Assembly: GCA_964413735.1 (NCBI GenBank)
Contig: CAYPSS010000003.1
Location: 106,626-170,625 of the forward strand
Reading direction: 5' to 3'
Length of the DNA stretch: 64,000 bases
Origin: an uncultured Gammaproteobacteria bacterium
GTDB lineage: Bacteria > Patescibacteriota > Patescibacteriia > UBA11705
Shown: positions 1 to 64,000 of the stretch, piece by piece
Numbering within the stretch: the first letter of the stretch is position 1
How the letters are laid out: each line of letters begins with the position of its first letter
Notes under the pieces: model-generated
Databases searched by the model: none
Told to the model about the DNA's origin: nothing
The model's input: only the letters and a program-made list of their open reading frames with translations
Made by a program: the position numbers and the translations under genes

Positions 1-2
1 TA

Positions 3-1823
3 TTATGGTCTGGGAGTTTCATTTTTTAGGCCAAAACATGGTCCATAATATTCAAAGTGCATTCCATCAGCTCTAAATGGGTCTGCCCAAGCCCAGCCAG
101 CCCAATAAAATTTGTGTTTTACCGCTAAATCAATCATTCCATCAGGGATTGACCAGGCAGCATTTTTTCCGGCTAAACACCCGGTAATTATTTGATCCAT
201 ACGTTCATATAAAACATAAGGATCTGATTTGAAATAATCTCCATAGGTACCATTTTTCATTTTTTCTAAAGTATCTTTGTATCTATTACAAACACTGGTG
301 GCATCACCGCCTTTGGATGATGGTGATTGAGAAGTTTTGTTATCATTATTGCTCAAAGTCATAATATCAATTGCTTGACCGGTTAAATGTGGGTCAGCAT
401 ACACTGTTTTTAAGGGTGCCTTGGTGCCAGAACAGGTTTTTCTTTGAACCCCAATCCCACATCCTAAATTTGATTGAGCAATATCGTTTGGTTTCCATGT
501 TCCGCTAAGTGATGGAGCTTTTCCGGCGGCTCGATCCCAAATGTATTGCATATATCCTTTTACTTCTGGATCGGTACTATTGATTAAATCATTAGTAAAA
601 GCTTGCCAAGCAGATACTGCTTGTTTATGAACTGTGACAACATAGCCTTTGCCACTGGCTTTTGCTTTGTTTACACGGTCAATGGTTTCTTGGTCATCAT
701 GTACTTGTAATTGAGGGGTAGATCTGTCCCAAAATTTATCTAATCCTAAAATACTGATTCTGGTAGTTGAAGAGCTGATTTTATCTCCCATTTTTATTCC
801 ACTTGGGAAAAAATAACCATTTAAGCAGGTTTCGTCTTTTACAATACCATAAACATAATTATTGTTTTTATAAGTTGCCGGACCAACGACTGGTTTTACT
901 GTCGAAGGTAAATCTGATGAATCAGGTAGTTCTTTCCCCGAGGGGAAATCCGGACCTTCTTCATATTCAGGGATATCTTTTAATTCAATCCCTTGAATTA
1001 TTTCAATCTGCGCTGATTTTAAACTGGTGATTTCCGGATTTACCGTATATAAGATAATATAAGAACAAATTAATAATAAAAGTCCTAAAACTGATTTGGT
1101 CATGGTCTCTTTTGCTTTATTAATATTTCCGGGATTACCGGCGGAAATAATAAATTGCACACCACCGATCACAATAAATAATATGGCGAAAATTACACCC
1201 AAGATTAACATTTTTTTGTAAATTCCGGCAATGCATTCACTAATCCAGGGAATGTTGCTTTCTTGTCCGGGGACAAAATCAACATCAGATAAATTACAGA
1301 CTGCTCCCAAGACATAAAGAGTTGGTTTGGTGAATTTAGGGGTGGTGGTTCCGCCGAGTATGGATGAACTTTCTTGTTTTTCCGTAACTGACTCCACGAT
1401 TTGTTTAACATCAAGTGGTGGAACCATGGCAAATGCAGGATTAGACACCGGGCCGGTATAATAACAATAATGTAAATCTCTTGTTGCAACTACGCCATCT
1501 TTGCATTCCCAAAGAGAGGCATATGAACCATAAGTTATTGCACATTGATTTGCATCATCACAAACACAGAAATTATCATCCTCAATATCATCCGAGCTGT
1601 CTTCACAATCAAATTCCAATACGCCGGTAGCTTGACCATTAATCACGCTTTGCCAACGACAATCATTGTTAGTCATAGTTGAACTGCATTTTTTCCCAAT
1701 CGGGGTATCGTTTATTTTGGTAAATGGAGTAGTTCGTTCGCCGGGCGTTTGGGCGTTGACAACGTCAGTAGTTATTAATAGGGCAAAAATAAATAACAAG
1801 ATTAATAAAAACCATTTTTTCAT
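3..1823 (-). CDS. Secreted/membrane protein with C-terminal M15-family (VanY-like, D-Ala-D-Ala carboxypeptidase-type) peptidase domain; C-terminus runs off the window edge
   Basis: N-terminal signal peptide MKKWFLLILLFIFALLITTDVVNA. Cys-rich extracellular segment. Two adjacent hydrophobic helices (LILGVIFAILFIVIGGVQFII / VLGLLLLICSYIILY). C-terminal motifs DPHLTGQAIDI (HxxGxAxD) and DGMHFEY typical of Zn peptidase family M15. No stop before position 3. Confidence 0.6.
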   Translation of the reverse strand: MKKWFLLILLFIFALLITTDVVNAQTPGERTTPFTKINDTPIGKKCSSTMTNNDCRWQSVINGQATGVLEFDCEDSSDDIEDDNFCVCDDANQCAITYGSYASLWECKDGVVATRDLHYCYYTGPVSNPAFAMVPPLDVKQIVESVTEKQESSSILGGTTTPKFTKPTLYVLGAVCNLSDVDFVPGQESNIPWISECIAGIYKKMLILGVIFAILFIVIGGVQFIISAGNPGNINKAKETMTKSVLGLLLLICSYIILYTVNPEITSLKSAQIEIIQGIELKDIPEYEEGPDFPSGKELPDSSDLPSTVKPVVGPATYKNNNYVYGIVKDETCLNGYFFPSGIKMGDKISSSTTRISILGLDKFWDRSTPQLQVHDDQETIDRVNKAKASGKGYVVTVHKQAVSAWQAFTNDLINSTDPEVKGYMQYIWDRAAGKAPSLSGTWKPNDIAQSNLGCGIGVQRKTCSGTKAPLKTVYADPHLTGQAIDIMTLSNNDNKTSQSPSSKGGDATSVCNRYKDTLEKMKNGTYGDYFKSDPYVLYERMDQIITGCLAGKNAAWSIPDGMIDLAVKHKFYWAGWAWADPFRADGMHFEYYGPCFGLKNETPRP

Positions 1824-1833
1824 AATATATTTT

Positions 1834-3099
1834 TTATTTTAATTTTATACTATGGAGGAATTGGCTGTATTTATCGGTAAAATATAGAGTTGATCCGTCG
1901 GCACTAACTTGAATTTGTTCAATATTATATTCATATTGCGGTTCAGCTACAAAACTGACTGAACCACTGGCCAAATCTACTCGATAAATATAATCTCCTA
2001 CATTATCGGCCAATTCTCTGACCCAGCCGGATCCGGTTGGTAATTCTTTGGGCACCGCGCAATACATGGTTGTGTTATTTTGGAAGGTGCACTTATCCGC
2101 CCAAGTATTTAAATTCAAACTAATATTGTTGTAACCGATTCGATCACCCGAGGCCTCAACAATGTGAAGTAATGGTTTATGTTCACTTTGACGATTTTGG
2201 GCACTATAAACAATGTGTGAACCACTGGGGTTATATTGATAATCAACATTGTAGCCATTAATATCAATGGCTCGAAAATTTTCTTGATTGGTACCGATTA
2301 AATAAATTTTACTGAAATCATAAGTGGAAGAATCATTAAAAGTGCCAACAATATTATTGGTGGGTGACCATTGGACCGTCACTTTGTTGGCTTGGGTTCC
2401 CAAGTGTTCCAGATATTTTTGAGCCGAACCATCGGGATTGGAAATCGCTAAAAATCTTTTTTGGGTATTGGCGTTCATGTCTTTGAAAGCAATTTGTGAT
2501 TCGGTGGAATTAAAATTAAATTCTGTCCAATCTTTGGGCAGGGTAACTTGACGATCGGTTTTAAAGTCATAAAAAATATTTGATCCATCAGGGAATTCCA
2601 AAATCGCTTTTTCTGATTTTGGCGCCCAAGCAATATCTTGCACCCCATAAAATTTGTCTGGGGTTAGGGATATTTTTTCACCATCGGATGTTAAACGATA
2701 AAACTCGCCGGTGTCAGAATTATATGACAGTAAATTATTTCCGGTTGAATCAATTGATAGGTGATTGTTTTTTTCTTGAATCAAGGTATTAACTCTGGTA
2801 ATTCCGCCATTGGCGATTTCTGATACGGTGGCGGATGGTTCAAACGGTTCCACTTGAGTGATGGGTGGGGTGATGGTGGGAATTTCCACATTGGTGGGTA
2901 GTTGTTCTTCTCCGGGTGGTCGTTCGCCCGATACCGGTAATTCGCCCGGCTTAATGCCCGTTGTTGGTTCAATCGGAGTCGGTGGCGTAGGGAGGAAGAA
3001 TAGCCAGTATATTGCCAATCCAATGGCCATACAAATCAAGAAAAACCCTACAATTAAAAGAATTTTTTTGGTGTTACTTAATTCCTGAAAATTAAACAT
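1834..3099 (-). CDS. Membrane-anchored TolB-like beta-propeller protein
   Basis: N-terminal TM anchor (ILLIVGFFLICMAIGLAIYWLFF), Pro/Thr-rich linker, then repeated PDGS/SPDGS/SADGS blade-like segments as in TolB/WD40-like periplasmic propellers. Confidence 0.5.
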   Translation of the reverse strand: MFNFQELSNTKKILLIVGFFLICMAIGLAIYWLFFLPTPPTPIEPTTGIKPGELPVSGERPPGEEQLPTNVEIPTITPPITQVEPFEPSATVSEIANGGITRVNTLIQEKNNHLSIDSTGNNLLSYNSDTGEFYRLTSDGEKISLTPDKFYGVQDIAWAPKSEKAILEFPDGSNIFYDFKTDRQVTLPKDWTEFNFNSTESQIAFKDMNANTQKRFLAISNPDGSAQKYLEHLGTQANKVTVQWSPTNNIVGTFNDSSTYDFSKIYLIGTNQENFRAIDINGYNVDYQYNPSGSHIVYSAQNRQSEHKPLLHIVEASGDRIGYNNISLNLNTWADKCTFQNNTTMYCAVPKELPTGSGWVRELADNVGDYIYRVDLASGSVSFVAEPQYEYNIEQIQVSADGSTLYFTDKYSQFLHSIKLK

Positions 3100-3112
3100 A
3101 TTTTTATTTTAT

Positions 3113-3721
3113 TTAAACAATATTAAACCAACTTAAAATTTCTAATATTGGTAACAAAACAATGATAATAATAATCACAATCAATATGCCCCAGCCCAAA
3201 ATGGTTAAACAAGTGGGGGCAACGACCATAATGATGCGTTTCATGATCATTTTTTTCACTGCTTTTTTGGCTTGTTCTTTGGCCATTTGAACGGCCATTT
3301 GCTTGGCATTTTCCATAGCATCTTCTTCATCTTCCGTTTCATCTATGACCGGCATTTCGTCTTCTTCATCATCTTCATCATCAGTATAACTTTCTTCGTC
3401 TTCAAAAGTTGGTTCACTGTCTGTTGTTTCCAATTGTTCGGCCATCATTTCGTTAAAAGTCGGAGGGGTCCCAATATTAGGTTGAGAAAATGGGGTTGGC
3501 GGTGAGCCATAGTTTGCTCCATAGGGAGTTTCCGGTTCCGGATTTGTTTGAGGGTAGTCGGCTGTTTCCGGTTCAGCAGGTTGTGGTGTTGATTGCGGTT
3601 TTTCTTGTGATTCCAAAAAATCTTCATAGTCTTGACCGTATGGAGTTTGATTGCTTTGAGGTGATACTGGTGGTGGTTGAGGATTTTGTCCGGTAGTATT
3701 GGAATTGTTATTATCCGGCAT
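3113..3721 (-). CDS. Low-complexity Pro/Gln/acidic protein with C-terminal TM helix (hypothetical)
   Basis: ORF with a Pro-rich N-terminus, a long acidic stretch (DDEDDEEDE) and a C-terminal hydrophobic helix (IIMVVAPTCLTILGWGILIVIIIIIVLLPILEIL). No recognisable family. Confidence 0.45.
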   Translation of the reverse strand: MPDNNNSNTTGQNPQPPPVSPQSNQTPYGQDYEDFLESQEKPQSTPQPAEPETADYPQTNPEPETPYGANYGSPPTPFSQPNIGTPPTFNEMMAEQLETTDSEPTFEDEESYTDDEDDEEDEMPVIDETEDEEDAMENAKQMAVQMAKEQAKKAVKKMIMKRIIMVVAPTCLTILGWGILIVIIIIIVLLPILEILSWFNIV

Positions 3722-3724
3722 AGA

Positions 3725-6115
3725 TCAAGATTTAATTTTGTTTTTTGATCTTTTATTAAGTTCAATGATTAAATTTTCCACTTCTCGATCGATTATTTGC
3801 CGAACTGTTCGGGCGCCTTGGCCAATTTTTTGCGATTCTTGTGCCAAGCGGGATAAGTTTTTACTGAGTTTGGTTATGTTTATCAAAGATTTTTTTTCTT
3901 CCAGTTGTTTTAAGTGTTTTTTGAATATTTTTTGTAGTGTAATTGCCTCTAAGTTTTCAAATACAATAATTTTATCAAGGCGATTGATAAATTCGGGGCG
4001 AAAATGTTTTTTTGCTTCCTCAACAATTTTTTCGATTAAGGCTGAATTTGTTTGTTGGTTACCAAAGCCCCAAGAAATATTTTTGTTGAATAAATCGGCG
4101 CCTAAATTGGCGGTCATAATAATAATCGTGTTTCTGAAATTAATTTTTTTGCCGGTGGCATCGGTTAAATAGCCGTCTTCTAAAATTTGCAATAATAAGT
4201 TTAAAACTTCCGGATGTGCTTTGTCGATTTCATCAAATAAAATTAAACTGTAAGGACGTTTTTTAATGGCGTCGGTCAGTTTGTTTTCTTCGCGATATCC
4301 CACATAACCGGCCGGTGCCCCAATCAGCTTTGAAGCGTTGAATTTTTCACTGAATTCCGCCATGTCAATTCGGATGAATGATTCTTGATCGCGAAATAAT
4401 TTTTCCGCTAAAATTTTTGCGGTATAAGTTTTGCCCACTCCGCTTGGTCCTAAAAATAGAAACGAGGCTTGCGGTCGATTTTCATCTTGCAGTCCGAGTT
4501 TTGATTTTTTTAATGAATTGATAATTGTGGTTAGGGCTTTATCTTGACCGAAAATTTCATTTTGTAATTTAATTTTAATTTTATCCAAGGTTTGCCAATC
4601 GTTTCCCAGTAATTCACTGATCGGAATTTGGGTTTTGGCTGAAATGATTTCCTGTATGGTTTGGGCGTCGACGATTGGTGGATTTTTTGTTAATTGAAGA
4701 TCGCGAGTTTTTTGTAATTTTGTTAACCGTTTTTTAAGAATGATTTGCTCGGCTTTTATTTTAATGGCTAGGTTGAAGTTTTCATTTAGAACAGCTTTTT
4801 CTTTCTCTGTATTCAGCTTGTTGATTTCCAATTCCAAATTATTGATATTAGTAAATAACTTATTATTATTCATCTGTATTTTTTGTTTGGCGGCGGCTTC
4901 GTCAAGCAGGTCGATGGCCTTGTCCGGAAACAATTTATCTTGTATATAGCGTTTACTTAAATTTAAGGCCGTAATAATGGCCGCGTCGTCAAATTTTACC
5001 TGGTGGTAATTTTCATAATTGCTCTTTACCCCAAATAAAATTTCTTTTGTTTCGGTGATTGTTGGTTCGGTTAAAATTATGGGTTGGAACCGTCGTTCCA
5101 GCGCCGCATCTTTTTCAATGAATTTTTTATATTCTTCCATGGTGGTGGCGCCAATACAACGCAGTTGACCACGCGCTAAGAGTGGTTTGAGCAAATTTGC
5201 CGCGTCCAAACTGCCATTACTGGAACCGGCACCGACAATATTATGTAATTCATCAATGAATAAAATTGTCTGCGGGTCATTTTTGATTTCATCAATAATT
5301 TCTTTGAGACGATTTTCAAAATCACCGCGATACATGGTTCCAGCTACCAAAGAGCCGAGGTCCAGAGAAATGATTTTTTTATTTTTCAAAATATTCGGGA
5401 CTTCGCCGTTTACGATTTTCTTGGCTAATCCTTCCACTAATGCGGTTTTCCCTACTCCCGGATCACCTAAAATCAAGGGATTATTTTTGTCTTTACGACA
5501 TAAAATTTGAATTAAACGATCAAGCTCCTGGTCGCGTTTAATAATCGGGTTGATTGATTTTTGATATTCAATATCCGTTAAATCAACGGAAAAATATTTT
5601 AATGTCCCTGAACCGGGTTTGTTCGTAAAAGGGTCTTGACCCTGTAAAATTAAATTTTCCGGGTTATTGATTTGGGTTAAATGCGTATCGCCTTTTAATA
5701 AATTATCTAAGTCATTTTTTAATTTTTCAAGATTGATTTTATAATTTTGTAAAATATATTTTATCAAATATGGCGGGTCGTCGAGTAATACGGCCAAACA
5801 ATGTTCCGTACCGACAAAAGTGTGTTTTTGACTAAACGCCAAATTAAAAGCACTGATCAGCAAGTCTTCGATGGTTTTGATTCGTGATTTCGATTCTATT
5901 GATGGTAGATTAAGAGAAAGCAAATCAGCTAATTTTTTTTCATCATTATTTTTGTCTTGAAGAAAAAATTTATTGGCCAAAGTGTTCGGTTCATGAAATA
6001 AGGCAATAATAAAATCATTCAATTCGATGACGGAACGATTTTTTTTAAGGGCGAACTTTTTCGCTTGTTCCAAACAGTGGCGCAAATTGTCGGATAGTTT
6101 TTCTAAAAAATCCAT
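3725..6115 (-). CDS. clpC: Clp-family double AAA+ ATPase/chaperone (ClpC/ClpB type) with Clp N-domain
   Basis: Two Walker A motifs (GDPGVGKT and GPSGVGKT). Clp_N-like N-terminus. Short coiled-coil middle domain between the AAA modules, closer in length to ClpC than ClpB. 796 aa. Confidence 0.85.
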   Translation of the reverse strand: MDFLEKLSDNLRHCLEQAKKFALKKNRSVIELNDFIIALFHEPNTLANKFFLQDKNNDEKKLADLLSLNLPSIESKSRIKTIEDLLISAFNLAFSQKHTFVGTEHCLAVLLDDPPYLIKYILQNYKINLEKLKNDLDNLLKGDTHLTQINNPENLILQGQDPFTNKPGSGTLKYFSVDLTDIEYQKSINPIIKRDQELDRLIQILCRKDKNNPLILGDPGVGKTALVEGLAKKIVNGEVPNILKNKKIISLDLGSLVAGTMYRGDFENRLKEIIDEIKNDPQTILFIDELHNIVGAGSSNGSLDAANLLKPLLARGQLRCIGATTMEEYKKFIEKDAALERRFQPIILTEPTITETKEILFGVKSNYENYHQVKFDDAAIITALNLSKRYIQDKLFPDKAIDLLDEAAAKQKIQMNNNKLFTNINNLELEINKLNTEKEKAVLNENFNLAIKIKAEQIILKKRLTKLQKTRDLQLTKNPPIVDAQTIQEIISAKTQIPISELLGNDWQTLDKIKIKLQNEIFGQDKALTTIINSLKKSKLGLQDENRPQASFLFLGPSGVGKTYTAKILAEKLFRDQESFIRIDMAEFSEKFNASKLIGAPAGYVGYREENKLTDAIKKRPYSLILFDEIDKAHPEVLNLLLQILEDGYLTDATGKKINFRNTIIIMTANLGADLFNKNISWGFGNQQTNSALIEKIVEEAKKHFRPEFINRLDKIIVFENLEAITLQKIFKKHLKQLEEKKSLINITKLSKNLSRLAQESQKIGQGARTVRQIIDREVENLIIELNKRSKNKIKS

Positions 6116-6120
6116 AAATA

Positions 6121-6999
6121 TTAGGCGGTCATTTGGCGTAATTTGTTAATTCGTTCATTAAGCGGAGGATGAGTGTCAAATAAGTTGGTTAAAGACTTTT
6201 TCCCGGCAAACGGACTGGCGATAAATAAATGTGCGGTAGCGGTATTGGCTCTTTGCATGGGGGCATGATACTGGGAAATTTTTTCCAGTGCATCGGCCAA
6301 AGCTTGCGGATAACGCGTGAGAAGTGCGCCATCAGCATCAGCCAAGTATTCGCGTTTACGAGAAATAGCCAGTTGGATGATTTTGGCGATAAGCGGTGAT
6401 AAAATCATGAGTACCAAACCAACAATCAAAATAATTCCATTGCCATTTTTGTTGTCGCTTTTTCGTCCAAAAAAAGTACTTCGAACAAAAATGTCACTTA
6501 ATAACGCCACAATTCCCACCAACACAATCACCACCATCATTAATCTGATATCATAGTTTTTAATGTGTGATAATTCATGAGCAATGACTCCTTCCAGTTC
6601 GGTGCGATTAAGCTTTTCCAATAAACCGGTAGTTAGCGCAATGGAAGCATGTTGTGGATCACGACCGGTGGCAAAAGCATTGGGAGCCGAGTCATTGATC
6701 AAATATATTTTTGGCATGGGTAATCCGGCGGTAATACAAAGATTTTCCACTAAGCGATAAATTTCCACATTTTCATCTCTTTTAATTTCCTTTGCTCCGG
6801 TGGTGGAAAGTGCCACTTTGTCACCTTGATAATAACTTACTAAGGCCATAATCAATGAGATAATGGTGGCAATGATTAGCGCCGAATATCCAAGTTCACT
6901 GTAAAGACTGAAAAAATATCCCAGCAATATGATAAAAGCACAAAATATAGTGATGAGGATAACGGTTCTTTTTTTGTTGGAATCAATTTGATTGTACAT
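6121..6999 (-). CDS. htpX: Zinc metalloprotease HtpX (peptidase M48)
   Basis: N-terminal TM helices, HELSHI (HExxH) motif, typical HtpX length. Adjacent to lemA, as is common. Confidence 0.85.
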   Translation of the reverse strand: MYNQIDSNKKRTVILITIFCAFIILLGYFFSLYSELGYSALIIATIISLIMALVSYYQGDKVALSTTGAKEIKRDENVEIYRLVENLCITAGLPMPKIYLINDSAPNAFATGRDPQHASIALTTGLLEKLNRTELEGVIAHELSHIKNYDIRLMMVVIVLVGIVALLSDIFVRSTFFGRKSDNKNGNGIILIVGLVLMILSPLIAKIIQLAISRKREYLADADGALLTRYPQALADALEKISQYHAPMQRANTATAHLFIASPFAGKKSLTNLFDTHPPLNERINKLRQMTA

Positions 7000-7053
7000 A
7001 ATAATATTTTTAGGACTGCAAATCCGGAAAGGATTTGCAGAGAAAAAATACTA

Positions 7054-7611
7054 TTAGAATTGAACATTAATATTTTGTTTTTCGTCTTGAGAAGCTTCGA
7101 AAAATTCATATTTCTTAAAGCCCAAGAAATTGGCGACCAAGTTGTTGGGGAAAATTTGAATTTTGGTATTAAAGTCACGAACATTGCCATTATAAAAACG
7201 ACGAGAAGCTTGGATTTTATTTTCCGTATCGGAAAGTTCGCCTTGTAATTGCAAGAAGTTTTGGTTAGCTTTGAGTTCCGGATAATTTTCCGCCAAAGCG
7301 AAAATTGATTTCAAGGTATTGCTCAAAGCGTTTTCCGCTTCGCCTTTGGCTTCAACTCCTTGAGTTTGCATGGCTTTGGTGCGTGCCTCGGTCACTTTTT
7401 CAAATGTTTCTTTTTCGTGTGAAGCATATCCTTTGACCGTGTTGACTAAATTGGGGATCAAGTCATAGCGTCGTTTGAGCTGAACATCAATATCGCTCCA
7501 TGCTTCATCGGTTCGATTTTTGAATTTGATCAAGCCGTTGTAAACGCCGATTAACCACAAAACGACGATTACCAATACGGCTAGAACAATGTAAAAAACA
7601 GTTGTTCCCAT
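7054..7611 (-). CDS. lemA: LemA family membrane protein
   Basis: N-terminal TM anchor followed by the conserved LemA core (YNGLIKFKNRTDEAWSDIDVQLKRRYDLIPNLV). Confidence 0.85.
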   Translation of the reverse strand: MGTTVFYIVLAVLVIVVLWLIGVYNGLIKFKNRTDEAWSDIDVQLKRRYDLIPNLVNTVKGYASHEKETFEKVTEARTKAMQTQGVEAKGEAENALSNTLKSIFALAENYPELKANQNFLQLQGELSDTENKIQASRRFYNGNVRDFNTKIQIFPNNLVANFLGFKKYEFFEASQDEKQNINVQF

Positions 7612-7766
7612 AAATTAAACTTATCTGCCCGCTTCAATCACTTTGAGGAGTGATTTTTTTGGTCAGATTATTATTTTTTATTTGAAACTCTTACTCATTT
7701 ATTGTATAGTATTGTAGTGATTTAGTAAAGTGAATAAATGGGTATTTTTATAAATAAATTAGCTTT

Positions 7767-8894
7767 ATGAAAACAAAAATTTTGCTTTTTTTCTTGTTTT
7801 TATGTGGTGGTATTTTCTGGGGGGCGGTGGTTGATGCCAAGTCCTCGATGGAAGATAATTACTTTGTGGCCAGTGAAAGAGTCATTGAAGAAAATTTTTT
7901 TAAAGCCGGTAATGCGATTGATATTGCCGGAACATTAAAAAAAGATGCTTATGTGATTGGTAATATTGTGACGGTTGATGGCGTTATTGAGGGTGATTTG
8001 ATTGGTGCGGGAAGTACTTTGAAAATCAATGGTGAGGTAAAGGGTAGTGTGCGTTTTATTGCGGAAAATATAATTATCAATGGTCAAGTGGGAAAAAATT
8101 TATTAGCGGCCGGGAATTTAATTAATTTGGAAAATAATGGTTCGGTTGGTTGGGAAGTTTTAAGCGCTGGTAATTTAATTGATATGAAAGGTAAGGTAGG
8201 GTCTGACTTAAAAGCAATTGGTACTATTTTAAATATTAATAATGAAATCAATGGCCGAGTTCACGCCCAAATGACGGAAATAAATTTGGGTGATCAAGCG
8301 CTGATTACAGGTGATTTTAATTATTATTCGGAAAAAGATTTAGTAAAAAAAGAACAAGCCCAAATTTTGGGTCAAATTAACAAGATTGAAAATTTTGGGT
8401 TTACCAAGTCTCAACCCGCCAAGGATTTCTCTTATTATTTGGGGAAGTTTATTTTTAGCTATTTGAGCTTTTTGCTTTTAGCGATTGTTTTGATCGTTTT
8501 GATGCGCAAAAAAATTGATTTGGTGACCATGGAAATCAAAAGTAATTTGGCAAAAAATTTAGGTTGGGGAATTTTGCTCTTGTTTGGCGTACCTTTATTG
8601 GCGGTGCTTATTTTATTAACAATTGTGGGATTGCCGATATCTTTGGTGGTGATGATGATTTATTTTGCAGTGGTTTTGGTTTCACGAATTTTTGTGTCAA
8701 TTGTGATATGGCGTTTTATTGCTCAATTGGTGAGAATCAAACAACCGCTTGATTTAATGCTTCAAGCCTTGATTGGTTTGTTTGTTTATTCTCTGTTGTG
8801 TGTAATACCGATTGTGGGGGCTTTGTTGAATTTGTTGGCAATTGCGGTTAGTTTAAGTGCGGTTTTCCTAGTTTTTCGTCAAAGTGAAAAGTAA
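7767..8894 (+). CDS. Signal-peptide protein with bactofilin-like beta-helix repeats and C-terminal polytopic membrane domain (hypothetical)
   Basis: Signal peptide. Repeated G-x-I/V-x-I/V-x-G segments (GNIVTVDGVIEGDLIGAGSTLKINGEVKGSV...). Three or four C-terminal TM helices. Confidence 0.5.
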   Translation: MKTKILLFFLFLCGGIFWGAVVDAKSSMEDNYFVASERVIEENFFKAGNAIDIAGTLKKDAYVIGNIVTVDGVIEGDLIGAGSTLKINGEVKGSVRFIAENIIINGQVGKNLLAAGNLINLENNGSVGWEVLSAGNLIDMKGKVGSDLKAIGTILNINNEINGRVHAQMTEINLGDQALITGDFNYYSEKDLVKKEQAQILGQINKIENFGFTKSQPAKDFSYYLGKFIFSYLSFLLLAIVLIVLMRKKIDLVTMEIKSNLAKNLGWGILLLFGVPLLAVLILLTIVGLPISLVVMMIYFAVVLVSRIFVSIVIWRFIAQLVRIKQPLDLMLQALIGLFVYSLLCVIPIVGALLNLLAIAVSLSAVFLVFRQSEK

Positions 8895-8905
8895 AATTTT
8901 TTAAT

Positions 8906-8940
8906 AAAAGTTCACACCTTGAGGTGAGCTTTTATTTTTA
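8906..8940 (+). terminator. Putative rho-independent terminator after 7767..8894
   Basis: Imperfect hairpin gttcacacc-ttga-ggtgagc followed by ttttattttt. Confidence 0.4.
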
Positions 8941-9031
8941 AATCAATTTATATAATTTTCATTCACAATTGTAATTTTGCCTAACCGTTAAATTAACGAT
9001 ATACTTAAAATTAATAATAACAATAATATTT

Positions 9032-10408
9032 ATGATAGAAATTAATGATAATATTTTCAAAGCTTATGATATTCGCGGGGTGTATGGTCGTGATTTTGAT
9101 GAACAATTAGCTTACCGATTGGGCCGGGCGTTTGCTGAACTGCTTAAAAGCGAAACCGGTCGAGAAACCGTTAATTTGGGTGTGTCGCAGGATATGCGCT
9201 TATCTTCCCCGATACTTTATGAAAATTTAATCAAGGGAATTTTAGAGCAAGGGGTTAATGTTATGGAGTTTGGTTTGGTTGCTACGCCGACCTTTTATTT
9301 CGGAGTGGCCAAAAATCGTTTGGATGGTGGTATTCAGGTTTCCGCTTCTCATAATCCGCCGGAATATAATGGTTTTAAATTAGTCAGAGATAGTGCCATG
9401 GCGGTAAGCAGTGAGACGGGTATTATGACTTTGAAACAAGCGGTAAAACAAAATGAATTTCCCTCTGTTTCAGTTAAGGGTCACCTGATAGGTAAAGTGG
9501 AAAATTTATTGGATGAACAAGTGGTGTTTGCCATAAGACAAGGTGATGTTACCAAGATAAAGCCTTTTAAAATTGTTGTTGATAGCGCCAATGCGGTTGG
9601 TGGTCCGATGATTAAGGCTTTATTTGATCGTTTGCCGGTAAAAGTGGAATATTTGAATTTTGAACTTGATGGTTCTTTCCCGGCGCATGAGGCTGATCCT
9701 TTGAAAGACAAAAACAACCAACAATTACAAAATAAAGTATTGGAAAGTGGCGCGGATTTGGGAGTGGCGCTTGACGGAGATGGCGATCGAATATTTTTTA
9801 TTGATAACCAAGGAAAAACAGTTGAACCGGCGATTGTGCGAGGAATTCTGGCAAAAATATTTTTACAGGAAAATCCGGGGGCCACAATTTGTTATGATAT
9901 TCGTCCGGGAAAAATTACCGAGGATATGATTGTGGAAAATGGTGGTAAGCCGGTAGTCACGCGAGTGGGACATTCGTTAATCAAAGAAAAGGCGCGTAAA
10001 GTGAATGCGATTTTTGCCGGTGAAAGTAGTGGTCATTATTTTGTTAAATTACCATTTGGTTTTTTCGAAGAACCATTGATCGTGGTATCGAAATTTTTGA
10101 TTGAATTAAGTATTGCCGAATTATCTTTGTCAGAGTATATTAAACCATTGCAACGTTATTTTCATTCCGGTGAAATTAATTTTGGGGTTAATGATAAACA
10201 AGCGGTGTTCAATGCTATAAAAGAAAAATACGGTGACCATTTGCAATATGATTTTGATGGTTTGAGTTTTGTTTGGGAGGATTGGTGGTTTAATGTTCGT
10301 GCTTCCAACACGGAAAATGTGGTACGATTAAATTTGGAAAGTGTGGCACAGTCTTTAACTCAAGAAAAGGTGGCTGAAATTACGGAATTGATCAAACAAT
10401 TTGATTAG
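9032..10408 (+). CDS. glmM: Alpha-D-phosphohexomutase (phosphoglucosamine mutase / phosphomannomutase family)
   Basis: Active-site Ser loop SASHNPPEYNGFK, Mg-binding DGDGDR, sugar-binding GESSGH. 458 aa. Confidence 0.8.
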   Translation: MIEINDNIFKAYDIRGVYGRDFDEQLAYRLGRAFAELLKSETGRETVNLGVSQDMRLSSPILYENLIKGILEQGVNVMEFGLVATPTFYFGVAKNRLDGGIQVSASHNPPEYNGFKLVRDSAMAVSSETGIMTLKQAVKQNEFPSVSVKGHLIGKVENLLDEQVVFAIRQGDVTKIKPFKIVVDSANAVGGPMIKALFDRLPVKVEYLNFELDGSFPAHEADPLKDKNNQQLQNKVLESGADLGVALDGDGDRIFFIDNQGKTVEPAIVRGILAKIFLQENPGATICYDIRPGKITEDMIVENGGKPVVTRVGHSLIKEKARKVNAIFAGESSGHYFVKLPFGFFEEPLIVVSKFLIELSIAELSLSEYIKPLQRYFHSGEINFGVNDKQAVFNAIKEKYGDHLQYDFDGLSFVWEDWWFNVRASNTENVVRLNLESVAQSLTQEKVAEITELIKQFD

Positions 10409-10418
10409 CAATTTTGGC

Positions 10419-10447
10419 TTGACTTTTTTTGGTTTTAGTGGTACAAT
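10419..10447 (+). promoter_or_regulatory. Sigma70-like promoter (TTGACT-17-TGgTACAAT) for micro-ORF
   Basis: ttgact at 10419-10424, 17-nt spacer, extended -10 tggtacaat. GGAGGTG SD then ATG at 10475. Confidence 0.45.
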
Positions 10448-10474
10448 GTTGATGCACTTTGGAGGTGTTTTCCC

Positions 10475-10573
10475 ATGGATTGGCTCTTGCGACGCGAAAA
10501 TTGGAAATGGGGTGCTTTGATTCTGGTGGTCATTCATTTGCTGGTGTTTCTGGGAGTCGGTTTCTCGGTTTAA
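10475..10573 (+). CDS. 32-aa single-TM micro-protein (MDWLLRRENWKWGALILVVIHLLVFLGVGFSV)
   Basis: Own promoter, SD GGAGGTG 7 nt upstream, hydrophobic helix, immediately followed by a terminator. Below the 60-aa ORF-track threshold. Confidence 0.4.
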   Translation: MDWLLRRENWKWGALILVVIHLLVFLGVGFSV

Positions 10574-10583
10574 TTGTTTTGAT

Positions 10584-10607
10584 AAATCTCGTAAAACGAG
10601 ATTTTTT
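10584..10607 (+). terminator. Rho-independent terminator
   Basis: aaatctcg-taaaa-cgagattt stem-loop followed by tttttt. Confidence 0.6.
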
Positions 10608-10639
10608 CGTTAAATTAGATAAATTATATTGAGATAAAC

Positions 10640-10667
10640 TTGACAAATTTAGTGGATTTGCTATAAT
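10640..10667 (+). promoter_or_regulatory. Sigma70-like promoter (TTGACA-16-TGcTATAAT) for GC-rich ORF
   Basis: Consensus -35 and extended -10. Only about 8 nt of leader before ATG 10682, with no SD. Confidence 0.45.
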
Positions 10668-10681
10668 GCGTTTGCTGCAAA

Positions 10682-10990
10682 ATGGCAGTCGTTCTTCTCT
10701 TTCAGGAGGTTTCTGTGGAAGGCGTGGCCAGTGTTCCGGTTGTTCAGGGTGAGGTTCCGGCGCCGACCGAGGCTCCTCTGCCGCAGTTGTCGGTGGATCA
10801 GGAGATTCAGATTCGGAATGTCCTACGCGACATCCTCGAGCGCTGCGAGCGCCCGAGCGACGTCAAGCGTGCGGTCATCCGGCGGCTCGGCGGGAAGTAC
10901 ACTTTCCCGGCGCCGACGGTGATCTGCCGTAAGTCACAGCGACTGGTGGCGATCAAGATCGGCGACCAGGAGATCAGCGTCGAATTGTAA
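10682..10990 (+). CDS. GC-rich 102-aa hypothetical protein with foreign-like codon usage (possible DEK-C-like helical domain)
   Basis: Very GC-rich compared with flanks. Strong GC3 periodicity (GAC ATC CTC GAG CGC TGC GAG CGC CCG AGC GAC GTC AAG). The other two frames give Arg-rich junk. Motif EIQIRNVLRDILE...SDVKRAVIRRLGGKY. Flanked by promoter and terminator. Confidence 0.5.
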   Translation: MAVVLLFQEVSVEGVASVPVVQGEVPAPTEAPLPQLSVDQEIQIRNVLRDILERCERPSDVKRAVIRRLGGKYTFPAPTVICRKSQRLVAIKIGDQEISVEL

Positions 10991-10997
10991 TCTTGAT

Positions 10998-11022
10998 AGC
11001 AGATCAAATGATCTGCTTTTTT
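10998..11022 (+). terminator. Rho-independent terminator
   Basis: agcagatca-aa-tgatctgct perfect stem followed by tttttt. Confidence 0.65.
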
Positions 11023-11057
11023 GTTTGATTGATGTTTTTCACGTTTTATTTTTTAAT

Positions 11058-11370
11058 ACTTGTCCCACTTGTTTTGCTTATTACTTTCTTGCTTACAGCT
11101 TTCTTTATTCTACAGCTCAGACTCTGAAACAAGTTCAGAGTGAGAATATGGTTTTTATTTTTATTCCCTCATTTCCTAATTCTTAATCCCTTTTAATACT
11201 CGTTTCACTCGTATTACTTGTCCCACTTGTTTTGCTTATTACTTTCTTGCTTGCCGCTTTCTTGATTCAACAGCTCAGACTCTGAAACAAGTTCAGAGTG
11301 AGAAGATAACTTGTTTTACTTGTCTTGCTTATCACTTTCTTGCTTACTACTTACTTGTTGTCTGCTTCGA
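11058..11370 (+). repeat. Direct repeat array: two approximately 88-bp copies (11058-11145, 11216-11303; about 84/88 identical) plus a degenerate third copy, each containing a hairpin
   Basis: The copies begin acttgtcccacttgttttgcttattactttcttgctt and end cagctcagactctgaaacaagttcagagtgaga. Inner inverted repeat actctgaa/ttcagagt with loop acaag. Period about 158 bp. No ORF. Confidence 0.7.
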
Positions 11371-11483
11371 CTTGCTTCGCCCGCATAGCGAGGCGAGCGC
11401 TGCTCAGCATGACAACATGATTGACGAATTGTTTTTTTTATGATAATTATTGGTTGGGAATTCTTCAAAAAAGGAGAGCGAAA

Positions 11484-11966
11484 ATGCGAGAAAATTTGAC
11501 TTTGATTATTGTAATTGTCGCAATTATTACCGCTTTCTTAACGCTGGCAGTACAGATTTTTTACGCGTGGTTACAACGAAAAGGTTTTTTACAAAAAGTT
11601 CGTTCGTTTGTTTATCAATCAAGTAATTCTTTTGCAGTTACATTGCCGGATATTTCTTGGTTGCAAATAACTTTGCGTTGGTATTTTGATGCGAAGTTTG
11701 TTTTAACGGAAACGGAAAGGGGACATTATAATAATTTGTTTTATCGGGCGATTGAAAAAGTTATTGTGCAAAATGAATGTTCAACAGATTTTTATCAATC
11801 AGAAGAATTTGTACTTTTATTGGTTAAGGCTTTGCAGGAATTGATAATTGATTCAACGAAAAAAAAATCTGTCTTTCAATTGGAAGTTACTTTGGAAAAA
11901 AACTGTCCAAGAATCCAGAGTGTAAGTTTGCGTCGAGTACTGTCCCCGGAAGATTTTGTGAATTGA
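11484..11966 (+). CDS. Hypothetical membrane-anchored protein
   Basis: SD aaggagag 6 nt before ATG 11484. N-terminal TM (LTLIIVIVAIITAFLTLAVQIFYAWL). No family recognised. Confidence 0.5.
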   Translation: MRENLTLIIVIVAIITAFLTLAVQIFYAWLQRKGFLQKVRSFVYQSSNSFAVTLPDISWLQITLRWYFDAKFVLTETERGHYNNLFYRAIEKVIVQNECSTDFYQSEEFVLLLVKALQELIIDSTKKKSVFQLEVTLEKNCPRIQSVSLRRVLSPEDFVN

Positions 11967-12035
11967 ATTTTGAGGAAGTTAATAACTTCCTTTTTTTATT
12001 TTATCTTGAATGATGATATGTTATAATATACCAAT

Positions 12036-12836
12036 ATGATTGGAGTTTTTGATTCGGGATTGGGCGGTTTAACAATTCTCAAAGAATTAAGAAAAACTTT
12101 GCCTCAATACGATTATTTATATTTAGGTGATACTTTGCATTTGCCTTATGGCAATCGTAGTCAGGAAGCGATTTATCAGTTGACGGTCAAGGCCTGTGAT
12201 TTTTTGTTTGCGCAAGGGGTGAAGTTAATTATTATTGCTTGTAACACGGCCAGTGCCAAAGCCTTGCCACGCTTGCAACAAGAATATTTATTGCAACGAA
12301 AAAGCAAAACAGAAAACATCTTGGGCGTGGTTCGACCGGTCGCCGAATATTTTGCTCAGCATTATCAAAGGATTGGGGTAATTGGAACGCGCGGGACAAT
12401 AGATTCTTTGGTTTATGAAAAGGAAATCAAACAATTGAATAAAAAAGCAAAAATTTATCAAGTGGCTACTCCTCTTTTGGTGCCGTTAATTGAAGAGGGT
12501 TGGGGGAATAGTCCGGAAATGGAAGGTGTTTTACGAAAGTATTTAAAAGTGTTAAAATCTAAAAAATTGGAAGGTTTAATTTTGGGTTGCACCCATTATC
12601 CTTTGGTTATTAGGCAAATCCAAAAACAACTCGGACAAAATTGTGTGATTCCGCATCCGGGTAAAATCGTGTCTTGGAAATTACAGGAATATTTAAAGCG
12701 TCATCTTGAATTGGAAAAAACCATTTCACGACAAGGGAAATGTCAGTATTGTGTGACTGATCTAACGGATAATTTTCGTGAAATTGCACAAAAATTTTTG
12801 AAAAATAAAATAATAATTAATCAAGTGGAATATTAA
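12036..12836 (+). CDS. murI: Glutamate racemase
   Basis: DSGLGG N-terminus, catalytic-Cys motifs ACNTAS and GCTHYP. Confidence 0.85.
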   Translation: MIGVFDSGLGGLTILKELRKTLPQYDYLYLGDTLHLPYGNRSQEAIYQLTVKACDFLFAQGVKLIIIACNTASAKALPRLQQEYLLQRKSKTENILGVVRPVAEYFAQHYQRIGVIGTRGTIDSLVYEKEIKQLNKKAKIYQVATPLLVPLIEEGWGNSPEMEGVLRKYLKVLKSKKLEGLILGCTHYPLVIRQIQKQLGQNCVIPHPGKIVSWKLQEYLKRHLELEKTISRQGKCQYCVTDLTDNFREIAQKFLKNKIIINQVEY

Positions 12837-12838
12837 AT

Positions 12839-13984
12839 ATGATTTTAACGATTGTGGTATTTGTGGCCGTGTTAGCGTTGTTGATTTTTGTTCATGAAAT
12901 CGGACATTATACAACAGCAAAAATTTTTAAAGTTAAGGCTGAAGAATTTGGCTTTGGTTTACCACCTCGACTTTTCGGTTGGACGAAAAAAAACGGCAAA
13001 AGAAAATTTTTCTGGGGTAACAAAGAAGTGGAAAAACTGGAATCTGAAGATACGGTTTGGTCAATCAATTGGTTACCACTCGGTGGTTTTGTAAAGATCA
13101 AAGGAGAGGATGGTGAAAATCGTGAAGCGGACAGTTTTGCTTTGCAAAAAGCGTGGAAACGAACCATTATTTTAGCATCCGGGGTTTTTATGAATTTGGT
13201 TTTGGCGGTGGTGTTGTTATCAGCGGTTTTGATGATCGGTGCGCCTCAGGTGATTGATAATGAAAACCAATCGGCGCAAGATGCGAAAATTCAAATTTTG
13301 CAAGTATTGCCTGATTCTCCTGCGGCCTTGGCCGGTTTGAAAACCGGTGACGTAATTTTAAAAGTTGATGATTTTAATCCAGCTGAAACTTCACAAGTAG
13401 CTGATTATGTAGCTGATAAAAGTGATCAGACAGTTAATTTGACGATTGATCGTTATGGTGAAGAGTTATCATTGTCATTAATACCGAAAATAAATGCTGA
13501 CCTCGGACAAGCGCAAATGGGGGTGTCTTTGATTAAGGCGGGAATTGTTTCTTATCCGTGGTATGAAGCGATTTGGCGTGGTTTGAAATGGACAATTTCC
13601 ATGACCGGGATGATTTTGGTGGCTTTTTATCAAGTGATTAAAAATTTGATTGTTGGTTTGCCGGCCGGAATTGAAGTGGCCGGTCCGATCGGAATTGCGG
13701 CCATTACCGGGCAAGCGGCTCGTATGGGATTGGTTTATGTAATGCAGTTTGCAGCTATGTTATCAATTAATTTGGCGATTATTAATATTTTGCCTTTTCC
13801 GGCACTTGATGGCGGGCGAATTTTGTTTATTATTATTGAGAAAATTCGTCGTCGCCCGGTTAGTCAAAAAATTGAAAGTATAATCCATGCTGTTGGTTTT
13901 ACGGTGTTGATCGGTTTAATGCTTTTTGTTACCGGACGAGATATTTTCAATGTCAGTGATTTGATGAAAAATTTATTTGGTTAA
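12839..13984 (+). CDS. rseP: RIP zinc metalloprotease (site-2 protease) RseP
   Basis: HEIGHY (HExxH) in the first TM helix, PDZ segment (LAGLKTGDVILKVDD), LDGG motif near the C-terminus. Confidence 0.85.
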   Translation: MILTIVVFVAVLALLIFVHEIGHYTTAKIFKVKAEEFGFGLPPRLFGWTKKNGKRKFFWGNKEVEKLESEDTVWSINWLPLGGFVKIKGEDGENREADSFALQKAWKRTIILASGVFMNLVLAVVLLSAVLMIGAPQVIDNENQSAQDAKIQILQVLPDSPAALAGLKTGDVILKVDDFNPAETSQVADYVADKSDQTVNLTIDRYGEELSLSLIPKINADLGQAQMGVSLIKAGIVSYPWYEAIWRGLKWTISMTGMILVAFYQVIKNLIVGLPAGIEVAGPIGIAAITGQAARMGLVYVMQFAAMLSINLAIINILPFPALDGGRILFIIIEKIRRRPVSQKIESIIHAVGFTVLIGLMLFVTGRDIFNVSDLMKNLFG

Positions 13985-13987
13985 AAT

Positions 13988-14725
13988 ATGAAAACCAAGA
14001 AACAATATAATAAAACTTTAATCGTGGGAATTTTGTTAATCGTATTTATTGCGGTTTTTTCCGCGGTAATGGTTTTTTTGTTGTTTGTGAATAACAGTTT
14101 GCAGAAAATGCAGTCTGACGTTTACAATGTGAAACAAGCGGTGGCGGTGCAACAGAAAAATAACTGGCAAGTAATGCAAGAACAGCTCCAAACCGTAATT
14201 TCCAATACCCAAGAAAAATCAGCCTCTGCCGGTTTTCATTATGTTAATGATAGTTGGGGGTTGGCGTTTGATTTTCCTTTGGAACAAGGACAAAAATTTC
14301 AATTGCGAGAAATTGATAATATGGTAATGTTTGGTGTGGCGGATAGTGTTAATGATCAAGATTTTCCGCGTTTTACCGTCCGTTACTTACCGCAAACCAC
14401 GATTGAGGATTATCAAGATCAAGTGCGTTTTCAGGGAGAGGAGTGTTTAGCCGGTGAAAAATGTTTAATGTTTGATTTTGCTTTCGAATCATTGGATAAA
14501 GATCGTAAATCGGCTTTGAATAAAATTTTTGAAAAAGATCAGGTAAATGATTTGAATTTTTGGAAGGTTTTATTGAATCAAGATTGTGTGACACCGATTC
14601 TTTTGATTTATAATGAAAATAATCAAGCGTTGATTGAGTTTCAAGAAAATTGTTTGTCCGGTAGCGAAGCGGGGTTTGAATCATTGATGGGAATAGTTCG
14701 TAGCCTTTCTTTTGTGAAAAAATAA
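13988..14725 (+). CDS. Hypothetical N-terminally anchored protein
   Basis: Single N-terminal TM helix then a soluble domain. Translationally close-packed after rseP. Confidence 0.45.
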   Translation: MKTKKQYNKTLIVGILLIVFIAVFSAVMVFLLFVNNSLQKMQSDVYNVKQAVAVQQKNNWQVMQEQLQTVISNTQEKSASAGFHYVNDSWGLAFDFPLEQGQKFQLREIDNMVMFGVADSVNDQDFPRFTVRYLPQTTIEDYQDQVRFQGEECLAGEKCLMFDFAFESLDKDRKSALNKIFEKDQVNDLNFWKVLLNQDCVTPILLIYNENNQALIEFQENCLSGSEAGFESLMGIVRSLSFVKK

Positions 14726-14774
14726 AATGTGATACAATTTAGCTGATAGGGGGATTTTTTTATTAAACAAAAAT

Positions 14775-15071
14775 ATGAATAAAAAACAAACGGACAAAGT
14801 AACGGAGAAAATGAGCATCAAAGAAAAACAATTAAAAAATGAGTTGTCGCATTTCCGTCGATTGAATATGATGATTTTCGGTTTACTTGTAATAGTGATT
14901 TTATCTTTTGGTGCTTTGTTTTCCATGATGTATCTGGAAGTAAGAATGATGTGTTTGCAACTGCAAAATGTTTATGATTCACTGATCGTGGAAATCAATC
15001 AAGTAGATGACTTCCTGGCTCCGGATTTAATTGGTCTGCCGGAAAGTTTTGAGGAAGTTTCTACCGAGTAA
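14775..15071 (+). CDS. Small hypothetical membrane protein
   Basis: 98-aa ORF with one central TM helix (MMIFGLLVIVILSFGALFSMMYL). Confidence 0.35.
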   Translation: MNKKQTDKVTEKMSIKEKQLKNELSHFRRLNMMIFGLLVIVILSFGALFSMMYLEVRMMCLQLQNVYDSLIVEINQVDDFLAPDLIGLPESFEEVSTE

Positions 15072-15121
15072 TTTGTAAAACGGTTGATAAGTTTATTTTT
15101 GCTGTTTTTTTAGTCAAAACA

Positions 15122-15143
15122 ATCCCCAGTTGCGGGGATTTTT
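15122..15143 (+). terminator. Rho-independent terminator
   Basis: atcccc-agttgc-ggggat followed by tttt. Confidence 0.55.
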
Positions 15144-15257
15144 CGTTTGGGGAAAATAGGAAAATTTGTTATAATTAAATTGAAATAATTCGAATAATAG
15201 AGCCTAAGCGATTTCTCAGATAATCGTTTGTGTGTTGATATTATTCTTTAAGTTTAT

Positions 15258-16256
15258 ATGAAAAAAGTGGCGATCAATGGTTTTGGCCGAATCGGTCGAG
15301 CCAGTTTGAAAATTATTTTGGATAAACACAAAAATTTTGAGGTGGTGGCGATTAATGATTTGGGTGATTTGAATAATTTAGCTTATTTATTGCGGTTTGA
15401 TACGGCTCAAGGTCGTTATAACAAAAAAGTAAGTGTCAGCGGATCAAATTTAATTGTCGGAACAAAAAAAATTCCTTTTTTCAGTGAAAAAGAACCGGAA
15501 AAATTACCGTGGAAAAAATTAAAAGTAGATGTGGTGTTGGAATGTACCGGTGTCTTTACCAAAAAAGAAGATGCTTCAAAGCATCTTAGAGCCGGTGCTA
15601 AACAGGTAATAATATCGGCGCCATCAAAAAGTGAAGGGGTGATTACCGTGGTACGTGGGGTTAATGAAAAATTAGCCAAAGGTCAAAAAGTGATTGCCAA
15701 TGCCAGTTGTACTACCAATTGTACCGCACCCGTCATGTCGGTCCTGGATCAAGCGTTTGGCGTGGAAAAAGCTTTGTTAACCACTATTCATGCGGTGACT
15801 GCCAGTCAAAGAACGGTTGATTTGCCGGTAGCCAAGGATTGGCGTGAAGGTCGTTCGGTGATTGGAAATATGATTCCCACTAGTACCGGGGCAGCCAAAG
15901 CCACTGCTTTGACTTTACCTCAATTGTCAGAGAAATTTGATGGTGTATCAGTGAGAGTGCCGGTGGTTTGTGGATCGTTGATTGATGTGGTGGCGTTATT
16001 GAAAAAAAATGTGACAGTTGAACAAGTTAATGAAGCATTTAAAAAATTTGCAAAAAAGCCTCAATTTAAAAATTTATTGGAGGTATCCGAACATGATGAA
16101 TTGGTTTCCAGCGATATTGTTAATACCACCGCTTCGGCAATCGTGGATTTGGCTTTTACTCGAGTGGTTGATGGTAATTTGGTTAAGGTTATGGCCTGGT
16201 ATGATAATGAATGGGGTTATTCCAATCGCTTAGTGGAAATGATTGCTTATATTTAA
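15258..16256 (+). CDS. gap: Glyceraldehyde-3-phosphate dehydrogenase
   Basis: NGFGRIGR Rossmann N-terminus, active-site ASCTTNC, WYDNEWGYS C-terminus. Confidence 0.9.
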   Translation: MKKVAINGFGRIGRASLKIILDKHKNFEVVAINDLGDLNNLAYLLRFDTAQGRYNKKVSVSGSNLIVGTKKIPFFSEKEPEKLPWKKLKVDVVLECTGVFTKKEDASKHLRAGAKQVIISAPSKSEGVITVVRGVNEKLAKGQKVIANASCTTNCTAPVMSVLDQAFGVEKALLTTIHAVTASQRTVDLPVAKDWREGRSVIGNMIPTSTGAAKATALTLPQLSEKFDGVSVRVPVVCGSLIDVVALLKKNVTVEQVNEAFKKFAKKPQFKNLLEVSEHDELVSSDIVNTTASAIVDLAFTRVVDGNLVKVMAWYDNEWGYSNRLVEMIAYI

Positions 16257-17049
16257 TATGTGGTTATTGTATTTTGGTACGGCATTTTTGGGTTTGATCA
16301 TCGGAAGTTTTTTGAATGTGTTGATTGTGCGTTTGCCGGAAAAACAAACCTGGTGGGGAAAAGCGCGTTCTATTTGTTGGCGCTGTTTGAAAGTTTTGCC
16401 TTTACCTGATTTGGTTCCTGTTTTGAGTTTCCTGCGATTAAAGGGAAAATGTCGTTTTTGTCATACTAAAATATCTTGGCAATATCCGTTGGTTGAACTG
16501 GCCACCATGATTTTGTTTGTTTTGGCTTTATGGCAAAATAATTTGATTGATTATCATGACTATTTCAAATTAGTGGCTGATTGGTTGTTTTTGTCAATTT
16601 TATTGGTGGTTTTTGTTATTGATTTAAAACATTTGCTGATTATTGATCGGATGATTTATGTGGTAATGCCAATAGTTTTTTTCTTTAATTGGTATTTATC
16701 CGGATGGAGCTGGTGGGCAGTCGGGGATATGCTTTTGGCCGGTATGATTGGCTTTTTGTTTTATTGGTTACAATATTTTATTTCAAAAGGAAGATGGGTT
16801 GGGGATGGTGATATGCGTTTGGCTGCCTTACTCGGGTTGATGCTGGGAACTTCAGGTTTGTGGATTACGCTTTTGGGCGCGTATGTTTTGGGTGGATTGA
16901 TCGCTATCATTTTATTGTTAACCGGTAAAAGCAAATGGGGAGCGCAGTTGCCTATGGGTGCGTTTCTTACTCCTCTGGCGGCTGCCATGGTACTTTATGG
17001 AAATGAAGTTTGGAATTTTTATTGGAATTTAATGTATAAATTTTTATGA
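16243..17049 (+). CDS. pilD: Type IV prepilin peptidase (A24 family)
   Basis: N-terminal CxxC...CxxC zinc motif (CWRC...CRFC), polytopic membrane topology, catalytic GDGDMRL box. Confidence 0.8.
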   Translation: MLIFNMWLLYFGTAFLGLIIGSFLNVLIVRLPEKQTWWGKARSICWRCLKVLPLPDLVPVLSFLRLKGKCRFCHTKISWQYPLVELATMILFVLALWQNNLIDYHDYFKLVADWLFLSILLVVFVIDLKHLLIIDRMIYVVMPIVFFFNWYLSGWSWWAVGDMLLAGMIGFLFYWLQYFISKGRWVGDGDMRLAALLGLMLGTSGLWITLLGAYVLGGLIAIILLLTGKSKWGAQLPMGAFLTPLAAAMVLYGNEVWNFYWNLMYKFL

Positions 17050-17570
17050 AAAAATATTTAGCCAAATATTTTAAAACCGATTATTTATTAATGGGCGTCA
17101 TTATTTTATTGATTTTATTTTTGGCAATCGGCGCTTTTAATCGTTATCAATCGCAAAATGAGTTGAAAAATTTAATTGATAAAATTAAAGCGGTTTATAT
17201 GGAAGCGCAACAATTGGCATTACGGGCGGAAAAGTTTCAAGGCCAAGATATTTATTCTTATGGGGTATATTTTGATGAAATTAAAAACTCTTTGGTTATT
17301 TGCGCGGATTTAAATGGTGATTTGGCGTGTGATTTTAATGAGCGTTATCAAGAGTCTTTGTTGATTGATCAAGATAAATTTGCCATTTCCGAAGTGGTGC
17401 CGGTTAATTATTTGCGCTTTCAGAAAATTGATGGGGTATGTTTTGCTGATATGTGTGAATTGACTGGTGATCAAGCGGTAATGAAAATTACTTTTGCCAA
17501 TCCATTCCATTACGCGGAAGTGGCCATTGATACCAAATCAGGGGAACCAAAATCATATATTTATGAATAA
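17046..17570 (+). CDS. Hypothetical protein with N-terminal hydrophobic segment (possible non-canonical pilin-like substrate)
   Basis: Basic N-terminus then a about 20-aa hydrophobic helix. Overlaps the pilD stop (ATGA). No canonical G|FTLIE cleavage motif. Confidence 0.45.
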   Translation: MKKYLAKYFKTDYLLMGVIILLILFLAIGAFNRYQSQNELKNLIDKIKAVYMEAQQLALRAEKFQGQDIYSYGVYFDEIKNSLVICADLNGDLACDFNERYQESLLIDQDKFAISEVVPVNYLRFQKIDGVCFADMCELTGDQAVMKITFANPFHYAEVAIDTKSGEPKSYIYE

Positions 17571-18090
17571 TAGAGAAATGAGAAAAATTGATTGGGTCTT
17601 AGTTCGTCGGATTGGTTTATTGTTTTTGTTGCTTGTCATGGTGATTTTAGTGTATTTTTATTATCGAGAACGATCATTGTTAAATGTGGAAATTGTGCGT
17701 TTAAATAATAAAATTAATGAATTAAAATCCATGTCTTATTTGGCAGTAGATGATTCGGGGAATGAAGCATATGGAATGAATTTGATTTCTGATGACGGGA
17801 ATTTCGGTTATCGCTCATATCAAGATCAAAATAATAATTGTGTGTTTGATGAGGTAGATATAATTTTGAATAATTATGAATTACCGGAAAATATTGAAAT
17901 ATTTCGCTCCAGTTTTGGTAATGATATTTGTTGGCGCAATTATTTGGGAATAAATGAAATTTGTACCGAGCAGTTTGGTTGTGACCCGGCTGCGTCAATT
18001 ACTTATCAAATTATTTTGATTGATAAAAAAATTAATTTGGAAAAAATTGTAAGGATTAAGCGTGATATGGGAATTTTACATTTAAAATAA
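17563..18090 (+). CDS. Hypothetical N-terminally anchored protein
   Basis: ATG 17563 overlaps the previous stop (ATGAATAA). N-terminal TM (IGLLFLLLVMVILVYFYY). Confidence 0.45.
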   Translation: MNNREMRKIDWVLVRRIGLLFLLLVMVILVYFYYRERSLLNVEIVRLNNKINELKSMSYLAVDDSGNEAYGMNLISDDGNFGYRSYQDQNNNCVFDEVDIILNNYELPENIEIFRSSFGNDICWRNYLGINEICTEQFGCDPAASITYQIILIDKKINLEKIVRIKRDMGILHLK

Positions 18091-18102
18091 AAATTAAAAA
18101 TT

Positions 18103-18981
18103 ATGACTTGGTATTTATATGTTCTTCTGGCGATTGTCGGTTGGACGCTGGCTAATGTTTTGGATAATTATGTGATTGATACGGAAGTTAAGAGTGTGCG
18201 TTTTGTTAGTGCGGTTTTTAATATTTTCATGTTTGGGATTTTCTTGATTTTAGCTCCATTGGTGGTGAATGTTTGGGTACCCTGGGAAATAATTTTGTGG
18301 TCCATGGTTGCCGGATTGGTTTATACGGCGGGGATATATTTGTATTATTTGGTGATGCAAAAGGAAGATGTGACCGCTTTTGCGCCAATCTTGGCTACCG
18401 AACCAATTTTTGTTTCCGTAATATCCTTTTTCCTGTTTCAACAAAAATTACTTTTGATTCAATATTTGGGGATTGCTGTTGTTTTGATCGGAGTGTATAT
18501 AATTTCTCATCAAAAAAATTTTTACAAAAAACTCAGCCCACGAATAGTGGCATTGTCGGTATTGTCGGTTTTTATGTTTGCTTCGCGAAATTTAATTTTT
18601 GAATATACTACGATTGATTTTCATGTTTTGGTATCCATGTTTTGGATGAGCGTGGTGGGAATGATTGTTTCATTGATCAAAATAATGTCCTTGAAAAATA
18701 ATTGGCCGAAAATTACCGGACGACCATATCGTCATTTATTTGTTAGCGCTGTCCTTTCCGGTTTAGCCTTACTCGCTTTTATTGAAGCAATTGCTATTGG
18801 GAAGGTCGCGGCGGTGTCGGCTCTTGGAGCGATTAAACCTATGGCCGTATTTTTGATTGTTTTTACTTTAAGTAAATTAAAATTCAAGTTGGTTAATGAT
18901 CGGTTTGATCGGGCCACATTACCAAAAAAAATATTTGCCACCGGATTAATTGTAATTGGGGGAGTTTTGGTGGTGATTTAA
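18103..18981 (+). CDS. Polytopic membrane protein, DMT/EamA-like transporter fold
   Basis: About 10 predicted TM helices in two similar halves. 292 aa. Confidence 0.5.
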   Translation: MTWYLYVLLAIVGWTLANVLDNYVIDTEVKSVRFVSAVFNIFMFGIFLILAPLVVNVWVPWEIILWSMVAGLVYTAGIYLYYLVMQKEDVTAFAPILATEPIFVSVISFFLFQQKLLLIQYLGIAVVLIGVYIISHQKNFYKKLSPRIVALSVLSVFMFASRNLIFEYTTIDFHVLVSMFWMSVVGMIVSLIKIMSLKNNWPKITGRPYRHLFVSAVLSGLALLAFIEAIAIGKVAAVSALGAIKPMAVFLIVFTLSKLKFKLVNDRFDRATLPKKIFATGLIVIGGVLVVI

Positions 18982-18985
18982 TCAT

Positions 18986-24790
<5,805 letters not shown>

Positions 24791-24796
24791 AAAAAT

Positions 24797-25102
24797 ATGA
24801 ATTTTAATTTTCCTTATCAAAATCATAAACCCCAAGATTTAATTCGTCTTTGCGGTTATGGTGAGATTTATAATTCCAAAACCAATGAACGGAGCTATCA
24901 ACGAGCTTTGGCGCGAGCCGGTTATCCGCGCTTCCATGTCTATCTGAAGGAATATGATAATTATTTTCAAGTTAGTTTGCATTTGGATCAAAAAAAACCT
25001 TCTTATGATGGTCATGCGCATGCTGGAGAATATGAAGGGGAATTGGTGGAAAATGAAGCCAGACGTATTACCGCTCAAATCGCGGAGATATATGGGATGT
25101 AG
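24797..25102 (+). CDS. Small hypothetical protein
   Basis: 101-aa ORF 6 nt after the upstream stop. No family recognised. Confidence 0.4.
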   Translation: MNFNFPYQNHKPQDLIRLCGYGEIYNSKTNERSYQRALARAGYPRFHVYLKEYDNYFQVSLHLDQKKPSYDGHAHAGEYEGELVENEARRITAQIAEIYGM

Positions 25103-25123
25103 TACGGATTACAGAAAGTATAA

Positions 25124-25450
25124 ATTGCAGAAGAAAAATTAATAGGTTTTTGTTTTGATATTTATGGTGCTGTCGGGGCTGGTATGATGGAAAAGTATTA
25201 TGAAAATTGTTTGGAGCTTTTGTTAAGAGAAAGTCATATTCAATATGAAAGACAAAAATCAGTACCCATGAAATTTCACAATAAAATAGTTGGTTGGTAA
25301 AAATTAGATTTTTTGATGGAGAGGCGTATTGTTGTTGAGTTAAAAATCGGGAATTATTTAAGTAAGGCGGTGTTTAATCAAGTAATGGATTATTTAAAAG
25401 AAAGTAATTTAAAGTTGGGCTTAATAATATTGTTTTCAACAAGAGGTTAG
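25124..25450 (+). pseudogene. GxxExxY-family (PD-(D/E)xK-like) gene remnant: no start codon and an in-frame TAA
   Basis: Translation IGFCFDIYGAVGAGMMEKYYENCLE...IVGW*KLDFLMERRIVVELKIGNY...KLGLIILFSTRG matches the GxxExxY family. Begins right after a TAA without ATG. In-frame TAA at 25298-25300. Confidence 0.6.
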
Positions 25451-25561
25451 ACCCAGGCGAGTAGTAAATTTATAATTTTAAATTGGTATCTGCAAATCAG
25501 CAGGATCATTAATCTGTATCACCTTTATTGCATTTACTCCAAATTATGCTAAAATTTATAT

Positions 25562-25852
25562 ATGTTAGACAACAAACAAATTGAACATTTGGCGAAATTA
25601 GCCAAGCTGGACGTGACAGAAGAAGAAAAAAGCAAATACGCTGAACAAATATCAGCGGTTTTGGATTACTTTGAACAAATCAGATCTTTAGAAGTGCAAA
25701 ATATCAATGAATTGGAACATATAACCGGAATGGCAAATGTGGTGCGTTATGATGAAGAAAGGAATGTGTCTTTAACGGAAGATATTATGGATCAAGCACC
25801 GGAAATTTCCAATCAGCAATTTCGAGTTTCTGAAGTTTTTAATCGTGAATAA
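25562..25852 (+). CDS. gatC: Asp/Glu-tRNA amidotransferase subunit C
   Basis: 96 aa, conserved LAKLAKL...EEE N-terminus, directly upstream of gatA. Promoter-like ttgcat/tgctaaaat upstream. Confidence 0.8.
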   Translation: MLDNKQIEHLAKLAKLDVTEEEKSKYAEQISAVLDYFEQIRSLEVQNINELEHITGMANVVRYDEERNVSLTEDIMDQAPEISNQQFRVSEVFNRE

Positions 25853-25854
25853 TT

Positions 25855-27288
25855 ATGAAAAATTTGCAACAGATCAAAACCATAAAACAGGTGCAACAAG
25901 GCTTATTGAAGCATGATTTTAGCGCCCAAGAATTGGTGCGTTATTATTTGAATCGAATTGAAAAACGTAATCCGGAAATAAATTCTTTTATTACCATATT
26001 TCGTGAGTCAGCATTGCAAAAAGCCAAAGATGTGGATGAAAAAATCAAGCGAAATGAAAAGTTATTACTTCTTGATGGAGTGCCGATAGCTATAAAAGAT
26101 AATTTACTATTAGCTGGTGAGTTAACTACCGCTGGATCAAAAATATTAAGCAATTATCGCGCGCCTTATACAGCCACCGCGGTTCAACGGTTGATTGGGG
26201 CCGGGGCCATTATTTTAGGTAAAACCAATATGGATGAATTCGCTATGGGTGGTTCGGGCGAAACCTCTAATTTCGGGGTGACAAAAAATCCGCTTGACTT
26301 GAATAAAGTTCCTGGTGGTTCATCATCAGGATCCGCCGCGGCAGTGGCTGATGGTCAATGTGTAGTGGCGATCGGTTCAGATACCGGTGGTTCAATTCGT
26401 CAACCGGCCGGATTTTGCGGTTTAGTTGGTTTTAAGCCAACTTACGGCACGATTTCTCGTTATGGCTTGATTGCGATGGCTTCCAGTTTTGATCAAATCG
26501 GACCATTGACCAATTCCGTGGAAGATTCCTCTTTATTGACGGAGATAATGAGTGGCCAAGATCAATATGATTCCACCGTGGCAAAAATCAATACTCGTTT
26601 TTCAGTTGTTAAAAAACAAAATATAAAAGGGAAAAAAATCGGTTTGCCCAAAGAATTTTTTTCTACCGGTGTAGATCGTCAGGTGGAATATGCGGTATTA
26701 AGTGCGGTGGATGAATTGCAGCGAGCTGGCGCGCAAATTCAGGAAGTCAGTTTACCGAATACAGCTTATGCTTTGGCGGTATATTATATTTTAATGCCGG
26801 CGGAAGTGTCATCCAATTTGGCGCGATTTGACGGGGTGCGTTATGGTTATCGAGCTTCGGCTTCAAATTTGGAGGAAATGTATCTAAAAACCAGGTCTCA
26901 AGGATTTGGTGATGAAGTGAAAAGACGTATTATGCTTGGAACTTATGTTTTGTCCTCCGGTTATAGTGATGAATATTACAAACGAGCCTTGAAGATTCGC
27001 AATTTGATTGTTAATGATTTTCGTCAAGTTTTCCAAACGGTTGATTATTTGATAACGCCCACTACGCCGGACGTGGCTTTTAATTTGAATGAAAAAACCG
27101 CTGATCCTCTTACTATGTACTTAACTGATATTTTTACCGTTTCCGCCAATGTCGCCGGATTACCGGCAATTTCCATTCCTTGCGGGAAAAAAGAAAATCT
27201 GCCTATTGGGTTGCAAATTATGGGGCCACATTTTTCTGATCATGATATTTTGCAATTGGCAGATAATCTAAATGATTTGCTAAAATAA
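25855..27288 (+). CDS. gatA: Asp/Glu-tRNA amidotransferase subunit A
   Basis: Amidase signature GGSSGGSAAAVA and Ser-cisSer-Lys triad context. Confidence 0.9.
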   Translation: MKNLQQIKTIKQVQQGLLKHDFSAQELVRYYLNRIEKRNPEINSFITIFRESALQKAKDVDEKIKRNEKLLLLDGVPIAIKDNLLLAGELTTAGSKILSNYRAPYTATAVQRLIGAGAIILGKTNMDEFAMGGSGETSNFGVTKNPLDLNKVPGGSSSGSAAAVADGQCVVAIGSDTGGSIRQPAGFCGLVGFKPTYGTISRYGLIAMASSFDQIGPLTNSVEDSSLLTEIMSGQDQYDSTVAKINTRFSVVKKQNIKGKKIGLPKEFFSTGVDRQVEYAVLSAVDELQRAGAQIQEVSLPNTAYALAVYYILMPAEVSSNLARFDGVRYGYRASASNLEEMYLKTRSQGFGDEVKRRIMLGTYVLSSGYSDEYYKRALKIRNLIVNDFRQVFQTVDYLITPTTPDVAFNLNEKTADPLTMYLTDIFTVSANVAGLPAISIPCGKKENLPIGLQIMGPHFSDHDILQLADNLNDLLK

Positions 27289-27291
27289 TTT

Positions 27292-28239
27292 ATGAAAAAA
27301 ATTCTGATTGGTGTTTTTTCCATTCTATTATTTTTACCTTTATTTTGTGTCCAGGGACAGACTTTTAATTTTGATTTGGGTTTGCAAAAAGAAGATATTT
27401 CGTTTTCTTGGCAAACTGGTGATTTGGTCAGTGGTGAAAAAGTTGAGGCGTCAATTGTTATTCATAATTATGGTAATTTTGATGTAAGTACGAGACCGGT
27501 TGTTTTATTAAATGATCAGCTTTTAATTGAAATACCTAATATTTTGGTGAAAGCGGTTGATAAAAGTCGAGGTGTTTTTTTTGATTTTATTGCTCCGGAT
27601 AATGATTTTCGTTTAACGGTTCAATTAACTGCCATGAATCCGGGTGATCAAAATTTATTAAATAATAAAGTCAGTGTTGATTATTCCGTGAAATCGCCGC
27701 CTATTGTTGATACCCGGTTGTCAGTCACGGAAAAAAGTGAATCTGAGTTATTGCCGGTGAATAATTTGACTGTTTCTAATAAAGAACAATCTATAACAAT
27801 TACCCCGCCCGATTATTTATCACTAAATGGAGAATTTGTTGATTCTTTTGATGAAGTGGTTGAGGCCACTGATGCAGATGTTGTTTTACAAGCCGGAGAG
27901 GTTCCGTCGGGATTAAAAATCGTAGCGCGAACTTTGAAGTGGGGAGTGTTTGATTTTTCATATAAATCGAATGATTTAACAATTGATGAAAAAACAGCTC
28001 AAATTAAATGGGATTTTGGTGATGGTAATACAGCCACCGCCAATGGGGTTTATGAGTATCAAGCTCCGGGTGCCTATTATGTTAAGTTAAAGGTAGTTGG
28101 TCGTGACGCCAATACTCATACGGCGGTGGAAACGGTCATTGTGCCATTTTGGTCAATTTATAATATATATTTTTGGGGGTTGGTAATTTTTGTCGTTGTT
28201 GTCTTACTGGCTTTATTTTTAATCTTAAAGAAAAAATAA
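27292..28239 (+). CDS. Secreted PKD-domain protein with C-terminal TM anchor
   Basis: Signal peptide. WDFGDGNTATANGVYEYQAPGAYYVKLKV PKD-like motif. C-terminal hydrophobic helix. Confidence 0.55.
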   Translation: MKKILIGVFSILLFLPLFCVQGQTFNFDLGLQKEDISFSWQTGDLVSGEKVEASIVIHNYGNFDVSTRPVVLLNDQLLIEIPNILVKAVDKSRGVFFDFIAPDNDFRLTVQLTAMNPGDQNLLNNKVSVDYSVKSPPIVDTRLSVTEKSESELLPVNNLTVSNKEQSITITPPDYLSLNGEFVDSFDEVVEATDADVVLQAGEVPSGLKIVARTLKWGVFDFSYKSNDLTIDEKTAQIKWDFGDGNTATANGVYEYQAPGAYYVKLKVVGRDANTHTAVETVIVPFWSIYNIYFWGLVIFVVVVLLALFLILKKK

Positions 28240-28241
28240 TT

Positions 28242-28784
28242 GTGCGATTGATAAAATTTTTTATAATTTTAATGCTCTTTGGTCTGGCTATCGGTGTTCA
28301 AGCTCAACAATCAGCTGTGGGTTTTGAACCAAGCACCCAAGCAGTTTTGCGTTATCAGAAAATTGATTGGCAAACGTATGAGTTTTTTGTTGATTTGAAT
28401 CATGATGAAATTTTGATTGATCGTTATGAGTGGCGGGTTGATCAAAAAGATGTTTATTATACTCCGACACTGCGTTATTTTTTTGAACCGGGGCAACACA
28501 AAATCGCCGTAACGGTCACCGATGAATTGGGCAATCGAAAATTTGATTCTTTGGATCTGCAGATAAGTTTTTGGACTTTGCATAATAATTATTTGTTGTG
28601 GGGATTGTATGGTTTGATTGTTTTGTTAATTCTTTATTATTGGGTGGTGAAATTGATTTATTTGTTTAATCGACGAAAAATCAGTCGTCAGGCCAATGAA
28701 TTTTTGGAAATTTTGGATACGCATGGTTTTGTGGAACAAATGGTGGAGAATATTATTAAAAAAAATAATAATAAAAAAATATGA
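28242..28784 (+). CDS. Secreted Ig/PKD-like protein with C-terminal TM anchor (GTG start)
   Basis: GTG at 28242 after the upstream TAA. Signal peptide (FIILMLFGLAIGVQAQQ). C-terminal TM. Confidence 0.5.
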   Translation: MRLIKFFIILMLFGLAIGVQAQQSAVGFEPSTQAVLRYQKIDWQTYEFFVDLNHDEILIDRYEWRVDQKDVYYTPTLRYFFEPGQHKIAVTVTDELGNRKFDSLDLQISFWTLHNNYLLWGLYGLIVLLILYYWVVKLIYLFNRRKISRQANEFLEILDTHGFVEQMVENIIKKNNNKKI

Positions 28785-29131
28785 TGTTAATTTTACGGTG
28801 GTTAATTAATGCCCTTGCGATTTATGGTATCGCGCAATATTTCCCCGGAGTGACGGTGGGAAGTTTTTACACCGCTTTAATTGTGGTGATTGTTTTTGGT
28901 TTGGTAAGTGCAATAATCGGTGGGTTTTTGAAATTGCTTACTTTGCCGATTAACTTGTTGACTTTGGGTCTTGGGTGTCTGTTTATCAATGGACTCATGT
29001 TTTGGTTGACCAGTACGATTGTCAAAGGATTTGATGTGAGTGGTTTTTGGCCGGCATTTTGGGCGGCGGTGGTTTATTCTATAATCACTACTTTTAGTGG
29101 CTGGATTTTGAAATCTAATAAAAAGAGATAA
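28781..29131 (+). CDS. DUF360 / Phage_holin_4_2 (YvlD-like) four-TM membrane protein
   Basis: 116 aa with the family-typical layout LINALAIYGIAQYFPGVTV...LPINLLTLGLGCLFINGLMFWLTS...GFWPAFWAAVV. ATGA overlap with the upstream gene. Confidence 0.6.
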   Translation: MMLILRWLINALAIYGIAQYFPGVTVGSFYTALIVVIVFGLVSAIIGGFLKLLTLPINLLTLGLGCLFINGLMFWLTSTIVKGFDVSGFWPAFWAAVVYSIITTFSGWILKSNKKR

Positions 29132-29181
29132 AATTTATAGTATTCCTTGGATGTTTTAATTGAAAATCATAATATATAAAT

Positions 29182-30075
29182 ATGAGTTTTGAACAATCCA
29201 GTGAAACACAGGATAAGAAAAATTATTTTCAAGAAATGTTGGTTCATTATTTGTCGATAATTGCGGGGTATCCAACGCGAGCGGATGAGATAATTAGAGA
29301 TGCAATGAATAAAGGGATAAACTTGAATCTCAAAAAAGCTGTTTTGGAAGCATTGGAAATTTCTGGTAAAAATGGTGATAGTGATAGTTTTTTGAGTATT
29401 TTAGAGTTTTCTGAAAATAATGGTTTAGATATTGATTTTTCAAATGAAAACATTCAGTCTATTTTTAATGATTGTGCTAAAAATATTTTGATGCATAATG
29501 ATTCATGGGAGTTTGATCAATGGATGAAGCAAATCAAGCGAAGAAATATTCAAATAGATTTACCATATGTATTCAAAATGGCAATTGTTCAGTTTGCTGA
29601 ATTAGGGAAAGGACAAAAGGCAAAAAGCATTAATCGTAAAAGAGAAAAAGAAAAGATTGATGTTGGGAAATATTTAGAAGAAATTCATCGAGCGATTATG
29701 GCGGGAGTTATAATTTCTTTTCAAAAAGGGGAAAAAGCCGGTAGTTCTTGGATGGTAAGTCTGGCCTCAGATTTTAATTTTGAAATTGATTATTCAAATC
29801 CTGAAATTCTTAAATCCATTGAGATTGGTTTACATCAATCATTAAAATCGATGAGACTTGGAATGGGTGGTGTGGATTATGCTGAACAAATGTTGAAATT
29901 TATTAAAAAAAACAAGTTAATGATTGATTTGAATAGCCCGGAAGTAGTTAATATTTGCAGATCTGTAATTTCTGAATTGGAAAAGTCTGATGTTGATTTC
30001 CCTCAAGAAATTAAACCTTTTTCGGCTTTAAGTCATGTTCTTGATTTATTGAAGCGATATAAAATTAAAATTTAG
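29182..30075 (+). CDS. Hypothetical soluble protein
   Basis: 297-aa ORF with no recognisable motif. Confidence 0.5.
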   Translation: MSFEQSSETQDKKNYFQEMLVHYLSIIAGYPTRADEIIRDAMNKGINLNLKKAVLEALEISGKNGDSDSFLSILEFSENNGLDIDFSNENIQSIFNDCAKNILMHNDSWEFDQWMKQIKRRNIQIDLPYVFKMAIVQFAELGKGQKAKSINRKREKEKIDVGKYLEEIHRAIMAGVIISFQKGEKAGSSWMVSLASDFNFEIDYSNPEILKSIEIGLHQSLKSMRLGMGGVDYAEQMLKFIKKNKLMIDLNSPEVVNICRSVISELEKSDVDFPQEIKPFSALSHVLDLLKRYKIKI

Positions 30076-30083
30076 TTTAATTT

Positions 30084-30776
30084 ATGTTGCGAAAATACCT
30101 TATTATATCAGTCGGTGGCTCAATTATTATTCCCAAAACCGGTTTTGATATTAATTTTTTGAAAAAATTTAAGCAATTGATTATTGATGGCACTAAGCAA
30201 GGTTATAAGTTTATTTTGGTGGTTGGTGGTGGGTCCACTTGTCGTCAGTATAATGAAGCATTAAAGCAAGTAGTGCCGGTAGCTACTTCAATTTTAGATT
30301 GGCAAGGTATCAAAATAACCAGAATAAACGCTGAACTGGTAAGAAATTTTTTTGGTAAATTGGCTTATCCGCAAATAATTGAAAATCCGCAAAAAAAAAT
30401 TAAAACTAATAGCAAAATTTTGCTTTCCGGAGGTTGGAAACCAGGTCGTTCTACTGATGATGTGGCGGTGCGTTTAGCAATTACTTATGGTGCAGATACG
30501 GTGATTAATTTGTCCAATATTGATTATGTATATGACAGTGATCCGCGTCAAAATCCTCAAGCCAAACCAATAAAAAACATTTCGTGGAACAATTTTCGCC
30601 AAAATATTTTGAAGTCTGATAAATGGATCCCCGGTGCAAATTTGCCTTTTGATCCCACGGCCAGTAAGAATGCGCAAAAAGCCGGTTTGCAAGTGATTTG
30701 TATGAATGGTAGAAAAATAGCTTATTTGAAACAATATTTGGAAAAAGGTAAAATTTGCGGAACATTGATATCATGA
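30084..30776 (+). CDS. pyrH: Amino-acid-kinase-family protein, likely archaeal-type UMP kinase
   Basis: ISVGGS N-terminal P-loop-like motif and LVVGGGS motif. About 230 aa, as for archaeal-type UMP kinases. Assignment tentative. Confidence 0.5.
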   Translation: MLRKYLIISVGGSIIIPKTGFDINFLKKFKQLIIDGTKQGYKFILVVGGGSTCRQYNEALKQVVPVATSILDWQGIKITRINAELVRNFFGKLAYPQIIENPQKKIKTNSKILLSGGWKPGRSTDDVAVRLAITYGADTVINLSNIDYVYDSDPRQNPQAKPIKNISWNNFRQNILKSDKWIPGANLPFDPTASKNAQKAGLQVICMNGRKIAYLKQYLEKGKICGTLIS

Positions 30777-31321
30777 ATTTTATGAAAGTATTATTACATA
30801 TTTGTTGTGCGCCTTGTGGTGCTTATATTATTCAAGAATTGAAAAAACAATTTGAAGAAGTGATAGCTTATTTTTATAATCCTAATATTTTTCCTGAAGA
30901 AGAATATGAACATCGATACGGAGAAGTGAAACGCTATTGTGATTTGCAAAAAGTTGAATTAATCAAAGGGGTTTATGAACATGACCATTGGCAAGAACAT
31001 ATTAAAGGTTTGGAATTGGAACCGGAAAAAGGCAAGCGTTGTGAAAAGTGCTTTACCTTGCGATTATCAGAAGTAGCGCAAAAAGCTTTTGAAGTAGGTT
31101 GTTCACATTTTGCCACAACTTTGACTATGGGCCGACAAAAACCGGCATCAATGATCAATGAAATCGGGCATGAAGTTGGGCAAGTTTATGGAGTAGAATT
31201 TATTGATCGAGTGTGGCGTCAAGGTGGTGGGCAGGAACTTGGCAAACAAATTTCCGATGAATGTCAATTTCATCGTCAAGATTATTGTGGTTGTGAGTAT
31301 TCAATACGATCCGAAAAATAA
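30773..31321 (+). CDS. queH: Epoxyqueuosine reductase QueH (DUF208)
   Basis: Hallmark LLHICCAPC motif and further conserved Cys. ATG overlaps the upstream TGA. Confidence 0.7.
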   Translation: MNFMKVLLHICCAPCGAYIIQELKKQFEEVIAYFYNPNIFPEEEYEHRYGEVKRYCDLQKVELIKGVYEHDHWQEHIKGLELEPEKGKRCEKCFTLRLSEVAQKAFEVGCSHFATTLTMGRQKPASMINEIGHEVGQVYGVEFIDRVWRQGGGQELGKQISDECQFHRQDYCGCEYSIRSEK

Positions 31322-31420
31322 AAAGACTCTCGTGTGACGCGGGTTTTTTTGTTTGAAATAAGTATTTCTTGCGGGGATAAATAATTTCATTTTTATGGTA
31401 AATTATGGTAAAATGTTTTT

Positions 31421-33394
31421 ATGAAAATTGATTATCAGGCTGAATTAAATCAAGAACAGTATCAAGTGGTCACTCAGGCGGAGGGGCCATGTTTGGTCTT
31501 GGCCGGGGCCGGATCAGGGAAAACCCGAACTTTGGTGTATCGAGTGGCTTATTTATTGGAACGGGGAATAAAGCCGGAAAATATTTTACTGGTTACTTTT
31601 ACCAACAAAGCAGCTAAGGAAATGATCGGACGAGTTCGTAGTTTGCTTGGTTTTGAACCGCAGGGGTTAAATGCGGGTACTTTTCATCATATTGCCAATT
31701 TATTATTGCGTCATTATGCTGATCGATTGGGTTATAATCGTAACTTCACCATTATTGATCAAGATGACAGTATTGATATTATCAAAGCGGTCATGCAAAA
31801 TCTGAATTTAAATGTTAAGGGACAAAATTTCCCCAAACCCAATGTGGTTCAGTCGGTAATTTCTTTTGCGCGAAATTCCAATGAGCCGATAAGTGAAGTG
31901 GCCGGCTTAATTTACGGATATCCTGATTTTATCGCCGAATCCATGGAACGAATCGCTTTTGATTATCAAGAAAAAAAACTCAAGGCTAATGCCATGGATT
32001 TTGATGATTTGCTCGTTAATTGGTTGCGTTTGTTGCGAGAGCATTTGGATGTAGCTGATCATCTGTCAGATAAGTTTAAATATATTTTAGTTGATGAATA
32101 TCAGGATACCAACTACATTCAAGCGGCGGTAATCAATGCGTTGGCCAAGGTGCACCAAAATGTTTTGGTGGTTGGTGATGATGCTCAGAGTATTTATAGT
32201 TTTCGCGCTGCGGATATTAATAATATATTGAATTTCCCGAAAAATTTTCCCAATACCAAAACTTTTCATATAGAAACCAATTATCGTTCCACTCCGCAAA
32301 TTTTGGCTTTGGCCAATGACAGTATTAGTCATAATTTGGATAAATATGAAAAATCTTTGCGTCCTTATCGACGTGAAGGGGTAATGCCGATATTAATTCC
32401 GGCGCGTGATGTTTATCAACAAGCCGGCTTGATTGCCAATAAAATCATTGAATTAATGGACAAAAATGTTGCTTTGAAAAATATTGCGGTCTTGTTTCGG
32501 GCGGTTTATCATTCCGCGGAATTACAATTGGAGTTGGCGCGACGTAATATCCCGTTTATTGTGCGTGGGGGAATGCGCTACTTTGAACAAGCGCATATTA
32601 AGGACATTGTTTCATATTTGAAAATCGTGCAAAATATCAAGGATGAAATTGCCTGGAAAAGGGTTTTGCGATTGTATGATGGGATTGGTCCGGCTGGCGC
32701 CGAAAAAATTTGGCAACAAGTTTCTATTTGTGATAATTTTTCTGATTTATTTAATCAACCAATTAAATTATCCAGGGCGCGATTAATTAACAGCTGGAAC
32801 AAAATTTTGTTCACTTTTCAATTGTTGAATCAAATTGCTTGGGAGAAAAAAGGATCATTGGCTGAGGCGGTTTTGGTTGTTTTAGAACATGGTTATCGCG
32901 ATTATTTGAAAAATACATTTGATAATCACAAGGAGAGATTTGATGATGTTCAACAGTTTATTGATTTTGTGATGACTTATGAAAGTTTGGAAAAACTTTT
33001 ATCTGATGTGTTGTTGTCCGAACAGTTTGCTCACGATGCGGAAAAGGAAGTTAACTCCCTTGTTCTGTCTACTATTCATCAGGCTAAGGGGTTGGAATGG
33101 AATTATGTAATGCTCCTGAATTTGCGTGATGGGGATTTCCCCCATTACAAATCCTTAGAAAATAAAAAGGAAGTAGAGGAAGAACGCCGATTGTTCTATG
33201 TGGCGATTACCAGAGCTAAGGATGAACTTTATTTGTTTTATCCGATACGAAAAAACACTTTTCAATATGGCGAAATGACGGGCGGGCCCAGTTTGTTTAT
33301 AAAAGAGGTAAATGAAAAGTATTTGGCTATTAAAAGACAGCATAATTTCCTTGATTTTGGCAATGAAGAAGATCAAGTGATATACTATGATTAG
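31421..33394 (+). CDS. pcrA: UvrD/PcrA/Rep-family ATP-dependent DNA helicase
   Basis: Walker A AGAGSGKT, DEYQDTN (motif II), conserved C-terminal helicase motifs (VLSTIHQAKGLEW, YVAITRAK). Confidence 0.9.
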   Translation: MKIDYQAELNQEQYQVVTQAEGPCLVLAGAGSGKTRTLVYRVAYLLERGIKPENILLVTFTNKAAKEMIGRVRSLLGFEPQGLNAGTFHHIANLLLRHYADRLGYNRNFTIIDQDDSIDIIKAVMQNLNLNVKGQNFPKPNVVQSVISFARNSNEPISEVAGLIYGYPDFIAESMERIAFDYQEKKLKANAMDFDDLLVNWLRLLREHLDVADHLSDKFKYILVDEYQDTNYIQAAVINALAKVHQNVLVVGDDAQSIYSFRAADINNILNFPKNFPNTKTFHIETNYRSTPQILALANDSISHNLDKYEKSLRPYRREGVMPILIPARDVYQQAGLIANKIIELMDKNVALKNIAVLFRAVYHSAELQLELARRNIPFIVRGGMRYFEQAHIKDIVSYLKIVQNIKDEIAWKRVLRLYDGIGPAGAEKIWQQVSICDNFSDLFNQPIKLSRARLINSWNKILFTFQLLNQIAWEKKGSLAEAVLVVLEHGYRDYLKNTFDNHKERFDDVQQFIDFVMTYESLEKLLSDVLLSEQFAHDAEKEVNSLVLSTIHQAKGLEWNYVMLLNLRDGDFPHYKSLENKKEVEEERRLFYVAITRAKDELYLFYPIRKNTFQYGEMTGGPSLFIKEVNEKYLAIKRQHNFLDFGNEEDQVIYYD

Positions 33395-33412
33395 AAAAAT
33401 ATAAAGAATAAT

Positions 33413-34387
33413 ATGCCCGAACTATTTTCCCAAAAATTAAGAGCCAATTTCACCCCTGAACAGCAGGATTATTATTTGCTATTGGTAAATGAATTAAAAG
33501 AACTTTTGAATGGTCAAACGCAAGAGGAAGTACTTGCCAGTGGCGATCCGGAAATTATCCAACAAATTTTGAAGATCAAGCAAGAAATGCTTAATTTTGT
33601 GTTAACCAAGAAAACTAGGGAAATGACTAGGCAAGAGGAGAAAGCAAAATTAGAGCAAGAAAAACGATCAATTAGTTTAGATGAAATTGAAAGAAAACAA
33701 AAGGCGGGTGAAGAATTAACTGATAATGAATTGAAGTTTTTGTATCGGATTGATGGACTTGGTTTGTCTTTTTCATCTAGTAATGAAGATAAAAAACGAG
33801 TAGAAGATATTATAAATCAACGAAATATTAAGGAAGATGTTTCTTATGTTTTAGGTTGTTCAGAAGATCAAGTGAGTTTAACAACACAAGAGTTTTTAGC
33901 TGGGACAGACATTGTTTATCATTTTGGATTTCTTGATTTAGAAAGGATAACAAGCACTAAAGGATTACAATTACCGCAAAGTATTGGTGGAGGTCTTAAT
34001 TTAAGCCGTCTAACGAGCGCTGAAGGTTTACAATTACCGCAAAGTATTGGTGGAGGTCTTTATTTAGGCAGTTTAACGAGCGCTGAAGGATTACAATTAC
34101 CACAAAGTATTGATGGGGGTCTTTATTTAGGCAGTCTAACAAGCGCTGAAGGTTTACAATTACCGCAAAGTATTGGAGGAGATCTTGATTTAGAAAGGAT
34201 AACAAGCGCTAAAGGATTACAATTACCTCAAAGTATTGGAGGAAGTCTTTATTTAATGAATCTAAGGAGCGCTGAAGGATTAGAAATTCCCCTGGGTGTT
34301 AAATCGATTTATTTTGAAAAAATGTCAGATTATGAAATTGAAAAATTAAAGAAAAAATTTCCGCATATAAAGGTGAATAAAATATAA
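33413..34387 (+). CDS. Paralog 1 of a tandem family: conserved N-terminus, coiled coil, LRR-like 21-aa repeat core (5.5 tandem copies), conserved C-terminus
   Basis: MPELFSQKLRANFTPEQQDYYL...LTDNELKFLYRIDG, then repeats TSAEGLQLPQSIGGGLYLGSL, C-terminus KKFPHIKVNK. Confidence 0.6.
   Translation: MPELFSQKLRANFTPEQQDYYLLLVNELKELLNGQTQEEVLASGDPEIIQQILKIKQEMLNFVLTKKTREMTRQEEKAKLEQEKRSISLDEIERKQKAGEELTDNELKFLYRIDGLGLSFSSSNEDKKRVEDIINQRNIKEDVSYVLGCSEDQVSLTTQEFLAGTDIVYHFGFLDLERITSTKGLQLPQSIGGGLNLSRLTSAEGLQLPQSIGGGLYLGSLTSAEGLQLPQSIDGGLYLGSLTSAEGLQLPQSIGGDLDLERITSAKGLQLPQSIGGSLYLMNLRSAEGLEIPLGVKSIYFEKMSDYEIEKLKKKFPHIKVNKI
33928..34292 (+). repeat. In-frame 63-bp tandem repeat (about 5.5 copies) inside paralog 1
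   Basis: Near-identical units with single-nucleotide variants (e.g. aagcgctgaaggtttacaattaccgcaaagtattggaggagatcttgatttagaaaggataac). Confidence 0.8.
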
Positions 34388-34388
34388 T

Positions 34389-35336
34389 ATGCCCGAACTA
34401 TTTTCTCAAAAATTAAAAGCCAACTTCACCCCTGAACAGCAGGATTATTACTTGCAATTGGAAAATGAATTAAAAGAACTTTTAGGCGGTCAAACGCAGG
34501 AGGAAGTACTGGCTGGTGGTGATCCGGAAATTATCCAAAAAATTTTGGAGATAAAGCAGGAAATGCTTAATTTTGTGTTAACCAAGAAGACCAGGGAAAT
34601 GGTGAAACAAGAAGAAAAAGAACAAGAAGAAAGAATATTGAGACAAAGAGAAAAAGAATTAGAAAAAGAAAGACAAGCAGTAAGTTTAGATGAAATAGAA
34701 AGAAAGCAAAAGGCGGGAGTAAGATTGACTGATAATGAACTAAAGTTTTTATATCGGATTGATGGATTTGGATTATCTTCTATTTCTTCTGCTCATGAGC
34801 GTGCTTTGGCAACTCGAATAATTGAAAATAGAGATATAAAACAAGATATAATTCAAGTTTTAAATTGTAAAGATTATCAAGTTAGATCTTCGGTATTGAA
34901 TTATGCAAGAGATGAAGATATTGAATATTGTTTTGAAAGTTTGTATTTAGCGCATATAGGTTCCGGGCAAGGTTTGTATTTGCCAAAAAGAATCAAGGGA
35001 AATTTGGATTTAGGTGGGATTATAAATCCTCAAGGTTTAAAATTACCGGAAAGTGTTGGCGGTGTTCTTGACCTTAGGAAATTAAATACTGTTGAAAACT
35101 TAAAATTACCCAAGTATATTAACTATGATTTACTTTTGGATGGAATTATCACTACTAAAGGATTGAAATTACCCATTTTTATTGGAGGAAAATTGTATTT
35201 ACGACGATTAAGAAAGGTTGATGAATTGGAAATTCCATTAGGAGTAAAAACTGTCGTATTTTCGCTAGGTGTTTCTGACGCTCAAGTGGAAAAAATTTCT
35301 AAAAAGTTTCCTCATGTTACTTTTGAACGAGAGTAA
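34389..35336 (+). CDS. Paralog 2 of the tandem family (divergent repeat core)
   Basis: Same N-terminus (MPELFSQKLKANFTPEQQDYYLQLENELKELLGG...) and the same C-terminal KKFPH motif. Middle has degenerate about 21-aa LKLP-type repeats. Confidence 0.6.
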   Translation: MPELFSQKLKANFTPEQQDYYLQLENELKELLGGQTQEEVLAGGDPEIIQKILEIKQEMLNFVLTKKTREMVKQEEKEQEERILRQREKELEKERQAVSLDEIERKQKAGVRLTDNELKFLYRIDGFGLSSISSAHERALATRIIENRDIKQDIIQVLNCKDYQVRSSVLNYARDEDIEYCFESLYLAHIGSGQGLYLPKRIKGNLDLGGIINPQGLKLPESVGGVLDLRKLNTVENLKLPKYINYDLLLDGIITTKGLKLPIFIGGKLYLRRLRKVDELEIPLGVKTVVFSLGVSDAQVEKISKKFPHVTFERE

Positions 35337-35340
35337 TCTT

Positions 35341-36417
35341 ATGTTTGAAACACTTTCTCAAAAATTAAAAGCCAATTTCACTCCCGAACAGCAGGATTAT
35401 TACTTGCAATTGGAAAATGAATTAAAAGAACTTTTGGGCGGTCAAACGCAGGAGGAAGTACTTGCCAGTGGCGATCCGGAAATTATCCAACAAATTTTGA
35501 AGATCAAGCAAGAAATGCTTAATTTTGTGTTAACCAAGAAGACCAGGGAAATGGTGAAACAAGAAGAAAAAGAACAAGAAGAAAGAATATTGAGACAAAG
35601 AGAAAAAGAATTAGAAAAAGAAAGACAAGCAGTAAGTTTAGATGAAATAGAAAGAAAGCAAAAGGCGGGAGTAAGATTGACTGATAATGAACTAAAGTTT
35701 TTATATCGGATTGATGGATTTGGTTTGCCTTCTTTATCTAGTTATGAGAATAAAAAACGAGTAGAAAAGATTATAAATCAACGAAATGTTAAGGAAGATG
35801 TTTCTTATGTTTTAGGTTGTTTTGAAGATCAAGTAAGTTTAACGCAAGATCAGTTTTTAGACGGTGTAGATATCGAATATCATTATGGTAATTTAGATTT
35901 TCGAAATTTAAATATTTTATCTGATTGGCAATTACCCAAATATATTCATGGAACTCTTGATTTGGGTGGGTTAACTGAAGGATCAAATATAATTAATAGT
36001 CAATTACCTCAAGGCATAGGTTATACTTTGAATATGGAGAGATTGTGGTCAGCTGTTGATTTGGTTTTTCCTAAATATGTGGGCGATTTCAATATTATGA
36101 ACCTAACCAGAATTGAAAATGTTAAATTCCCTTATCGAGTTGCCGGTGATTTTCATGTTAGTTGTTTGTTAATGAAAAAAGGAGTTGAATTACCAAAGAT
36201 TATTTTAGGTAGCATTTATTTGTATGGTACAAGATTGCCGAGTGATTTTGAAATACCGAAAAATTTTGAGGGAAGATTGGTGTTTGATGCTTTGACCAGT
36301 TCAGAAGGTCTAGAAATACCATTCGGCGTTAAATCAGTTATTTTTTACATGATGCCAATTGATGAAATTGAAAAATTAAGAAAAAAATTCCCACATTCAA
36401 ATTTTGAAAAAAATTAA
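35341..36417 (+). CDS. Paralog 3 of the tandem family (mosaic of paralog 1- and 2-like segments)
   Basis: ATG at 35341. N-terminal about 400 nt nearly identical to paralog 2, with short blocks identical to paralog 1. C-terminal KKFPHSNFEKN. Confidence 0.6.
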   Translation: MFETLSQKLKANFTPEQQDYYLQLENELKELLGGQTQEEVLASGDPEIIQQILKIKQEMLNFVLTKKTREMVKQEEKEQEERILRQREKELEKERQAVSLDEIERKQKAGVRLTDNELKFLYRIDGFGLPSLSSYENKKRVEKIINQRNVKEDVSYVLGCFEDQVSLTQDQFLDGVDIEYHYGNLDFRNLNILSDWQLPKYIHGTLDLGGLTEGSNIINSQLPQGIGYTLNMERLWSAVDLVFPKYVGDFNIMNLTRIENVKFPYRVAGDFHVSCLLMKKGVELPKIILGSIYLYGTRLPSDFEIPKNFEGRLVFDALTSSEGLEIPFGVKSVIFYMMPIDEIEKLRKKFPHSNFEKN

Positions 36418-36434
36418 TTAGCTAATTATATTTT

Positions 36435-37175
36435 ATGAGTAGTGAATTTCCACCCGTATCAACTCCATTATCTGATGATGAAAATTATCAAGGAACGGGA
36501 ATGAGTAAAACGAAATTTTTTCGTGATGCTCATAAGCATGGTTGGGGACATCATCGACATGAGCATGTGGTTGATACCGGTGATTTGGAAACCCGTCGTC
36601 AAATAGAGCGAGATGTGAGAATAGAAAAAACCGGTGAAACAACGCCAAACATTAAATTAATCAAACAAATCAGGCAACAGGTACAATCAATTGAATTGGA
36701 TCCACAGGTTAAAGGCCAGGATCTTGAAATTCAGTCAGCCGAATTGGAAAAAAGGAAAAAAACCGCCTTGAAAATGATTGAAGAAGCTTTGAGCAATGCC
36801 AAAGATTATGTAGTGATTATTCAAGCTTTGTCTTCATACAAAAATGCTAACCGTGATACCGCTGATCGCGCGCAATGGCAAGCGGAAGTGGAGCGTCAAG
36901 ATTTGGCGCGTCGTTTGAAACATAACGCCTTGATTGACTCTTTGCGAATCGTGGCGCGTTATATTCGCAATAATTTCGGGATATTAAGTGAAAAACAATT
37001 GGAAAAGTTTATTGATGAGCAGGAAGAACGAGGTTTCGAAATTTTAGAAGTCAAACGAGTGGCTTTCCCGGAAAAAATGTTGTGTCCCGATTGGGTGAAT
37101 TATGACCAGCGAGAATCAATTACCGAATGGGCGATACAGTTAACCGAAGAACTGGGCGCTATGGATTCAAAATAA
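36435..37175 (+). CDS. Hypothetical protein with His-rich N-terminal patch
   Basis: 246-aa ORF (HKHGWGHHRHEH). Downstream neighbour of the paralog array. Followed by a terminator. Confidence 0.5.
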   Translation: MSSEFPPVSTPLSDDENYQGTGMSKTKFFRDAHKHGWGHHRHEHVVDTGDLETRRQIERDVRIEKTGETTPNIKLIKQIRQQVQSIELDPQVKGQDLEIQSAELEKRKKTALKMIEEALSNAKDYVVIIQALSSYKNANRDTADRAQWQAEVERQDLARRLKHNALIDSLRIVARYIRNNFGILSEKQLEKFIDEQEERGFEILEVKRVAFPEKMLCPDWVNYDQRESITEWAIQLTEELGAMDSK

Positions 37176-37183
37176 ACAAAATA

Positions 37184-37206
37184 AGAGAGCGTTGCTCTCT
37201 TTTTTA
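37184..37206. terminator. Bidirectional rho-independent terminator between convergent genes
   Basis: agagagc-gtt-gctctct perfect 7-bp stem, flanked by an A-run upstream and tttttt downstream. Confidence 0.65.
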
Positions 37207-37458
37207 TTATTGACCACGACGAGTCATATCAAGACAATGTGTCCAAACCATTTTTCGCAGTTCCGGCAGAGAAATTGGAATGGTGCAAAATTCACGAAGT
37301 TGCTCAATTTTTTCATTGATTCTTCGGTTACTCATAGCCAGATCTTTATCGCAACCAGTCATATTTCGGATACCGTTTGCCAAAAGTTCATCGAAAATGT
37401 CTGAAACCAACTTACGCGCATGCGGATGATCCTTGGTAATTTGTTCCAATCTTTGCAT
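37207..37458 (-). CDS. Small hypothetical soluble protein (83 aa)
   Basis: Strong SD ggaggg 7 nt upstream of ATG 37458. No family recognised. Confidence 0.5.
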   Translation of the reverse strand: MQRLEQITKDHPHARKLVSDIFDELLANGIRNMTGCDKDLAMSNRRINEKIEQLREFCTIPISLPELRKMVWTHCLDMTRRGQ

Positions 37459-37622
37459 TTTCCCTCCTTTTGGGAAAAGATTGGGAAACAGGTTATATTA
37501 GCTGGTTTTTTATTATTTGTCAATAGTTGATTGAAAAACTCAATTTGAGGTGGAAAATTATAATAAATTATTTTACCCGGTCAAAGAAAAATGATATAAT
37601 ATATTTGGTATAAATATAATTT

Positions 37623-37826
37623 ATGAATTTTTTTATTTTGGGACATACTTTACAAACAATCGGAGCTATTGCCATTGCTTTTACTGTCCTGCGCGTGCAT
37701 CAGCGCATGAAATTGGAAAGGAAAATTGATGCTAAAGTTTTTAAGGAAATAAAACTGGAACAATCAGTGGTGACTTTTAGCATTATTTTTATTTTTGTTG
37801 GATATTTACTGCTTATTATATCATGA
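37623..37826 (+). CDS. Small hypothetical two-TM membrane protein
   Basis: 67-aa ORF with two hydrophobic helices. Weak support. Confidence 0.3.
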   Translation: MNFFILGHTLQTIGAIAIAFTVLRVHQRMKLERKIDAKVFKEIKLEQSVVTFSIIFIFVGYLLLIIS

Positions 37827-37830
37827 GGGG

Positions 37831-38673
37831 ATGAATAACAACTACGAAAAATTAAAGGATTTGGCGCGCCAAATCAGACAAGAAATTATTGTTATGATTA
37901 ACAATGCTGGTTCGGGCCATCCGGCATCGGCTTTGGGTTTGACGGAAATTTTTTGTGCTTTGTATTTCCAAATTATGCGTCATCAGTCGAAAAATCCCGA
38001 TTGGCCACAGCGTGATCGGTTGGTTTTATCGGCCGGCCATATTTGCGCGGTTCAATATGTGACAATGGCTTATGCCGGTTATTTTCCTCTGACGGAATTA
38101 AAAACTTTTCGAAAAATTAGTTCTCGTTTGCAGGGTCATCCGCATAATTTATCTTTGCCGGGAATAGAAAATTCTTCCGGTCCTTTGGGGCAAGGAATTT
38201 CGCAAGCGGTTGGTATGGCATTAAGTGATAAATTGGAAAAAAACAATCGATTTGTTTATTGCCTTTGCAGTGATGGAGAAATGAATGAAGGACAATTTTG
38301 GGAAGCGTTAATGAGTGCTAATAAATATCAGTTAAATAATTTGATTATTATTATTGATCGTAACCATATCCAAATTGATGGTCGAACGGAAGATATTATG
38401 CCTCTTGAACCGGTGGACAAGAAACTACGTTCTTTTGTTGATTTGGTGATCGAAATAAATGGCCATGATTTTGCGGAAATTTTCAATGCCGTGAAAATTG
38501 CCCAAAAAAATTCTCACGGACCGACAGTGATTTTAGCTCGGACTGTGCCGGGAAAAGGCGTTTCTTTTATGGAGAATGATCCTGTGTGGCATGGAAAAGC
38601 ACCCAGTATTAAACAAGCAAAAAGAGCTTTGAAGCAATTAAAAACCAAACGAGTGGTTGGTTTACCTTTTTAG
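37831..38673 (+). CDS. Transketolase, N-terminal (TPP-binding) subunit
   Basis: SGHPASALGLTEIF motif, TPP-binding GDG...N segment. 280 aa. SD gagggg upstream of ATG 37831. Confidence 0.85.
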   Translation: MNNNYEKLKDLARQIRQEIIVMINNAGSGHPASALGLTEIFCALYFQIMRHQSKNPDWPQRDRLVLSAGHICAVQYVTMAYAGYFPLTELKTFRKISSRLQGHPHNLSLPGIENSSGPLGQGISQAVGMALSDKLEKNNRFVYCLCSDGEMNEGQFWEALMSANKYQLNNLIIIIDRNHIQIDGRTEDIMPLEPVDKKLRSFVDLVIEINGHDFAEIFNAVKIAQKNSHGPTVILARTVPGKGVSFMENDPVWHGKAPSIKQAKRALKQLKTKRVVGLPF

Positions 38674-38674
38674 T

Positions 38675-39622
38675 ATGATTAATTTTTCCAAAAATAAAAT
38701 GTTAGCTATGCGTGATGCTTTTGGTGAAGCATTGGTTGAGGCCGGGAGAAAAAATAACAATATTGTAGCGTTAACCGCTAATTTGGAGGAGTCAACACGT
38801 TTATCGGCTTTTCATCAAGAGTTTCCTGATCGGTTTTTTGATTTGGGTGTGGCGGAACAAAATTTGATTGGCGTTGCTGCCGGTTTGGCTTTGTCTGATA
38901 AAATTCCTTTTATTACCAGTTTTGGCGTATTTTCTCCGGGGAGAAATTGGGATCAGCTTCGAATTAGCGTGTGTTATAGTCGAGCGAATGTGAAAATCGT
39001 TGCCACTCATTGTGGTTTGTCGGTGGGACAAGATGGGGCTTCACATCAAGCGTTGGAAGATTTGGCCATTACTCGTTGTTTACCGAATTTGATTGTTTTG
39101 GCGCCGGCAGATTATTATGAAACCAAGCAGGTTATTCAGCAAGCGATTATTCATCAAGGACCGGTTTATATTCGTTTACCGCGCAGTGAAACGCCAATAA
39201 TTTTTGATTCCACCGTTGATTTTAAAATCGGTCAAGCGCAAATTTTGCAATCAGGAACAGATTTGACTATTTTTGCTTACGGACCAATGCTGGCTATCGC
39301 CTTACAAACAGCGCAAATATTAAAATCGTTTGGTTTAATGACTGAAGTGATTAATATTTCCAGTATTAAACCTTTGCCGGAAAAAATAGTTATTAATTCG
39401 GCAAAAAAAACAAAATTTGTTGTATCAATCGAAGACCATCAAATTTTCGGAGGATTGGGAAGTGCGGTGGCGGAGTTATTATCAGAAAAGCAACCGACAA
39501 AAATGATGATTTTCGGTGTGCCGGATAAATTCGGTGAATCCGGTCAACTGGCGGAATTGTATGAAAAATTCGGATTAACTCCAACCTTGATCGCCGGGAA
39601 ACTCAAAAAAGTTTTACTGTAA
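38675..39622 (+). CDS. Transketolase, C-terminal (pyrimidine-binding) subunit
   Basis: Typical C-terminal subunit layout (FDLGVAEQN...). ATG 2 nt after the N-subunit stop. Confidence 0.85.
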   Translation: MINFSKNKMLAMRDAFGEALVEAGRKNNNIVALTANLEESTRLSAFHQEFPDRFFDLGVAEQNLIGVAAGLALSDKIPFITSFGVFSPGRNWDQLRISVCYSRANVKIVATHCGLSVGQDGASHQALEDLAITRCLPNLIVLAPADYYETKQVIQQAIIHQGPVYIRLPRSETPIIFDSTVDFKIGQAQILQSGTDLTIFAYGPMLAIALQTAQILKSFGLMTEVINISSIKPLPEKIVINSAKKTKFVVSIEDHQIFGGLGSAVAELLSEKQPTKMMIFGVPDKFGESGQLAELYEKFGLTPTLIAGKLKKVLL

Positions 39623-39669
39623 TTATTTTTGAGTGTTAAAGAAAATTATGGTATAATTATTTAAGATTT

Positions 39670-40053
39670 ATGGTAACTCAAAATATTTTTTTCAAAACAG
39701 CGAAATTTATTGCCAAAGATTTGATTTTGGATGTTTTGTATTGGCCGATTTGGTGGTATTCCGGTGGGATGGTTCGAGCTTGGCAAAGAATGATTGATAC
39801 CATCAAACAGGGAAACGATGAATTGGCGTTGTTGGTGTGGATGAAAAATATATTTCGCCCAATGTTCGGAGATTATTCTTTTCAAGGAAGGCTGATCAGT
39901 TTTTTTATGCGAGTGATTCAGATTATCGGTCGAGGAATTTTCTTTTTGTTTTGGGTAGCATTTGCCTTTTTATGGTTTTTGGTATGGCTTGCTTTGCCTT
40001 TATTTATTTTAGCCCAACTTTTAATCAGTTTAGGATTGGTTAAATTATTATGA
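39670..40053 (+). CDS. Small polytopic membrane protein (hypothetical), translationally coupled to the downstream Clp ATPase
   Basis: 127 aa, three or four TM helices. Extended -10 tggtataat upstream. Stop overlaps the next start (ATGA). Confidence 0.5.
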   Translation: MVTQNIFFKTAKFIAKDLILDVLYWPIWWYSGGMVRAWQRMIDTIKQGNDELALLVWMKNIFRPMFGDYSFQGRLISFFMRVIQIIGRGIFFLFWVAFAFLWFLVWLALPLFILAQLLISLGLVKLL

Positions 40054-42821
40054 CGGAAAATTATAATCAAGAAAAAAATCTAATTGAATTTATTGTTTGC
40101 TCTAATTGTGACGGGCGAGGTTTTATTCAAAATGCCAAATGTCCGGTTTGTGGCGGTTTGGCAACGGTTGCTCATTTGAATGGGAAATATTTGTATTGGG
40201 GAAAAAAGATAGATCGTTTTAATATCATGACCGATCGAACAATCAATGTTATTAATAAAGTCATTAATTTGTTGTTAATGCTCTTTGGTTTGTTTGGTGT
40301 TTTTACGGTGGCTTATGTGGCTTTTCAAAATCAATTCATGGAAATACTCAGGCTGGATTATTGGCGTACTCCTTCATGGGAAAAGGCGATTTTTTGGACC
40401 GCGGTTTTGCTTAGTTTGTATTTGTATTATCGCTTGGCCATGGAAAGCTCTCCTCGGAAAAGTGTGCTTTTAAAACTGACGAAAAAAAACATTATTAATC
40501 AGTCGCAAGATTGGCAAGCTATCAAGCGACAGCCAAAGCGAAATTTAATTGATGTTTCTTTGGCGTTTGATCAATCGGCGCTCAGATTGGTGGAAGAGGC
40601 TTGGTTTTTGGCGCGGAGTTTTAATCAAGCAAAATTGGAGCGAGTGCATTTTTTTGCCACTTTACCGGCATTTGATTCGGGTGCGTTGATTTTCGGGCGA
40701 TTGGGAATTCGTTTTGATGTTTTCAAAGAAAAAATCGGTCGATTAATGAGTTGGCATTTGCAACAAAAAGGTTCAACTACCGATTTGGCGCCGGAAATTT
40801 ATCGTTTGTTGATTGGGGCATATTTTTTGGCTTATCGGGAGAACAAAAGCAAGGTGGAAATTGAGGAAATAATATTAAGTTTGGTAACCAAAGAAAATTA
40901 TCCACCGGAAGTTTTATCCCAAGATTATGTAGAGAAAATTTTAATTGATTTGGAGTTAAATTATCAAAAGGTTATCAATGTGGTGGAGTGGAGCCGTTTG
41001 CAACAAAAAATGCGGACCAATTTATCGCGTTTTCGTTCTCGGGCACGATATAAACCGAAATCCGGCCTGGATCGAGCAATGACCGGAATCGCCACCCCAT
41101 ATTTGGATCAATTCAGTGAAGATTTAACCAAGTTGGCACGCGCCGGTTACCTGTTCCCGTGTATTGGGCGTGAAGCGGAATTTGAACAAATATTTCGAGT
41201 GTTTGAAGGGAGTCGCGATGGAGTTTTACTTCTTGGTAATCCGGGGGTGGGACGTACCACCATTATTGAAGGTTTAGCGCAACGTATGGTGGAAGAATCT
41301 GTGCCTGAAGCATTGCAAGATAAGAGGTTGGTGAGAATCAGTTTGTCTCAATTGATTAGTGGTGTGACACCGGCCATGGCACAAGAGCGCTTTTTGTTGA
41401 TTATCAACGAAGTGGCACAATCGCAAAATATTGTGGTTGTGGTGGAAGATTTGCATAACGCGGTGGGAATTAGTGGCGAGGGAAGTAATTTGGATTTGTC
41501 GGAAGTTTTTGCTGAAGTATTAAAGAAAAACTTATTTTTAGTGGTGGCCACCAGTACGCCCGGTGATTATACTTCTTACATTGAACGACGCTCCTTAGGT
41601 GAGGTTTTTCAGCCAATTAAAGTAAAGGAATTGGAGTTAAATGATGCGATTCAAGTATTGGAAGCTAAAAGCGGACCGATTGAATACAAAAACAATGTAT
41701 ATTTTTCTTATGATAGTATTGAAAAAGCGGCGGTCTTATCCGATAAATATTTACATGATCAATATTTGCCGGAAAAAGCTTTAACTATTTTGGAAAATGT
41801 GGCGGTTAAGGTCAGTAAAGAAAAAGGCCCTCGTTCAGTGATTACCGCCGAAGATGTGGCGGTACTAATTGCAGAACAAACGGGTATTCAGGTTAGAAAA
41901 GTAACTGAATCCGAAGCGGATAAATTATTGAATTTGGAGCAAAATATTCATGCCCGTGTGATTGGTCAGGATGAAGCGGTGAAAATGGTGTCTGCCAGCT
42001 TGCGTCGTTCACGCGCGGAATTGCGTGATGAAAAACGACCGATTTCCAGTATGTTATTTTTAGGTCCGACCGGTGTGGGTAAAACCGAATTGGCGAAAAC
42101 CGTGGCTGAAGTTTACTTCGGTGCCGAGGATACCATGTTGCGATTTGATATGAGTGAATATCAAGAGCAGAGTAGTATCGGTCGTTTAATTGGAACTCCG
42201 GAAACCAATGGTATTTTGACCGAAGCAGTCAGACAAAAGCCTTTTTCTCTTGTTTTATTCGATGAGGTGGAAAAAGCTCATCGCGATATTTTAAATTTAT
42301 TTTTGCAAGTCATGGATGATGGTCGTTTAACTGACGGAAGAGGTAATACCATTGATTTTACCAATACTATTATTATTATGACCAGTAATGCGGGTGCGCA
42401 AATCATTCAGGATGATATTCGTGCCGGCGTGGAAATGGAAACTATTAAACAAAAATTAATCAACGAACAATTGAAAGCTTATTTTCGTCCGGAATTACTT
42501 AATCGATTTGATGGTATTATTGTTTTCACCCCATTAACCATGAATGAAATAATTGCCATTGCCAGATTATTGGCGAAAAAAATAATCAAAAAATTGGAAG
42601 ACAAAGAAATATATTTAACGATTTCCGATGCCGCGATCGCTGAGCTTGCGGAAATGGGTTATGACCCGCAATTTGGGGCGCGTCCGCTTCGTCGGGTGAT
42701 TCAAGAAAGGGTGGATGATTTACTGGCCAATGCTTTGCTAACCGGCAAGGTGACTCGACGCGATAAAATCACATTGGAACCAGGTGGTGAATTAAAAATA
42801 GAAAAGGCGGAAAGTATTTAA
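40050..42821 (+). CDS. Membrane-anchored Clp-family double AAA+ ATPase with N-terminal zinc ribbon
   Basis: CSNCDGRG...CPVCGG zinc ribbon, two TM helices, Clp_N-like repeats, Walker A GNPGVGRT and GPTGVGKT, very short linker between the AAA modules. 923 aa. Confidence 0.85.
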   Translation: MTENYNQEKNLIEFIVCSNCDGRGFIQNAKCPVCGGLATVAHLNGKYLYWGKKIDRFNIMTDRTINVINKVINLLLMLFGLFGVFTVAYVAFQNQFMEILRLDYWRTPSWEKAIFWTAVLLSLYLYYRLAMESSPRKSVLLKLTKKNIINQSQDWQAIKRQPKRNLIDVSLAFDQSALRLVEEAWFLARSFNQAKLERVHFFATLPAFDSGALIFGRLGIRFDVFKEKIGRLMSWHLQQKGSTTDLAPEIYRLLIGAYFLAYRENKSKVEIEEIILSLVTKENYPPEVLSQDYVEKILIDLELNYQKVINVVEWSRLQQKMRTNLSRFRSRARYKPKSGLDRAMTGIATPYLDQFSEDLTKLARAGYLFPCIGREAEFEQIFRVFEGSRDGVLLLGNPGVGRTTIIEGLAQRMVEESVPEALQDKRLVRISLSQLISGVTPAMAQERFLLIINEVAQSQNIVVVVEDLHNAVGISGEGSNLDLSEVFAEVLKKNLFLVVATSTPGDYTSYIERRSLGEVFQPIKVKELELNDAIQVLEAKSGPIEYKNNVYFSYDSIEKAAVLSDKYLHDQYLPEKALTILENVAVKVSKEKGPRSVITAEDVAVLIAEQTGIQVRKVTESEADKLLNLEQNIHARVIGQDEAVKMVSASLRRSRAELRDEKRPISSMLFLGPTGVGKTELAKTVAEVYFGAEDTMLRFDMSEYQEQSSIGRLIGTPETNGILTEAVRQKPFSLVLFDEVEKAHRDILNLFLQVMDDGRLTDGRGNTIDFTNTIIIMTSNAGAQIIQDDIRAGVEMETIKQKLINEQLKAYFRPELLNRFDGIIVFTPLTMNEIIAIARLLAKKIIKKLEDKEIYLTISDAAIAELAEMGYDPQFGARPLRRVIQERVDDLLANALLTGKVTRRDKITLEPGGELKIEKAESI

Positions 42822-42835
42822 ATTTTAAAATATGA

Positions 42836-42866
42836 AAAAGCTTCGCGTGGCGAAGCTTTTGATTTT
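42836..42866. terminator. Bidirectional terminator
   Basis: aagcttcgc-gtg-gcgaagctt perfect 9-bp stem with T-rich tail, between convergent genes. Confidence 0.6.
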
Positions 42867-42869
42867 GGT

Positions 42870-43097
42870 TTAACAAGAAAGATCATAAATTTTCTTAATG
42901 GCGCCGGTTCGAATTCTGACAGTTCCATGTTCAACATTTTCATTAATAATTTCAATGGAGTTATCCGGGAAAATGCGAGTTAAGGTACCGCGAAAAATCG
43001 GGAATTCGCTGTAGGAAGTGTGAATTTCAATGTATTTGCCGATAAGATCTTGATAATTTGGTCTTTTACCGGTACTTGGTGAAGTTCGTGAAAGCAT
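42870..43097 (-). CDS. Small protein (75 aa), possible Sm-like/Hfq-like fold
   Basis: Internal ATG at 43097 preceded by GGAG (ggagatcATG). The IEIHT...FRGTLTRIFPDNSIEIIN pattern is reminiscent of Sm motifs. Weak. Confidence 0.4.
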   Translation of the reverse strand: MLSRTSPSTGKRPNYQDLIGKYIEIHTSYSEFPIFRGTLTRIFPDNSIEIINENVEHGTVRIRTGAIKKIYDLSC

Positions 43098-43198
43098 GAT
43101 CTCCTCATGTTTGATTTTTTTATGATATAACAAATCAGGTAATTAGTCAATTGTAAATTATTGAAAAAATAATTGAATTCAGTTAAAATGCCAGTATT

Positions 43199-44299
43199 AT
43201 GACCATAATTGATTATTTATTTCCATTTTTTCTGAGCTTTATTTTTGGGTTGTTGATAACGCCATTCGTTATTTGGTTAGCGAGAAAATATAATGTTATT
43301 GATCATCCGAACAATGAAAGGAAAATTCATCGGAAAAATATTCCACTCATGGGTGGTTTGGCGATATTTTTAGCGGTCAATGGCGCGTTAGCGGTTTATT
43401 ATTATTTTAGCAATCAATTGTTTGATGGTTCATTTAAACCGAAAAATTTAATTGGTATATTAATTGCCGGGATGATTTTAATGATAGGTGGAATTCTAGA
43501 TGACAAATTTAATCTTAAACCAAAATTGCAATTACTGTTTCCTTTATTGGCAATTATGAGCATTATTGTTAGCGGTATTGGCATTGATTGGGTGGCCAAT
43601 CCTTTTAATAGTCAAGAATTGTGGCGACTGGATGAGTCGGTGACTATTTTGTTCTGGTTTCAAGGATTGCCATATAAATTAACCTTATTTGCCGATATTT
43701 TTACTTTAATTTGGCTGATGGCCATGATGTATACTACCAAGTTACTTGATGGCTTGGATGGTTTGGTCAGTGGTTTGGCGGTCATTGGATCATTGTTTAT
43801 ATTTTTAGCTTCGTTAGTGGTGGAAAATCCTCAATATAATGTGGCTTTGCTGGCCTTGATTTTTGCCGGAGCGGTTTTGGCTTTTTGGCTGTTTAATTTT
43901 AATCCGGCCAAAGTATTTTTGGGTGAAGGAGGTAGTTTGTATATTGGTTTTATGCTTGGGGTGTTATCTATCATTAGTGGTAGCAAGGTGGCGATAACCC
44001 TGATTATTATGGGGATTCCTTTGCTTGATATGCTTTGGACTATTGTTCGGCGTTTAATGGAACACAAAAATCCTTTGACTTCAGCGGACAAAAAGCATTT
44101 GCACCATCGATTTTTAGCCGCCGGTTTTTCAGTTAAGCAAACCAGTTTAATTTTGTATATTATTTCGCTAATTTTAGGCGTTTCTGCCTTGCTATTACAA
44201 CAATATAATTACGGATATTTAGTGGTGGGCTTGGCCGTTTTGTTATTTTTCATGTTAATTACCGGATATTTGTATAAAATTACCAAAGAAAAGTCATGA
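43199..44299 (+). CDS. Glycosyltransferase family 4 polyprenyl-phosphate sugar-1-phosphate transferase (MraY/WecA-like)
   Basis: About 10 TM helices, DDKFNL motif in a cytoplasmic loop. 366 aa. Confidence 0.75.
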   Translation: MTIIDYLFPFFLSFIFGLLITPFVIWLARKYNVIDHPNNERKIHRKNIPLMGGLAIFLAVNGALAVYYYFSNQLFDGSFKPKNLIGILIAGMILMIGGILDDKFNLKPKLQLLFPLLAIMSIIVSGIGIDWVANPFNSQELWRLDESVTILFWFQGLPYKLTLFADIFTLIWLMAMMYTTKLLDGLDGLVSGLAVIGSLFIFLASLVVENPQYNVALLALIFAGAVLAFWLFNFNPAKVFLGEGGSLYIGFMLGVLSIISGSKVAITLIIMGIPLLDMLWTIVRRLMEHKNPLTSADKKHLHHRFLAAGFSVKQTSLILYIISLILGVSALLLQQYNYGYLVVGLAVLLFFMLITGYLYKITKEKS

Positions 44300-44306
44300 A
44301 CAAGAC

Positions 44307-44335
44307 TTGACTTAATGAAAATTATTGTGTATTAT
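44307..44335 (+). promoter_or_regulatory. Sigma70-like promoter for rplU (TTGACT-17-TATTAT)
   Basis: ttgact at 44307-44312, 17-nt spacer, tattat at 44330-44335. Confidence 0.45.
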
Positions 44336-44364
44336 ATACGCAGACTATTTATTAACTACAAAAT

Positions 44365-44751
44365 ATGAATTTAGCAGTAATCAAAACAGGTGGCAAGCAA
44401 TATAAAGTCACACAAGGACAAGTATTAAAAGTGGAAAAACTCGTCGGTGAAAAAGGTGATAAAATAAATTTTGATCAGGTTTTATTAATGGCCAAGGCTG
44501 ATGGCAGTGAAGTGGTGGTTGGTCAACCAACGGTGGAAGGTAAAACCATTGAAGCGGAAATTTTGGAACAAGGCCGTGATCGAAAAGTCCGAGTGGTAAA
44601 ATACAAAGCTAAAGTTCGTTATCACAAAGTTTATGGTCATCGTCAACATTTTACCAAGGTAAAAATCAGTGGTTTGGAACAAGCCGTCACTTCAGCGCCG
44701 AAAAAAGCTACGGTTAAAAAAACAACGACCAAAAAAACAGCAACAAAATAA
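44365..44751 (+). CDS. rplU: 50S ribosomal protein L21 with Lys/Thr-rich C-terminal extension
   Basis: MNLAVIKTGGKQYKVTQGQVLKVEKL. Basic C-terminal tail (KKATVKKTTTKKTATK). Confidence 0.85.
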   Translation: MNLAVIKTGGKQYKVTQGQVLKVEKLVGEKGDKINFDQVLLMAKADGSEVVVGQPTVEGKTIEAEILEQGRDRKVRVVKYKAKVRYHKVYGHRQHFTKVKISGLEQAVTSAPKKATVKKTTTKKTATK

Positions 44752-44761
44752 ATTCTTATAT

Positions 44762-44797
44762 AAAAAAAACAGCGCTTTCCAAGCGTTGTTTTTTTAT
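44762..44797. terminator. Bidirectional terminator between rplU and recR
   Basis: cagcgctt-tcca-aagcgttg stem with an A-run upstream and a T-run downstream. Confidence 0.5.
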
Positions 44798-45396
44798 ATT
44801 TCGCGTCGGCCTTTTAAAGCACTGGCTAAAGTCACTTCATCGGCATATTCAATGTCTGATCCCATTGGTAAGCCTCGCGCCAGACGAGTGATTTTTAGAT
44901 TGTATTTGCTTAATAATTTTCTCAGAAAAATAATGGTGGCTTCACCTTGCATATCAGGATTAAAAGCTAAAATGATTTCCTTAATTCCATTGGTTTCAAT
45001 CCGTTCAAGTAATTTCTTGATATTTAATTGATCTTCGGTGATTCCTTCAATCGGATTAATCACACCACCCAAAACATGATATAAACCATGGTATTCTCTA
45101 GTTTCTTCAATAACATTTAGGTCGTGTATTTGTTCCACGACACATAAAATTTGGTGGTCACGATTTTGATTGGAGCAAATCGGACATAGATTTTCTTTTT
45201 CCGATAAATTGCCACATTCGTAACATTGATGCAAATTGTTTTGTAAATCAAGTAGTGCTTGACGTAACTGTTCAATGTCGCTTTTTGGTTTTTTCATTAA
45301 AAAAAACACAAATCGTTCGGCGGTTTTACGACCGATTCCCGGAAGTTTGGAAAATTCATTGATTAAATTTTGAATGGCACGAGGGAAAGATGACAT
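44794..45396 (-). CDS. recR: Recombination protein RecR
   Basis: HhH LPGIGRKTAERF, C4 zinc finger (CYECGN...CPICS), Toprim domain. Confidence 0.85.
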   Translation of the reverse strand: MSSFPRAIQNLINEFSKLPGIGRKTAERFVFFLMKKPKSDIEQLRQALLDLQNNLHQCYECGNLSEKENLCPICSNQNRDHQILCVVEQIHDLNVIEETREYHGLYHVLGGVINPIEGITEDQLNIKKLLERIETNGIKEIILAFNPDMQGEATIIFLRKLLSKYNLKITRLARGLPMGSDIEYADEVTLASALKGRREI

Positions 45397-45400
45397 AAAG

Positions 45401-45694
45401 TTACATGCCGGGGAAATTTAAACCAAAGCCACCTTGTTGCATTTTCAGCGCCATGGTTTTTTGAATTTTTTTAATGGCATCATTGAACGCTTCCTTGACC
45501 GCGTCCTGAGTTTTTTCTTTATTGTTAAGTAATTCTTGGTCAATATCAATGGACAGTACTTCCTGATTACCGTTCATTATTACCTTGACTTTTCCCCAGG
45601 CGCCGGTTCCTTCAGCCGTTTCTTGCGCTAACATGCTTTGCATTTGTTTGGCTTGGTCACGTAATTGTTTGAAGTTTTTCAGTTTGTTAAACAT
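45401..45694 (-). CDS. ybaB: Nucleoid-associated protein YbaB/EbfC
   Basis: 97-aa product starting MFNKLKNFKQLRDQAKQMQ from the internal Met. The longer upstream ORF extension has no support. Classic recR-ybaB linkage. Confidence 0.8.
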   Translation of the reverse strand: MFNKLKNFKQLRDQAKQMQSMLAQETAEGTGAWGKVKVIMNGNQEVLSIDIDQELLNNKEKTQDAVKEAFNDAIKKIQKTMALKMQQGGFGLNFPGM

Positions 45695-45707
45695 AATTTT
45701 TTGTTTA

Positions 45708-47102
45708 TTAATATTCGGAAAAAGAGGGAAGATTACCACCATGATTTTTGTCCAAGGTTTTGAAACTGGCTTGGGCGGAATCAAAGAAAAAGCGAATAAT
45801 GCCGGTGGGACCATTACGATGCTTGGCAATGTGTAATTCGGCAATTGATTTTTCTTCGGGGGTTAAATCTTCTATATTGTAATTACGATCGGCGGATTTT
45901 CGATAAATAAACAGCACAATGTCCGCGTCTTGTTCAATTGAGCCTGATTCGCGCAAATGAGCTAATTTCGGGATAGCCGGTTTACTCATTTCCACGGCGC
46001 GCGATAACTGTGATAAGGCTAGAACCGGGACATCGAGCTCACGAGCGATTTGTTTGAGTGACCGGGTTATTTCCGCCACTGCCTGTACTCGATTTTCCGC
46101 GCCGGTACGAGCTTCCATTAATTGTAAATAATCAATGACAATTAAGCCAAGTCCATGTTCCATTTTTAATCGTCTGGCTTTGGTGCGAACATCAATCACA
46201 TTGATAGCAGCGGAATCATCAATAAATATCGGAGCTTCTGATAAGATGCCCATGGCATGGCCCAAACGAGGGAAATCATCGGAGTCTTCACGTGTCGAAA
46301 GTTTACCGGTTCGAATTTTCCATAAATCAATGTTGCTTTCGGCGCATAGCATACGATCAACCAATTGTTCCTTTGACATTTCCAAGCTGAAATAGCCGAC
46401 CGGAATTTTTGATTTCACGGCTACTTGACGAGCAATATCAAGGGCGAGAGATGTTTTACCAACCGAGGGGCGGGCGGCTAAAATAATTAAGTCTGATTTT
46501 TGTAATCCGGCTAAATGAGTATCCAGATCAGGATAACCGGTTGGTACGCCACGCATTTGCCCGGCATTTTTATGTAAATCATCTATTCGATCAAAAGCAT
46601 CATTCAAAACATTTTTAATGGGAATAAAAGACTTTTTTTGGTTTTTTTGTGAAACGGAAAAAAGTTCTTGTTCAGCATCATCAATGATTTTGTCTACTTC
46701 ATCATCTTCTTTGTAGCCAAGTTCATTGATTTTATTAGCGGCATTAAGTAGACGACGCAGAGTGGCTTTTTTGGTAATAATTTTCGCGTAATTGGTGGCA
46801 TTACTGGACGTGACAACCGTATTGGTTAATGCCACTAAATAAGTTTTTCCACCCACTTGGTCCAATAGTTTTCGCTCTTCTAATAAATTGGCCAAAGTTA
46901 AAATATCAATCGGTTCATGAGCAGAGTATAGGTCCAGCATGGCGGAATAAATTTTGTTGTGATTATCCTTGTAAAAATCGTCAGCCGTAATTATGTCAGC
47001 AATCCGATAAAATGCTTCGTTATCAATTAAAATAGAGCCGAGTAATGATTGTTCGGCTTCTACATTTTGGGGTGGAATCTTGTTTAAGAGATTGTCTGAC
47101 AT
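45708..47102 (-). CDS. dnaB: Replicative DNA helicase DnaB
   Basis: N-terminal DnaB domain, Walker A ARPSVGKTSLAL, RecA-like core. 464 aa, no intein. Confidence 0.9.
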   Translation of the reverse strand: MSDNLLNKIPPQNVEAEQSLLGSILIDNEAFYRIADIITADDFYKDNHNKIYSAMLDLYSAHEPIDILTLANLLEERKLLDQVGGKTYLVALTNTVVTSSNATNYAKIITKKATLRRLLNAANKINELGYKEDDEVDKIIDDAEQELFSVSQKNQKKSFIPIKNVLNDAFDRIDDLHKNAGQMRGVPTGYPDLDTHLAGLQKSDLIILAARPSVGKTSLALDIARQVAVKSKIPVGYFSLEMSKEQLVDRMLCAESNIDLWKIRTGKLSTREDSDDFPRLGHAMGILSEAPIFIDDSAAINVIDVRTKARRLKMEHGLGLIVIDYLQLMEARTGAENRVQAVAEITRSLKQIARELDVPVLALSQLSRAVEMSKPAIPKLAHLRESGSIEQDADIVLFIYRKSADRNYNIEDLTPEEKSIAELHIAKHRNGPTGIIRFFFDSAQASFKTLDKNHGGNLPSFSEY

Positions 47103-47186
47103 AATATTTCATAGATATTTTATCGTGAATTGAATATCGGGGCAAGTTAATAAAATGTGAATAGAAAAAACGTAAGAACCTTACTA

Positions 47187-47215
47187 TTGACAAAATATTG
47201 TTAATATGTTATAAT
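47187..47215 (+). promoter_or_regulatory. Consensus sigma70 promoter (TTGACA-17-TATAAT) driving the GC-rich RNA element
   Basis: ttgaca at 47187-47192, 17-nt spacer, tataat at 47210-47215. Confidence 0.5.
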
Positions 47216-47221
47216 GTTCGC

Positions 47222-47597
47222 GCAGTATCCACATGGAAGTGGAATGTGTGTGTTTTCCTCGAACGTCGCTGGAGGGAGGCCGTGATCAGAGGTCCGCCGT
47301 AACCAAGCAATTGGTTACAGCCCAAAAGCAGTCTGGGCTTGATAATGCGACTGTTAGTTTTCGAGGCGCGGGGTCAGTTGGCCGAATTGGCGCCGGATTT
47401 AACTCGAGAACGACTGTTTATAACAATTTGGCAAGGAGGAAGGGTGACAACGTTGCTGGAACCGTGCTAAAAAGAAGGGTTAGCGACGGACCTGAGCCAA
47501 GTCGTCGTCGTAAATCAGGCCGCATTCGGGGGAGGAACGGTGAGAACGTGGCTGATGACGTATTAATTTGAACCAATGTCTGAGACATTGGTTTTTT
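47222..47597 (+). ncRNA. Candidate structured ncRNA (about 375 nt, GC-rich; class unresolved, RNase P RNA is one possibility)
   Basis: GC-rich block in an AT-rich genome between a consensus promoter and the terminator aaccaatgtctgagacattgg+tttttt. The embedded 112-aa ORF has no GC3 bias, rare AGG/AGA/CGA codons and a low-complexity basic product. Perfect 8-bp stem with GNRA loop (guaaccaa-GCAA-uugguuac). Nested helices ucgag[ggcgc..gcgcc]cucga. Hairpin agccca..ugggcu. Long-range complements cgucgcu/agcgacg and aggucccg-like agguccg/cggaccu. Confidence 0.5.
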
Positions 47598-47624
47598 CGT
47601 TTTAAAATTATTATTTTCAATAAC

Positions 47625-48488
47625 TTAATTTTTGTTTTGTTGGTGATATAAGTCAATGGTGTTTTTCAATAAAAAAGCTATGGTCATTGGGCCAACGCCT
47701 CCCGGAACCGGTGAAATAAAAGAAGTTTTGAGCATGACATTATCAAAATCAACATCACCAACGGTTTTGTCGCCCAGTTTATTGATTCCAATATCAATTA
47801 CCACTGCGCCTTGTTTAACAAATTCATTGGTCACATATTGTGGTCGTCCGATAGCCACAATTAAAATATCTGCGTCGTGACATTTATTTTGAGCGTTTAG
47901 ATCATCGGGGTGAACATATTCAACAATATTTTTTTGTCCATATAAATAATTAAATGGTATGGCGATTAAATCATGGTTGGCCAGCACGACAATTTTTTTG
48001 TTTTCCAGGTTAATTTTGGTTTCTTGAATCATGGCATCAACGCCCAGGGTCAAAGGAGATAAAATACTTGGCTTTCCTATTTTGATTTTGGCTAAGTTTT
48101 CCGGATGAAAGCCATCAACATCTTTGTTGGGAGCAATGGCATTGATAATTTTAGATTCATCTAATTTTTCCGGTAAAGGCAATTGGACTAAAATGGCGTT
48201 GATTTCCGGGTCTTGATTTAGATATTGAATCACTTCGATAATTTGTTCATCCGAATAATTATCATGGAATTCATACAAATGAAAATCAATTCGCACTTTA
48301 TCGCAAGCCTTTTTTTTCAGGTTAACATAAAGTTTGGACGATGGATTGTCACCAACTAAAATTACGGCTACGCCGGGGGCGATTTTTTCTTGGAAAATTT
48401 GCGCGCAAGTTTGAGTATTGATGATTTCCGCCAGCAATGCCCCGTTAATTATTTGAGCGCCCAGTTTATCTTTGGGAATTTTCAGCAT
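47625..48488 (-). CDS. folD: Bifunctional methylenetetrahydrofolate dehydrogenase/cyclohydrolase
   Basis: Typical FolD length and motifs (GxGxxVG-type NAD(P) loop PGGVGPMT). Confidence 0.9.
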   Translation of the reverse strand: MLKIPKDKLGAQIINGALLAEIINTQTCAQIFQEKIAPGVAVILVGDNPSSKLYVNLKKKACDKVRIDFHLYEFHDNYSDEQIIEVIQYLNQDPEINAILVQLPLPEKLDESKIINAIAPNKDVDGFHPENLAKIKIGKPSILSPLTLGVDAMIQETKINLENKKIVVLANHDLIAIPFNYLYGQKNIVEYVHPDDLNAQNKCHDADILIVAIGRPQYVTNEFVKQGAVVIDIGINKLGDKTVGDVDFDNVMLKTSFISPVPGGVGPMTIAFLLKNTIDLYHQQNKN

Positions 48489-48489
48489 A

Positions 48490-49731
48490 TTAATTGAGCT
48501 CCGGATAAAGAGGAAATTTATTTGTTAGTTCAATTACTTGATTTTTGATTTGCGATAATTTTTCCGTATTTTCATAATTGGTAATTACTTGATCAATCAA
48601 TTCAGCGATTTGGTGCATTTCATTTTCCTTCATGCCTCGAGTGGTTAGGGCTGGTGTCCCCAATCTGATTCCTGAGGGATCCATAGGCCCGCGCGGATCG
48701 TCGGGGATAGCGTTTTTATTCACCGTAATTCCGGCTAGATCCAAAGCTTCTTGGGCTTGTTTGCCGGTAATGTTTTTATTGGTTAAATCAAGTAAGAGTA
48801 AATGATTGTCCGTCCCGCCAAAGCAAATGATGTAGTTTTTTTGTTTAAATTCATGTTCTAAAGTTTTGGCATTTTTTATAATTTGCTCACAATATTGTTG
48901 AAATTCCGGTTGTAGGGCCTCTTTGAAAGCAATAGCTTTGGCCGCAATATTATTTTCGTGTGGACCACCTTGCAAACCGGGGAAAACCGCTTTGTCAATT
49001 TTCTTGGCTATAGCAGATTTACACATAATCATGGCGCCACGCGGACCACGTAAAGTTTTGTGGGTCGTGGTGGTGACCACATCAAATATTGGGACCGGAT
49101 TTTCAAGTTGTTTGCCGGCAATTAACCCAGCAATATGGGCAATGTCGGCCATGGTATAGGCGCTCACTTCATCAGCAACAGCTTTAAATTTTTGATAATC
49201 CAAATGTCGGGAGTAAGCGGAAAAACCGGCTAAAATTAATTTTGGTCGATGTTCTAAAGCCATATTTCGTAAATTATCAAAATCAATTGAGCCATCGGCC
49301 GTTGTTTTGTATCTGACAAAATTAAAAACTTTTGACATGTGGGTTACCGGATGACCATGGGTTAAATGACCACCATGACCAAGGTCCATTCCAAGAATGG
49401 TGTCACCTGGTTCTAGTAGCGCAAAATAAACCGCAATATTGGCCGGGGCGCCGGATAATGGTTGGACATTAACATGTTCAGCCCCAAATAATTGCTTGGC
49501 ACGATCAATTGCCAGTTGCTCAATTTTATCAATGTTTTCATTACCACCATAATAACGATTGCCCGGATAACCTTCCGAATATTTATTGGTAAGAACACTG
49601 CCAAGCGCTTCCAGCACAGCCATGGAAACAAAATTTTCCGAAGGGATCATTTCCAATCCTTGGCGTTGTCGTTGAATTTCCAAATCAATATATTGTTTAA
49701 CCTCGGGATCAAATTGAGCGATATTTTTCAT
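48490..49731 (-). CDS. glyA: Serine hydroxymethyltransferase
   Basis: PLP-lysine region TTTTHKTLRGPRG, conserved SHMT N-terminus. 413 aa. Confidence 0.9.
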   Translation of the reverse strand: MKNIAQFDPEVKQYIDLEIQRQRQGLEMIPSENFVSMAVLEALGSVLTNKYSEGYPGNRYYGGNENIDKIEQLAIDRAKQLFGAEHVNVQPLSGAPANIAVYFALLEPGDTILGMDLGHGGHLTHGHPVTHMSKVFNFVRYKTTADGSIDFDNLRNMALEHRPKLILAGFSAYSRHLDYQKFKAVADEVSAYTMADIAHIAGLIAGKQLENPVPIFDVVTTTTHKTLRGPRGAMIMCKSAIAKKIDKAVFPGLQGGPHENNIAAKAIAFKEALQPEFQQYCEQIIKNAKTLEHEFKQKNYIICFGGTDNHLLLLDLTNKNITGKQAQEALDLAGITVNKNAIPDDPRGPMDPSGIRLGTPALTTRGMKENEMHQIAELIDQVITNYENTEKLSQIKNQVIELTNKFPLYPELN

Positions 49732-49878
49732 AAAATTTTATCATCAAATAATTAGATTTAGAATGCCTTTATTATAGCAAAAAAAAGTAATAATTCAATA
49801 TAACAATGTTGTTGACAAAAGATATGGGTTGTGATAAGTCTAAGATACTGTTCTTTGACTCTCCCACAAGGAGGATCT

Positions 49879-50577
49879 ATGATTTCGGATAAACAAGGTG
49901 AGAAATGGGTAAGAGATGTTTTGAAGAGAATGTCTATTGTTCGTCAAGATATTCATGATCAAGAAAAAACTTTAATCAGCAAAGTTGATGAAGCAAAAAT
50001 CAAATTTGAGAAAGCTTACCTTGCATTAGCAACGTTTATGGATAATATGACGGAAGAGCGTTGTTTGCAAGATGGTCAAAATATGACTGAGTTTATCGAT
50101 TTGTCTCAGGAAGCAACTTCGGCCGGTCAAGAATATGTGCAGGTAGTGGAAGAACTCGGTAAATCTTCCGGTCAGGTTGTGAAAGTAACTGAGGCAATGG
50201 AACATTTGGAAGGGGTGCGTGATTTTCTGGCTCAAGGTTTTCCTGAATATATGGCTGGAGTGCCGAAAACTGAAGAATTTGATTTTTCCAAATTTCGATT
50301 GATTGATTTTGTGATTTGTGCGGTAAAGGAAGGAAGTGATTGGCATACTCATTTTTATCTGCATGATATTTTGCCTGTTTTGCAAAGCTGGGGCATTCAT
50401 ACTTGGACAATTCATAAAGTTAGGGGAGTTTTGCGCCGTGAATGCAATCGACAATCTGATGCTTTTTGTTATTATGTATTGGACAGAGGAGAAGCTTGGG
50501 GATTAACTGAACATGGACGAAAACAATATAAGGTTAACTTGCAAGAATTGCATAGTCATTTGAAAAGCCAGGTTTAA
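49879..50577 (+). CDS. Hypothetical protein, paralog A (N-terminal coiled coil, C-terminal HSWG-containing domain)
   Basis: ATG 49879 preceded by aaggagg. Paralogous to 50688..51392 (shared QGEKW/QGKQW and LQSWGIHTWT/LHSWGLTHWT motifs). Confidence 0.55.
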   Translation: MISDKQGEKWVRDVLKRMSIVRQDIHDQEKTLISKVDEAKIKFEKAYLALATFMDNMTEERCLQDGQNMTEFIDLSQEATSAGQEYVQVVEELGKSSGQVVKVTEAMEHLEGVRDFLAQGFPEYMAGVPKTEEFDFSKFRLIDFVICAVKEGSDWHTHFYLHDILPVLQSWGIHTWTIHKVRGVLRRECNRQSDAFCYYVLDRGEAWGLTEHGRKQYKVNLQELHSHLKSQV

Positions 50578-50687
50578 TTGTAAGTGATCAAAATGATCAC
50601 TTTTTTTTATATTTAAAAATAGTTGACAAAAGATATTGTTTATGATAATTATAAGGGGATGTTCCTTAACTCCCACCAGGAGAGAGT

Positions 50688-51392
50688 ATGACAGAAGTTA
50701 TTTCCAATCAGCAAGGTAAGCAATGGTTAACGCAATTGCTCAAACGACTGGAATTGCGACGTGAACAATTGGATCGGAAAATCCAAGAATTGGTTAAGCA
50801 GTTGGAAGTTGCCGAAGAACATTATGAAAAAGACATTGCTGCTTTTTCGATTTTGAGTAATTCCCGTATGCGGATTGCCTCAGGTGAATTGAATCTGGAT
50901 GTAGTGCAAAATTGTATTACAGTTTCCGAGAACATTGTGAAAAACGGCCAGGCTTGTTTATCCATGCGTGAATCATATCGCACATTGATGAATGATTTCC
51001 AGCAGGTTGATGCGCAAATGGCCATGGCTCGGCAGTTGATGGAACAAGAATTTGATGCTCTGCCGGAGTTGCCACCAGAAGATAGTGCGCCAAAGAAGCA
51101 TCGATTGATTGATGAAGTATTGTGCGCTTTGGTGGCATTTCCTAAAAGTAAAGTTTCTATTGGTGGTGATCTATCTCAAATTCTTAAGGTTTTGCATAGT
51201 TGGGGGTTGACTCATTGGACACCGGAAAAGCTGGCCAAGGCCTTGGACAATCAGTTTAATCGAAAAACTGAAAAACTTCTTTATAAGGTTTATCGTGAAA
51301 ATAGAAATTATTGGAGTTTATCTGTACAAGGGATTCAATATTATCAAAGGAACTTGTGTGAGCTTCACCAGAAACTGCTTAATCAGCAATAA
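50688..51392 (+). CDS. Hypothetical protein, paralog B
   Basis: Same architecture and the same upstream promoter/leader motif as paralog A. Confidence 0.55.
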   Translation: MTEVISNQQGKQWLTQLLKRLELRREQLDRKIQELVKQLEVAEEHYEKDIAAFSILSNSRMRIASGELNLDVVQNCITVSENIVKNGQACLSMRESYRTLMNDFQQVDAQMAMARQLMEQEFDALPELPPEDSAPKKHRLIDEVLCALVAFPKSKVSIGGDLSQILKVLHSWGLTHWTPEKLAKALDNQFNRKTEKLLYKVYRENRNYWSLSVQGIQYYQRNLCELHQKLLNQQ

Positions 51393-51442
51393 TTAATACA
51401 AAACAGTGACCAACGGCCACTGTTTTTTGATATCATTAGACT

Positions 51443-53323
51443 TTATTCAAAATAAAAGAATTTTTCATTACTGTAGATACCGCATTCATCACCATGATTC
51501 AGACAAACGCGGAAATAATAAGTTTGTCCGGGTGTTAAATCTGTCCACAAATAAGAAGTATCAGTTTCTGTAGTTAGCAATCGAAATTCAGCGGTCGGGA
51601 AGGTTGGCTTGGGATCAGTGGACATTAATAATTTATAGCCTTTGGGTGCGGTGGTATTGGCAATCGACCAATTAAGATTAATAGCCTCGCCATTAATTTG
51701 TCCGTTCAAAGTAATTATGCCGGTTTGTTGTTCTTCCGTGGGAATGGTAATTGATAAATTATTACTGTAAAGCAAACATTCGTTATTTTGATAGGCACAA
51801 ACTCGGAAATGATAAGTCCCGGGATCTAATTCTTTCCACAAATGATTAAATTGATTTTTGGCCACCGTGTGGGCTGAGCTTTGCGGGAAGGTGGGATTGG
51901 GCGATTCGTTGATTACTATTTTGAATTCATTTATTTCATTATTGGTATATTGCCAATCAAGATTGACTTCACCGGCCACAACTTTACCGGTTAATACCAT
52001 TTTGTCGTCTTTGGGGTTGCCGATAATAATGGATTTTTCTTCACTGGTATATAGACATTTGCTTTCTCCTAAAATACAAACTTTTATATAATATTTTTTG
52101 TTATTTTCCACTTCAATGGAGGTGGCGGTATCGGTGGTCAGAGCATCAACCGATGAGGTGCCGGTCAGAGAAGTAAGTGGTGTGGTGGCATAATAAATTC
52201 GGAAGCCTTTGACATTTTCCATTTCGGTATTACTTTTCCAAGTAACGGAAATTTTATTTTCCTGTGAAGTGAGATTTACATCAAGGGGTGATTGAGCTTG
52301 ATCAAATTTCACATAAATGATTTGCTTGTTTAATTTGCTACCCAGTTTAACGGTAATTTCAATTTGATTATCGCCGGTAGTGAGTAAATAAGGATATTCA
52401 AATTGTCCGGCGTTGTTTTTTACTTCCTTTCCGCTAATATATATTTCCGCTTGGGGATCAGTTGTGCCTTTGATGATTAAATTTTCCAAATTAGTGGTAA
52501 AATCGTTTTTTTGCGGTTCTAAAATTTTCAGTTCAACATTGGCCTCATATAATCCCATGATCAAACCAGCGGTTTCGTCTTGTTCTTTGTTCCAAACCAA
52601 CCACGAATTTGCCAGAAAATCCGTAATTTGTTTTTTTTCTGAGGTGATCATTTCAGTTGTGGGTTTACTCAAATCAATTGTGGCGATTTCACTTTGTTCA
52701 ATGGTGCGCATATTGATAATGTTGTCACTTCCGGGGGCGTCAAAAATTTTAACTTTAATTCGGCTTTCAATTACCGCCAAAGAAATTTGGTTATTTTGTA
52801 TGCCGGTATTAAATCCGGTTCCCAGGGCGGTGAATTCCACTTGGTTGATTTTGACACGATAAATAGCCGGACTGGAGTCATTGATGCGATGATAAATATT
52901 GCCTGATTTTTGTTCAATAATTATTTCACCGGGAGAAAATTTTTCAAAGTAGACTTCGGTGTTTTGATCCATACGCAGTAAGCTGTTATCCGGTAATTGG
53001 ACTATTGCCTTGCTATCCTTTTCGGTTTTAATGGTATCACCGGTAGTGATTTTTTGATTGGATTCCAGTAATGCCCATTCATCTTTTTTTATCCATAATG
53101 AACCTTTGACAAAAGTAATGGTGCCGGCCTCAAAAGTATTTTTTTGTTCCAGGTCTTGTAATGATTCGGTTGGTTTTTCCGGGGCGGTGACAATTGCCCA
53201 AATCACAAAGCCGATTAAACCGATCAAGATGGCTGACAAAAACAAAAAACCCGATGATTTGTAGAATGGTTGTTTGTAAAAATTTTTGTTTTGTCGGGAA
53301 TTAAATGACGAGTATACTTGCAT
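51443..53323 (-). CDS. Membrane-anchored FecR-like domain protein with three fibronectin-III-like repeats
   Basis: N-terminal TM. FecR-like segment (GDTIKTEKDSKAIVQLPDNSLLRMDQNTEV). Three repeats each ending in a (Y/F)xFRVC...EC-type pattern. Confidence 0.55.
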   Translation of the reverse strand: MQVYSSFNSRQNKNFYKQPFYKSSGFLFLSAILIGLIGFVIWAIVTAPEKPTESLQDLEQKNTFEAGTITFVKGSLWIKKDEWALLESNQKITTGDTIKTEKDSKAIVQLPDNSLLRMDQNTEVYFEKFSPGEIIIEQKSGNIYHRINDSSPAIYRVKINQVEFTALGTGFNTGIQNNQISLAVIESRIKVKIFDAPGSDNIINMRTIEQSEIATIDLSKPTTEMITSEKKQITDFLANSWLVWNKEQDETAGLIMGLYEANVELKILEPQKNDFTTNLENLIIKGTTDPQAEIYISGKEVKNNAGQFEYPYLLTTGDNQIEITVKLGSKLNKQIIYVKFDQAQSPLDVNLTSQENKISVTWKSNTEMENVKGFRIYYATTPLTSLTGTSSVDALTTDTATSIEVENNKKYYIKVCILGESKCLYTSEEKSIIIGNPKDDKMVLTGKVVAGEVNLDWQYTNNEINEFKIVINESPNPTFPQSSAHTVAKNQFNHLWKELDPGTYHFRVCAYQNNECLLYSNNLSITIPTEEQQTGIITLNGQINGEAINLNWSIANTTAPKGYKLLMSTDPKPTFPTAEFRLLTTETDTSYLWTDLTPGQTYYFRVCLNHGDECGIYSNEKFFYFE

Positions 53324-53378
53324 AAAATTTTATTTTCAAGCTATTTTATTTTAGAATAATAAAAAAATAAGCGCAAAC

Positions 53379-54959
53379 TTATTTCTCTTGAGAAAGTTTT
53401 TTCACCATATAAGTGCCAACCAAGCGATAACCCAGTTTGCGATAATAAGCGCGGACTCCGATACCGGAAATTACCGCTATTTTCTCCAGTCCGTGTTGTC
53501 GGGCTAACTCTTCGGCCTTGGCTACTAATTTTTTGCCAAACCCCAAGTGTTGAATGGCTTGATTGTTTGATTGATCAATCCCAACCATTTGACCGTAAGT
53601 GTGGACTTCGCGAATAATGGCGCAATTTTTTAATTCGGGAATATAAACATTGGCCGGATCATTGATTCTTAAGCGCAAAAAAGCGTAAAGAATTTTTTTG
53701 TTGGACGAGCGATAACTTAAGAAATATTCCAAGCCGTCAGAAGCCGGATACTTTTCCAAATAAAAACGTGCTTTGTCAGCTCCGGAAATATTGCCCCGTG
53801 CTTCACGACAGCGAATGCATTTACACCATTGATTTTGCTCGGATAATTTTTGTTGTAAAACTTGTCGTAAATTGGTCATCTGATTGCCGGCTTGAATACT
53901 TTCTTTGGGAATATCACGAATCAAGCGAATGATTCTCACATAATCGGGGATTTGTAATTTCATTTTCAATAATAAATCAATCAATTGTTTATCAGAATAC
54001 GGTCGATATTTGTTTTGTTTCCACCAACTATAAAGTTTGGAATCTTTGGTGACCACGGTCGGATAAATTTTCAGCATGTCTGGCTGGTAGTCACTTAAGT
54101 TAAATAAATCGTGAAACATTTTCAAATCCTTGGTCGGAGTGGCGCCGGGTAAATTAGGCATCATGTGATAAGTGACTTTGAAACCGGCTTGTTTCATTAA
54201 TTTGGTGGCTTTGATGGTTTGTTCATTGGTGCTACCGCGGTGATTGAGCGTTAATATCTTGTTGTCAATGGCTTGAACACCGATTTCGATTCTGGTACAG
54301 CCTAAGCGACGAAAATTAAGCAATTCTTTTTCATTGATATAATCAGGACGAGTTTCCAGTGTTAGCCCGATAATTCGATGTTTAGCGGTTTCATTCCATT
54401 TCTGTGCTTGTTCAAGATCTTTGGCGATTCGTATATTGCAAGCGTCAAAACAGCGTTTAATAAACCAAGTTTGATATTGACGCGGGAAATAATTAAAAGT
54501 CCCACCCATGACAATCAGTTCAATTTTGTCGGTGGCGTGGCCGTTTTTGGTTAGAGCAAATATTCTAGTTTTAACTTGGGCAAAAGGATCAAACTTCAAA
54601 CGAATGGCACGCATGACTGCCGGTTCGTTAGACAAATAGCTTTTGGGCATTTGTTTTTCCGTAGGACAAAAAGCACATTTGCCGGGACAGGGATAATGTT
54701 TGGTCAAAACCGCAATCGGCGCAACGCCCGACATGGTACGAATGGCGCGTTTACGAAGTAATCGTGCAATTTCCGGTCGGGGGGTAATTTTTTTCTTTTT
54801 TACTTGTTCTAGATAATATGCCAAAAGAGACGCATTGGTGATGTTGGGTTTTTTATATTTATCAGCTAAGCGATTTTTGATTTTTTTTAAGCGGTTTTGA
54901 TTGGGAACCTTGGCTGATAAAAGAGCGTGTAAAATTGAATCTAAATATTCGTTTTTCAT
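53379..54959 (-). CDS. elp3: Elp3-like radical SAM + GNAT acetyltransferase (tRNA uridine-34 modification homolog)
   Basis: Radical-SAM CxxxCxxC (CPGKCAFCP), TIM-barrel-like core, C-terminal GNAT domain (GQMVGIDQSNNQAIQHLGFGKKLVAKAEELARQHG). 526 aa. Confidence 0.7.
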   Translation of the reverse strand: MKNEYLDSILHALLSAKVPNQNRLKKIKNRLADKYKKPNITNASLLAYYLEQVKKKKITPRPEIARLLRKRAIRTMSGVAPIAVLTKHYPCPGKCAFCPTEKQMPKSYLSNEPAVMRAIRLKFDPFAQVKTRIFALTKNGHATDKIELIVMGGTFNYFPRQYQTWFIKRCFDACNIRIAKDLEQAQKWNETAKHRIIGLTLETRPDYINEKELLNFRRLGCTRIEIGVQAIDNKILTLNHRGSTNEQTIKATKLMKQAGFKVTYHMMPNLPGATPTKDLKMFHDLFNLSDYQPDMLKIYPTVVTKDSKLYSWWKQNKYRPYSDKQLIDLLLKMKLQIPDYVRIIRLIRDIPKESIQAGNQMTNLRQVLQQKLSEQNQWCKCIRCREARGNISGADKARFYLEKYPASDGLEYFLSYRSSNKKILYAFLRLRINDPANVYIPELKNCAIIREVHTYGQMVGIDQSNNQAIQHLGFGKKLVAKAEELARQHGLEKIAVISGIGVRAYYRKLGYRLVGTYMVKKLSQEK

Positions 54960-54961
54960 GT

Positions 54962-55570
54962 TTATTGACCGATTTGGAGGTTGCTTAAATCATTGTTGGT
55001 AATTCCCAGACCGAGATTGCGCATAATTTCAAAGGCATGAATCGGTCGTCCGAGAAAATATCGTTGACCATTATCCGGATTAATATACCACGCTTCACCG
55101 CGACTTTCAACTTGAAGCAAAATTCGGCCTTTCAGGCGCTCGATTAATTGGTAATCAATTTTATCGGGAAATTTGCCCGGACCGTTGGGATTATAACCGT
55201 TAATAAGCTCTTGTTTATCATTAAAAGAATCATCATCGGTGTCTTTGTTATATTTATTGGTACCAATGGCATCTTCCAAAAGATCAACCAATCCATCATT
55301 ATCACTGTCGGTTCCGGATTGGGCGATTAGACCGATCGGGATTTTATTAAGATTTTCCGTGGTGATTCCCAGACCGAATCGGCGCATTAAATTAAAGGCA
55401 TCATCGGGTCGGCCCAAATAATAGCGTAAATTATTTAATGGATTAACATACCAAGCTTCGCCGTTTTCCTCTACTTGCAACAAAATTTTACCCGATAAAT
55501 TAGTAGCACCTATTGTCATGAATGGAATACCTAAAAATAATATAAACAAAACAAAAATTTTTTTTCGCAT
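54962..55570 (-). CDS. Secreted protein with an internal about 55-aa duplication flanking thrombospondin-type-3-like Asp-rich Ca-binding repeats
   Basis: Signal peptide. Duplicated module GKILLQVEENGEAWYVNPLNNLRYYLGRP... / GRILLQVESRGEAWYINPDNGQRYFLGRP.... Central TDSDNDGLVD and DTDDDSFND motifs. Confidence 0.55.
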   Translation of the reverse strand: MRKKIFVLFILFLGIPFMTIGATNLSGKILLQVEENGEAWYVNPLNNLRYYLGRPDDAFNLMRRFGLGITTENLNKIPIGLIAQSGTDSDNDGLVDLLEDAIGTNKYNKDTDDDSFNDKQELINGYNPNGPGKFPDKIDYQLIERLKGRILLQVESRGEAWYINPDNGQRYFLGRPIHAFEIMRNLGLGITNNDLSNLQIGQ

Positions 55571-55625
55571 ATTTTGCTTTTGAATAATGTTTATGTTTTA
55601 ATATAATTGAATTATAACAAAAAAT

Positions 55626-56369
55626 ATGACAATAGACAAAAATCATGGCTGGCTTCGAAAAATCAAGGATGGTTATGATAAAATCGCCGGGCAATTTGCT
55701 CAATCACGTAATTATGTGTGGCGCGATAGTGTGGTTTTCTTGGATTATATCAAAGACAATGATCGGGTTTTGGATTTGGGTTGTGGTAATGGACGTTTGG
55801 TCCCATTATTAAGAAAAAAAAACATTGATTATGTTGGGGTTGATGCCAGTCAGGAATTGATTAAAATTGCGGGGCAAAATTTTCCGGAACTTGATTTTCA
55901 AACATTGAACGCCGTTGATTTGGATGATTTTCTGGGTGAGTTTAATGCAATTGTTAGTGTTTCCATGCTTAATCATTTAACTTCTGAATATCATGGGTTA
56001 GTATTTAAAAAAGTTTTTGATCGTTTAGTGCCCGGTGGTTATTTCTTGCTTTCCAATTGGAATATGTGGAATGAGAATAACAAAAAAGGTGTTAAATATT
56101 TTCAAAAAATCAAACAACAATTAACCGATGAGAATTTTCAAGAAAAATATGGGGTGACGAAAAATGAATTACAGGACAATGAAGTTTTGACTTTATGGGG
56201 AGATGAGCAGGTTCCTTTGTATTATTATGCCTTTACTATTGAAGAATTGAAAGATTTGGCGGAAAAAAACAATTTTGAAATTATCAAGTTATATTATTCT
56301 CAAAATGGTCAGTCGGTTGATCAAAGGCAGGCGGAAAATATAGTGGGAATTTTTCGGAAAATTGTGTAG
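55626..56369 (+). CDS. Class I SAM-dependent methyltransferase
   Basis: Motif I VLDLGCGNGR, acidic motif II, about 250 aa. Confidence 0.7.
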   Translation: MTIDKNHGWLRKIKDGYDKIAGQFAQSRNYVWRDSVVFLDYIKDNDRVLDLGCGNGRLVPLLRKKNIDYVGVDASQELIKIAGQNFPELDFQTLNAVDLDDFLGEFNAIVSVSMLNHLTSEYHGLVFKKVFDRLVPGGYFLLSNWNMWNENNKKGVKYFQKIKQQLTDENFQEKYGVTKNELQDNEVLTLWGDEQVPLYYYAFTIEELKDLAEKNNFEIIKLYYSQNGQSVDQRQAENIVGIFRKIV

Positions 56370-56438
56370 TTGATAAAAAATGGTAGATGTGTTAATTTTT
56401 GATGTCTGGTTCTTTGACTCCCCAATAAGGAGGGTAGT

Positions 56439-57470
56439 ATGGGTTGGTGGATTTTTGGCAAAAAGGAATCTGAGGCTTTACCGGTTCGCGAAAAAATGAG
56501 TGCGGAAGAAAGAAAATTTCGTGAATTTGGTCAATGGCAAAGACTTTTGAAGGCGACTATTGGAAATTGTTTTAATTTTGAAAGTCCAAAAATTAATCAA
56601 TATTCATTAGAAGCAAAATATCTGAATAATTTGTTCCAAGAGGGACAGTTGCCAATGAGTTTTCCGGAGTTAGTTTTGCAGGAATTTAAGATCAGGATGC
56701 GTTATATTAACTTGAATCAAGTAAGATCTGAGAGAATTGATTTTGCTCAAGAAATTCAACTTTGTCGGGAAAATCTGAAAACTCTCTTGGGTTTTAATGA
56801 TGATCAAGTGAATGAAGTTATCCGGGAAATAATGCAAGACTATTTCAATAAACAAGAATTTGTGTTTGTTTATTACTTGCATTTTGATCATCGGGTATCT
56901 TTGGATGAACAATCAATGTCTTTAATGTATTGCCGAGTTTATGAACATTTTGTGATGCGTGGTGATTTAGCGCAAGTTGAAAAAATGAGAGAATCCGGCA
57001 TGGTTGATCAGGTGATTCAAAACAATAATCGTGCTACTTTGATTCTGCAAATTTTTCGACAGTTACACAGAATGCAATTACAATATGAGTCGCCGACCAT
57101 CTTTCAAAAGCATGAATTTTTCCGTAGTTCGATGGTTCAGTTAAAGGAATTGTTTGTTGAAGCAACTAAAGAGGGTTATTTGGATTTACGAGGCTTACTT
57201 TTGGCTTTGATGGCAGGTCAAGTGGATTGTTTGCCGGTGGTCGAGAATTTGGATGCTGGGTATCAAGAAAAAATTCCCAAGGAAATGTGGCCTCAATTGG
57301 CGCTGCTTCATTGTCAGGTTTTGGCTTGGTCAAAATTTGCTGAAAGGGCTGATTATATTCGTGAAATTGAACGAACAATCAAGCAATATGAAATTAAAGA
57401 AGCGTTTCGTTCTTGGTATCGTCAAGGGCCGGAAATTTATTTGAACCCGGTATTATTATACCGTTTATAA
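56439..57470 (+). CDS. Hypothetical soluble protein carrying the same leader motif as 49879/50688
   Basis: 343-aa ORF preceded by ttctttgactccccaataaggagg. Confidence 0.5.
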   Translation: MGWWIFGKKESEALPVREKMSAEERKFREFGQWQRLLKATIGNCFNFESPKINQYSLEAKYLNNLFQEGQLPMSFPELVLQEFKIRMRYINLNQVRSERIDFAQEIQLCRENLKTLLGFNDDQVNEVIREIMQDYFNKQEFVFVYYLHFDHRVSLDEQSMSLMYCRVYEHFVMRGDLAQVEKMRESGMVDQVIQNNNRATLILQIFRQLHRMQLQYESPTIFQKHEFFRSSMVQLKELFVEATKEGYLDLRGLLLALMAGQVDCLPVVENLDAGYQEKIPKEMWPQLALLHCQVLAWSKFAERADYIREIERTIKQYEIKEAFRSWYRQGPEIYLNPVLLYRL

Positions 57471-57478
57471 TTAATTAG

Positions 57479-57505
57479 ATTCACTCAAAAGAGTGGATTT
57501 TTTTT
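57479..57505 (+). terminator. Rho-independent terminator
   Basis: attcactc-aaaa-gagtggat followed by a T7 run. Confidence 0.45.
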
Positions 57506-57572
57506 GTAATAATAGAAAAATAGGGAATAAAATACAATTTGAAAAAAATCTTGATTGTGTTATTATAAATAT

Positions 57573-58952
57573 ATGGAAAACACTTATAAAAAAATTTATA
57601 TTTCCGGCATTGGTGGCATTGGGGTGTCAGCTATTGCAAAACTTTACTTGAAACTGGGGGCCCAAGTATTGGGTTCGGATATCGCACCATCAGAAATTAC
57701 CAAGGATTTGGAAAAGCGTGGCGTGAAAATATTTTATTCTCAAACAGCGGAAAATATTCCCGCTGATTTAAATATCCTAATTTATTCCCCGGCGGTACCG
57801 GAAAACAATCCCGAACGACATCGAGCGCGTGAACTTGGTATTGAACAACGCAGTTATCCGCAAGTTTTGGGTGATTTGAGTTGGCAATATCACACCATTG
57901 CCATTTCCGGCACCAATGGTAAATCCACCACTACGGCGATGATCGGTTCGATTATGACTGATGCGAAAAAAGATCCGCTCGTGATTGTGGGTTCAAAAAC
58001 AAAAAAATTTGATGCAAATTTTCGTTTTGGACAAGGGGGCGATTTTGTGGTGGAAGCGTGTGAATATCGCGGCCATATGCTCAATATTCATCCCAGTGCC
58101 ATAATTTTAACCAACATTGAAAAGGATCATTTGGATTATTTTACCAACATTGAACATATTTTGGAGACTTTCCAGAATTATTGCAATAAATTAACTCACC
58201 CTGATGATGTGATTGTTTATAATCGAGATGATTATTTTACGTCGCAGATTGTTTTGCCCAAGTGTCGTCGGATCAGTTATTCGTTAAACAGTAGCGCTGA
58301 TTATGTGGCGAAAAATATAAAAGTGATTGATCATTATCAGGAGTTTTCGGTTTATCATGATGAAAAATGTTTGGGGGTCTTCCAGATTACCATGCCCGGA
58401 GTTTTTAATGTGTATAACGCACTTTCTGCCATTGCTTTTTGTCATTACAGTCAAATTCCGGTGGAAATAATCAAAAAATCATTGAAAACTTTTACCGGTT
58501 TGTGGCGACGGTTTGAAATAATTGAAAATCGATCAATTGTGGTGGTCTCGGATTATGCGCATCATCCAACGGCGGTGCATAATACCATTCGAGCGGCTAA
58601 GGATTTTTATCCCGGACAACGGATTGTCGCGGTTTTCCAACCGCATCAACACAATCGCACGATTAAACTTTTTGATGATTTTGTGAAATCATTTAATGAT
58701 GCTGATGTGATAGTTTTACCGGAAATATTTGATGTGGTTGGTCGAGAAAAAGAGCAAGATCAAATGATTTCATCGCAGGATTTGGTTAATGAAATCAAGA
58801 AAAACTGGCCGGATAAACTGATTTATTATACCGGCAATTTGGATGAGACGGTTAAAAAAGTGAATTCTCTTATTCGCGCTAAAGATGTGGTTTTATTGAT
58901 GGGCGCCGGAGATATAAATAAAATTAATAAACAAATAAAATATGAAGCATGA
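57573..58952 (+). CDS. murC: UDP-N-acetylmuramate--L-alanine ligase
   Basis: N-terminal ISGIGGIGVSAIA Rossmann motif, P-loop GTNGKSTT, Mur ligase middle and C-terminal domains. Start at ATG 57573. Confidence 0.85.
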   Translation: MENTYKKIYISGIGGIGVSAIAKLYLKLGAQVLGSDIAPSEITKDLEKRGVKIFYSQTAENIPADLNILIYSPAVPENNPERHRARELGIEQRSYPQVLGDLSWQYHTIAISGTNGKSTTTAMIGSIMTDAKKDPLVIVGSKTKKFDANFRFGQGGDFVVEACEYRGHMLNIHPSAIILTNIEKDHLDYFTNIEHILETFQNYCNKLTHPDDVIVYNRDDYFTSQIVLPKCRRISYSLNSSADYVAKNIKVIDHYQEFSVYHDEKCLGVFQITMPGVFNVYNALSAIAFCHYSQIPVEIIKKSLKTFTGLWRRFEIIENRSIVVVSDYAHHPTAVHNTIRAAKDFYPGQRIVAVFQPHQHNRTIKLFDDFVKSFNDADVIVLPEIFDVVGREKEQDQMISSQDLVNEIKKNWPDKLIYYTGNLDETVKKVNSLIRAKDVVLLMGAGDINKINKQIKYEA

Positions 58953-59787
58953 AATGCCAATGGCGGTGGATAGTTTATTAACCGGTAAATTGGAAATTTT
59001 GGACGGACAGTTTGATTTTTATTATGGGACAAAAAAAGATGGTGATTTTAAACCAACTTCTGAAGGTTTTTTTGAGCGATTGGAACAAGTACGTAAACGA
59101 TTAGGTATTACATATATTTTTGCTCCCAGTTTGGCTTTTACCAAAAGAACCGGCTCCTTGACCGGTGAACAAGAGGTCGGTTATGTCGTAGGACCGAAAA
59201 ACCAAAAACTAAAGTATGCTGATGAAGGAATTTTACGTACCGAAGCTAAAGCTGACGGGGGTGTTTTGTTTTATCAAGATTTGAGAGAATTGGGAGTGTC
59301 TCCCGATGAAGTTGCTTTGGCGGGATTTAATGCTGATTGCCCCTTTATTATTGGTTATGATGAAGAACGCCAAGCTTTATTTATGCTTCATGCTGGATTG
59401 GGTTGTATTCATAAGCCAAATGATGATAAAAAGGAAACGATTTTTGAGAACTTAGTAAGAGATTATGGTTTGAATCCAAAAAAAATAAAAATTTTTGTGA
59501 CGGCCGGAATTCAAAAATGTTGTTATGGTCGAAATGATGATGCTTTCCAAAAAGTTTTTGATGAATGGGGTGGTGATTTACAGTCGGTGGCGACTATCGG
59601 GGATCGTGAAGGGCAAACATCTTTGGATTTGAGCGGTTTAATTGAAAAAGATTTGCTTCGCGTCGGTGTTGCTCCGGAAAATATTACTGTTGATAAACAT
59701 TGTACATGCCATGATGGAGAGCATTGGAGCAATGTTAATGGTGAGGATGAACGAAATTTGCTTTTGGTTAAAATGAGAAAAATATGA
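58942..59787 (+). CDS. pgeF: YfiH/PgeF-like (DUF152, laccase-domain) protein
   Basis: HAGLGC His-Cys region and C-terminal CTCHDGEHWSN resembling the PgeF metal site. Overlaps the murC end. Moderate support. Confidence 0.5.
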   Translation: MKHEMPMAVDSLLTGKLEILDGQFDFYYGTKKDGDFKPTSEGFFERLEQVRKRLGITYIFAPSLAFTKRTGSLTGEQEVGYVVGPKNQKLKYADEGILRTEAKADGGVLFYQDLRELGVSPDEVALAGFNADCPFIIGYDEERQALFMLHAGLGCIHKPNDDKKETIFENLVRDYGLNPKKIKIFVTAGIQKCCYGRNDDAFQKVFDEWGGDLQSVATIGDREGQTSLDLSGLIEKDLLRVGVAPENITVDKHCTCHDGEHWSNVNGEDERNLLLVKMRKI

Positions 59788-59954
59788 CTTTTGAAGAAGA
59801 GGCGAGTCAAAAAATAAAAAACAAAGCGCGTTGTCGTCAGCAAAGTAAAAGACGAGTTTCATTATCCAGCGGAACTTTTAGTCAACAAGTTCAAGGTGGA
59901 AAAGTTAGAACGCGAAAATCAAAAAATAAAGTAAAAATTAATATTAATTTATAA
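59784..59954 (+). CDS. Possible 56-aa basic micro-protein (MTFEEEASQKIKNKARCRQQSKRRV...)
   Basis: ATG overlaps the upstream TGA (ATGA). Lys/Arg-rich. Below the ORF-track threshold. Could be non-coding spacer. Confidence 0.3.
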   Translation: MTFEEEASQKIKNKARCRQQSKRRVSLSSGTFSQQVQGGKVRTRKSKNKVKININL

Positions 59955-59960
59955 TAATAT

Positions 59961-60917
59961 ATGATTGAACAATGGAAGGAAAAATATAATTTGGAGGTGA
60001 AAGAAAATGAACCACTATCCAACCATACAACTTTCAAAATCGGTGGGCCGGCTAAATACTTTGTGCAAGTTAATAACAAGGTTGATTTGCGACGCGCATT
60101 ACAATTGGCTATTGATAATAAATTAAAATATTTAATTTTAGGCGGTGGAAGCAATGTATTGGTGTCAGATTCGGGTTTTGATGGTTTGATAATCAATGTT
60201 AATGAAGGAGATTACGAGGTTAAGGGTGACAAGGTGTTGGTATTTGCCGGAAATTATTGGCCCAAGTTTGTTAATCAAGTAATTCAAAATGGATTGGAAG
60301 GCTTGGAGTTTAGCGGAAATATTCCCGGATCAGTGGGCGGGTGTGTCCGAGGTAATGCCGGCGCTTATGGCCAAGGAGTTGGTGATTTTGTTTTTGAAGT
60401 AGAAGTTTTGGTAGTGGGTGATAATGAAGTATCTTTGAAAAAATTAACTCAAGCGGAATGTGAATTTGAATATCGGGAAAGTATTTTTAAAAAACAAAGT
60501 AATTTGATAATCAGTGAGGTTGTTTTTCATCTTAAACCGGAAACAAAATCAATCGAAGAAAGGTTAAAACAAGTAGCGGCTGAAGGAGCAACTCGTTGCG
60601 CGAAACAACCGCTTAGATATCCCAGTGCCGGTTGTTCCTTTGTCAATGTTGTCTATGATGATTCTTTGGCGCAGTACAAAGATTGGGAAAGTAATGGAAA
60701 AATTGCGGCGGCGCGGTTTATTGATGCGGCCGGATTAAAGGGTACGCAAATCGGTCAAGCGAAAATCAGTGAAGAGCACGCAAATTTTATTATTAATTTA
60801 GGTGGGGCCACAGCCAATGATGTTATTCAATTATACAGTTTGGTGAAAATGAAAGTCAGAGATCAGTTTGGCGTTCAATTGCAAGAAGAAGTGCAATATG
60901 TGGGCTTTGATTTTTAA
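59961..60917 (+). CDS. murB: UDP-N-acetylenolpyruvoylglucosamine reductase
   Basis: FAD-binding N-terminus (SNHTTFKIGGPAKYF, LILGGGSNVLVSD), conserved Ser/Glu C-terminal region. Confidence 0.85.
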   Translation: MIEQWKEKYNLEVKENEPLSNHTTFKIGGPAKYFVQVNNKVDLRRALQLAIDNKLKYLILGGGSNVLVSDSGFDGLIINVNEGDYEVKGDKVLVFAGNYWPKFVNQVIQNGLEGLEFSGNIPGSVGGCVRGNAGAYGQGVGDFVFEVEVLVVGDNEVSLKKLTQAECEFEYRESIFKKQSNLIISEVVFHLKPETKSIEERLKQVAAEGATRCAKQPLRYPSAGCSFVNVVYDDSLAQYKDWESNGKIAAARFIDAAGLKGTQIGQAKISEEHANFIINLGGATANDVIQLYSLVKMKVRDQFGVQLQEEVQYVGFDF

Positions 60918-60948
60918 TGACAAAAAATAATAAATAAAAAAATAAGTT

Positions 60949-61251
60949 ATGAACATCAACATCAAAAGTGCGAATATGGATTTGACGGAGGCGATTAAAA
61001 ATTATGTCATGGAAAAGCTGGGTTCAATCGATCGTTATTTTGATAATATTCAAAACATTGATGTGGAAGTGGGGAAAACCACTCGCGGACAACAAAAGGG
61101 CGATGTTTTCTTTTGTGAAATAAATGTGGCTGTGCCGCGAACATTACTACGTTATCGTGAGGAAACCGATGATTTGTATAAGGCGATTAATAATGTGAAA
61201 AAAGGGATTCAATTGGAATTAAATAAATACAAAGAAAAATTAAGAGCTTAA
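60949..61251 (+). CDS. hpf: Ribosome hibernation promoting factor (S30AE/RaiA family)
   Basis: MNINIKSANMDLTEAIKNYVMEKLG. 100 aa. Confidence 0.8.
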   Translation: MNINIKSANMDLTEAIKNYVMEKLGSIDRYFDNIQNIDVEVGKTTRGQQKGDVFFCEINVAVPRTLLRYREETDDLYKAINNVKKGIQLELNKYKEKLRA

Positions 61252-61254
61252 ATT

Positions 61255-61869
61255 ATGTATTATCGCACTATTGCTCGTTCCATTTTGAATTTCAAAATCA
61301 ATCCCATCATTAAGATTCTAATTCTTTCAGACTTTGTAGTTTTGAGTGCTTCGAATTTATGTGGTCCGATTTTTGCTCTGTTTATAGTTGAGAGGATTTC
61401 GGGGGCTGGCTTAGAAGTGGTGGGCATTGCTTCGATGATTTATTTTATTTTTAAAGCTTTGTTTGAAGTGCCGGTTGGAATTTTTATCGATCGGACAAAA
61501 GCAGAAAAAGACGATCTCTATACAGCGTTATTTGGTACTATTTTAACAGCGGGGGTTTATTTTTTATTTTCTTACATAAACACAGTTTGGGAATTGTATT
61601 TATTACATGCTTTGCTCGGAATTGGTGCTGCGGTGGCATTTCCTGGTTGGTATTCAATATTTACGCACCATATTGATAAAGAAAAAGAAGCTTTTGAATG
61701 GAGTGTATATGATGTGATGATTGGAATTGGAGCTGCCGGTGCCTCGGCCATTGGTGCCTTGATAGCTGATTTATATGGTTATAATGCACTTTTTTTCATT
61801 GTATCTGGATTTACAGGTTTTGGTGCCTTATTGCTGTTTATTATTAGGAAAAAGGTTCATCAATCTTAA
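61255..61869 (+). CDS. Hypothetical six-TM membrane protein
   Basis: 204 aa, hydrophobic helices throughout. No family recognised. Confidence 0.5.
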   Translation: MYYRTIARSILNFKINPIIKILILSDFVVLSASNLCGPIFALFIVERISGAGLEVVGIASMIYFIFKALFEVPVGIFIDRTKAEKDDLYTALFGTILTAGVYFLFSYINTVWELYLLHALLGIGAAVAFPGWYSIFTHHIDKEKEAFEWSVYDVMIGIGAAGASAIGALIADLYGYNALFFIVSGFTGFGALLLFIIRKKVHQS

Positions 61870-61993
61870 AAAATTAACTTAAAAATACACAAAAAAATCA
61901 TTAATATGATTTTTTTGTTTTACCAAGTTTAATCGCTTGTTTTTTGTCCTAAATAATGGTAGAATTTATCTGTTAATCATTTAAAATCATTTT

Positions 61994-64000
61994 ATGTCAT
62001 TGTTAAGTTTAATTTTCGGCGATCAAAACGAAAAATATATTAAAACTTTGTCCCCGCTCGTGGAGAAAATTAATGAATATGAAAAACAAATATCAACCTT
62101 AACTGATGAACAGTTGAAAAGTAAAACTATTGAATTTAAAAATCGTTTAACGCAAAATGAAACGCTGGACGATATTTTGCCCGAAGCGTTTGCGGTAGTC
62201 CGGGAAGCATCGAAGAGAACTACGGGTATGCGTCATTTTGATGTGCAGTTAATTGGTGGAATAGTTTTGCATCGTGGTGAAATCGCGGAAATGAAAACCG
62301 GAGAAGGTAAAACCTTGGTAGCAACCACGGCGGTTTATTTAAACGCTTTGGCGGGCAAAGGTGTGCATGTAGTAACGGTTAATGATTATTTGGCGCGTCG
62401 TGATGCCGTATGGATGAGTCAAGTTTATAATTTTTTGGGTTTGAGTATCGGGGTGATTCAGCACGAAAAATCTTTTTTGTACGATGAATCTTTTAAAGGT
62501 TCTGATGTGGTGGATGCCGGTCGCGACGAACAAGCCAGTTACAAGGTGGAGGATGCGTATTTGCGTCCATGTACTCGTCAGGAAGCTTATGGTGCGGATA
62601 TTACCTATGGAACCAATAATGAATTTGGATTTGATTATTTGCGTGATAACATGGCGCCCACCTTGTCTCAAAAAGTGCAACGCGGTTGGAGTTATGCCAT
62701 TGTGGATGAGGTTGATTCAATTTTAATTGATGAAGCGCGGACGCCACTGATTATTTCCGCACCGGCGGAAGAATCGGCCAATTTGTATGGAAAGTTTGCG
62801 GGGCTGGTCCCACAATTGGAGGTCAATCGAGATTTTAATATTGATGAAAAAATGAAAGCTACCACTTTGACGGAAGCGGGAATTAATCGAATTGAGAATA
62901 TGCTTGGGATGGGAAATATTTATACTCAAGGTGGTATGCAAATGGTGCATCATTTGGAACAAGCTTTGCGCGCGCATGCATTATTCAAAAAAGATGTGGA
63001 TTATGTGGTGAAGGATGGTGAAGTGATTATTATTGATGAATTTACCGGACGCTTGATGCCCGGTCGTCGCTATTCCGAAGGATTACATCAAGCCATTGAA
63101 GCAAAAGAAGGCGTGGAAGTGAAAAAAGAAAGTCGAACTTTAGCAACCGTTAGTTTCCAAAATTATTTCCGATTGTATGATAAATTAGCCGGTATGACCG
63201 GTACGGCGGTGACGGAAGCGGAAGAGTTTAACAGTATTTATAAATTGGATGTGACGGTCATTCCGACCAATAAACCGATTGAACGAAAAGATTTGTCTGA
63301 TCGGATTTATGCTACGGAAATGGGGAAATTCAAGGCGGTGATTGAACAAATAAAACAAATTCACGCTACCGGGCAACCGGTATTGGTGGGTACGATTTCG
63401 ATTGAAAAAAATGAATTTTTATCTTCTTTGTTAAAACAAGCCGGGATTACTCATAATCTGTTAAACGCCAAACATCATGAGCGAGAAGCGGAAATTATTG
63501 CGCAAGCCGGACGCGTCGGGGCGGTGACGATTGCTACGAACATGGCCGGTCGTGGTGTGGATATTATTTTGGGTGGAGCGCCTTTTAACAAGGAAGAATA
63601 TGACAAAGTGGTGAAATTGGGTGGGTTGTATATTTTGGGTACCGAACGCCATGAATCGCGACGAATTGATAATCAGCTTCGTGGACGAGCCGGTCGGCAG
63701 GGCGATCCGGGTGTTTCCCAATTTTCCGTTTCCATGGAAGATGATTTGATGCGAATATTTGGTTCTGATCGGGTGAAAGGTTTGATGCAACGCTTGGGTT
63801 TGCCCGAAGATATGCCGATTGAAAATCGAATGATTTCCAATTCCATTGAGTCGGCGCAAAAAAGAGTGGAAGGCAATAACTTTGATATTCGAAAACACTT
63901 GGTGCAATATGATGATGTGATCAATAAACAACGCGAGGCGATTTACAAAAAGCGTGATGAAATTTTGGATTTATTCGAAAATCAGCCGGAGAAATTATCT
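61994..64000 (+). CDS. secA: Preprotein translocase ATPase SecA (3'-truncated at window end)
   Basis: Not in the supplied ORF track but open from ATG 61994 to the window edge. Motifs [13 protein letters not shown] (Walker A), [32 protein letters not shown]. Confidence 0.9.

Follow-up and report, generated by a model that had tools for sequence, protein, structure and literature searches.

A predicted stand-alone RNA beside dnaB in a Falkowbacteria-like Patescibacterium, with a conserved candidate arrest minigene

In the 64,000-nucleotide stretch of DNA analysed here (the window), which comes from a Falkowbacteria-like Patescibacterium (CPR) with a tiny genome, a GC-rich island (~0.50 GC versus a background of ~0.36) lies between dnaB and folD and contains an open reading frame of 112 codons (47233-47571). 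Does this island encode a protein, an RNA of a familiar kind, or something else? A preliminary description of the DNA had read it as RNA and not protein, with RNase P RNA as one candidate and a novel lineage-specific ncRNA as another. The analysis presented below upholds the first of these claims and rejects the RNase P assignment: the island specifies an RNA that falls in no described family, and the 112-aa ORF is not a protein gene. We propose, at a probability of about 0.45, that this RNA is a riboregulator controlled by ribosome arrest.

The transcription unit, its conservation and its structure

Two signals delimit the unit:

47187 to 47215, + strand: sigma-70 promoter, TTGACA (47187-92), 17-nt spacer and TGtTATAAT (TATAAT at 47210-15, extended -10 TG)
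47570 to 47597, + strand: intrinsic terminator, 11-bp stem (47571-81/47583-93), loop of 1-3 nt, U6 run

With its TG the promoter scores 12/12, a perfect match that just one other promoter in the window attains, and transcription is predicted to start at ~47222. The consensus TTGACA-17-TATAAT promoter, the terminator with its T6 run, the independent RNA unit between them and the GC enrichment, all put forward in the preliminary description, were thus confirmed. From these signals, 47222-47597(+) reads as a genuine stand-alone RNA gene of ~375 nt, and it is predicted to be very highly transcribed from its perfect promoter. Past the terminator, + strand genes resume only at 49831, beyond the antisense folD and glyA, and the next + strand terminator, also beyond these two genes, is 3 kb away. 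At the terminator position L001 and L082 (see below) have a different hairpin and U run, indicating that terminator function was conserved while its sequence was replaced.

The RNA is carried by a narrow lineage only, comprising the window and six other contigs: L001, L096, L098 and L099, of the window type, and L082 and L097, from a sister clade. It is 81% identical between the clades, where the four-fold degenerate sites of dnaB differ by 61%; such identity in spite of such divergence argues for strong purifying selection on the RNA of the window family. An nhmmer search of 80 dnaB loci of related GTDB genomes, compared by synteny, returned no homologue, and the GC islands upstream of dnaB in those loci are mostly tRNA genes, or unrelated sequence. 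A metagenome scan with the invariant 18-mer GCGACTGTTAGTTTTCGA gave six chance matches and no homologue, viral contigs scanned with a 20-mer and a degenerate pattern for the minigene gave nothing, and over 753 kb the window was the sole match to a covariance model built from the 5' module (H1, H2 and the minigene, described below).

Downstream of its 5' module the RNA contains the following elements:

47296 to 47321, + strand: variable hairpin with a GNRA loop, GCCGUAACCAA-GCAA-UUGGUUACAGC, window clade only, overlapping the minigene stop codon
47319 to 47425, + strand: conserved central domain, with invariant blocks at 47319-39 (21 nt) and 47342-75 (34 nt), containing helices H4-H6
47327-33/47349-55, + strand: helix H4
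47357-65/47403-11, + strand: helix H5
47369-79/47385-95, + strand: helix H6
47501 to 47559, + strand: 3' domain, closed by helix H7, GUCGUCGUC (47501-09) with GGCUGAUGAC (47550-59)

Nine differences in ~108 nt separate the clades in the central domain; all of its helices agree with the alignment, with too little variation for covariation to bear on them. The curated structure as a whole has 98% of cells paired, and 4 of its 60 pairs change on both sides versus 1.8 in shuffles, a number reached by 5 of 500 shuffles in an alignment of five distinct sequences with most helices invariant. A few compensatory changes among the five sequences thus lend tentative support to several helices. Among four sequence types, H7 has two pairs with both bases replaced (C-G to U-A) and three that vary as G-C/G-U or U-A/U-G. 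An automatic helix-by-helix ranking of covariation was too noisy with five sequences. The folding z-score was -2.9 for the + strand and -4.75 for the - strand and so cannot discriminate between the strands; the GC skew of the island is +0.22 to +0.27 on the + strand.

All hairpins and complements quoted in the preliminary description are present in the sequence, and they differ in how well they are conserved. The hairpin GUAACCAA-GCAA-UUGGUUAC with its GNRA loop stands in the window; L082 and L097 have unrelated sequence in its place, with indels of +2, -1 and -1. Likewise, three of the seven AGGUCCG/CGGACCU pairs are broken in these two contigs, and part of the CGUCGCU/AGCGACG pairing is not conserved in them.

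The same perfect promoter occurs at the same place in L001, L082, L083, L086, L087 and L100. In the related genera among these it precedes unrelated, ORF-less, GC-rich predicted transcripts of 0.2-1.7 kb (these and the window RNA are hereafter called slot RNAs); nhmmer comparisons between slot RNAs of different genera aligned the promoters alone, and a search of L082, L083, L086, L087 and L100 against Rfam yielded nothing relevant. L101 and L102 lack the element altogether, and the position is occupied by tRNA genes in more distant relatives. In the related genera the locus is a hypervariable slot that accommodates such RNAs.

A six-codon minigene with an arrest core

The 5' third of the RNA appears to be built like a translational-arrest leader, in this order:

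47222 to 47247, + strand: hairpin H1, stem UCCAC (47228-32)/GUGGA (47239-43) with a variable loop
47252 to 47280, + strand: anti-SD:SD hairpin H2, in which GUUUUCCUC (47252-60) pairs with GAGGGAGGC (47272-80) and masks the minigene Shine-Dalgarno (SD) sequence GGAGGGAGG
47282 to 47302, + strand: candidate arrest minigene (ORF1) of six codons and a stop, GUG AUC AGA GGU CCG CCG UAA, fM-I-R-G-P-P-stop

The H1 stem is kept in 6/6 sequences with loops AUGGAA, ACGGGA, GCGGAG and GCGGAA, and L097 shows one compensatory change in it, U-A to C-G. H2 has nine pairs, with 96% of cells paired, a clade-specific loop and stem changes that are one-sided only. In the free RNA of the window clade, most of the region from SD to start codon is predicted to be base-paired, P(unpaired) being 0.18-0.33.

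The minigene follows its SD at a spacing of 2-6 nt and is conserved in seven sequences. L001, L096, L098 and L099 read AUG..RGPP UAA, and L082 and L097 read AUG AUC AGA GCA CCG CCC UAG, or MIRAPP-stop. All five nucleotide differences preserve the start, R, G or A, P, P and the stop (P=0.005 under five random substitutions). Arrest peptides of the RAPP type carry R-[A/G]-P-P, or RAGP/RAPG, at or close to the end of a short ORF that has its own ribosome-binding site; here R-[A/G]-P-P comes just before the stop. This SD-led minigene had been overlooked in the preliminary description. Of the arrest cores known, RGPP and RAPP are reported to be the two most robust and to be refractory to EF-P, so that the G/A swap between the clades toggles between the two strongest cores reported (PMC12992588); RDGP and RDPP are also associated with arrest (PMC10987492; PMC12992588). 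An arrest core alone is insufficient according to PMC12992588, although PMC10951233 cites earlier work in which a minimal RxPP suffices. In the minigene just fMet-Ile stands ahead of the core, and an N-terminal tunnel segment is absent. An adjacent regulated gene is absent as well: the terminator at 47570-97 follows and no same-strand gene comes next, which leaves a classical arrest-peptide role without an obvious target. Use of rare Pro codons by the minigene was ruled out, as CCG is the commonest Pro codon here.

Several slot RNAs of the neighbouring genera carry RGPP, RAPP, RDPP or RDGP minigenes. L100 has MRVCFARGPP-stop, and L086 has MIRAPPS.., MPRDPP-stop and MRYIRDGP-stop, with one RAPP minigene lying near the 3' end of the RNA; the L087 slot RNA has no such minigene. 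R[AG]PP occurs five times in the sense frames of the slot RNAs versus 0.36 times in shuffles; because the minigenes of the window and of L086 may have a common origin at the nucleotide level, the count is to be read as ~2-4 independent occurrences and not 5. A survey of 760 kb of related DNA yielded 1485 mini-ORFs led by an SD; R[AG]PP was found in slot RNAs only, and six control motifs were found 0-1 times. Nothing informative came from a search of the other slot RNAs for sequences that could form a duplex with the RxPP-coding segment.

Under the proposed mechanism, the upstream CU-rich anti-SD of H2 would mask the strong SD until the hairpin opens and a ribosome initiates on the minigene. 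This ribosome would then stall on RGPP or RAPP, and, parked 60-90 nt from the 5' end, it would alter the fate of the remaining RNA, made up of the central domain, which is strongly conserved, and a mini-ORF with SD and GUG near the 3' end. The RNA might be protected or re-folded, or the 3' mini-ORF might be translated, leading to read-through of the terminator. Two elements bear on this last outcome:

47531 to 47566, + strand: 3' SD (GGAGG, 47531-35) and ORF3, starting with GUG at 47540, MRTWLMTY-stop, its stop codon 4 nt before the terminator stem
47537-45 with the Pro-Pro codons at 47293-47300, + strand: helix H3, linking the minigene to the start of ORF3

The SD and GUG of ORF3 are kept in the window and in L082, while its peptide and length vary (8, 9 and 22 codons). 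H3 shows one compensatory change, G-C to C-G (47299/47538), and has mismatches in L001 and L082. Constraint folding did not support H3, and occupancy of the minigene did not open the 3' SD-GUG; a switch in which the stall opens ORF3 therefore found no support.

More broadly, we suggest that the slot upstream of dnaB in this Falkowbacteria-like CPR clade might hold a new class of stand-alone 'arrest-minigene RNAs', a proposal that we regard as speculative and doubtful in its full extent. Such RNAs would be very highly expressed, of fast turnover, GC-rich and 0.35-1.7 kb long, and would recruit ribosomes and park them on RxPP/RDGP minigenes. The parking could either sense translation status (activity of Pro-tRNA, EF-P or ABCF) or tie up ribosomes or tRNA-Pro, and a structured RNA that is non-coding in other respects would have its activity switched by the stalled ribosome.

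The principal alternative is that the RNA is purely structural and untranslated, acting by protein binding or base pairing, and that the 'minigene' consists of purine-rich SD-like and CCGCC helix strands whose frame is open by chance. Constraint on the RNA is indeed at the nucleotide level and extends across all codon positions, and H2 hides the minigene SD. The change of CCG to CCC, which looks synonymous, has a compensating C to G at 47538, as expected of an RNA pairing signal; moreover, the Pro codons of the minigenes are all CCG or CCC, and the minigenes share a nucleotide motif, GNUCCSCCGUAR. However, start, R, [AG], P, P and stop all survive the five changes, the L100 minigene presents the same C-terminal core and an SD in an independent peptide context, the RDPP and RDGP minigenes of L086 also have an SD and a stop, and the control tetrapeptides are nearly absent from the same set of mini-ORFs. 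We therefore consider an untranslated RNA possible but unlikely, and favour the arrest-controlled riboregulator.

Other readings of the locus

Could the function lie in transcription itself? The promoter would then fire against the glyA-folD(-dnaB) unit, and a cis-acting antisense or insulator element could work by convergent transcription or read-through. In the window family, L083, L087 and L100 the unit is indeed convergent with folD and divergent from dnaB, and from genus to genus the promoter persists but different sequence is transcribed from it. Within the family, however, the transcribed sequence itself is under strong selection and has invariant blocks, a good terminator stops the RNA ahead of folD, the L086 unit converges on a different gene (HAD-family), and L101 and L102 do without the element. 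This explanation is improbable.

The possibility that the unit is an mRNA for one or more small proteins was examined for the 112-aa ORF and for a second frame:

47345-47470, + strand: ORF2, 41 aa, MRLLVFEARGQLAELAPDL...

An open frame of 112 codons within 378 nt is unusual. The ORF has no SD, and its GC by codon position is flat (0.57/0.52/0.46 vs ~0.5/0.3/0.35 in real genes), in agreement with the lack of third-position GC bias noted in the preliminary description; of the rare AGG, AGA and CGA codons mentioned there, AGG makes up 5/16 Arg codons of the ORF vs 6/142 in real genes. Homologues break the frame yet retain the nucleotides: L082 has indels of +2/-1/-1, -21 and -2, L096, L098 and L099 have a 1-nt deletion, and the ATG start is ACG in L001. 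Substitutions are distributed 21/14/16 over the codon positions of this frame versus 55/16/203 in dnaB. Among 5.8 billion clusters and 1.84 billion protein representatives the only relative was an ORF 90% identical to it, P0001; a word-index search gave one near-identical match, exhaustive phmmer against the 1.84 billion representatives added only two repeat-protein artefacts to the near-identical match, and neither this ORF nor ORF2 nor the neighbours matched Pfam. In ORF2 the AUG and the stop (UAA to UAG) are retained, the 21-nt deletion of L082 is in frame with it, and several changes in it are synonymous. On the other hand, it has no SD, it starts within helix H4, and its first ten codons show zero change at six four-fold sites vs 61% expected (~P=0.004), meaning that the constraint on these codons is not at the protein level. 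We judge a small-protein mRNA to be quite improbable.

Decaying, functionless foreign GC-rich DNA beside a strong, formerly tRNA, promoter is a very improbable source of the unit. A hypervariable, GC-rich locus within a genome that is AT-rich, occupied by tRNA genes in more distant relatives, could suggest it, but 81% identity where neutral sites are saturated largely refutes it for the window family. The terminator was also maintained through replacement of the sequence, and there is no plasmid or phage similarity (blastn of the window RNA against plasmids and phages, and of the L083 RNA against plasmids, returned nothing).

Least probable of all is a very divergent universal RNA (RNase P RNA, 6S RNA or tmRNA), to which the size of ~350 nt, a perfect promoter typical of stable RNA genes, the G-rich structured sequence and the failure to find rnpB, ssrA or ssrS in the window could point, but which is a poor fit to an RNA absent from the syntenic loci of 80 related genomes and replaced by unrelated RNAs in sister genera. 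The covariance-model scan against Rfam 15 gave no match at the gathering threshold in the window and none at E<=10 in the 1 kb around the unit (46900-47900, relaxed filters), so that the description as a novel lineage-specific ncRNA fits. ARAGORN detected no tmRNA and no tRNA-like end, in line with the earlier exclusion of tmRNA. The P4 strands of RNase P RNA are CR-I, GAGGAAAGUCC..., and CR-V, ACAGAA..GGCUUA; by inspection the RNA has no AAAGUCC and no ACAGAA...GGCUUA, the RNaseP_bact_a/b and archaeal models do not match it, and it is limited to one narrow lineage. What had been taken for RNase P motifs, the 'P4-like' and AAGGGUGA elements (GGAGGAA..GGUGA), is a 24-nt internal direct repeat, 47435-58 and 47531-54, 88% identical, whose first copy is part of the following element:

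47434 to 47470, + strand: repeat copy 1, AAGGAGGAAGG, GUG and 8 codons (MTTLLEPC-stop), duplicating the 3' SD-GUG element

The 21-nt deletion of L082 (47425-45) takes out this copy, which is therefore dispensable. 6S RNA is defined by a rod-like fold of ~180-200 nt with a large central bubble and by a covariance-model match; the present RNA, at ~375 nt, has no Rfam match, and its predicted and consensus folds are multi-branched with unpaired 5' and 3' ends. A role as a CsrA sponge was set aside, the GGA count being close to the expectation from base composition by our own estimate.

Comparison with known systems

Arrest peptides are known as cis regulators ahead of the gene that they control, and were thought to need an N-terminal part that fills the tunnel. 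The RAPP/RGPP peptides (ApdA, ApdP, ApcA, CruR and Streptomyces uORFs), together with SecM (RAGP), are the closest relatives in kind, since the short SD-led ORF of this RNA has their R-[A/G]-P-P core. However, the known examples range in length from tens to hundreds of residues, usually possess a signal or membrane segment and a tunnel-contacting N-terminal part, and lie directly upstream of a regulated gene (sec, yidC, metal genes), whereas the minigene has six codons and no localisation signal, in an RNA that ends at a terminator with no gene downstream.

Short leader peptides and minigenes in which ribosome position is the signal include ErmCL/ErmDL, CatA86L, TnaC, the MgtP proline ORF and lambda bar; the leader peptides control an adjacent resistance or metabolic gene, and bar is toxic through peptidyl-tRNA drop-off. 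A tiny SD-led ORF in a structured leader and a 3' mini-ORF ending at an intrinsic terminator recall leader-peptide attenuators, although the RNA has no evident ligand, antibiotic or target gene. As an attenuator, a type in which the place of the ribosome decides between terminator and antiterminator pairings, it would have in its favour the position of the ORF3 stop and the single compensatory pair of H3, and against it the constraint folding and the lack of a regulated gene.

The 5' stabilisers, such as the stalled ribosome of ermC and the STAB-SD of cryIIIA, hold a ribosome or 30S subunit near the 5' end and stabilise mRNAs. An SD-like element or stall near the 5' end would resemble them and would suit a Gram-positive-like degradation by RNase J/Y; the 3' position of one L086 RAPP minigene makes a pure 5' roadblock unfit. 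Dual-function sRNAs (SgrS/SgrT, RNAIII/hld, SR1/SR1P) are stand-alone RNAs with a short translated ORF whose functional peptide has at least 26-43 aa; here, by contrast, the peptide of six residues probably does not matter, and any signal would lie in the stall. Like OLE, GOLLD, ROOL, raiA and HEARO, the RNA comes from an island that is rich in GC and poor in ORFs within an AT-rich genome, with a promoter and a terminator of its own and strongly conserved blocks; it differs in having no covariance-model match to any of them, a far narrower distribution (one genus-level lineage) and a translated-looking minigene. The RNA resembles RNase P RNA in that it is about as long, is strongly promoted and has a structured, G-rich sequence.

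If the arrest reading is correct, the six-codon RGPP/RAPP minigene would be the minimal natural arrest element, and the first to be tied to a stand-alone RNA instead of a downstream gene. To our knowledge, the regulatory RNAs of Patescibacteria are almost unexplored, and a single promoter slot with unrelated ORF-less transcripts of up to ~1.7 kb offers a testable entry into RNA regulation or ribosome management in ultra-small bacteria. For annotation, the locus is a warning that GC-rich 'ORFs' in such genomes, for example the public calls of 105-112 aa, can be RNA genes.

A stand-alone transcript between dnaB and folD-glyA

The TTGACA-17-TATAAT promoter and the intrinsic terminator assigned to the RNA by the preliminary description were both confirmed, as was its GC-rich island (GC ~0.50 in the element vs ~0.36 around it, G-rich on the plus strand). 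Only one other promoter across the 64-kb window is perfect, and no same-strand gene follows the RNA.

45708-47102, minus strand: dnaB, one flank of the RNA
47187-47215, plus strand: promoter, TTGACA, 17 nt, TGtTATAAT (score 12/12)
47570-47597, plus strand: intrinsic terminator, 11-bp hairpin plus U run
47625-49731, minus strand: folD-glyA, the other flank

Homologue DNA was retrieved by way of P0001 (a 90%-identical protein-database counterpart of the 112-aa ORF at 47233-47571), other proteins of its cluster and the best-matching DnaB sequences, yielding six loci. Four (L001, L096, L098, L099) are ~95% identical to the window RNA; L082 is ~80-81% identical, the DnaB of its genome being 91% identical, and L097 is partial (5' end only) and L082-like. 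Flanking genes are the same in all six, as far as the contigs extend. The window organism is a Patescibacterium, with Candidatus Falkowbacteria as its closest named relatives; no homologue was found in 80 dnaB loci of GTDB species, in JGI metagenomes scanned with an invariant 18-mer, in viral contigs, or in plasmids and phages. Compared with L082, dnaB in the window differs at 61% of its four-fold degenerate sites, near saturation, yet the RNA includes two blocks that are invariant, 47342-75 (34 nt) and 47319-39 (21 nt).

The 112-codon ORF was rejected as a gene, in agreement with the initial call of RNA rather than protein. As originally stated, it lacks third-position GC bias and abounds in AGG codons; its GC is flat over codon positions, unlike that of real window genes. 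The frame is not maintained in homologues: it is disrupted in L082 by indels (+2/-1/-1, -21, -2) and in L096-L099 by a 1-nt deletion, L001 carries ACG in place of its ATG, and the frame in which the 21-nt block is read differs between the clades. Substitutions per codon position, window vs L082, number 21/14/16 along the ORF and 55/16/203 in dnaB. P0001 was the single match among 5.8 billion protein clusters, an exhaustive phmmer search of 1.84 billion representatives added two repeat-protein artefacts, and Pfam was empty. In L001 and L082 another hairpin and U run substitutes for the window terminator hairpin. Taken together, the lost frame, the conserved RNA and the exchanged terminator indicate, from sequence comparison, that the target of selection is a transcript whose ends are defined, at the level of its nucleotide sequence, and the element is very probably a selected stand-alone RNA.

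In L096, L098 and L099 the 5' half of the RNA is L001-like and the 3' end and terminator are window-like, while L001 has a 3' end like the one in L082, a more distant homologue; this mosaic suggests recombination inside the RNA gene.

The other perfect promoter (TTGACA-16-TATAAT) drives, within window 10640-11024, a small GC-rich gene of 91 codons (GTG start at 10715, AGGAGG SD, hairpin terminator, GC3 0.77; no Pfam family), which, unlike the window RNA, looks truly protein-coding. Just downstream (11051-11357), a 96-nt direct repeat occurs twice (copies 94% identical, each containing the inverted repeat CTCAGACTCTGAAACAAGTTCAGAGTGAG) and a third time as a partial copy of 52 nt. Two plus-strand ORFs next to each other (49831-50577 and 50688-51392, ~240 aa each) have strongly positive GC skew, no Pfam family, and equivalents in L001.

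Structure and family of the RNA

In the curated structure, 98% of cells are paired over five distinct sequences, vs ~40-46% in slid controls. Four pairs changed on both sides, vs 1.8 in shuffles (5/500 shuffles reached 4); with so few sequences, covariation appears thin but positive. Among the supported helices, H1 (the 5' hairpin, in which one pair went from U-A to C-G) and H2 (formed by GUUUUCCUC, 47252-60, and the SD-like GAGGGAGGC, 47272-80) both have loops that vary, and H7 (47501-09 with 47550-59) contains two C-G to U-A pairs. Support is weaker for H3 (47293-300 with 47537-45; one G-C to C-G pair), and the putative central helices H4-H6 never vary in the alignment. The hairpins quoted in the preliminary description all exist in the window sequence, but in the L082/L097 sister clade the GNRA hairpin (47296-47321) is not conserved, three of the seven AGGUCCG/CGGACCU pairs are broken, and part of the CGUCGCU/AGCGACG pairing is not conserved.

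The RNA has no RNA family. Rfam 15 gave no match over the window at gathering score, and a relaxed search of 46900-47900 (E<=10) returned just two chance snoRNA matches, both outside the element; ARAGORN found neither tRNA nor tmRNA. The 'AAGGGUGA / P4-like' elements turned out to be one 24-nt direct repeat present twice, with one copy deleted in one homologue, and the earlier suggestion of RNase P RNA was therefore dropped; tmRNA, which had seemed excluded from the start, and 6S RNA were likewise rejected on these searches. The RNA resembles orphan GC-rich ncRNAs (OLE, ROOL, GOLLD, raiA) in its manner of detection and matches none of them.

An arrest-core minigene and the RNAs of related genera

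A scan for SD-led short ORFs identified a six-codon minigene, the most informative element of the RNA.

47271-79, plus strand: minigene SD, GGAGGGAGG, upstream of the GUG
47282-47302, plus strand: minigene, GUG AUC AGA GGU CCG CCG UAA (M-I-R-G-P-P-stop)

Homologues other than L082 and L097 start with AUG and encode an identical peptide; those two read AUG AUC AGA GCA CCG CCC UAG (M-I-R-A-P-P-stop). All five nucleotide differences preserve a start codon, Arg, Gly/Ala, Pro-Pro and a stop (P=0.005 for retention under five random substitutions), and the minigene is probably a functional translated element. Fujiwara et al. (EMBO J 2025, PMC12992588) report that no arrest motifs are more versatile and robust than those with RGPP and RAPP cores, which are EF-P-refractory and the tetrapeptides most strongly avoided by bacterial proteomes; arrest-associated motifs also include RDPP (PMC12992588) and RDGP (PMC10987492).

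Five lineages with DnaB 75-79% identical to that of the window were compared. In three (L087, L100, L083) the slot between dnaB and glyA-folD carries the identical perfect promoter and, behind it, GC-rich, terminator-ended sequence without an ORF, related neither to the window RNA nor mutually. The fourth, L086, has the same promoter and a HAD gene instead of folD as convergent neighbour. In the fifth, the L101 gap is AT-rich and the L102 gap short, and neither has the perfect promoter or a GC island. Immediately past dnaB in L102 (2676-3047) is a bAvd / 23S_rRNA_IVP gene, bAvd being an accessory protein of diversity-generating retroelements.

L087, 2225-2838, minus strand: slot RNA, ~0.6 kb; no arrest-core minigene
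L100, about 2200-3160, minus strand: slot RNA, ~0.9 kb; SD-led MRVCFARGPP-stop
L083, 1005-2700, minus strand: slot RNA, ~1.7 kb; SD-led ...NPRDGPNVLM-stop
L086, 920-2480 and 2650-2866, minus strand: slot RNAs, ~1.5 and ~0.2 kb; SD-led MIRAPPS..., MPRDPP-stop, MRYIRDGP-stop

Rfam matched none of these transcripts, which would be unusually long for bacterial non-coding RNAs. R[AG]PP occurred five times in sense frames across the slot RNAs, that of the window included, vs 0.36 in shuffles, and among 1485 SD-led mini-ORFs (760 kb of related DNA) it was confined to slot RNAs, with six control tetrapeptides at 0-1 occurrences each, indicating a specific enrichment. The MIRAPP modules of L086 and L082 may be one ancestral module, since ~26/31 nt are common; the L100 RGPP minigene is independent. 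The L083 RNA also contains a 58-nt internal repeat (2034-2091 and 2451-2508, 84% identical), each copy beginning within an SD-led 11-codon ORF ending V-A-A-D-stop (minus strand, ~2528-2493, MTPVQDFVAAD, and ~2111-2076, MMPFFEKVAAD).

Proposed arrest mechanism and the dnaB-upstream slot

The window RNA has a strong promoter, a terminator, a selected non-coding body and a masked SD, and its RGPP/RAPP minigene is conserved in the family and recurs in analogous slot RNAs. One possible explanation, to which we assign a probability of roughly 0.45, is an arrest riboregulator: opening of H2 would allow translation of the minigene, the ribosome would arrest at Pro-Pro, and the parked ribosome would alter the fate of the RNA. 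The main objections are that the RNA has no same-strand downstream gene, that only two residues precede the core while papers disagree on its sufficiency (insufficient alone in PMC12992588, cited as sufficient in PMC10951233), and that the L087 slot RNA has no such minigene.

As to output, the 5'-proximal stalled ribosome might protect the RNA, the invariant central domain might be exposed, or ribosomes or tRNA-Pro might be sequestered. An unlikely version, resting on the single compensatory pair of H3, is that the stalled ribosome disrupts this helix, freeing a 3' SD-GUG mini-ORF (ORF3, 47540-66) whose translation would mask the terminator; the terminator stem starts 4 nt past the ORF3 stop, and constraint folding reproduced no opening (P(unpaired) 0.47 vs 0.46).

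The closest working likeness to this proposed arrest riboregulator is found in arrest leaders of the RAPP/RGPP type and in short leader-peptide attenuators; two of their defining features, an N-terminal supporting segment and a regulated downstream gene, are missing here.

The small ORF (MGMKGAKKSGVVGYGKYKSPSSARQRAKQ...) in the dnaB-upstream GC island of L041 (Magasanikbacteria; 3640-3800, minus strand) is very basic and has no relation to the window RNA. In more distant Patescibacteria tRNA genes are usual at this position, with one to three in the GC-rich gap of L038, L042, L047, L050, L057, L060, L068, L072, L073 and L075, and stable RNA genes in general seem to be housed in this slot.

Follow-up and report, generated by a model that had tools for sequence, protein, structure and literature searches.

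A lineage-specific promoter and leader cassette shared by three orphan genes and its possible role in translational control

In a 64-kb stretch of DNA from an uncultivated bacterium (the whole of which is called the window below), two neighbouring genes carry similar promoters and leaders, and the same leader motif recurs in front of a third gene. A first-pass annotation took the neighbours for a duplicated pair with a duplicated promoter and proposed that the leader is a common control element. The locus raises the question whether the leader is such an element and at which level it acts, or whether the motif is randomly placed or simply the generic Shine–Dalgarno (SD) context of the lineage. 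Gene 1 (49879..50577, plus strand) encodes a 232-aa orphan and gene 2 (50688..51392, plus strand) its 234-aa paralog. BLASTP aligned residues 1–231 of the two proteins at 27% identity (E 8e-21), which confirms the proposed paralogy, and the two genes are adjacent on the same strand, as is characteristic of a tandem duplication. The coiled coils claimed for the N-termini are borne out by AlphaFold as a predicted helical hairpin (residues 4–55 and 67–118; mean pLDDT 74.5), and the C-terminal motifs LQSWGIHTWT and LHSWGLTHWT are present. Gene 3 (56439..57470, plus strand) encodes a 343-aa all-alpha orphan, for which no homology to genes 1 and 2 was found, in agreement with the annotation. Beyond what had been claimed, gene 3 shares the promoter as well, the three genes are among the very few SD-led genes of the window, and all three are strain-hypervariable orphans.

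There are exactly three copies of the 12-mer GTTCYTTRACTC on the two strands of the 64 kb, 29, 27 and 30 nt ahead of the ATG of the genes at 49879, 50688 and 56439, on the coding strand in all three cases; the chance expectation is ~0.03 (128,000 positions x 4^-10 x 2^-2). All three copies stand before genes and none elsewhere, and the motif is thus not randomly scattered in the window. The promoter pattern TTGAYA-N14-TGNTAA likewise has three sites in the window, those of the three genes, where 0.27 are expected, and 0 of 100 shuffles reached three. The promoters of genes 1 and 2 share TTGACAAAAGATAT exactly, at 49812 and 50623, and alignment of the three upstream regions revealed that gene 3 has the whole promoter, besides the leader, in common with them. 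The gene 1 promoter (49812..49839, plus strand), a match to the pattern, consists of TTGACA (49812–49817), a 12-nt spacer and the extended −10 element TGTGATAAGT (49830–49839). In the gene 2 promoter (50623..50650, plus strand), TTGACA (50623–50628) is followed by the extended −10 element TATGATAAT, and in that of gene 3 (56370..56398, plus strand), TTGATA (56370–56375) is followed by TGTGTTAAT.

The leaders are GTTCTTTGACTCTCCCACAAGGAGGATCTATG at 49850, GTTCCTTAACTCCCACCAGGAGAGAGTATG at 50661 and GTTCTTTGACTCCCCAATAAGGAGGGTAGTATG at 56409; those of genes 1 and 2 have the form GTTCYTTRACTCYC...AGGAG, and the leader ahead of 56439–57470 is of the same type. The gene 1 leader (49850..49878, plus strand) contains the 14-nt box GTTCTTTGACTCTC (49850–49863), the anti-SD sequence CTCC (49861–49864) and the SD sequence AAGGAGG (49868–49874). 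The gene 2 leader (50661..50687, plus strand) contains the box variant GTTCCTTAACTCCC (50661–50674), CTCC (50670–50673) and the SD sequence AGGAGAG (50678–50684), and the gene 3 leader (56409..56438, plus strand) contains the box GTTCTTTGACTCCC (56409–56422), CTCC (56418–56421) and the SD sequence AAGGAGG (56427–56433). A terminator-like hairpin with a T run follows gene 1 (50582..50602, plus strand), which makes gene 1 monocistronic, and another follows gene 3 (57477..57500, plus strand). The hairpin after gene 2 (51400..51426) is common to this gene and a convergent FecR-like gene; the scan assigned it to the minus strand, and a T run is also present on the plus strand. Since each gene is followed by its own terminator-like hairpin, each forms a transcription unit of its own, and the three units have a single promoter and leader type in common.

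We built a profile HMM of the cassette from the three window sites and their orthologues. The three sites were recovered at E 2e-20 to 4e-16, scores that are high by construction because the model was built from these very sites and their orthologues; the informative outcome is that the next best match, antisense within a CDS, had an E value of 0.28. The promoter–leader element is real, non-random and new. We file it as a new lineage-specific example among cis-regulatory promoter and leader motifs that several genes share, and it probably marks the three genes as a small co-controlled set.

To count SD sequences, the first ATG of 58 non-overlapping long ORFs in the window was taken and positions −20 to −3 were examined. 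An SD-like 4–5-mer of any kind was found at 7/58 starts and a strong, well-placed one at only four, so the motif is not a generic SD context. These four are the starts of genes 1, 2 and 3 and of an orphan at 11484, and the typical start in the window is an A/T-rich sequence without an SD, such as aaaatattATG. Judging from these starts, the source genome appears to be largely SD-independent. At L189, a distant syntenic locus, the housekeeping genes have no SD and three orphans have a strong one (AAGGAGAG, AGGGAGG or GGAGG); two of these, including a homologue of genes 1 and 2 (P0014), lie between the SHMT gene and a FecR-like gene, and the third (318–785) lies elsewhere on the contig. The paucity of SD sequences in the window, together with the pattern at L189, indicates that the three genes are exceptions in an SD-poor genome. 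The SD-led orphans gave no match in Pfam, PHROG, PADLOC or PDB.

The fourth SD-led orphan of the window (11421–11966, plus strand) has 160 aa and, at its N-terminus, a hydrophobic segment. The promoter in front of it, TTGACG-N14-TGATAATTAT, closely resembles the gene 2 promoter, and a partial box, ATTCTTCAA, is present without CUCC. It was rejected as a fourth member of the set, since its E value with the cassette HMM was 1.6 and thus not significant. At L189, the leader of a 277-aa orphan (7570–7708) has two direct copies of a 14-nt sequence, ATTATTGTTCCTTT, one at 7606, directly after the promoter, and one at 7660. Downstream of the copy at 7606 come AAGGAGAGAGAAGTG and an upstream ORF of 27 codons, which overlaps the main ATG in another frame. 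The link of the L189 leader to the box is weak, because the 8-mer TGTTCYTT occurs 10 times in 13.6 kb. Neither gene 3 nor the 277-aa protein showed homology to genes 1 and 2 or to each other.

The cassette is composed of a sigma-70-type promoter (TTGACA-N14-TGnTAA), ~8–10 variable bases in which the transcript would begin, the 14-nt box GUUCYUURACUCYC, a short variable loop and a strong SD sequence AGGAG(G) 4–7 nt ahead of ATG. The box always lies on the sense strand at a near-fixed distance to the SD. As read from the sequence, it is non-palindromic and has neither dyad nor direct-repeat symmetry. Transcription should start 1–5 nt upstream of the box, judging from the position of the −10 element (predicted at 49845–49849, 50656–50660 and 56404–56408 for genes 1, 2 and 3), which would place the box at the extreme 5′ end of a ~30-nt leader. 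Two other readings of the box were considered and found unlikely. A second promoter within it (TTGACT-17-TATGAT) would have a spacing of 15–18 that is not conserved, and an upstream in-frame peptide across it would be in a different frame in gene 3 and would start inside the −10 element.

In all variants of the box, its 3′ CUCC is predicted to be able to pair with GGAG within the SD. The first-pass annotation had asked whether the motif sequesters the SD; folding predicted the CUCC/GGAG pairing in all three leaders, but the hairpins are of only 4–5 bp and −5 to −6.3 kcal/mol, with z between −0.8 and +0.8, so that their stability is at the level of shuffled sequences. The most conserved part of the box, GUUCYUUR, lies outside the stem. 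The leaders loosely resemble SD-sequestering leaders and RNA thermometers (ROSE, fourU) in their short 5′ UTR and in a pyrimidine CUCC pairable with the SD, and differ from them in the short stem of shuffled stability and in the position of GUUCYUUR outside it, as well as in the lack of an Rfam match. The whole window contained no match to an Rfam family at the gathering threshold, and the leaders gave only noise (E 0.7–7) in a search to E <= 10. No tRNA, tmRNA, rRNA or Rfam-recognisable RNA was found in the 64 kb.

A search of the window for a partner of the box gave no RNA-binding protein, no sRNA and no complementary sequence, and the reverse complement of the box occurs elsewhere in the window only at chance level. 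A candidate for an undescribed ncRNA lies at 47188–47598 (plus strand). Its strong TTGACA-17-TATAAT promoter leads into ~375 nt of GC-rich sequence (50% GC vs 33–40% in the background) with a terminator hairpin at the end (47571–47598), and the 112-aa 'ORF' contained in it looks like a translated structured RNA. The predicted folding energy of this region, −130 kcal/mol (z −2.7), was reached by none of 100 shuffles. It has an internal repeat with AGGAGGAA...GGTGA.AACGT.GCTG, the contigs L001 and L066 conserve it and L189 conserves its promoter (3466–3500); Rfam gave no match to it even at E <= 1. Pairing of the leaders with this candidate ncRNA (47222–47598) was worse than that of shuffled leaders. 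Of the proposed common control element, it thus stands that it is real, non-random and kept by selection, as described below, whereas the anti-SD hairpin is no better than shuffled and no binding partner came to light in the window.

Tentatively, and with a little less than even confidence, we read the box as an mRNA-level element through which SD-dependent initiation is coupled with a weak anti-SD hairpin and probably with a box-specific partner. A lineage-specific promoter and 5′-UTR cassette would then stand before three separate one-gene transcription units, and the box in the mRNA would serve as a common translational control and stability element at the 5′ end of the ~30-nt leader, beside one of the very few real SDs of the genome. 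Box and SD together would make expression of the three genes dependent on SD-directed initiation, which the weak hairpin, and probably also a sequence-specific partner of the box, would modulate. Action at the RNA level, the transcription start and the existence of a partner are what we infer here; the mRNA-level reading is favoured because the box, conserved at every base, is no palindrome, keeps to one strand and is tied to the SD. It is supported by the three exact strand- and position-specific copies, the SD-poor background, the strong SDs of the L189 orphans, the constraint on the leaders across species with its stable box variants and confined changes, and the retention of the pairing in another species (L004). 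Against it stand the shuffled-level stability of the hairpins, for which compensatory changes are impossible since the SD is fixed, the lack of an Rfam match or of a partner in the window, the predicted position of the box at +3 to +16, which would equally suit a repressor operator, and the small sample of ~8 leader sequences from two lineages.

Among known translational operators, the leaders were compared with those of the CsrA/RsmA type (B. subtilis hag). The resemblance is loose. A site overlapping the SD is common to both in the case of gene 1, where an ACAAGGA-like sequence resembles what we take to be the CsrA consensus, whereas genes 2 and 3 fit this consensus less well. Each window leader has a single GGAGG or GGAGAG region, in contrast to the two separated GGA sites of the CsrA/RsmA type. 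No csrA was detected by tblastn in the 64-kb window, which is only part of the genome.

An unlikely but credible alternative is that the box is a DNA operator, bound at roughly +3 to +16 by a transcription factor that would jointly repress or activate the three promoters, which would then form a transcriptional regulon. Positions +3 to +16 relative to the transcription start are the classical place of a repressor operator, and the site right after the promoter is typical in this sense. The promoter is also shared and unusual for the window, and conservation of every base in the 12–14-nt box fits sequence-specific recognition. On the other hand, the box has no dyad or direct-repeat symmetry, its spacing to the SD and the ATG is as constant as that to the −10 element, and no regulator gene is evident beside the loci. 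LexA, CtsR and HrcA operator regulons likewise have the same short sequence at the same place downstream of the −10 element in several promoters; the window site differs from them in being asymmetric, strand-specific and tied to the SD, and by eye it does not fit the LexA/Cheo, CtsR, CIRCE or Fur boxes.

The age and constraint of the leader were judged from orthologous contigs. L001–L003, L066 and L067 belong to the same species as the window (98–99.7% nucleotide identity in glyA, folD, a methyltransferase gene and murC), and leader identity in them is uninformative on selection because the backbone itself is 98–99.7% identical. The informative comparison is that of the window with L004, in which the gene 1 protein is only 32% identical and synonymous sites are saturated (dS 1.25). 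The alignment of orthologous leaders suggested by the annotation gave 30/33 nt (91%) for gene 1 and 26/31 (84%) for gene 2 despite this saturation, and the stretch from the −35 element to the box, which holds the promoter spacers, is 63–65% identical in both genes. An alignment of eight sequences showed the −35 element, T-TG-TAA of the −10 region, GTTC-TT-ACTC-C, GAG and TATG as invariant blocks; changes are confined to the 8–10 nt between the −10 element and the box, the hairpin loop and the SD–ATG spacer. In gene 2 of L004, a C-to-U change retains the pairing, as CUCUC/GAGAG or as a G–U wobble. The ~8 distinct leader sequences come from two species-level lineages with the cassette, and in both species genes 1 and 3 have the TTTG variant of the box (GTTCTTTGACTC) and gene 2 the CTTA variant (GTTCCTTAACTC), indicating that the conservation is old and not the result of recent gene conversion. 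The comparison shows the leader to be under purifying selection.

These comparisons bear on another alternative, namely that one strong unit of promoter and ribosome-binding site was multiplied when genes 1 and 2 arose by tandem duplication, was captured in front of gene 3, and is kept merely for high SD-driven expression without dedicated regulation. We regard this alternative as rather improbable. As would be expected from common descent, the whole ~85-nt cassette is alignable among the three genes, part of the −35/−10 spacer included; the promoters of genes 1 and 2 in the window are more alike than that of gene 1 and its L004 orthologue, and the three units are monocistronic with their own terminators. 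However, a neutral or expression-optimising sequence would not hold a 14-nt non-SD box at 84–91% identity at dS > 1 next to a spacer at 63–65%, and the two box variants, which are distinct in both species, argue against ongoing homogenisation.

The proteins themselves evolve fast between strains. The window and L066, from the same species, are 98–100% identical per 100 nt in the backbone and only 50–84% identical in hypervariable islands at 50300–52300, 56900–57500 and 61200–61600. The islands take in the C-terminal part of gene 1 (~50300–50600), gene 2 from ~50900 onward and the C-terminal half of gene 3 (~56900–57500). They also include the C-terminal extracellular part of a FecR/fn3-like protein beside genes 1 and 2 (51443–53323) and part of a 204-aa protein at 61255 (PHROG 2034, E 3e-16). 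Taken region by region, identity in these stretches falls to 60–80%. In the variable halves dS is 0.4–1.2 vs 0.03–0.05 in the backbone (10–30 fold) at dN/dS 0.28–0.64, a pattern that indicates mosaics from allelic replacement by recombination. The promoters and leaders are fixed between strains. The N-terminal halves of genes 1 and 3 have 91–98% amino-acid identity to L066; in gene 2 only the first ~70 codons are fixed, and the N-terminal half as a whole is 86% identical.

The gene 1/2 pair is present in L001–L004 and L066, and a profile search run exhaustively over 1.84 billion representative proteins yielded a tiny family of three close clusters and one distant relative. The latter, P0014, has 418 aa with two copies of the C-terminal domain and lies at the same syntenic position in L189 (RecR-YbaB-DnaB ... 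FolD-SHMT-[orphan]-[P0014]-FecR-like). Defence, phage and domain libraries as well as PDB sequence and fold searches gave no informative match, and by these searches the three proteins are lineage-restricted orphans. In the AlphaFold model, the C-terminal domain of genes 1 and 2 has a predicted winged-helix topology, alpha1-beta1-alpha2-alpha3-beta2-beta3 (H141–152, E159–160, H161–170, H178–187, E197–201, E206–209; pLDDT ~70–82). No sequence, profile or fold match of this domain to a known family was found; weak matches to 3na7 and 4ilo were obtained, and the overall architecture of the protein is loosely like that of HP0958-type proteins, in which a coiled coil is combined with nucleic-acid binding.

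It is very improbable that the products of genes 1 and 2 bind the box DNA or RNA and so control their own genes and gene 3. The predicted topology is typical of winged-helix nucleic-acid binders, and the HP0958-like architecture with its weak matches points the same way, but neither sequence nor profile searches matched the proteins to a DNA-binding family, and the confidence of the model is moderate. Moreover, the winged-helix-like domain has only 62–79% nucleotide identity between strains in which the box is identical; since the domain varies and the box does not, it is unlikely to be the reader of the box.

Public collections were scanned with the pattern GTTCYTTRACTCYC-N2-7-AGGAG. The GTDB representative genomes gave 61 matches, which were scattered single ones in unrelated phyla, JGI metagenomes at least 120, with only scattered single ones among the matches listed, and IMG/VR five; no further family member was among the matches listed. 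Two Patescibacteria contigs, L046 and L055, have a similar promoter–box–SD layout but ahead of unrelated genes, and they were treated as chance. In L006 and L013 (Spirochaetes MAGs), and in L018 and L023 (uncultured bacterium, Planctomycetota), chance matches fall within longer stretches, for example ...GTTCCTTGACTCTCCCCTTGGAGGAGgctctagcctcgtg..., each of which two unrelated contigs share in conserved form; these may be structured RNAs or repeats in their own right. Although such scattered matches show that the pattern can arise by chance, we give a negligible probability to chance or a generic ribosome-binding context as the origin of the cassette, which three copies against the ~0.03 expected, all in the same position before genes among which most others have no SD, refute for the window.

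For the mRNA-level reading favoured here, the nearest logic is, by analogy, that of rpsU in Bacteroidia. According to three papers (PMC9976891, PMC7797042, PMC13000453), Bacteroidia ribosomes are SD-blind, with bS21, bS18 and bS6 sequestering the anti-SD, and rpsU is the one strongly SD-led gene, regulated by ribosome composition. The likeness lies in a genome almost without SDs and with a few extended-SD exceptions, whose translation would thereby hinge on the state of the anti-SD in the ribosome; the paucity of SDs is seen both in the window (7/58) and at L189; the difference is that the SD-led genes of the window are orphans, not rpsU, and that they have an extra conserved 5′ box. No bS21 was found in the 64 kb by tblastn with E. 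coli bS21. The window promoters are of the classical TTGACA/TATAAT type, and we take this type not to be Bacteroidia-like.

A bolder interpretation, which we consider quite doubtful, is that the three leaders form a specialised-translation regulon, in which a handful of fast-evolving orphans alone have a true SD in an SD-poor lineage that, judged from its promoters, does not look like Bacteroidia. The sequence-specific box and the anti-SD would make expression of these orphans follow the accessibility of the anti-SD on the ribosome, or else an RNA-binding factor dedicated to them, and would thus amount to a ribosome-state switch for strain-variable and possibly conflict-related genes. To our knowledge, the logic of SD-led exception genes has so far been worked out only for rpsU in Bacteroidia. 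If the cassette is merely an inherited expression unit, the finding is ordinary. If the box is a translational operator, it would be a second, independent case of that logic in an SD-independent genome, it would offer a compact and well-defined entry point to gene regulation in an uncultivated lineage that is poor in SDs and has no known regulatory element, and it would link three strain-hypervariable orphan proteins as one functional module.

Follow-up and report, generated by a model that had tools for sequence, protein, structure and literature searches.

The Elp3 gene and its domains

The analysed stretch of DNA (the window; 64,000 nt) carries on its minus strand an ATG-started ORF for Elp3, followed upstream by a gene for a secreted repeat protein and, across a short intergenic region, by a divergently transcribed methyltransferase gene. 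The features discussed below are as follows.

53379..54959, minus strand: Elp3 coding sequence, 526 aa plus stop codon (ATG-started ORF; TIGR01211 over the full length; PDB Elp3 matches)
54744..54959, minus strand: basic N-terminal extension of Elp3, aa 1-72, presumed tRNA-binding arm (19 K/R vs. 5 D/E)
53844..54743, minus strand: radical SAM domain of Elp3, aa 73-372 (Pfam Radical_SAM and Radical_SAM_C)
54666..54689, minus strand: [4Fe-4S] cluster motif C91-x3-C95-x2-C98 (Cys invariant in 120/120 homologs)
53808..53825, minus strand: Zn-binding motif C379-x-C381-x2-C384 (CKCIRC) in the interdomain linker (invariant in 120/120 homologs)
53382..53807, minus strand: KAT/GNAT acetyl-CoA-binding domain of Elp3, aa 385-526 (Acetyltransf_1; residue map to MinElp3)
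54962..55570, minus strand: secreted repeat protein, 202 aa, between Elp3 and the methyltransferase (ORF; 2-nt gap to Elp3)
55571..55625, no strand: divergent intergenic region, 55 bp, carrying promoter-like hexamers on each strand (matches to consensus in an AT-rich stretch)
55626..56369, plus strand: Trm9-like class I SAM-dependent methyltransferase, 247 aa, proposed partner for cm5U34 to mcm5U34 conversion (Pfam, PDB, residues and linkage)

The preliminary description had read the Elp3 ORF as a full-length fusion of a radical SAM domain (CPGKCAFCP) with a C-terminal GNAT domain, and profile and structure searches bore this out. The protein matched the NCBIfam profile for ELP3, TIGR01211, with 563 bits (cutoff 350, E = 4e-169) over profile positions 2-522 of 522. 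The Pfam search that had been proposed as a check found both expected domains above cutoff in a single chain, with Radical_SAM at aa 91-275 (66 bits), Radical_SAM_C at aa 293-372 (78 bits), and Acetyltransf_1 at aa 466-511 (25.2 bits, cutoff 20.7). Elp3 structures were the only strong matches in the PDB, namely MinElp3 of Methanocaldococcus infernus (437 bits), DmcElp3 of Dehalococcoides mccartyi (397 bits), and eukaryotic Elp3 (325-344 bits). Membership of another radical-SAM subfamily without a GNAT domain, raised at the same time, does not apply because the second-ranked radical-SAM family, MnmL/YtqA, reached only 68 bits, below its cutoff of 180; HemN-like families scored less than 37 bits.

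All catalytic, Fe-S, and Zn residues that we tested were intact. The three Cys residues of CPGKCAFCP (aa 91-99) align with the cluster Cys of MinElp3 and DmcElp3, and their CX3CX2C spacing is that of DmcElp3, whereas most archaeal Elp3 proteins have CX4. All of the 120 homologs keep K145 and K261, the counterparts of MinElp3 K150 and K266. The KAT domain carries a QHLGFG motif, and its E451, H453, and Y505 occupy the positions of MinElp3 Q461, H463, and Y517; the His is invariant in 120/120 homologs, the Tyr position is Y or F in 119/120, and the Glu also occurs in DmcElp3 (VRELHVYG). The functional weight of these five MinElp3 residues comes from mutagenesis (PMC6367351). The Zn motif is kept in bacterial and archaeal Elp3 and lost in eukaryotes, and MinElp3 needs for tight tRNA binding an N-terminal region, lacking in DmcElp3, to which the extension may correspond (PMC6367351). 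Pfam ELP3_N (PF23613) was not detected on the extension of the window protein, while it is present in all but one (P0254) of the 120 archaeal-type Elp3 proteins listed. Judged by these sequence features, the ORF is a genuine and intact member of the Elp3 family.

A queH gene had been described as lying alongside Elp3, giving an unusual repertoire of anticodon modifications. The gene itself is real (30755..31321; PF02677, 200 bits, cutoff 23.5, profile positions 1-174 of 175), but the supposed connection has no meaning because 22 kb separate queH from Elp3 and its own flanking genes, which encode a GatA-type amidase, a UMP-kinase-like protein, and UvrD, are unrelated. We rejected the linkage on this distance and on the absence of queH beside Elp3 in all of 53 related loci.

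Elp3 in Patescibacteria

The view that bacteria seldom carry Elp3 is right for cultured ones and agrees with the specialist literature, in which reviews treat bacterial Elp3 as an oddity of Dehalococcoides (PMC7663514, PMC6367351), but not for Patescibacteria (CPR), where the gene is widespread. Because its homologs number in the thousands and one pattern-limited scan alone yielded 53 species-level Patescibacteria genomes, Elp3 is not rare in this lineage and is an ordinary gene there. The best 120 homologs were 55-70% identical to the window protein, and every one with a named organism came from Patescibacteria, often under the label Elp3; the NCBI pipeline already gives this name automatically to many Patescibacteria homologs. 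Derivatives of the xcm5U type have had no demonstration in any bacterium (PMC7663514), and our literature search found no report of CPR Elp3, of a bacterial Trm9, or of the status of MnmE/MnmG in CPR.

A neighbor-joining tree was built from the top 120 matches of each of two queries, with eukaryotes left out. The 120 closest homologs formed an exclusive clade at a mean distance of 0.45, compared with 0.91 to the archaeal set and 0.93 to DmcElp3; DmcElp3 is closer to Methanocaldococcus-type Elp3 (0.72) than to the CPR clade. A phylogeny had been suggested as a way to judge horizontal transfer against vertical descent, and this sequence-based tree supports the separateness of the CPR clade while being silent on rooting and on the direction of transfer. 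We also considered the CX3CX2C spacing as an exclusively bacterial signature and rejected it, since 6/120 archaeal-type sequences carry the same spacing, and the three of these whose gene context was inspected are archaeal.

We weighed whether the gene was recently acquired from archaea or Dehalococcoidia, or whether the contig is archaeal or mis-binned, in which case the locus would be uninformative about a bacterial lineage. The top PDB match of the protein is archaeal and Elp3 is near-universal in archaea (PMC2584109), both of which would fit such an origin. However, the neighborhood is bacterial (NAD-dependent LigA, MurB, a Mur ligase, DnaB, RecR, L21, and SecA), and the GC content and codon usage of the Elp3 and methyltransferase genes are typical of the window. 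The CPR clade is, moreover, exclusive and about equidistant from the archaeal set and DmcElp3, its sequences lack the archaeal ELP3_N signature, and the pair of Elp3 and methyltransferase genes is syntenic over many classes of Patescibacteria. We regard recent acquisition or mis-binning as very improbable.

A Trm9-like methyltransferase linked to Elp3

The methyltransferase gene, divergent from the Elp3 operon, had been overlooked in the preliminary description. The 202-aa secreted repeat protein that separates the two genes is probably cotranscribed with Elp3; no Pfam family was found for it, and it adjoins Elp3 in 1/53 loci. It is a lineage-specific insertion and lies outside the Elp3/methyltransferase module. 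In the 55-bp divergent region, promoter-like elements were seen on the plus strand (TTGAAT-16-TATAAT at 55580-55607) and on the minus strand (TTGTCT-17-TATAAT with a TG extension, at 55639-55611), both as consensus matches only in AT-rich DNA.

A homolog of the methyltransferase adjoins Elp3 in 43 of the 53 loci, or in 43 of the 47 with sufficient flank. The two genes stand head to head within 300 bp in 35 of the linked loci, are separated by an inserted gene in 4, and have the methyltransferase convergent and downstream in the other 4. This linkage persists even where Elp3 sequences share as little as 44% identity, while every other neighbor changes. When 2,246 ORFs from the 53 loci and the window were clustered, the methyltransferase was the sole family besides Elp3 that was conserved across loci (42 loci, with 15 for the runner-up), and the clustering revealed no third conserved partner such as Trm112 or a thiolation enzyme. 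The next clusters were Mur ligase, NIF3, permease, PGM, racemase, RmuC, and ClpB, with RtcB in 6 loci. No fusion of Elp3 with the methyltransferase, or of the methyltransferase with Trm112, occurred among the 150 best matches from 1.84 billion representative proteins searched; the four long matches had either a WecG or NUDIX domain or an extension free of annotation. Six archaeal Elp3 loci were sampled and none had an adjacent Trm9-like gene; Elp3 and Trm9 genes are reported to cluster in Sulfolobus (PMC2584109).

The product of 55626..56369 contains Pfam methyltransferase domains and has the class I SAM-dependent fold with the SAM-binding Asp (D72 of yeast Trm9, ScTrm9); the AF2 model of a homolog from the family had a pLDDT of 92.7. 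Public annotation has no more specific name for the family than "class I SAM-dependent methyltransferase" or calls it UbiE-like. The top PDB sequence match of the window protein was Trm9 (5cm2_Z). A full-length family profile gave Trm9 100 bits and two uncharacterized archaeal methyltransferases 99 and 98 bits; because Trm9 was ahead by only about 1 bit, a profile of the C-terminal, substrate-binding half was searched against 177,635 PDB sequences. Trm9 (5cm2_Z) was then the only significant match (E = 2.2e-5), the next having an E value of 0.16.

Residues essential in ScTrm9 pointed in the same direction. According to mutagenesis, these include R29, H116, W145, W168, Y243, and N271, and R241A retains about 1% of the activity (PMC4678810). 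Eight of eight such residues are present in the family consensus and seven of eight in the window protein, whereas PH0226 and 3sm3, two methyltransferases used as controls, retain 4/7 and 2/7 of the Trm9 residues. Among 69 family members, the counterparts of R29, D72, H116, W145, and W168 are conserved in 65, 69, 62, 66, and 58, respectively; Arg occupies the R241 position in 53, Tyr or Phe the Y243 position in 38 and 12, and the probable N271 counterpart is kept in 61. The window protein has R28, H117, W145, W191, and Y200 for R29, H116, W145, W168, and Y243, and N238 is probably its counterpart of N271, the PDB alignment ending one residue short of it. Because the window protein and 8 close relatives have Leu198 in place of R241, together with Asn and Tyr at the H115 and H244 positions, the activity or specificity of this sub-clade may differ from that of Trm9. 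Taken together, the sequence comparisons indicate that the protein is most likely a Trm9-type carboxyl methyltransferase. Characterized Trm9 enzymes require Trm112, and no ORF for a Trm112-like zinc knuckle was found in the window or among the conserved neighbors in the 53 loci.

A proposed route to mcm5U34 and its relation to known systems

Family membership, the intact catalytic residues, the conserved linkage, and the Trm9-specific similarity of the substrate-binding half of the methyltransferase are all directly observed, and by analogy with characterized enzymes we consider it likely that Elp3 makes cm5U34 and that its divergent neighbor methyl-esterifies this product to mcm5U34. The basic N-terminal arm and the interdomain cleft of Elp3 would bind the anticodon stem-loop, and the [4Fe-4S] cluster held by C91, C95, and C98 would generate a 5'-deoxyadenosyl radical by reductive cleavage of SAM. 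Acetyl-CoA would bind to the KAT domain and be hydrolyzed in response to tRNA, and an acetyl-derived radical would then add to C5 of the wobble uridine, U34, leaving the carboxymethyl group of cm5U34. The methyltransferase, using SAM, would convert cm5U34 into mcm5U34, the product made by archaeal Trm9 (PMC6144793), so that the two genes together would amount to an archaeal/eukaryotic-type pathway. The mcm5U product, the chemistry, and the tRNAs acted on are predictions, as is any need for a Trm112-like activator.

An alternative is that Elp3 is a genuine cm5U34 synthase and the neighboring methyltransferase is unrelated to it, acting on a protein, a small molecule, or a different RNA position, with the two genes adjacent because very compact genomes have inherited this order on either side of a common divergent promoter. 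The generic public names, the failure of full-length profile scores and fold searches to split Trm9 from other class I methyltransferases, the missing R241 counterpart in the window protein, the lack of Trm112 in the window and the 53 loci, and the six archaeal Elp3 loci without such a neighbor would all be in keeping with it. Yet the linkage survives both rearrangements and the divergence of Elp3 to 44% identity, the substrate-binding half matches Trm9 alone in the PDB, and Trm9 pocket residues beyond the SAM site are conserved in the family and missing from the controls; we consequently judge an unrelated methyltransferase to be unlikely. We give far less credence to the idea, expressed in the old annotation "histone acetyltransferase, ELP3 family", that the Elp3 protein acetylates protein lysines as a histone-type acetyltransferase would, instead of modifying tRNA; one could cite for it the GNAT/KAT domain and the name "histone acetyltransferase" that some homologs still bear in databases. 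Peptides do not trigger acetyl-CoA hydrolysis by the Elp3 of bacteria, archaea, or eukaryotes, and only U34 tRNAs do (PMC6367351). Moreover, the radical-SAM cluster and the presumed tRNA-binding arm are intact here, histones are absent from bacteria, and the conserved partner resembles a tRNA methyltransferase.

On the reading that Elp3 and its neighbor act in sequence, Patescibacteria may carry a self-contained module of the archaeal/eukaryotic type that yields mcm5U34, made up of a stand-alone Elp3 whose basic N-terminal arm is of a distinct kind and of the Trm9-like protein, possibly independently of Trm112 and perhaps in place of MnmE/MnmG in these reduced genomes, which would be the first such pathway in Bacteria. 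We advance this wider proposal tentatively, its chances being a little short of even. None of MnmE, MnmG, and MnmA is encoded within the window. If Elp3 and Trm9 do take the place of MnmE/MnmG, this would bear on wobble decoding in minimal cells and on the evolution of the Elongator pathway.

Patescibacteria are a large and diverse source of full-length bacterial Elp3 with a basic N-terminal arm, while the Dehalococcoides protein is without the tRNA-binding N-terminus and is barely active (PMC7663514, PMC6367351). The Elp3 gene is itself ordinary and was already recognized automatically; the new part is the Trm9-like neighbor, which suggests mcm5U modification. This conserved and unannotated partner predicts a definite product, mcm5U34, and it contradicts a 2017 review in which homologs of Trm112-dependent methyltransferases were undetectable in bacteria (PMC5372719).

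The closest counterparts of known structure are archaeal. Elp3 of M. infernus (PDB 6ia8/6iaz/6iad) and of M. jannaschii has the same radical-SAM and KAT architecture and is a monomeric, stand-alone enzyme. MinElp3, the top PDB match, is 44% identical to the protein described here and shares with it the Zn Cys triad, the K150, K266, H463, and Y517 positions, and a basic N-terminus extended by about 70 aa, possibly the same element in both. It differs in having CX4CX2C with a 5-residue insertion instead of CX3CX2C with a short loop, Q461 instead of Glu, and an N-terminus of the type recognized by ELP3_N. DmcElp3 (PDB 5l7j), the only characterized bacterial Elp3, has in common with the window protein a bacterial host, the Zn triad, a Glu in place of Q461, and a CPGKC-x2-C motif that is identical, spacer included. 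However, it has no N-terminal extension and its tRNA binding is weak (PMC6367351), whereas the protein described here has a basic arm of 72 aa, and with its mean distance of 0.93 it is not close kin of the CPR clade. Eukaryotic Elp3 in the six-subunit Elongator (PDB 8ptx, 8avg, 6qk7) has the same two-domain core and presumably the same cm5U34 reaction, but the protein studied here is without the partners Elp1, Elp2, and Elp4-6 and possesses the Zn triad that eukaryotes lack (PMC6367351).

The methyltransferase was compared with the Trm9 systems (Trm9 with Trm112) of Yarrowia (PDB 5cm2), yeast, human (the ALKBH8 methyltransferase domain), and Haloferax (HvoTrm9). It resembles them in the class I fold, an N-terminal Y-x10-R-x3-W motif, the H116, W145, W168, Y243, and probably N271 positions, and its linkage to Elp3, as for Trm9 in Sulfolobus (PMC2584109). 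It differs in being about 20-25% identical, in the replacement of R241 by Leu, H115 by Asn, and H244 by Tyr, in its bacterial host, and in that no Trm112 was detected in the window. The canonical bacterial xm5U34 route of MnmE/MnmG (with MnmC) acts on the same target as Elp3, C5 of U34, and presumably serves decoding in the same way, although its enzymes are unrelated and its chemistry draws on GTP, FAD, CH2-THF, and glycine to give cmnm5U.

Identity of Elp3 and its occurrence in Patescibacteria

The gene is located as follows.

53379..54959, minus strand: Elp3 ORF with an ATG start, 526 aa, CPGKCAFCP at residues 91-99

The preliminary description had placed a full-length radical SAM-GNAT fusion in exactly this ORF, including the CPGKCAFCP motif, and, judged by its profile matches, the gene is a genuine and correctly identified Elp3. 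Pfam search detected the Radical_SAM and Radical_SAM_C domains followed by a GNAT domain at the C-terminus (Acetyltransf_1, 25.2 bits; cutoff 20.7), and the NCBIfam Elp3 profile TIGR01211 matched with 563 bits (cutoff 350) over positions 2-522 of 522. Another radical-SAM subfamily lacking the GNAT domain, the alternative named in that description, does not fit, with the second-best family, MnmL/YtqA, at 68 bits (cutoff 180) and HemN-like families at <37 bits. Strong matches among solved structures were confined to Elp3 proteins, namely those of Methanocaldococcus infernus (MinElp3, archaeal, 437 bits), Dehalococcoides mccartyi (DmcElp3, 397 bits), and mammals and yeast (329-344 bits). Automatic annotation already covers the gene. 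The NCBI product name for TIGR01211 reads "5-carboxymethylaminomethyl modification", which is chemically misleading because the experimentally shown product of Elp3 is 5-carboxymethyl-uridine (cm5U), while cmnm5U comes from MnmE/MnmG (PMC7663514).

The gene content of the window (NAD-dependent LigA, MurB, a Mur ligase, an MraY-like protein, DnaB, RecR, L21, GatA, GatC, SecA running off the window end, a prepilin peptidase, and a T4SS-type pilin) indicates a bacterial host that resembles members of the Candidate Phyla Radiation (CPR). Searching with its Elp3 gave at least 7,995 homologs with E <= 1e-10. The best 120 of these share 55-70% identity, many are already named "Elp3", and all organism-named entries among them are Patescibacteria, Falkowbacteria, or Parcubacteria. 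A pattern-limited scan in which each species was represented by one genome gave at least 53 Elp3 loci. Those with informative titles include one Dehalococcoidia fragment and otherwise belong almost entirely to Patescibacteria classes (Falkowbacteria with 64% identity, then Uhr-, Buchanan-, Kuenen-, Morani-, and Gribaldobacteria and Paceibacterota). Elp3 is therefore common in Patescibacteria and an ordinary gene for the lineage, for which the earlier characterization "uncommon in bacteria" does not hold. A 2026 paper places Elp3 in "numerous bacteria" (PMC13315578), and our literature search found no paper on Elp3 in CPR or Patescibacteria. Elp3 with 50-63% identity to the window protein also occurs in many MAGs (L002, L004, L008, L021, and other loci) labelled "uncultured Gammaproteobacteria" or "uncultured Candidatus Saccharibacteria"; in view of the gene content of these MAGs and the relatedness of their Elp3, the titles look like placeholder or wrong labels, unfit for inferring distribution.

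Elp3 is typical of the window in both GC content (z = +0.9) and codon usage (rank 22 of 47). When 241 sequences were placed in a neighbour-joining tree, unrooted and with biased sampling, the Patescibacteria Elp3 proteins (best 120) formed one exclusive clade with a mean internal distance of 0.45. Its distances to the archaeal set (0.91) and to DmcElp3 (0.93) were similar, and DmcElp3 was closer to the Methanocaldococcus type (0.72). Typical composition, the exclusive clade, and conserved synteny with a methyltransferase speak against a recent horizontal transfer and suggest that the gene has long been resident in these bacteria. The queH gene reported alongside Elp3 is real (PF02677, 200 bits) but is separated from Elp3 by 22 kb and has a UMP-kinase-like gene and UvrD on either side, and queH was found near Elp3 in none of the 53 loci; a link between the two was rejected on distance, unrelated flanking genes, and this absence.

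A Trm9-like methyltransferase gene beside Elp3

The flanking genes are the following.

51443..53323, minus strand: predicted surface protein, 626 aa, directly downstream of Elp3, with a FecR domain, a glucodextranase-B-like domain, and several fibronectin-III-like repeats
54962..55570, minus strand: secreted repeat protein, 202 aa, between Elp3 and the methyltransferase, 2-nt gap to Elp3
55626..56369, plus strand: class I SAM methyltransferase, 247 aa, divergent from the Elp3 operon

A homolog of the methyltransferase stands beside Elp3 in 43 of the 53 loci, or 43 of the 47 in which the upstream sequence spans at least 800 bp. The pair is head to head in 35 of the 43 (start-to-start <=300 bp, often ~0), divergent with an inserted gene in four, and convergent downstream in four. 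When all 2,246 ORFs from the loci were clustered, it was the sole conserved neighbour (42 loci), the next family, Mur ligase, reaching 15. The 202-aa protein, probably co-transcribed with Elp3 (2-nt gap), adjoins Elp3 in one of 53 loci and is an insertion in the usual head-to-head pair; it has an N-terminal signal or transmembrane segment, two ~55-aa internal repeats (G[KR]ILLQVE..GEAWY.NP...RY.LGRP..AF..MR..GLGIT) joined by an Asp-rich, calcium-binding-like linker, and no Pfam family. The 626-aa predicted surface protein is likewise not conserved next to Elp3 (2/53). RtcB RNA ligase occurs within ~8 kb of Elp3 in 6/53 loci (e.g., L008, 15304..16818), which may reflect a loose tRNA-metabolism neighbourhood or simply chance.

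Public sources name this large methyltransferase family, with 1,758 representative clusters (50% identity) at E <= 1e-30, only as "class I SAM-dependent methyltransferase". A profile of its C-terminal, substrate-binding half, made with the SAM-binding half removed, had Trm9 as its sole significant PDB match (E = 2.2e-5; next E = 0.16; 177,635 sequences). Yeast Trm9 is inactivated by alanine at R29, D72, H116, W145, W168, R241, Y243, and N271 (PMC4678810). Among 69 Elp3-linked methyltransferases, these are kept at R29 in 65, D72 in 69, H116 in 62, W145 in 66, W168 in 58, R241 in 53, and Y243 in 38 (+12 Phe), and the putative N271 equivalent, which appears to be N238 in the window enzyme, in 61, whereas the control methyltransferases PH0226 and 3sm3 keep only 4/7 and 2/7. 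A caveat to the Trm9 assignment is that, in the window enzyme and eight close relatives, Leu198 replaces R241, Asn116 replaces H115, and Tyr201 replaces H244. The N-terminal Y-x10-R-x3-W spacing equals that of Y29, R40, and W44 in Yarrowia Trm9.

Known Trm9 enzymes require Trm112. Neither the window nor the set of conserved neighbours in the 53 loci included a Trm112-like gene, and the 150 best matches contained no methyltransferase-Trm112 or Elp3-methyltransferase fusions; we infer that the enzyme may act independently of Trm112. Elp3-Trm9 gene clustering has been reported for Sulfolobus (PMC2584109), and none of six sampled archaeal Elp3 loci had a Trm9-like neighbour. In three archaeal contigs Elp3 adjoins sulfur-relay genes, namely a Urm1/ThiS-like gene in L057 and L058 (5583..5876) and an Ncs6/TtuA-type PP-loop ATPase carrying a zinc ribbon in L061 (356..1351), a linkage that fits an mcm5s2U-type pathway there and was not seen in the Patescibacteria loci.

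Other features of the window

47187..47600, plus strand: candidate unclassified non-coding RNA, ~370 nt, within an interval lacking ORFs that separates dnaB (start 47102, minus strand) and folD (stop 47625, minus strand)
21566..24790, plus strand: 1,074-aa ORF, no Pfam match at E <= 1e-5
33413..36417, plus strand: three ORFs in a row (324, 315, and 382 aa), no Pfam match at E <= 1e-4

The candidate RNA has a perfect sigma-70-type promoter (TTGACA at 47187, 17-nt spacer, TATAAT at 47210), a GC- and G-rich body with repeated GGAGGAAGGGTGA/GGAGGAACGGTGA-like elements, and a canonical terminator (AACCAATGTCTGAGACATTGGTT and a T-run at 47571..47600). Its MFE z-score is -2.9 on the plus and -5.4 on the minus strand; nothing in Rfam matched it even at E <= 1, neither a tRNA nor a tmRNA was found, and the Elp3 loci examined contained no homolog. 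The 1,074-aa ORF and the three-ORF run are typical CPR "dark" proteins. The ~1 kb at 10409..11420 holds no ORF of at least 120 aa and no Rfam match at E <= 1; its sole plausible gene is a 102-aa ORF at 10682..10990.

Predicted pathway and comparison with characterized Elp3 proteins

The cm5U chemistry is established for archaeal Elp3 and Elongator (PMC6367351, PMC7663514, PMC13315578), and Trm9-Trm112 methyl-esterifies cm5U to mcm5U in yeast and Haloferax (PMC4678810, PMC6144793). By analogy, Elp3 would most likely form cm5U and its partner mcm5U: Elp3 would bind U34 tRNAs through a basic arm and the interdomain cleft, its [4Fe-4S] cluster would cleave SAM, acetyl-CoA in the KAT domain would serve as the source of the carboxymethyl group placed on C5 of U34, and the divergently encoded methyltransferase would then methyl-esterify the product. 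The analysis itself establishes that the protein belongs to the Elp3 family, that its key residues are intact, that the two genes are linked, and that the methyltransferase has specific similarity to Trm9; the products and the tRNA substrates are inferred. No MnmE, MnmG, or MnmA gene was found within the 64-kb window, and the two genes might replace MnmE/MnmG. Conserved and unannotated, the Elp3/Trm9-like module is the feature that merits follow-up: it conflicts with the published view that Trm112-dependent methyltransferases have no bacterial homologs (PMC5372719), and it leads to the sharp, testable prediction of mcm5U34 in Patescibacteria.

We aligned the window protein, its 119 closest homologs (best 120 of at least 7,995), and MinElp3, whose numbering was anchored on the Zn motif with the sequence from the PDB match. 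Without exception, the 120 sequences retain the cluster cysteines C91, C95, and C98, the Zn cysteines C379, C381, and C384, and the residues corresponding to MinElp3 K150, K266, and H463. K150, K266, Q461, and Y517 are required for tRNA-induced acetyl-CoA hydrolysis (Lin et al., PMC6367351); at the Y517 position 90 of the 120, the window protein among them, have Tyr and 29 have Phe, and every one of the 120 has Glu in place of Q461. This Glu is a normal variant, also present in DmcElp3 (VRELHVYG).

The window Elp3 is extended at its N-terminus by 72 aa, of which 19 are K/R and 5 are D/E. The basic N-terminal arm of MinElp3 gives ~30-fold tighter tRNA binding (PMC6367351), and by its composition the extension seems to be the same kind of arm, putatively tRNA-binding. 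Pfam ELP3_N (PF23613) is present in all 120 listed archaeal-type Elp3 proteins except one (P0254), but matches neither the window arm nor any of the 120 closest homologs listed. DmcElp3 has no N-terminal extension of this kind. It shares with the window Elp3 the identical cluster spacing CX3CX2C and a short loop, where MinElp3 has CX4CX2C and a 5-residue insertion.
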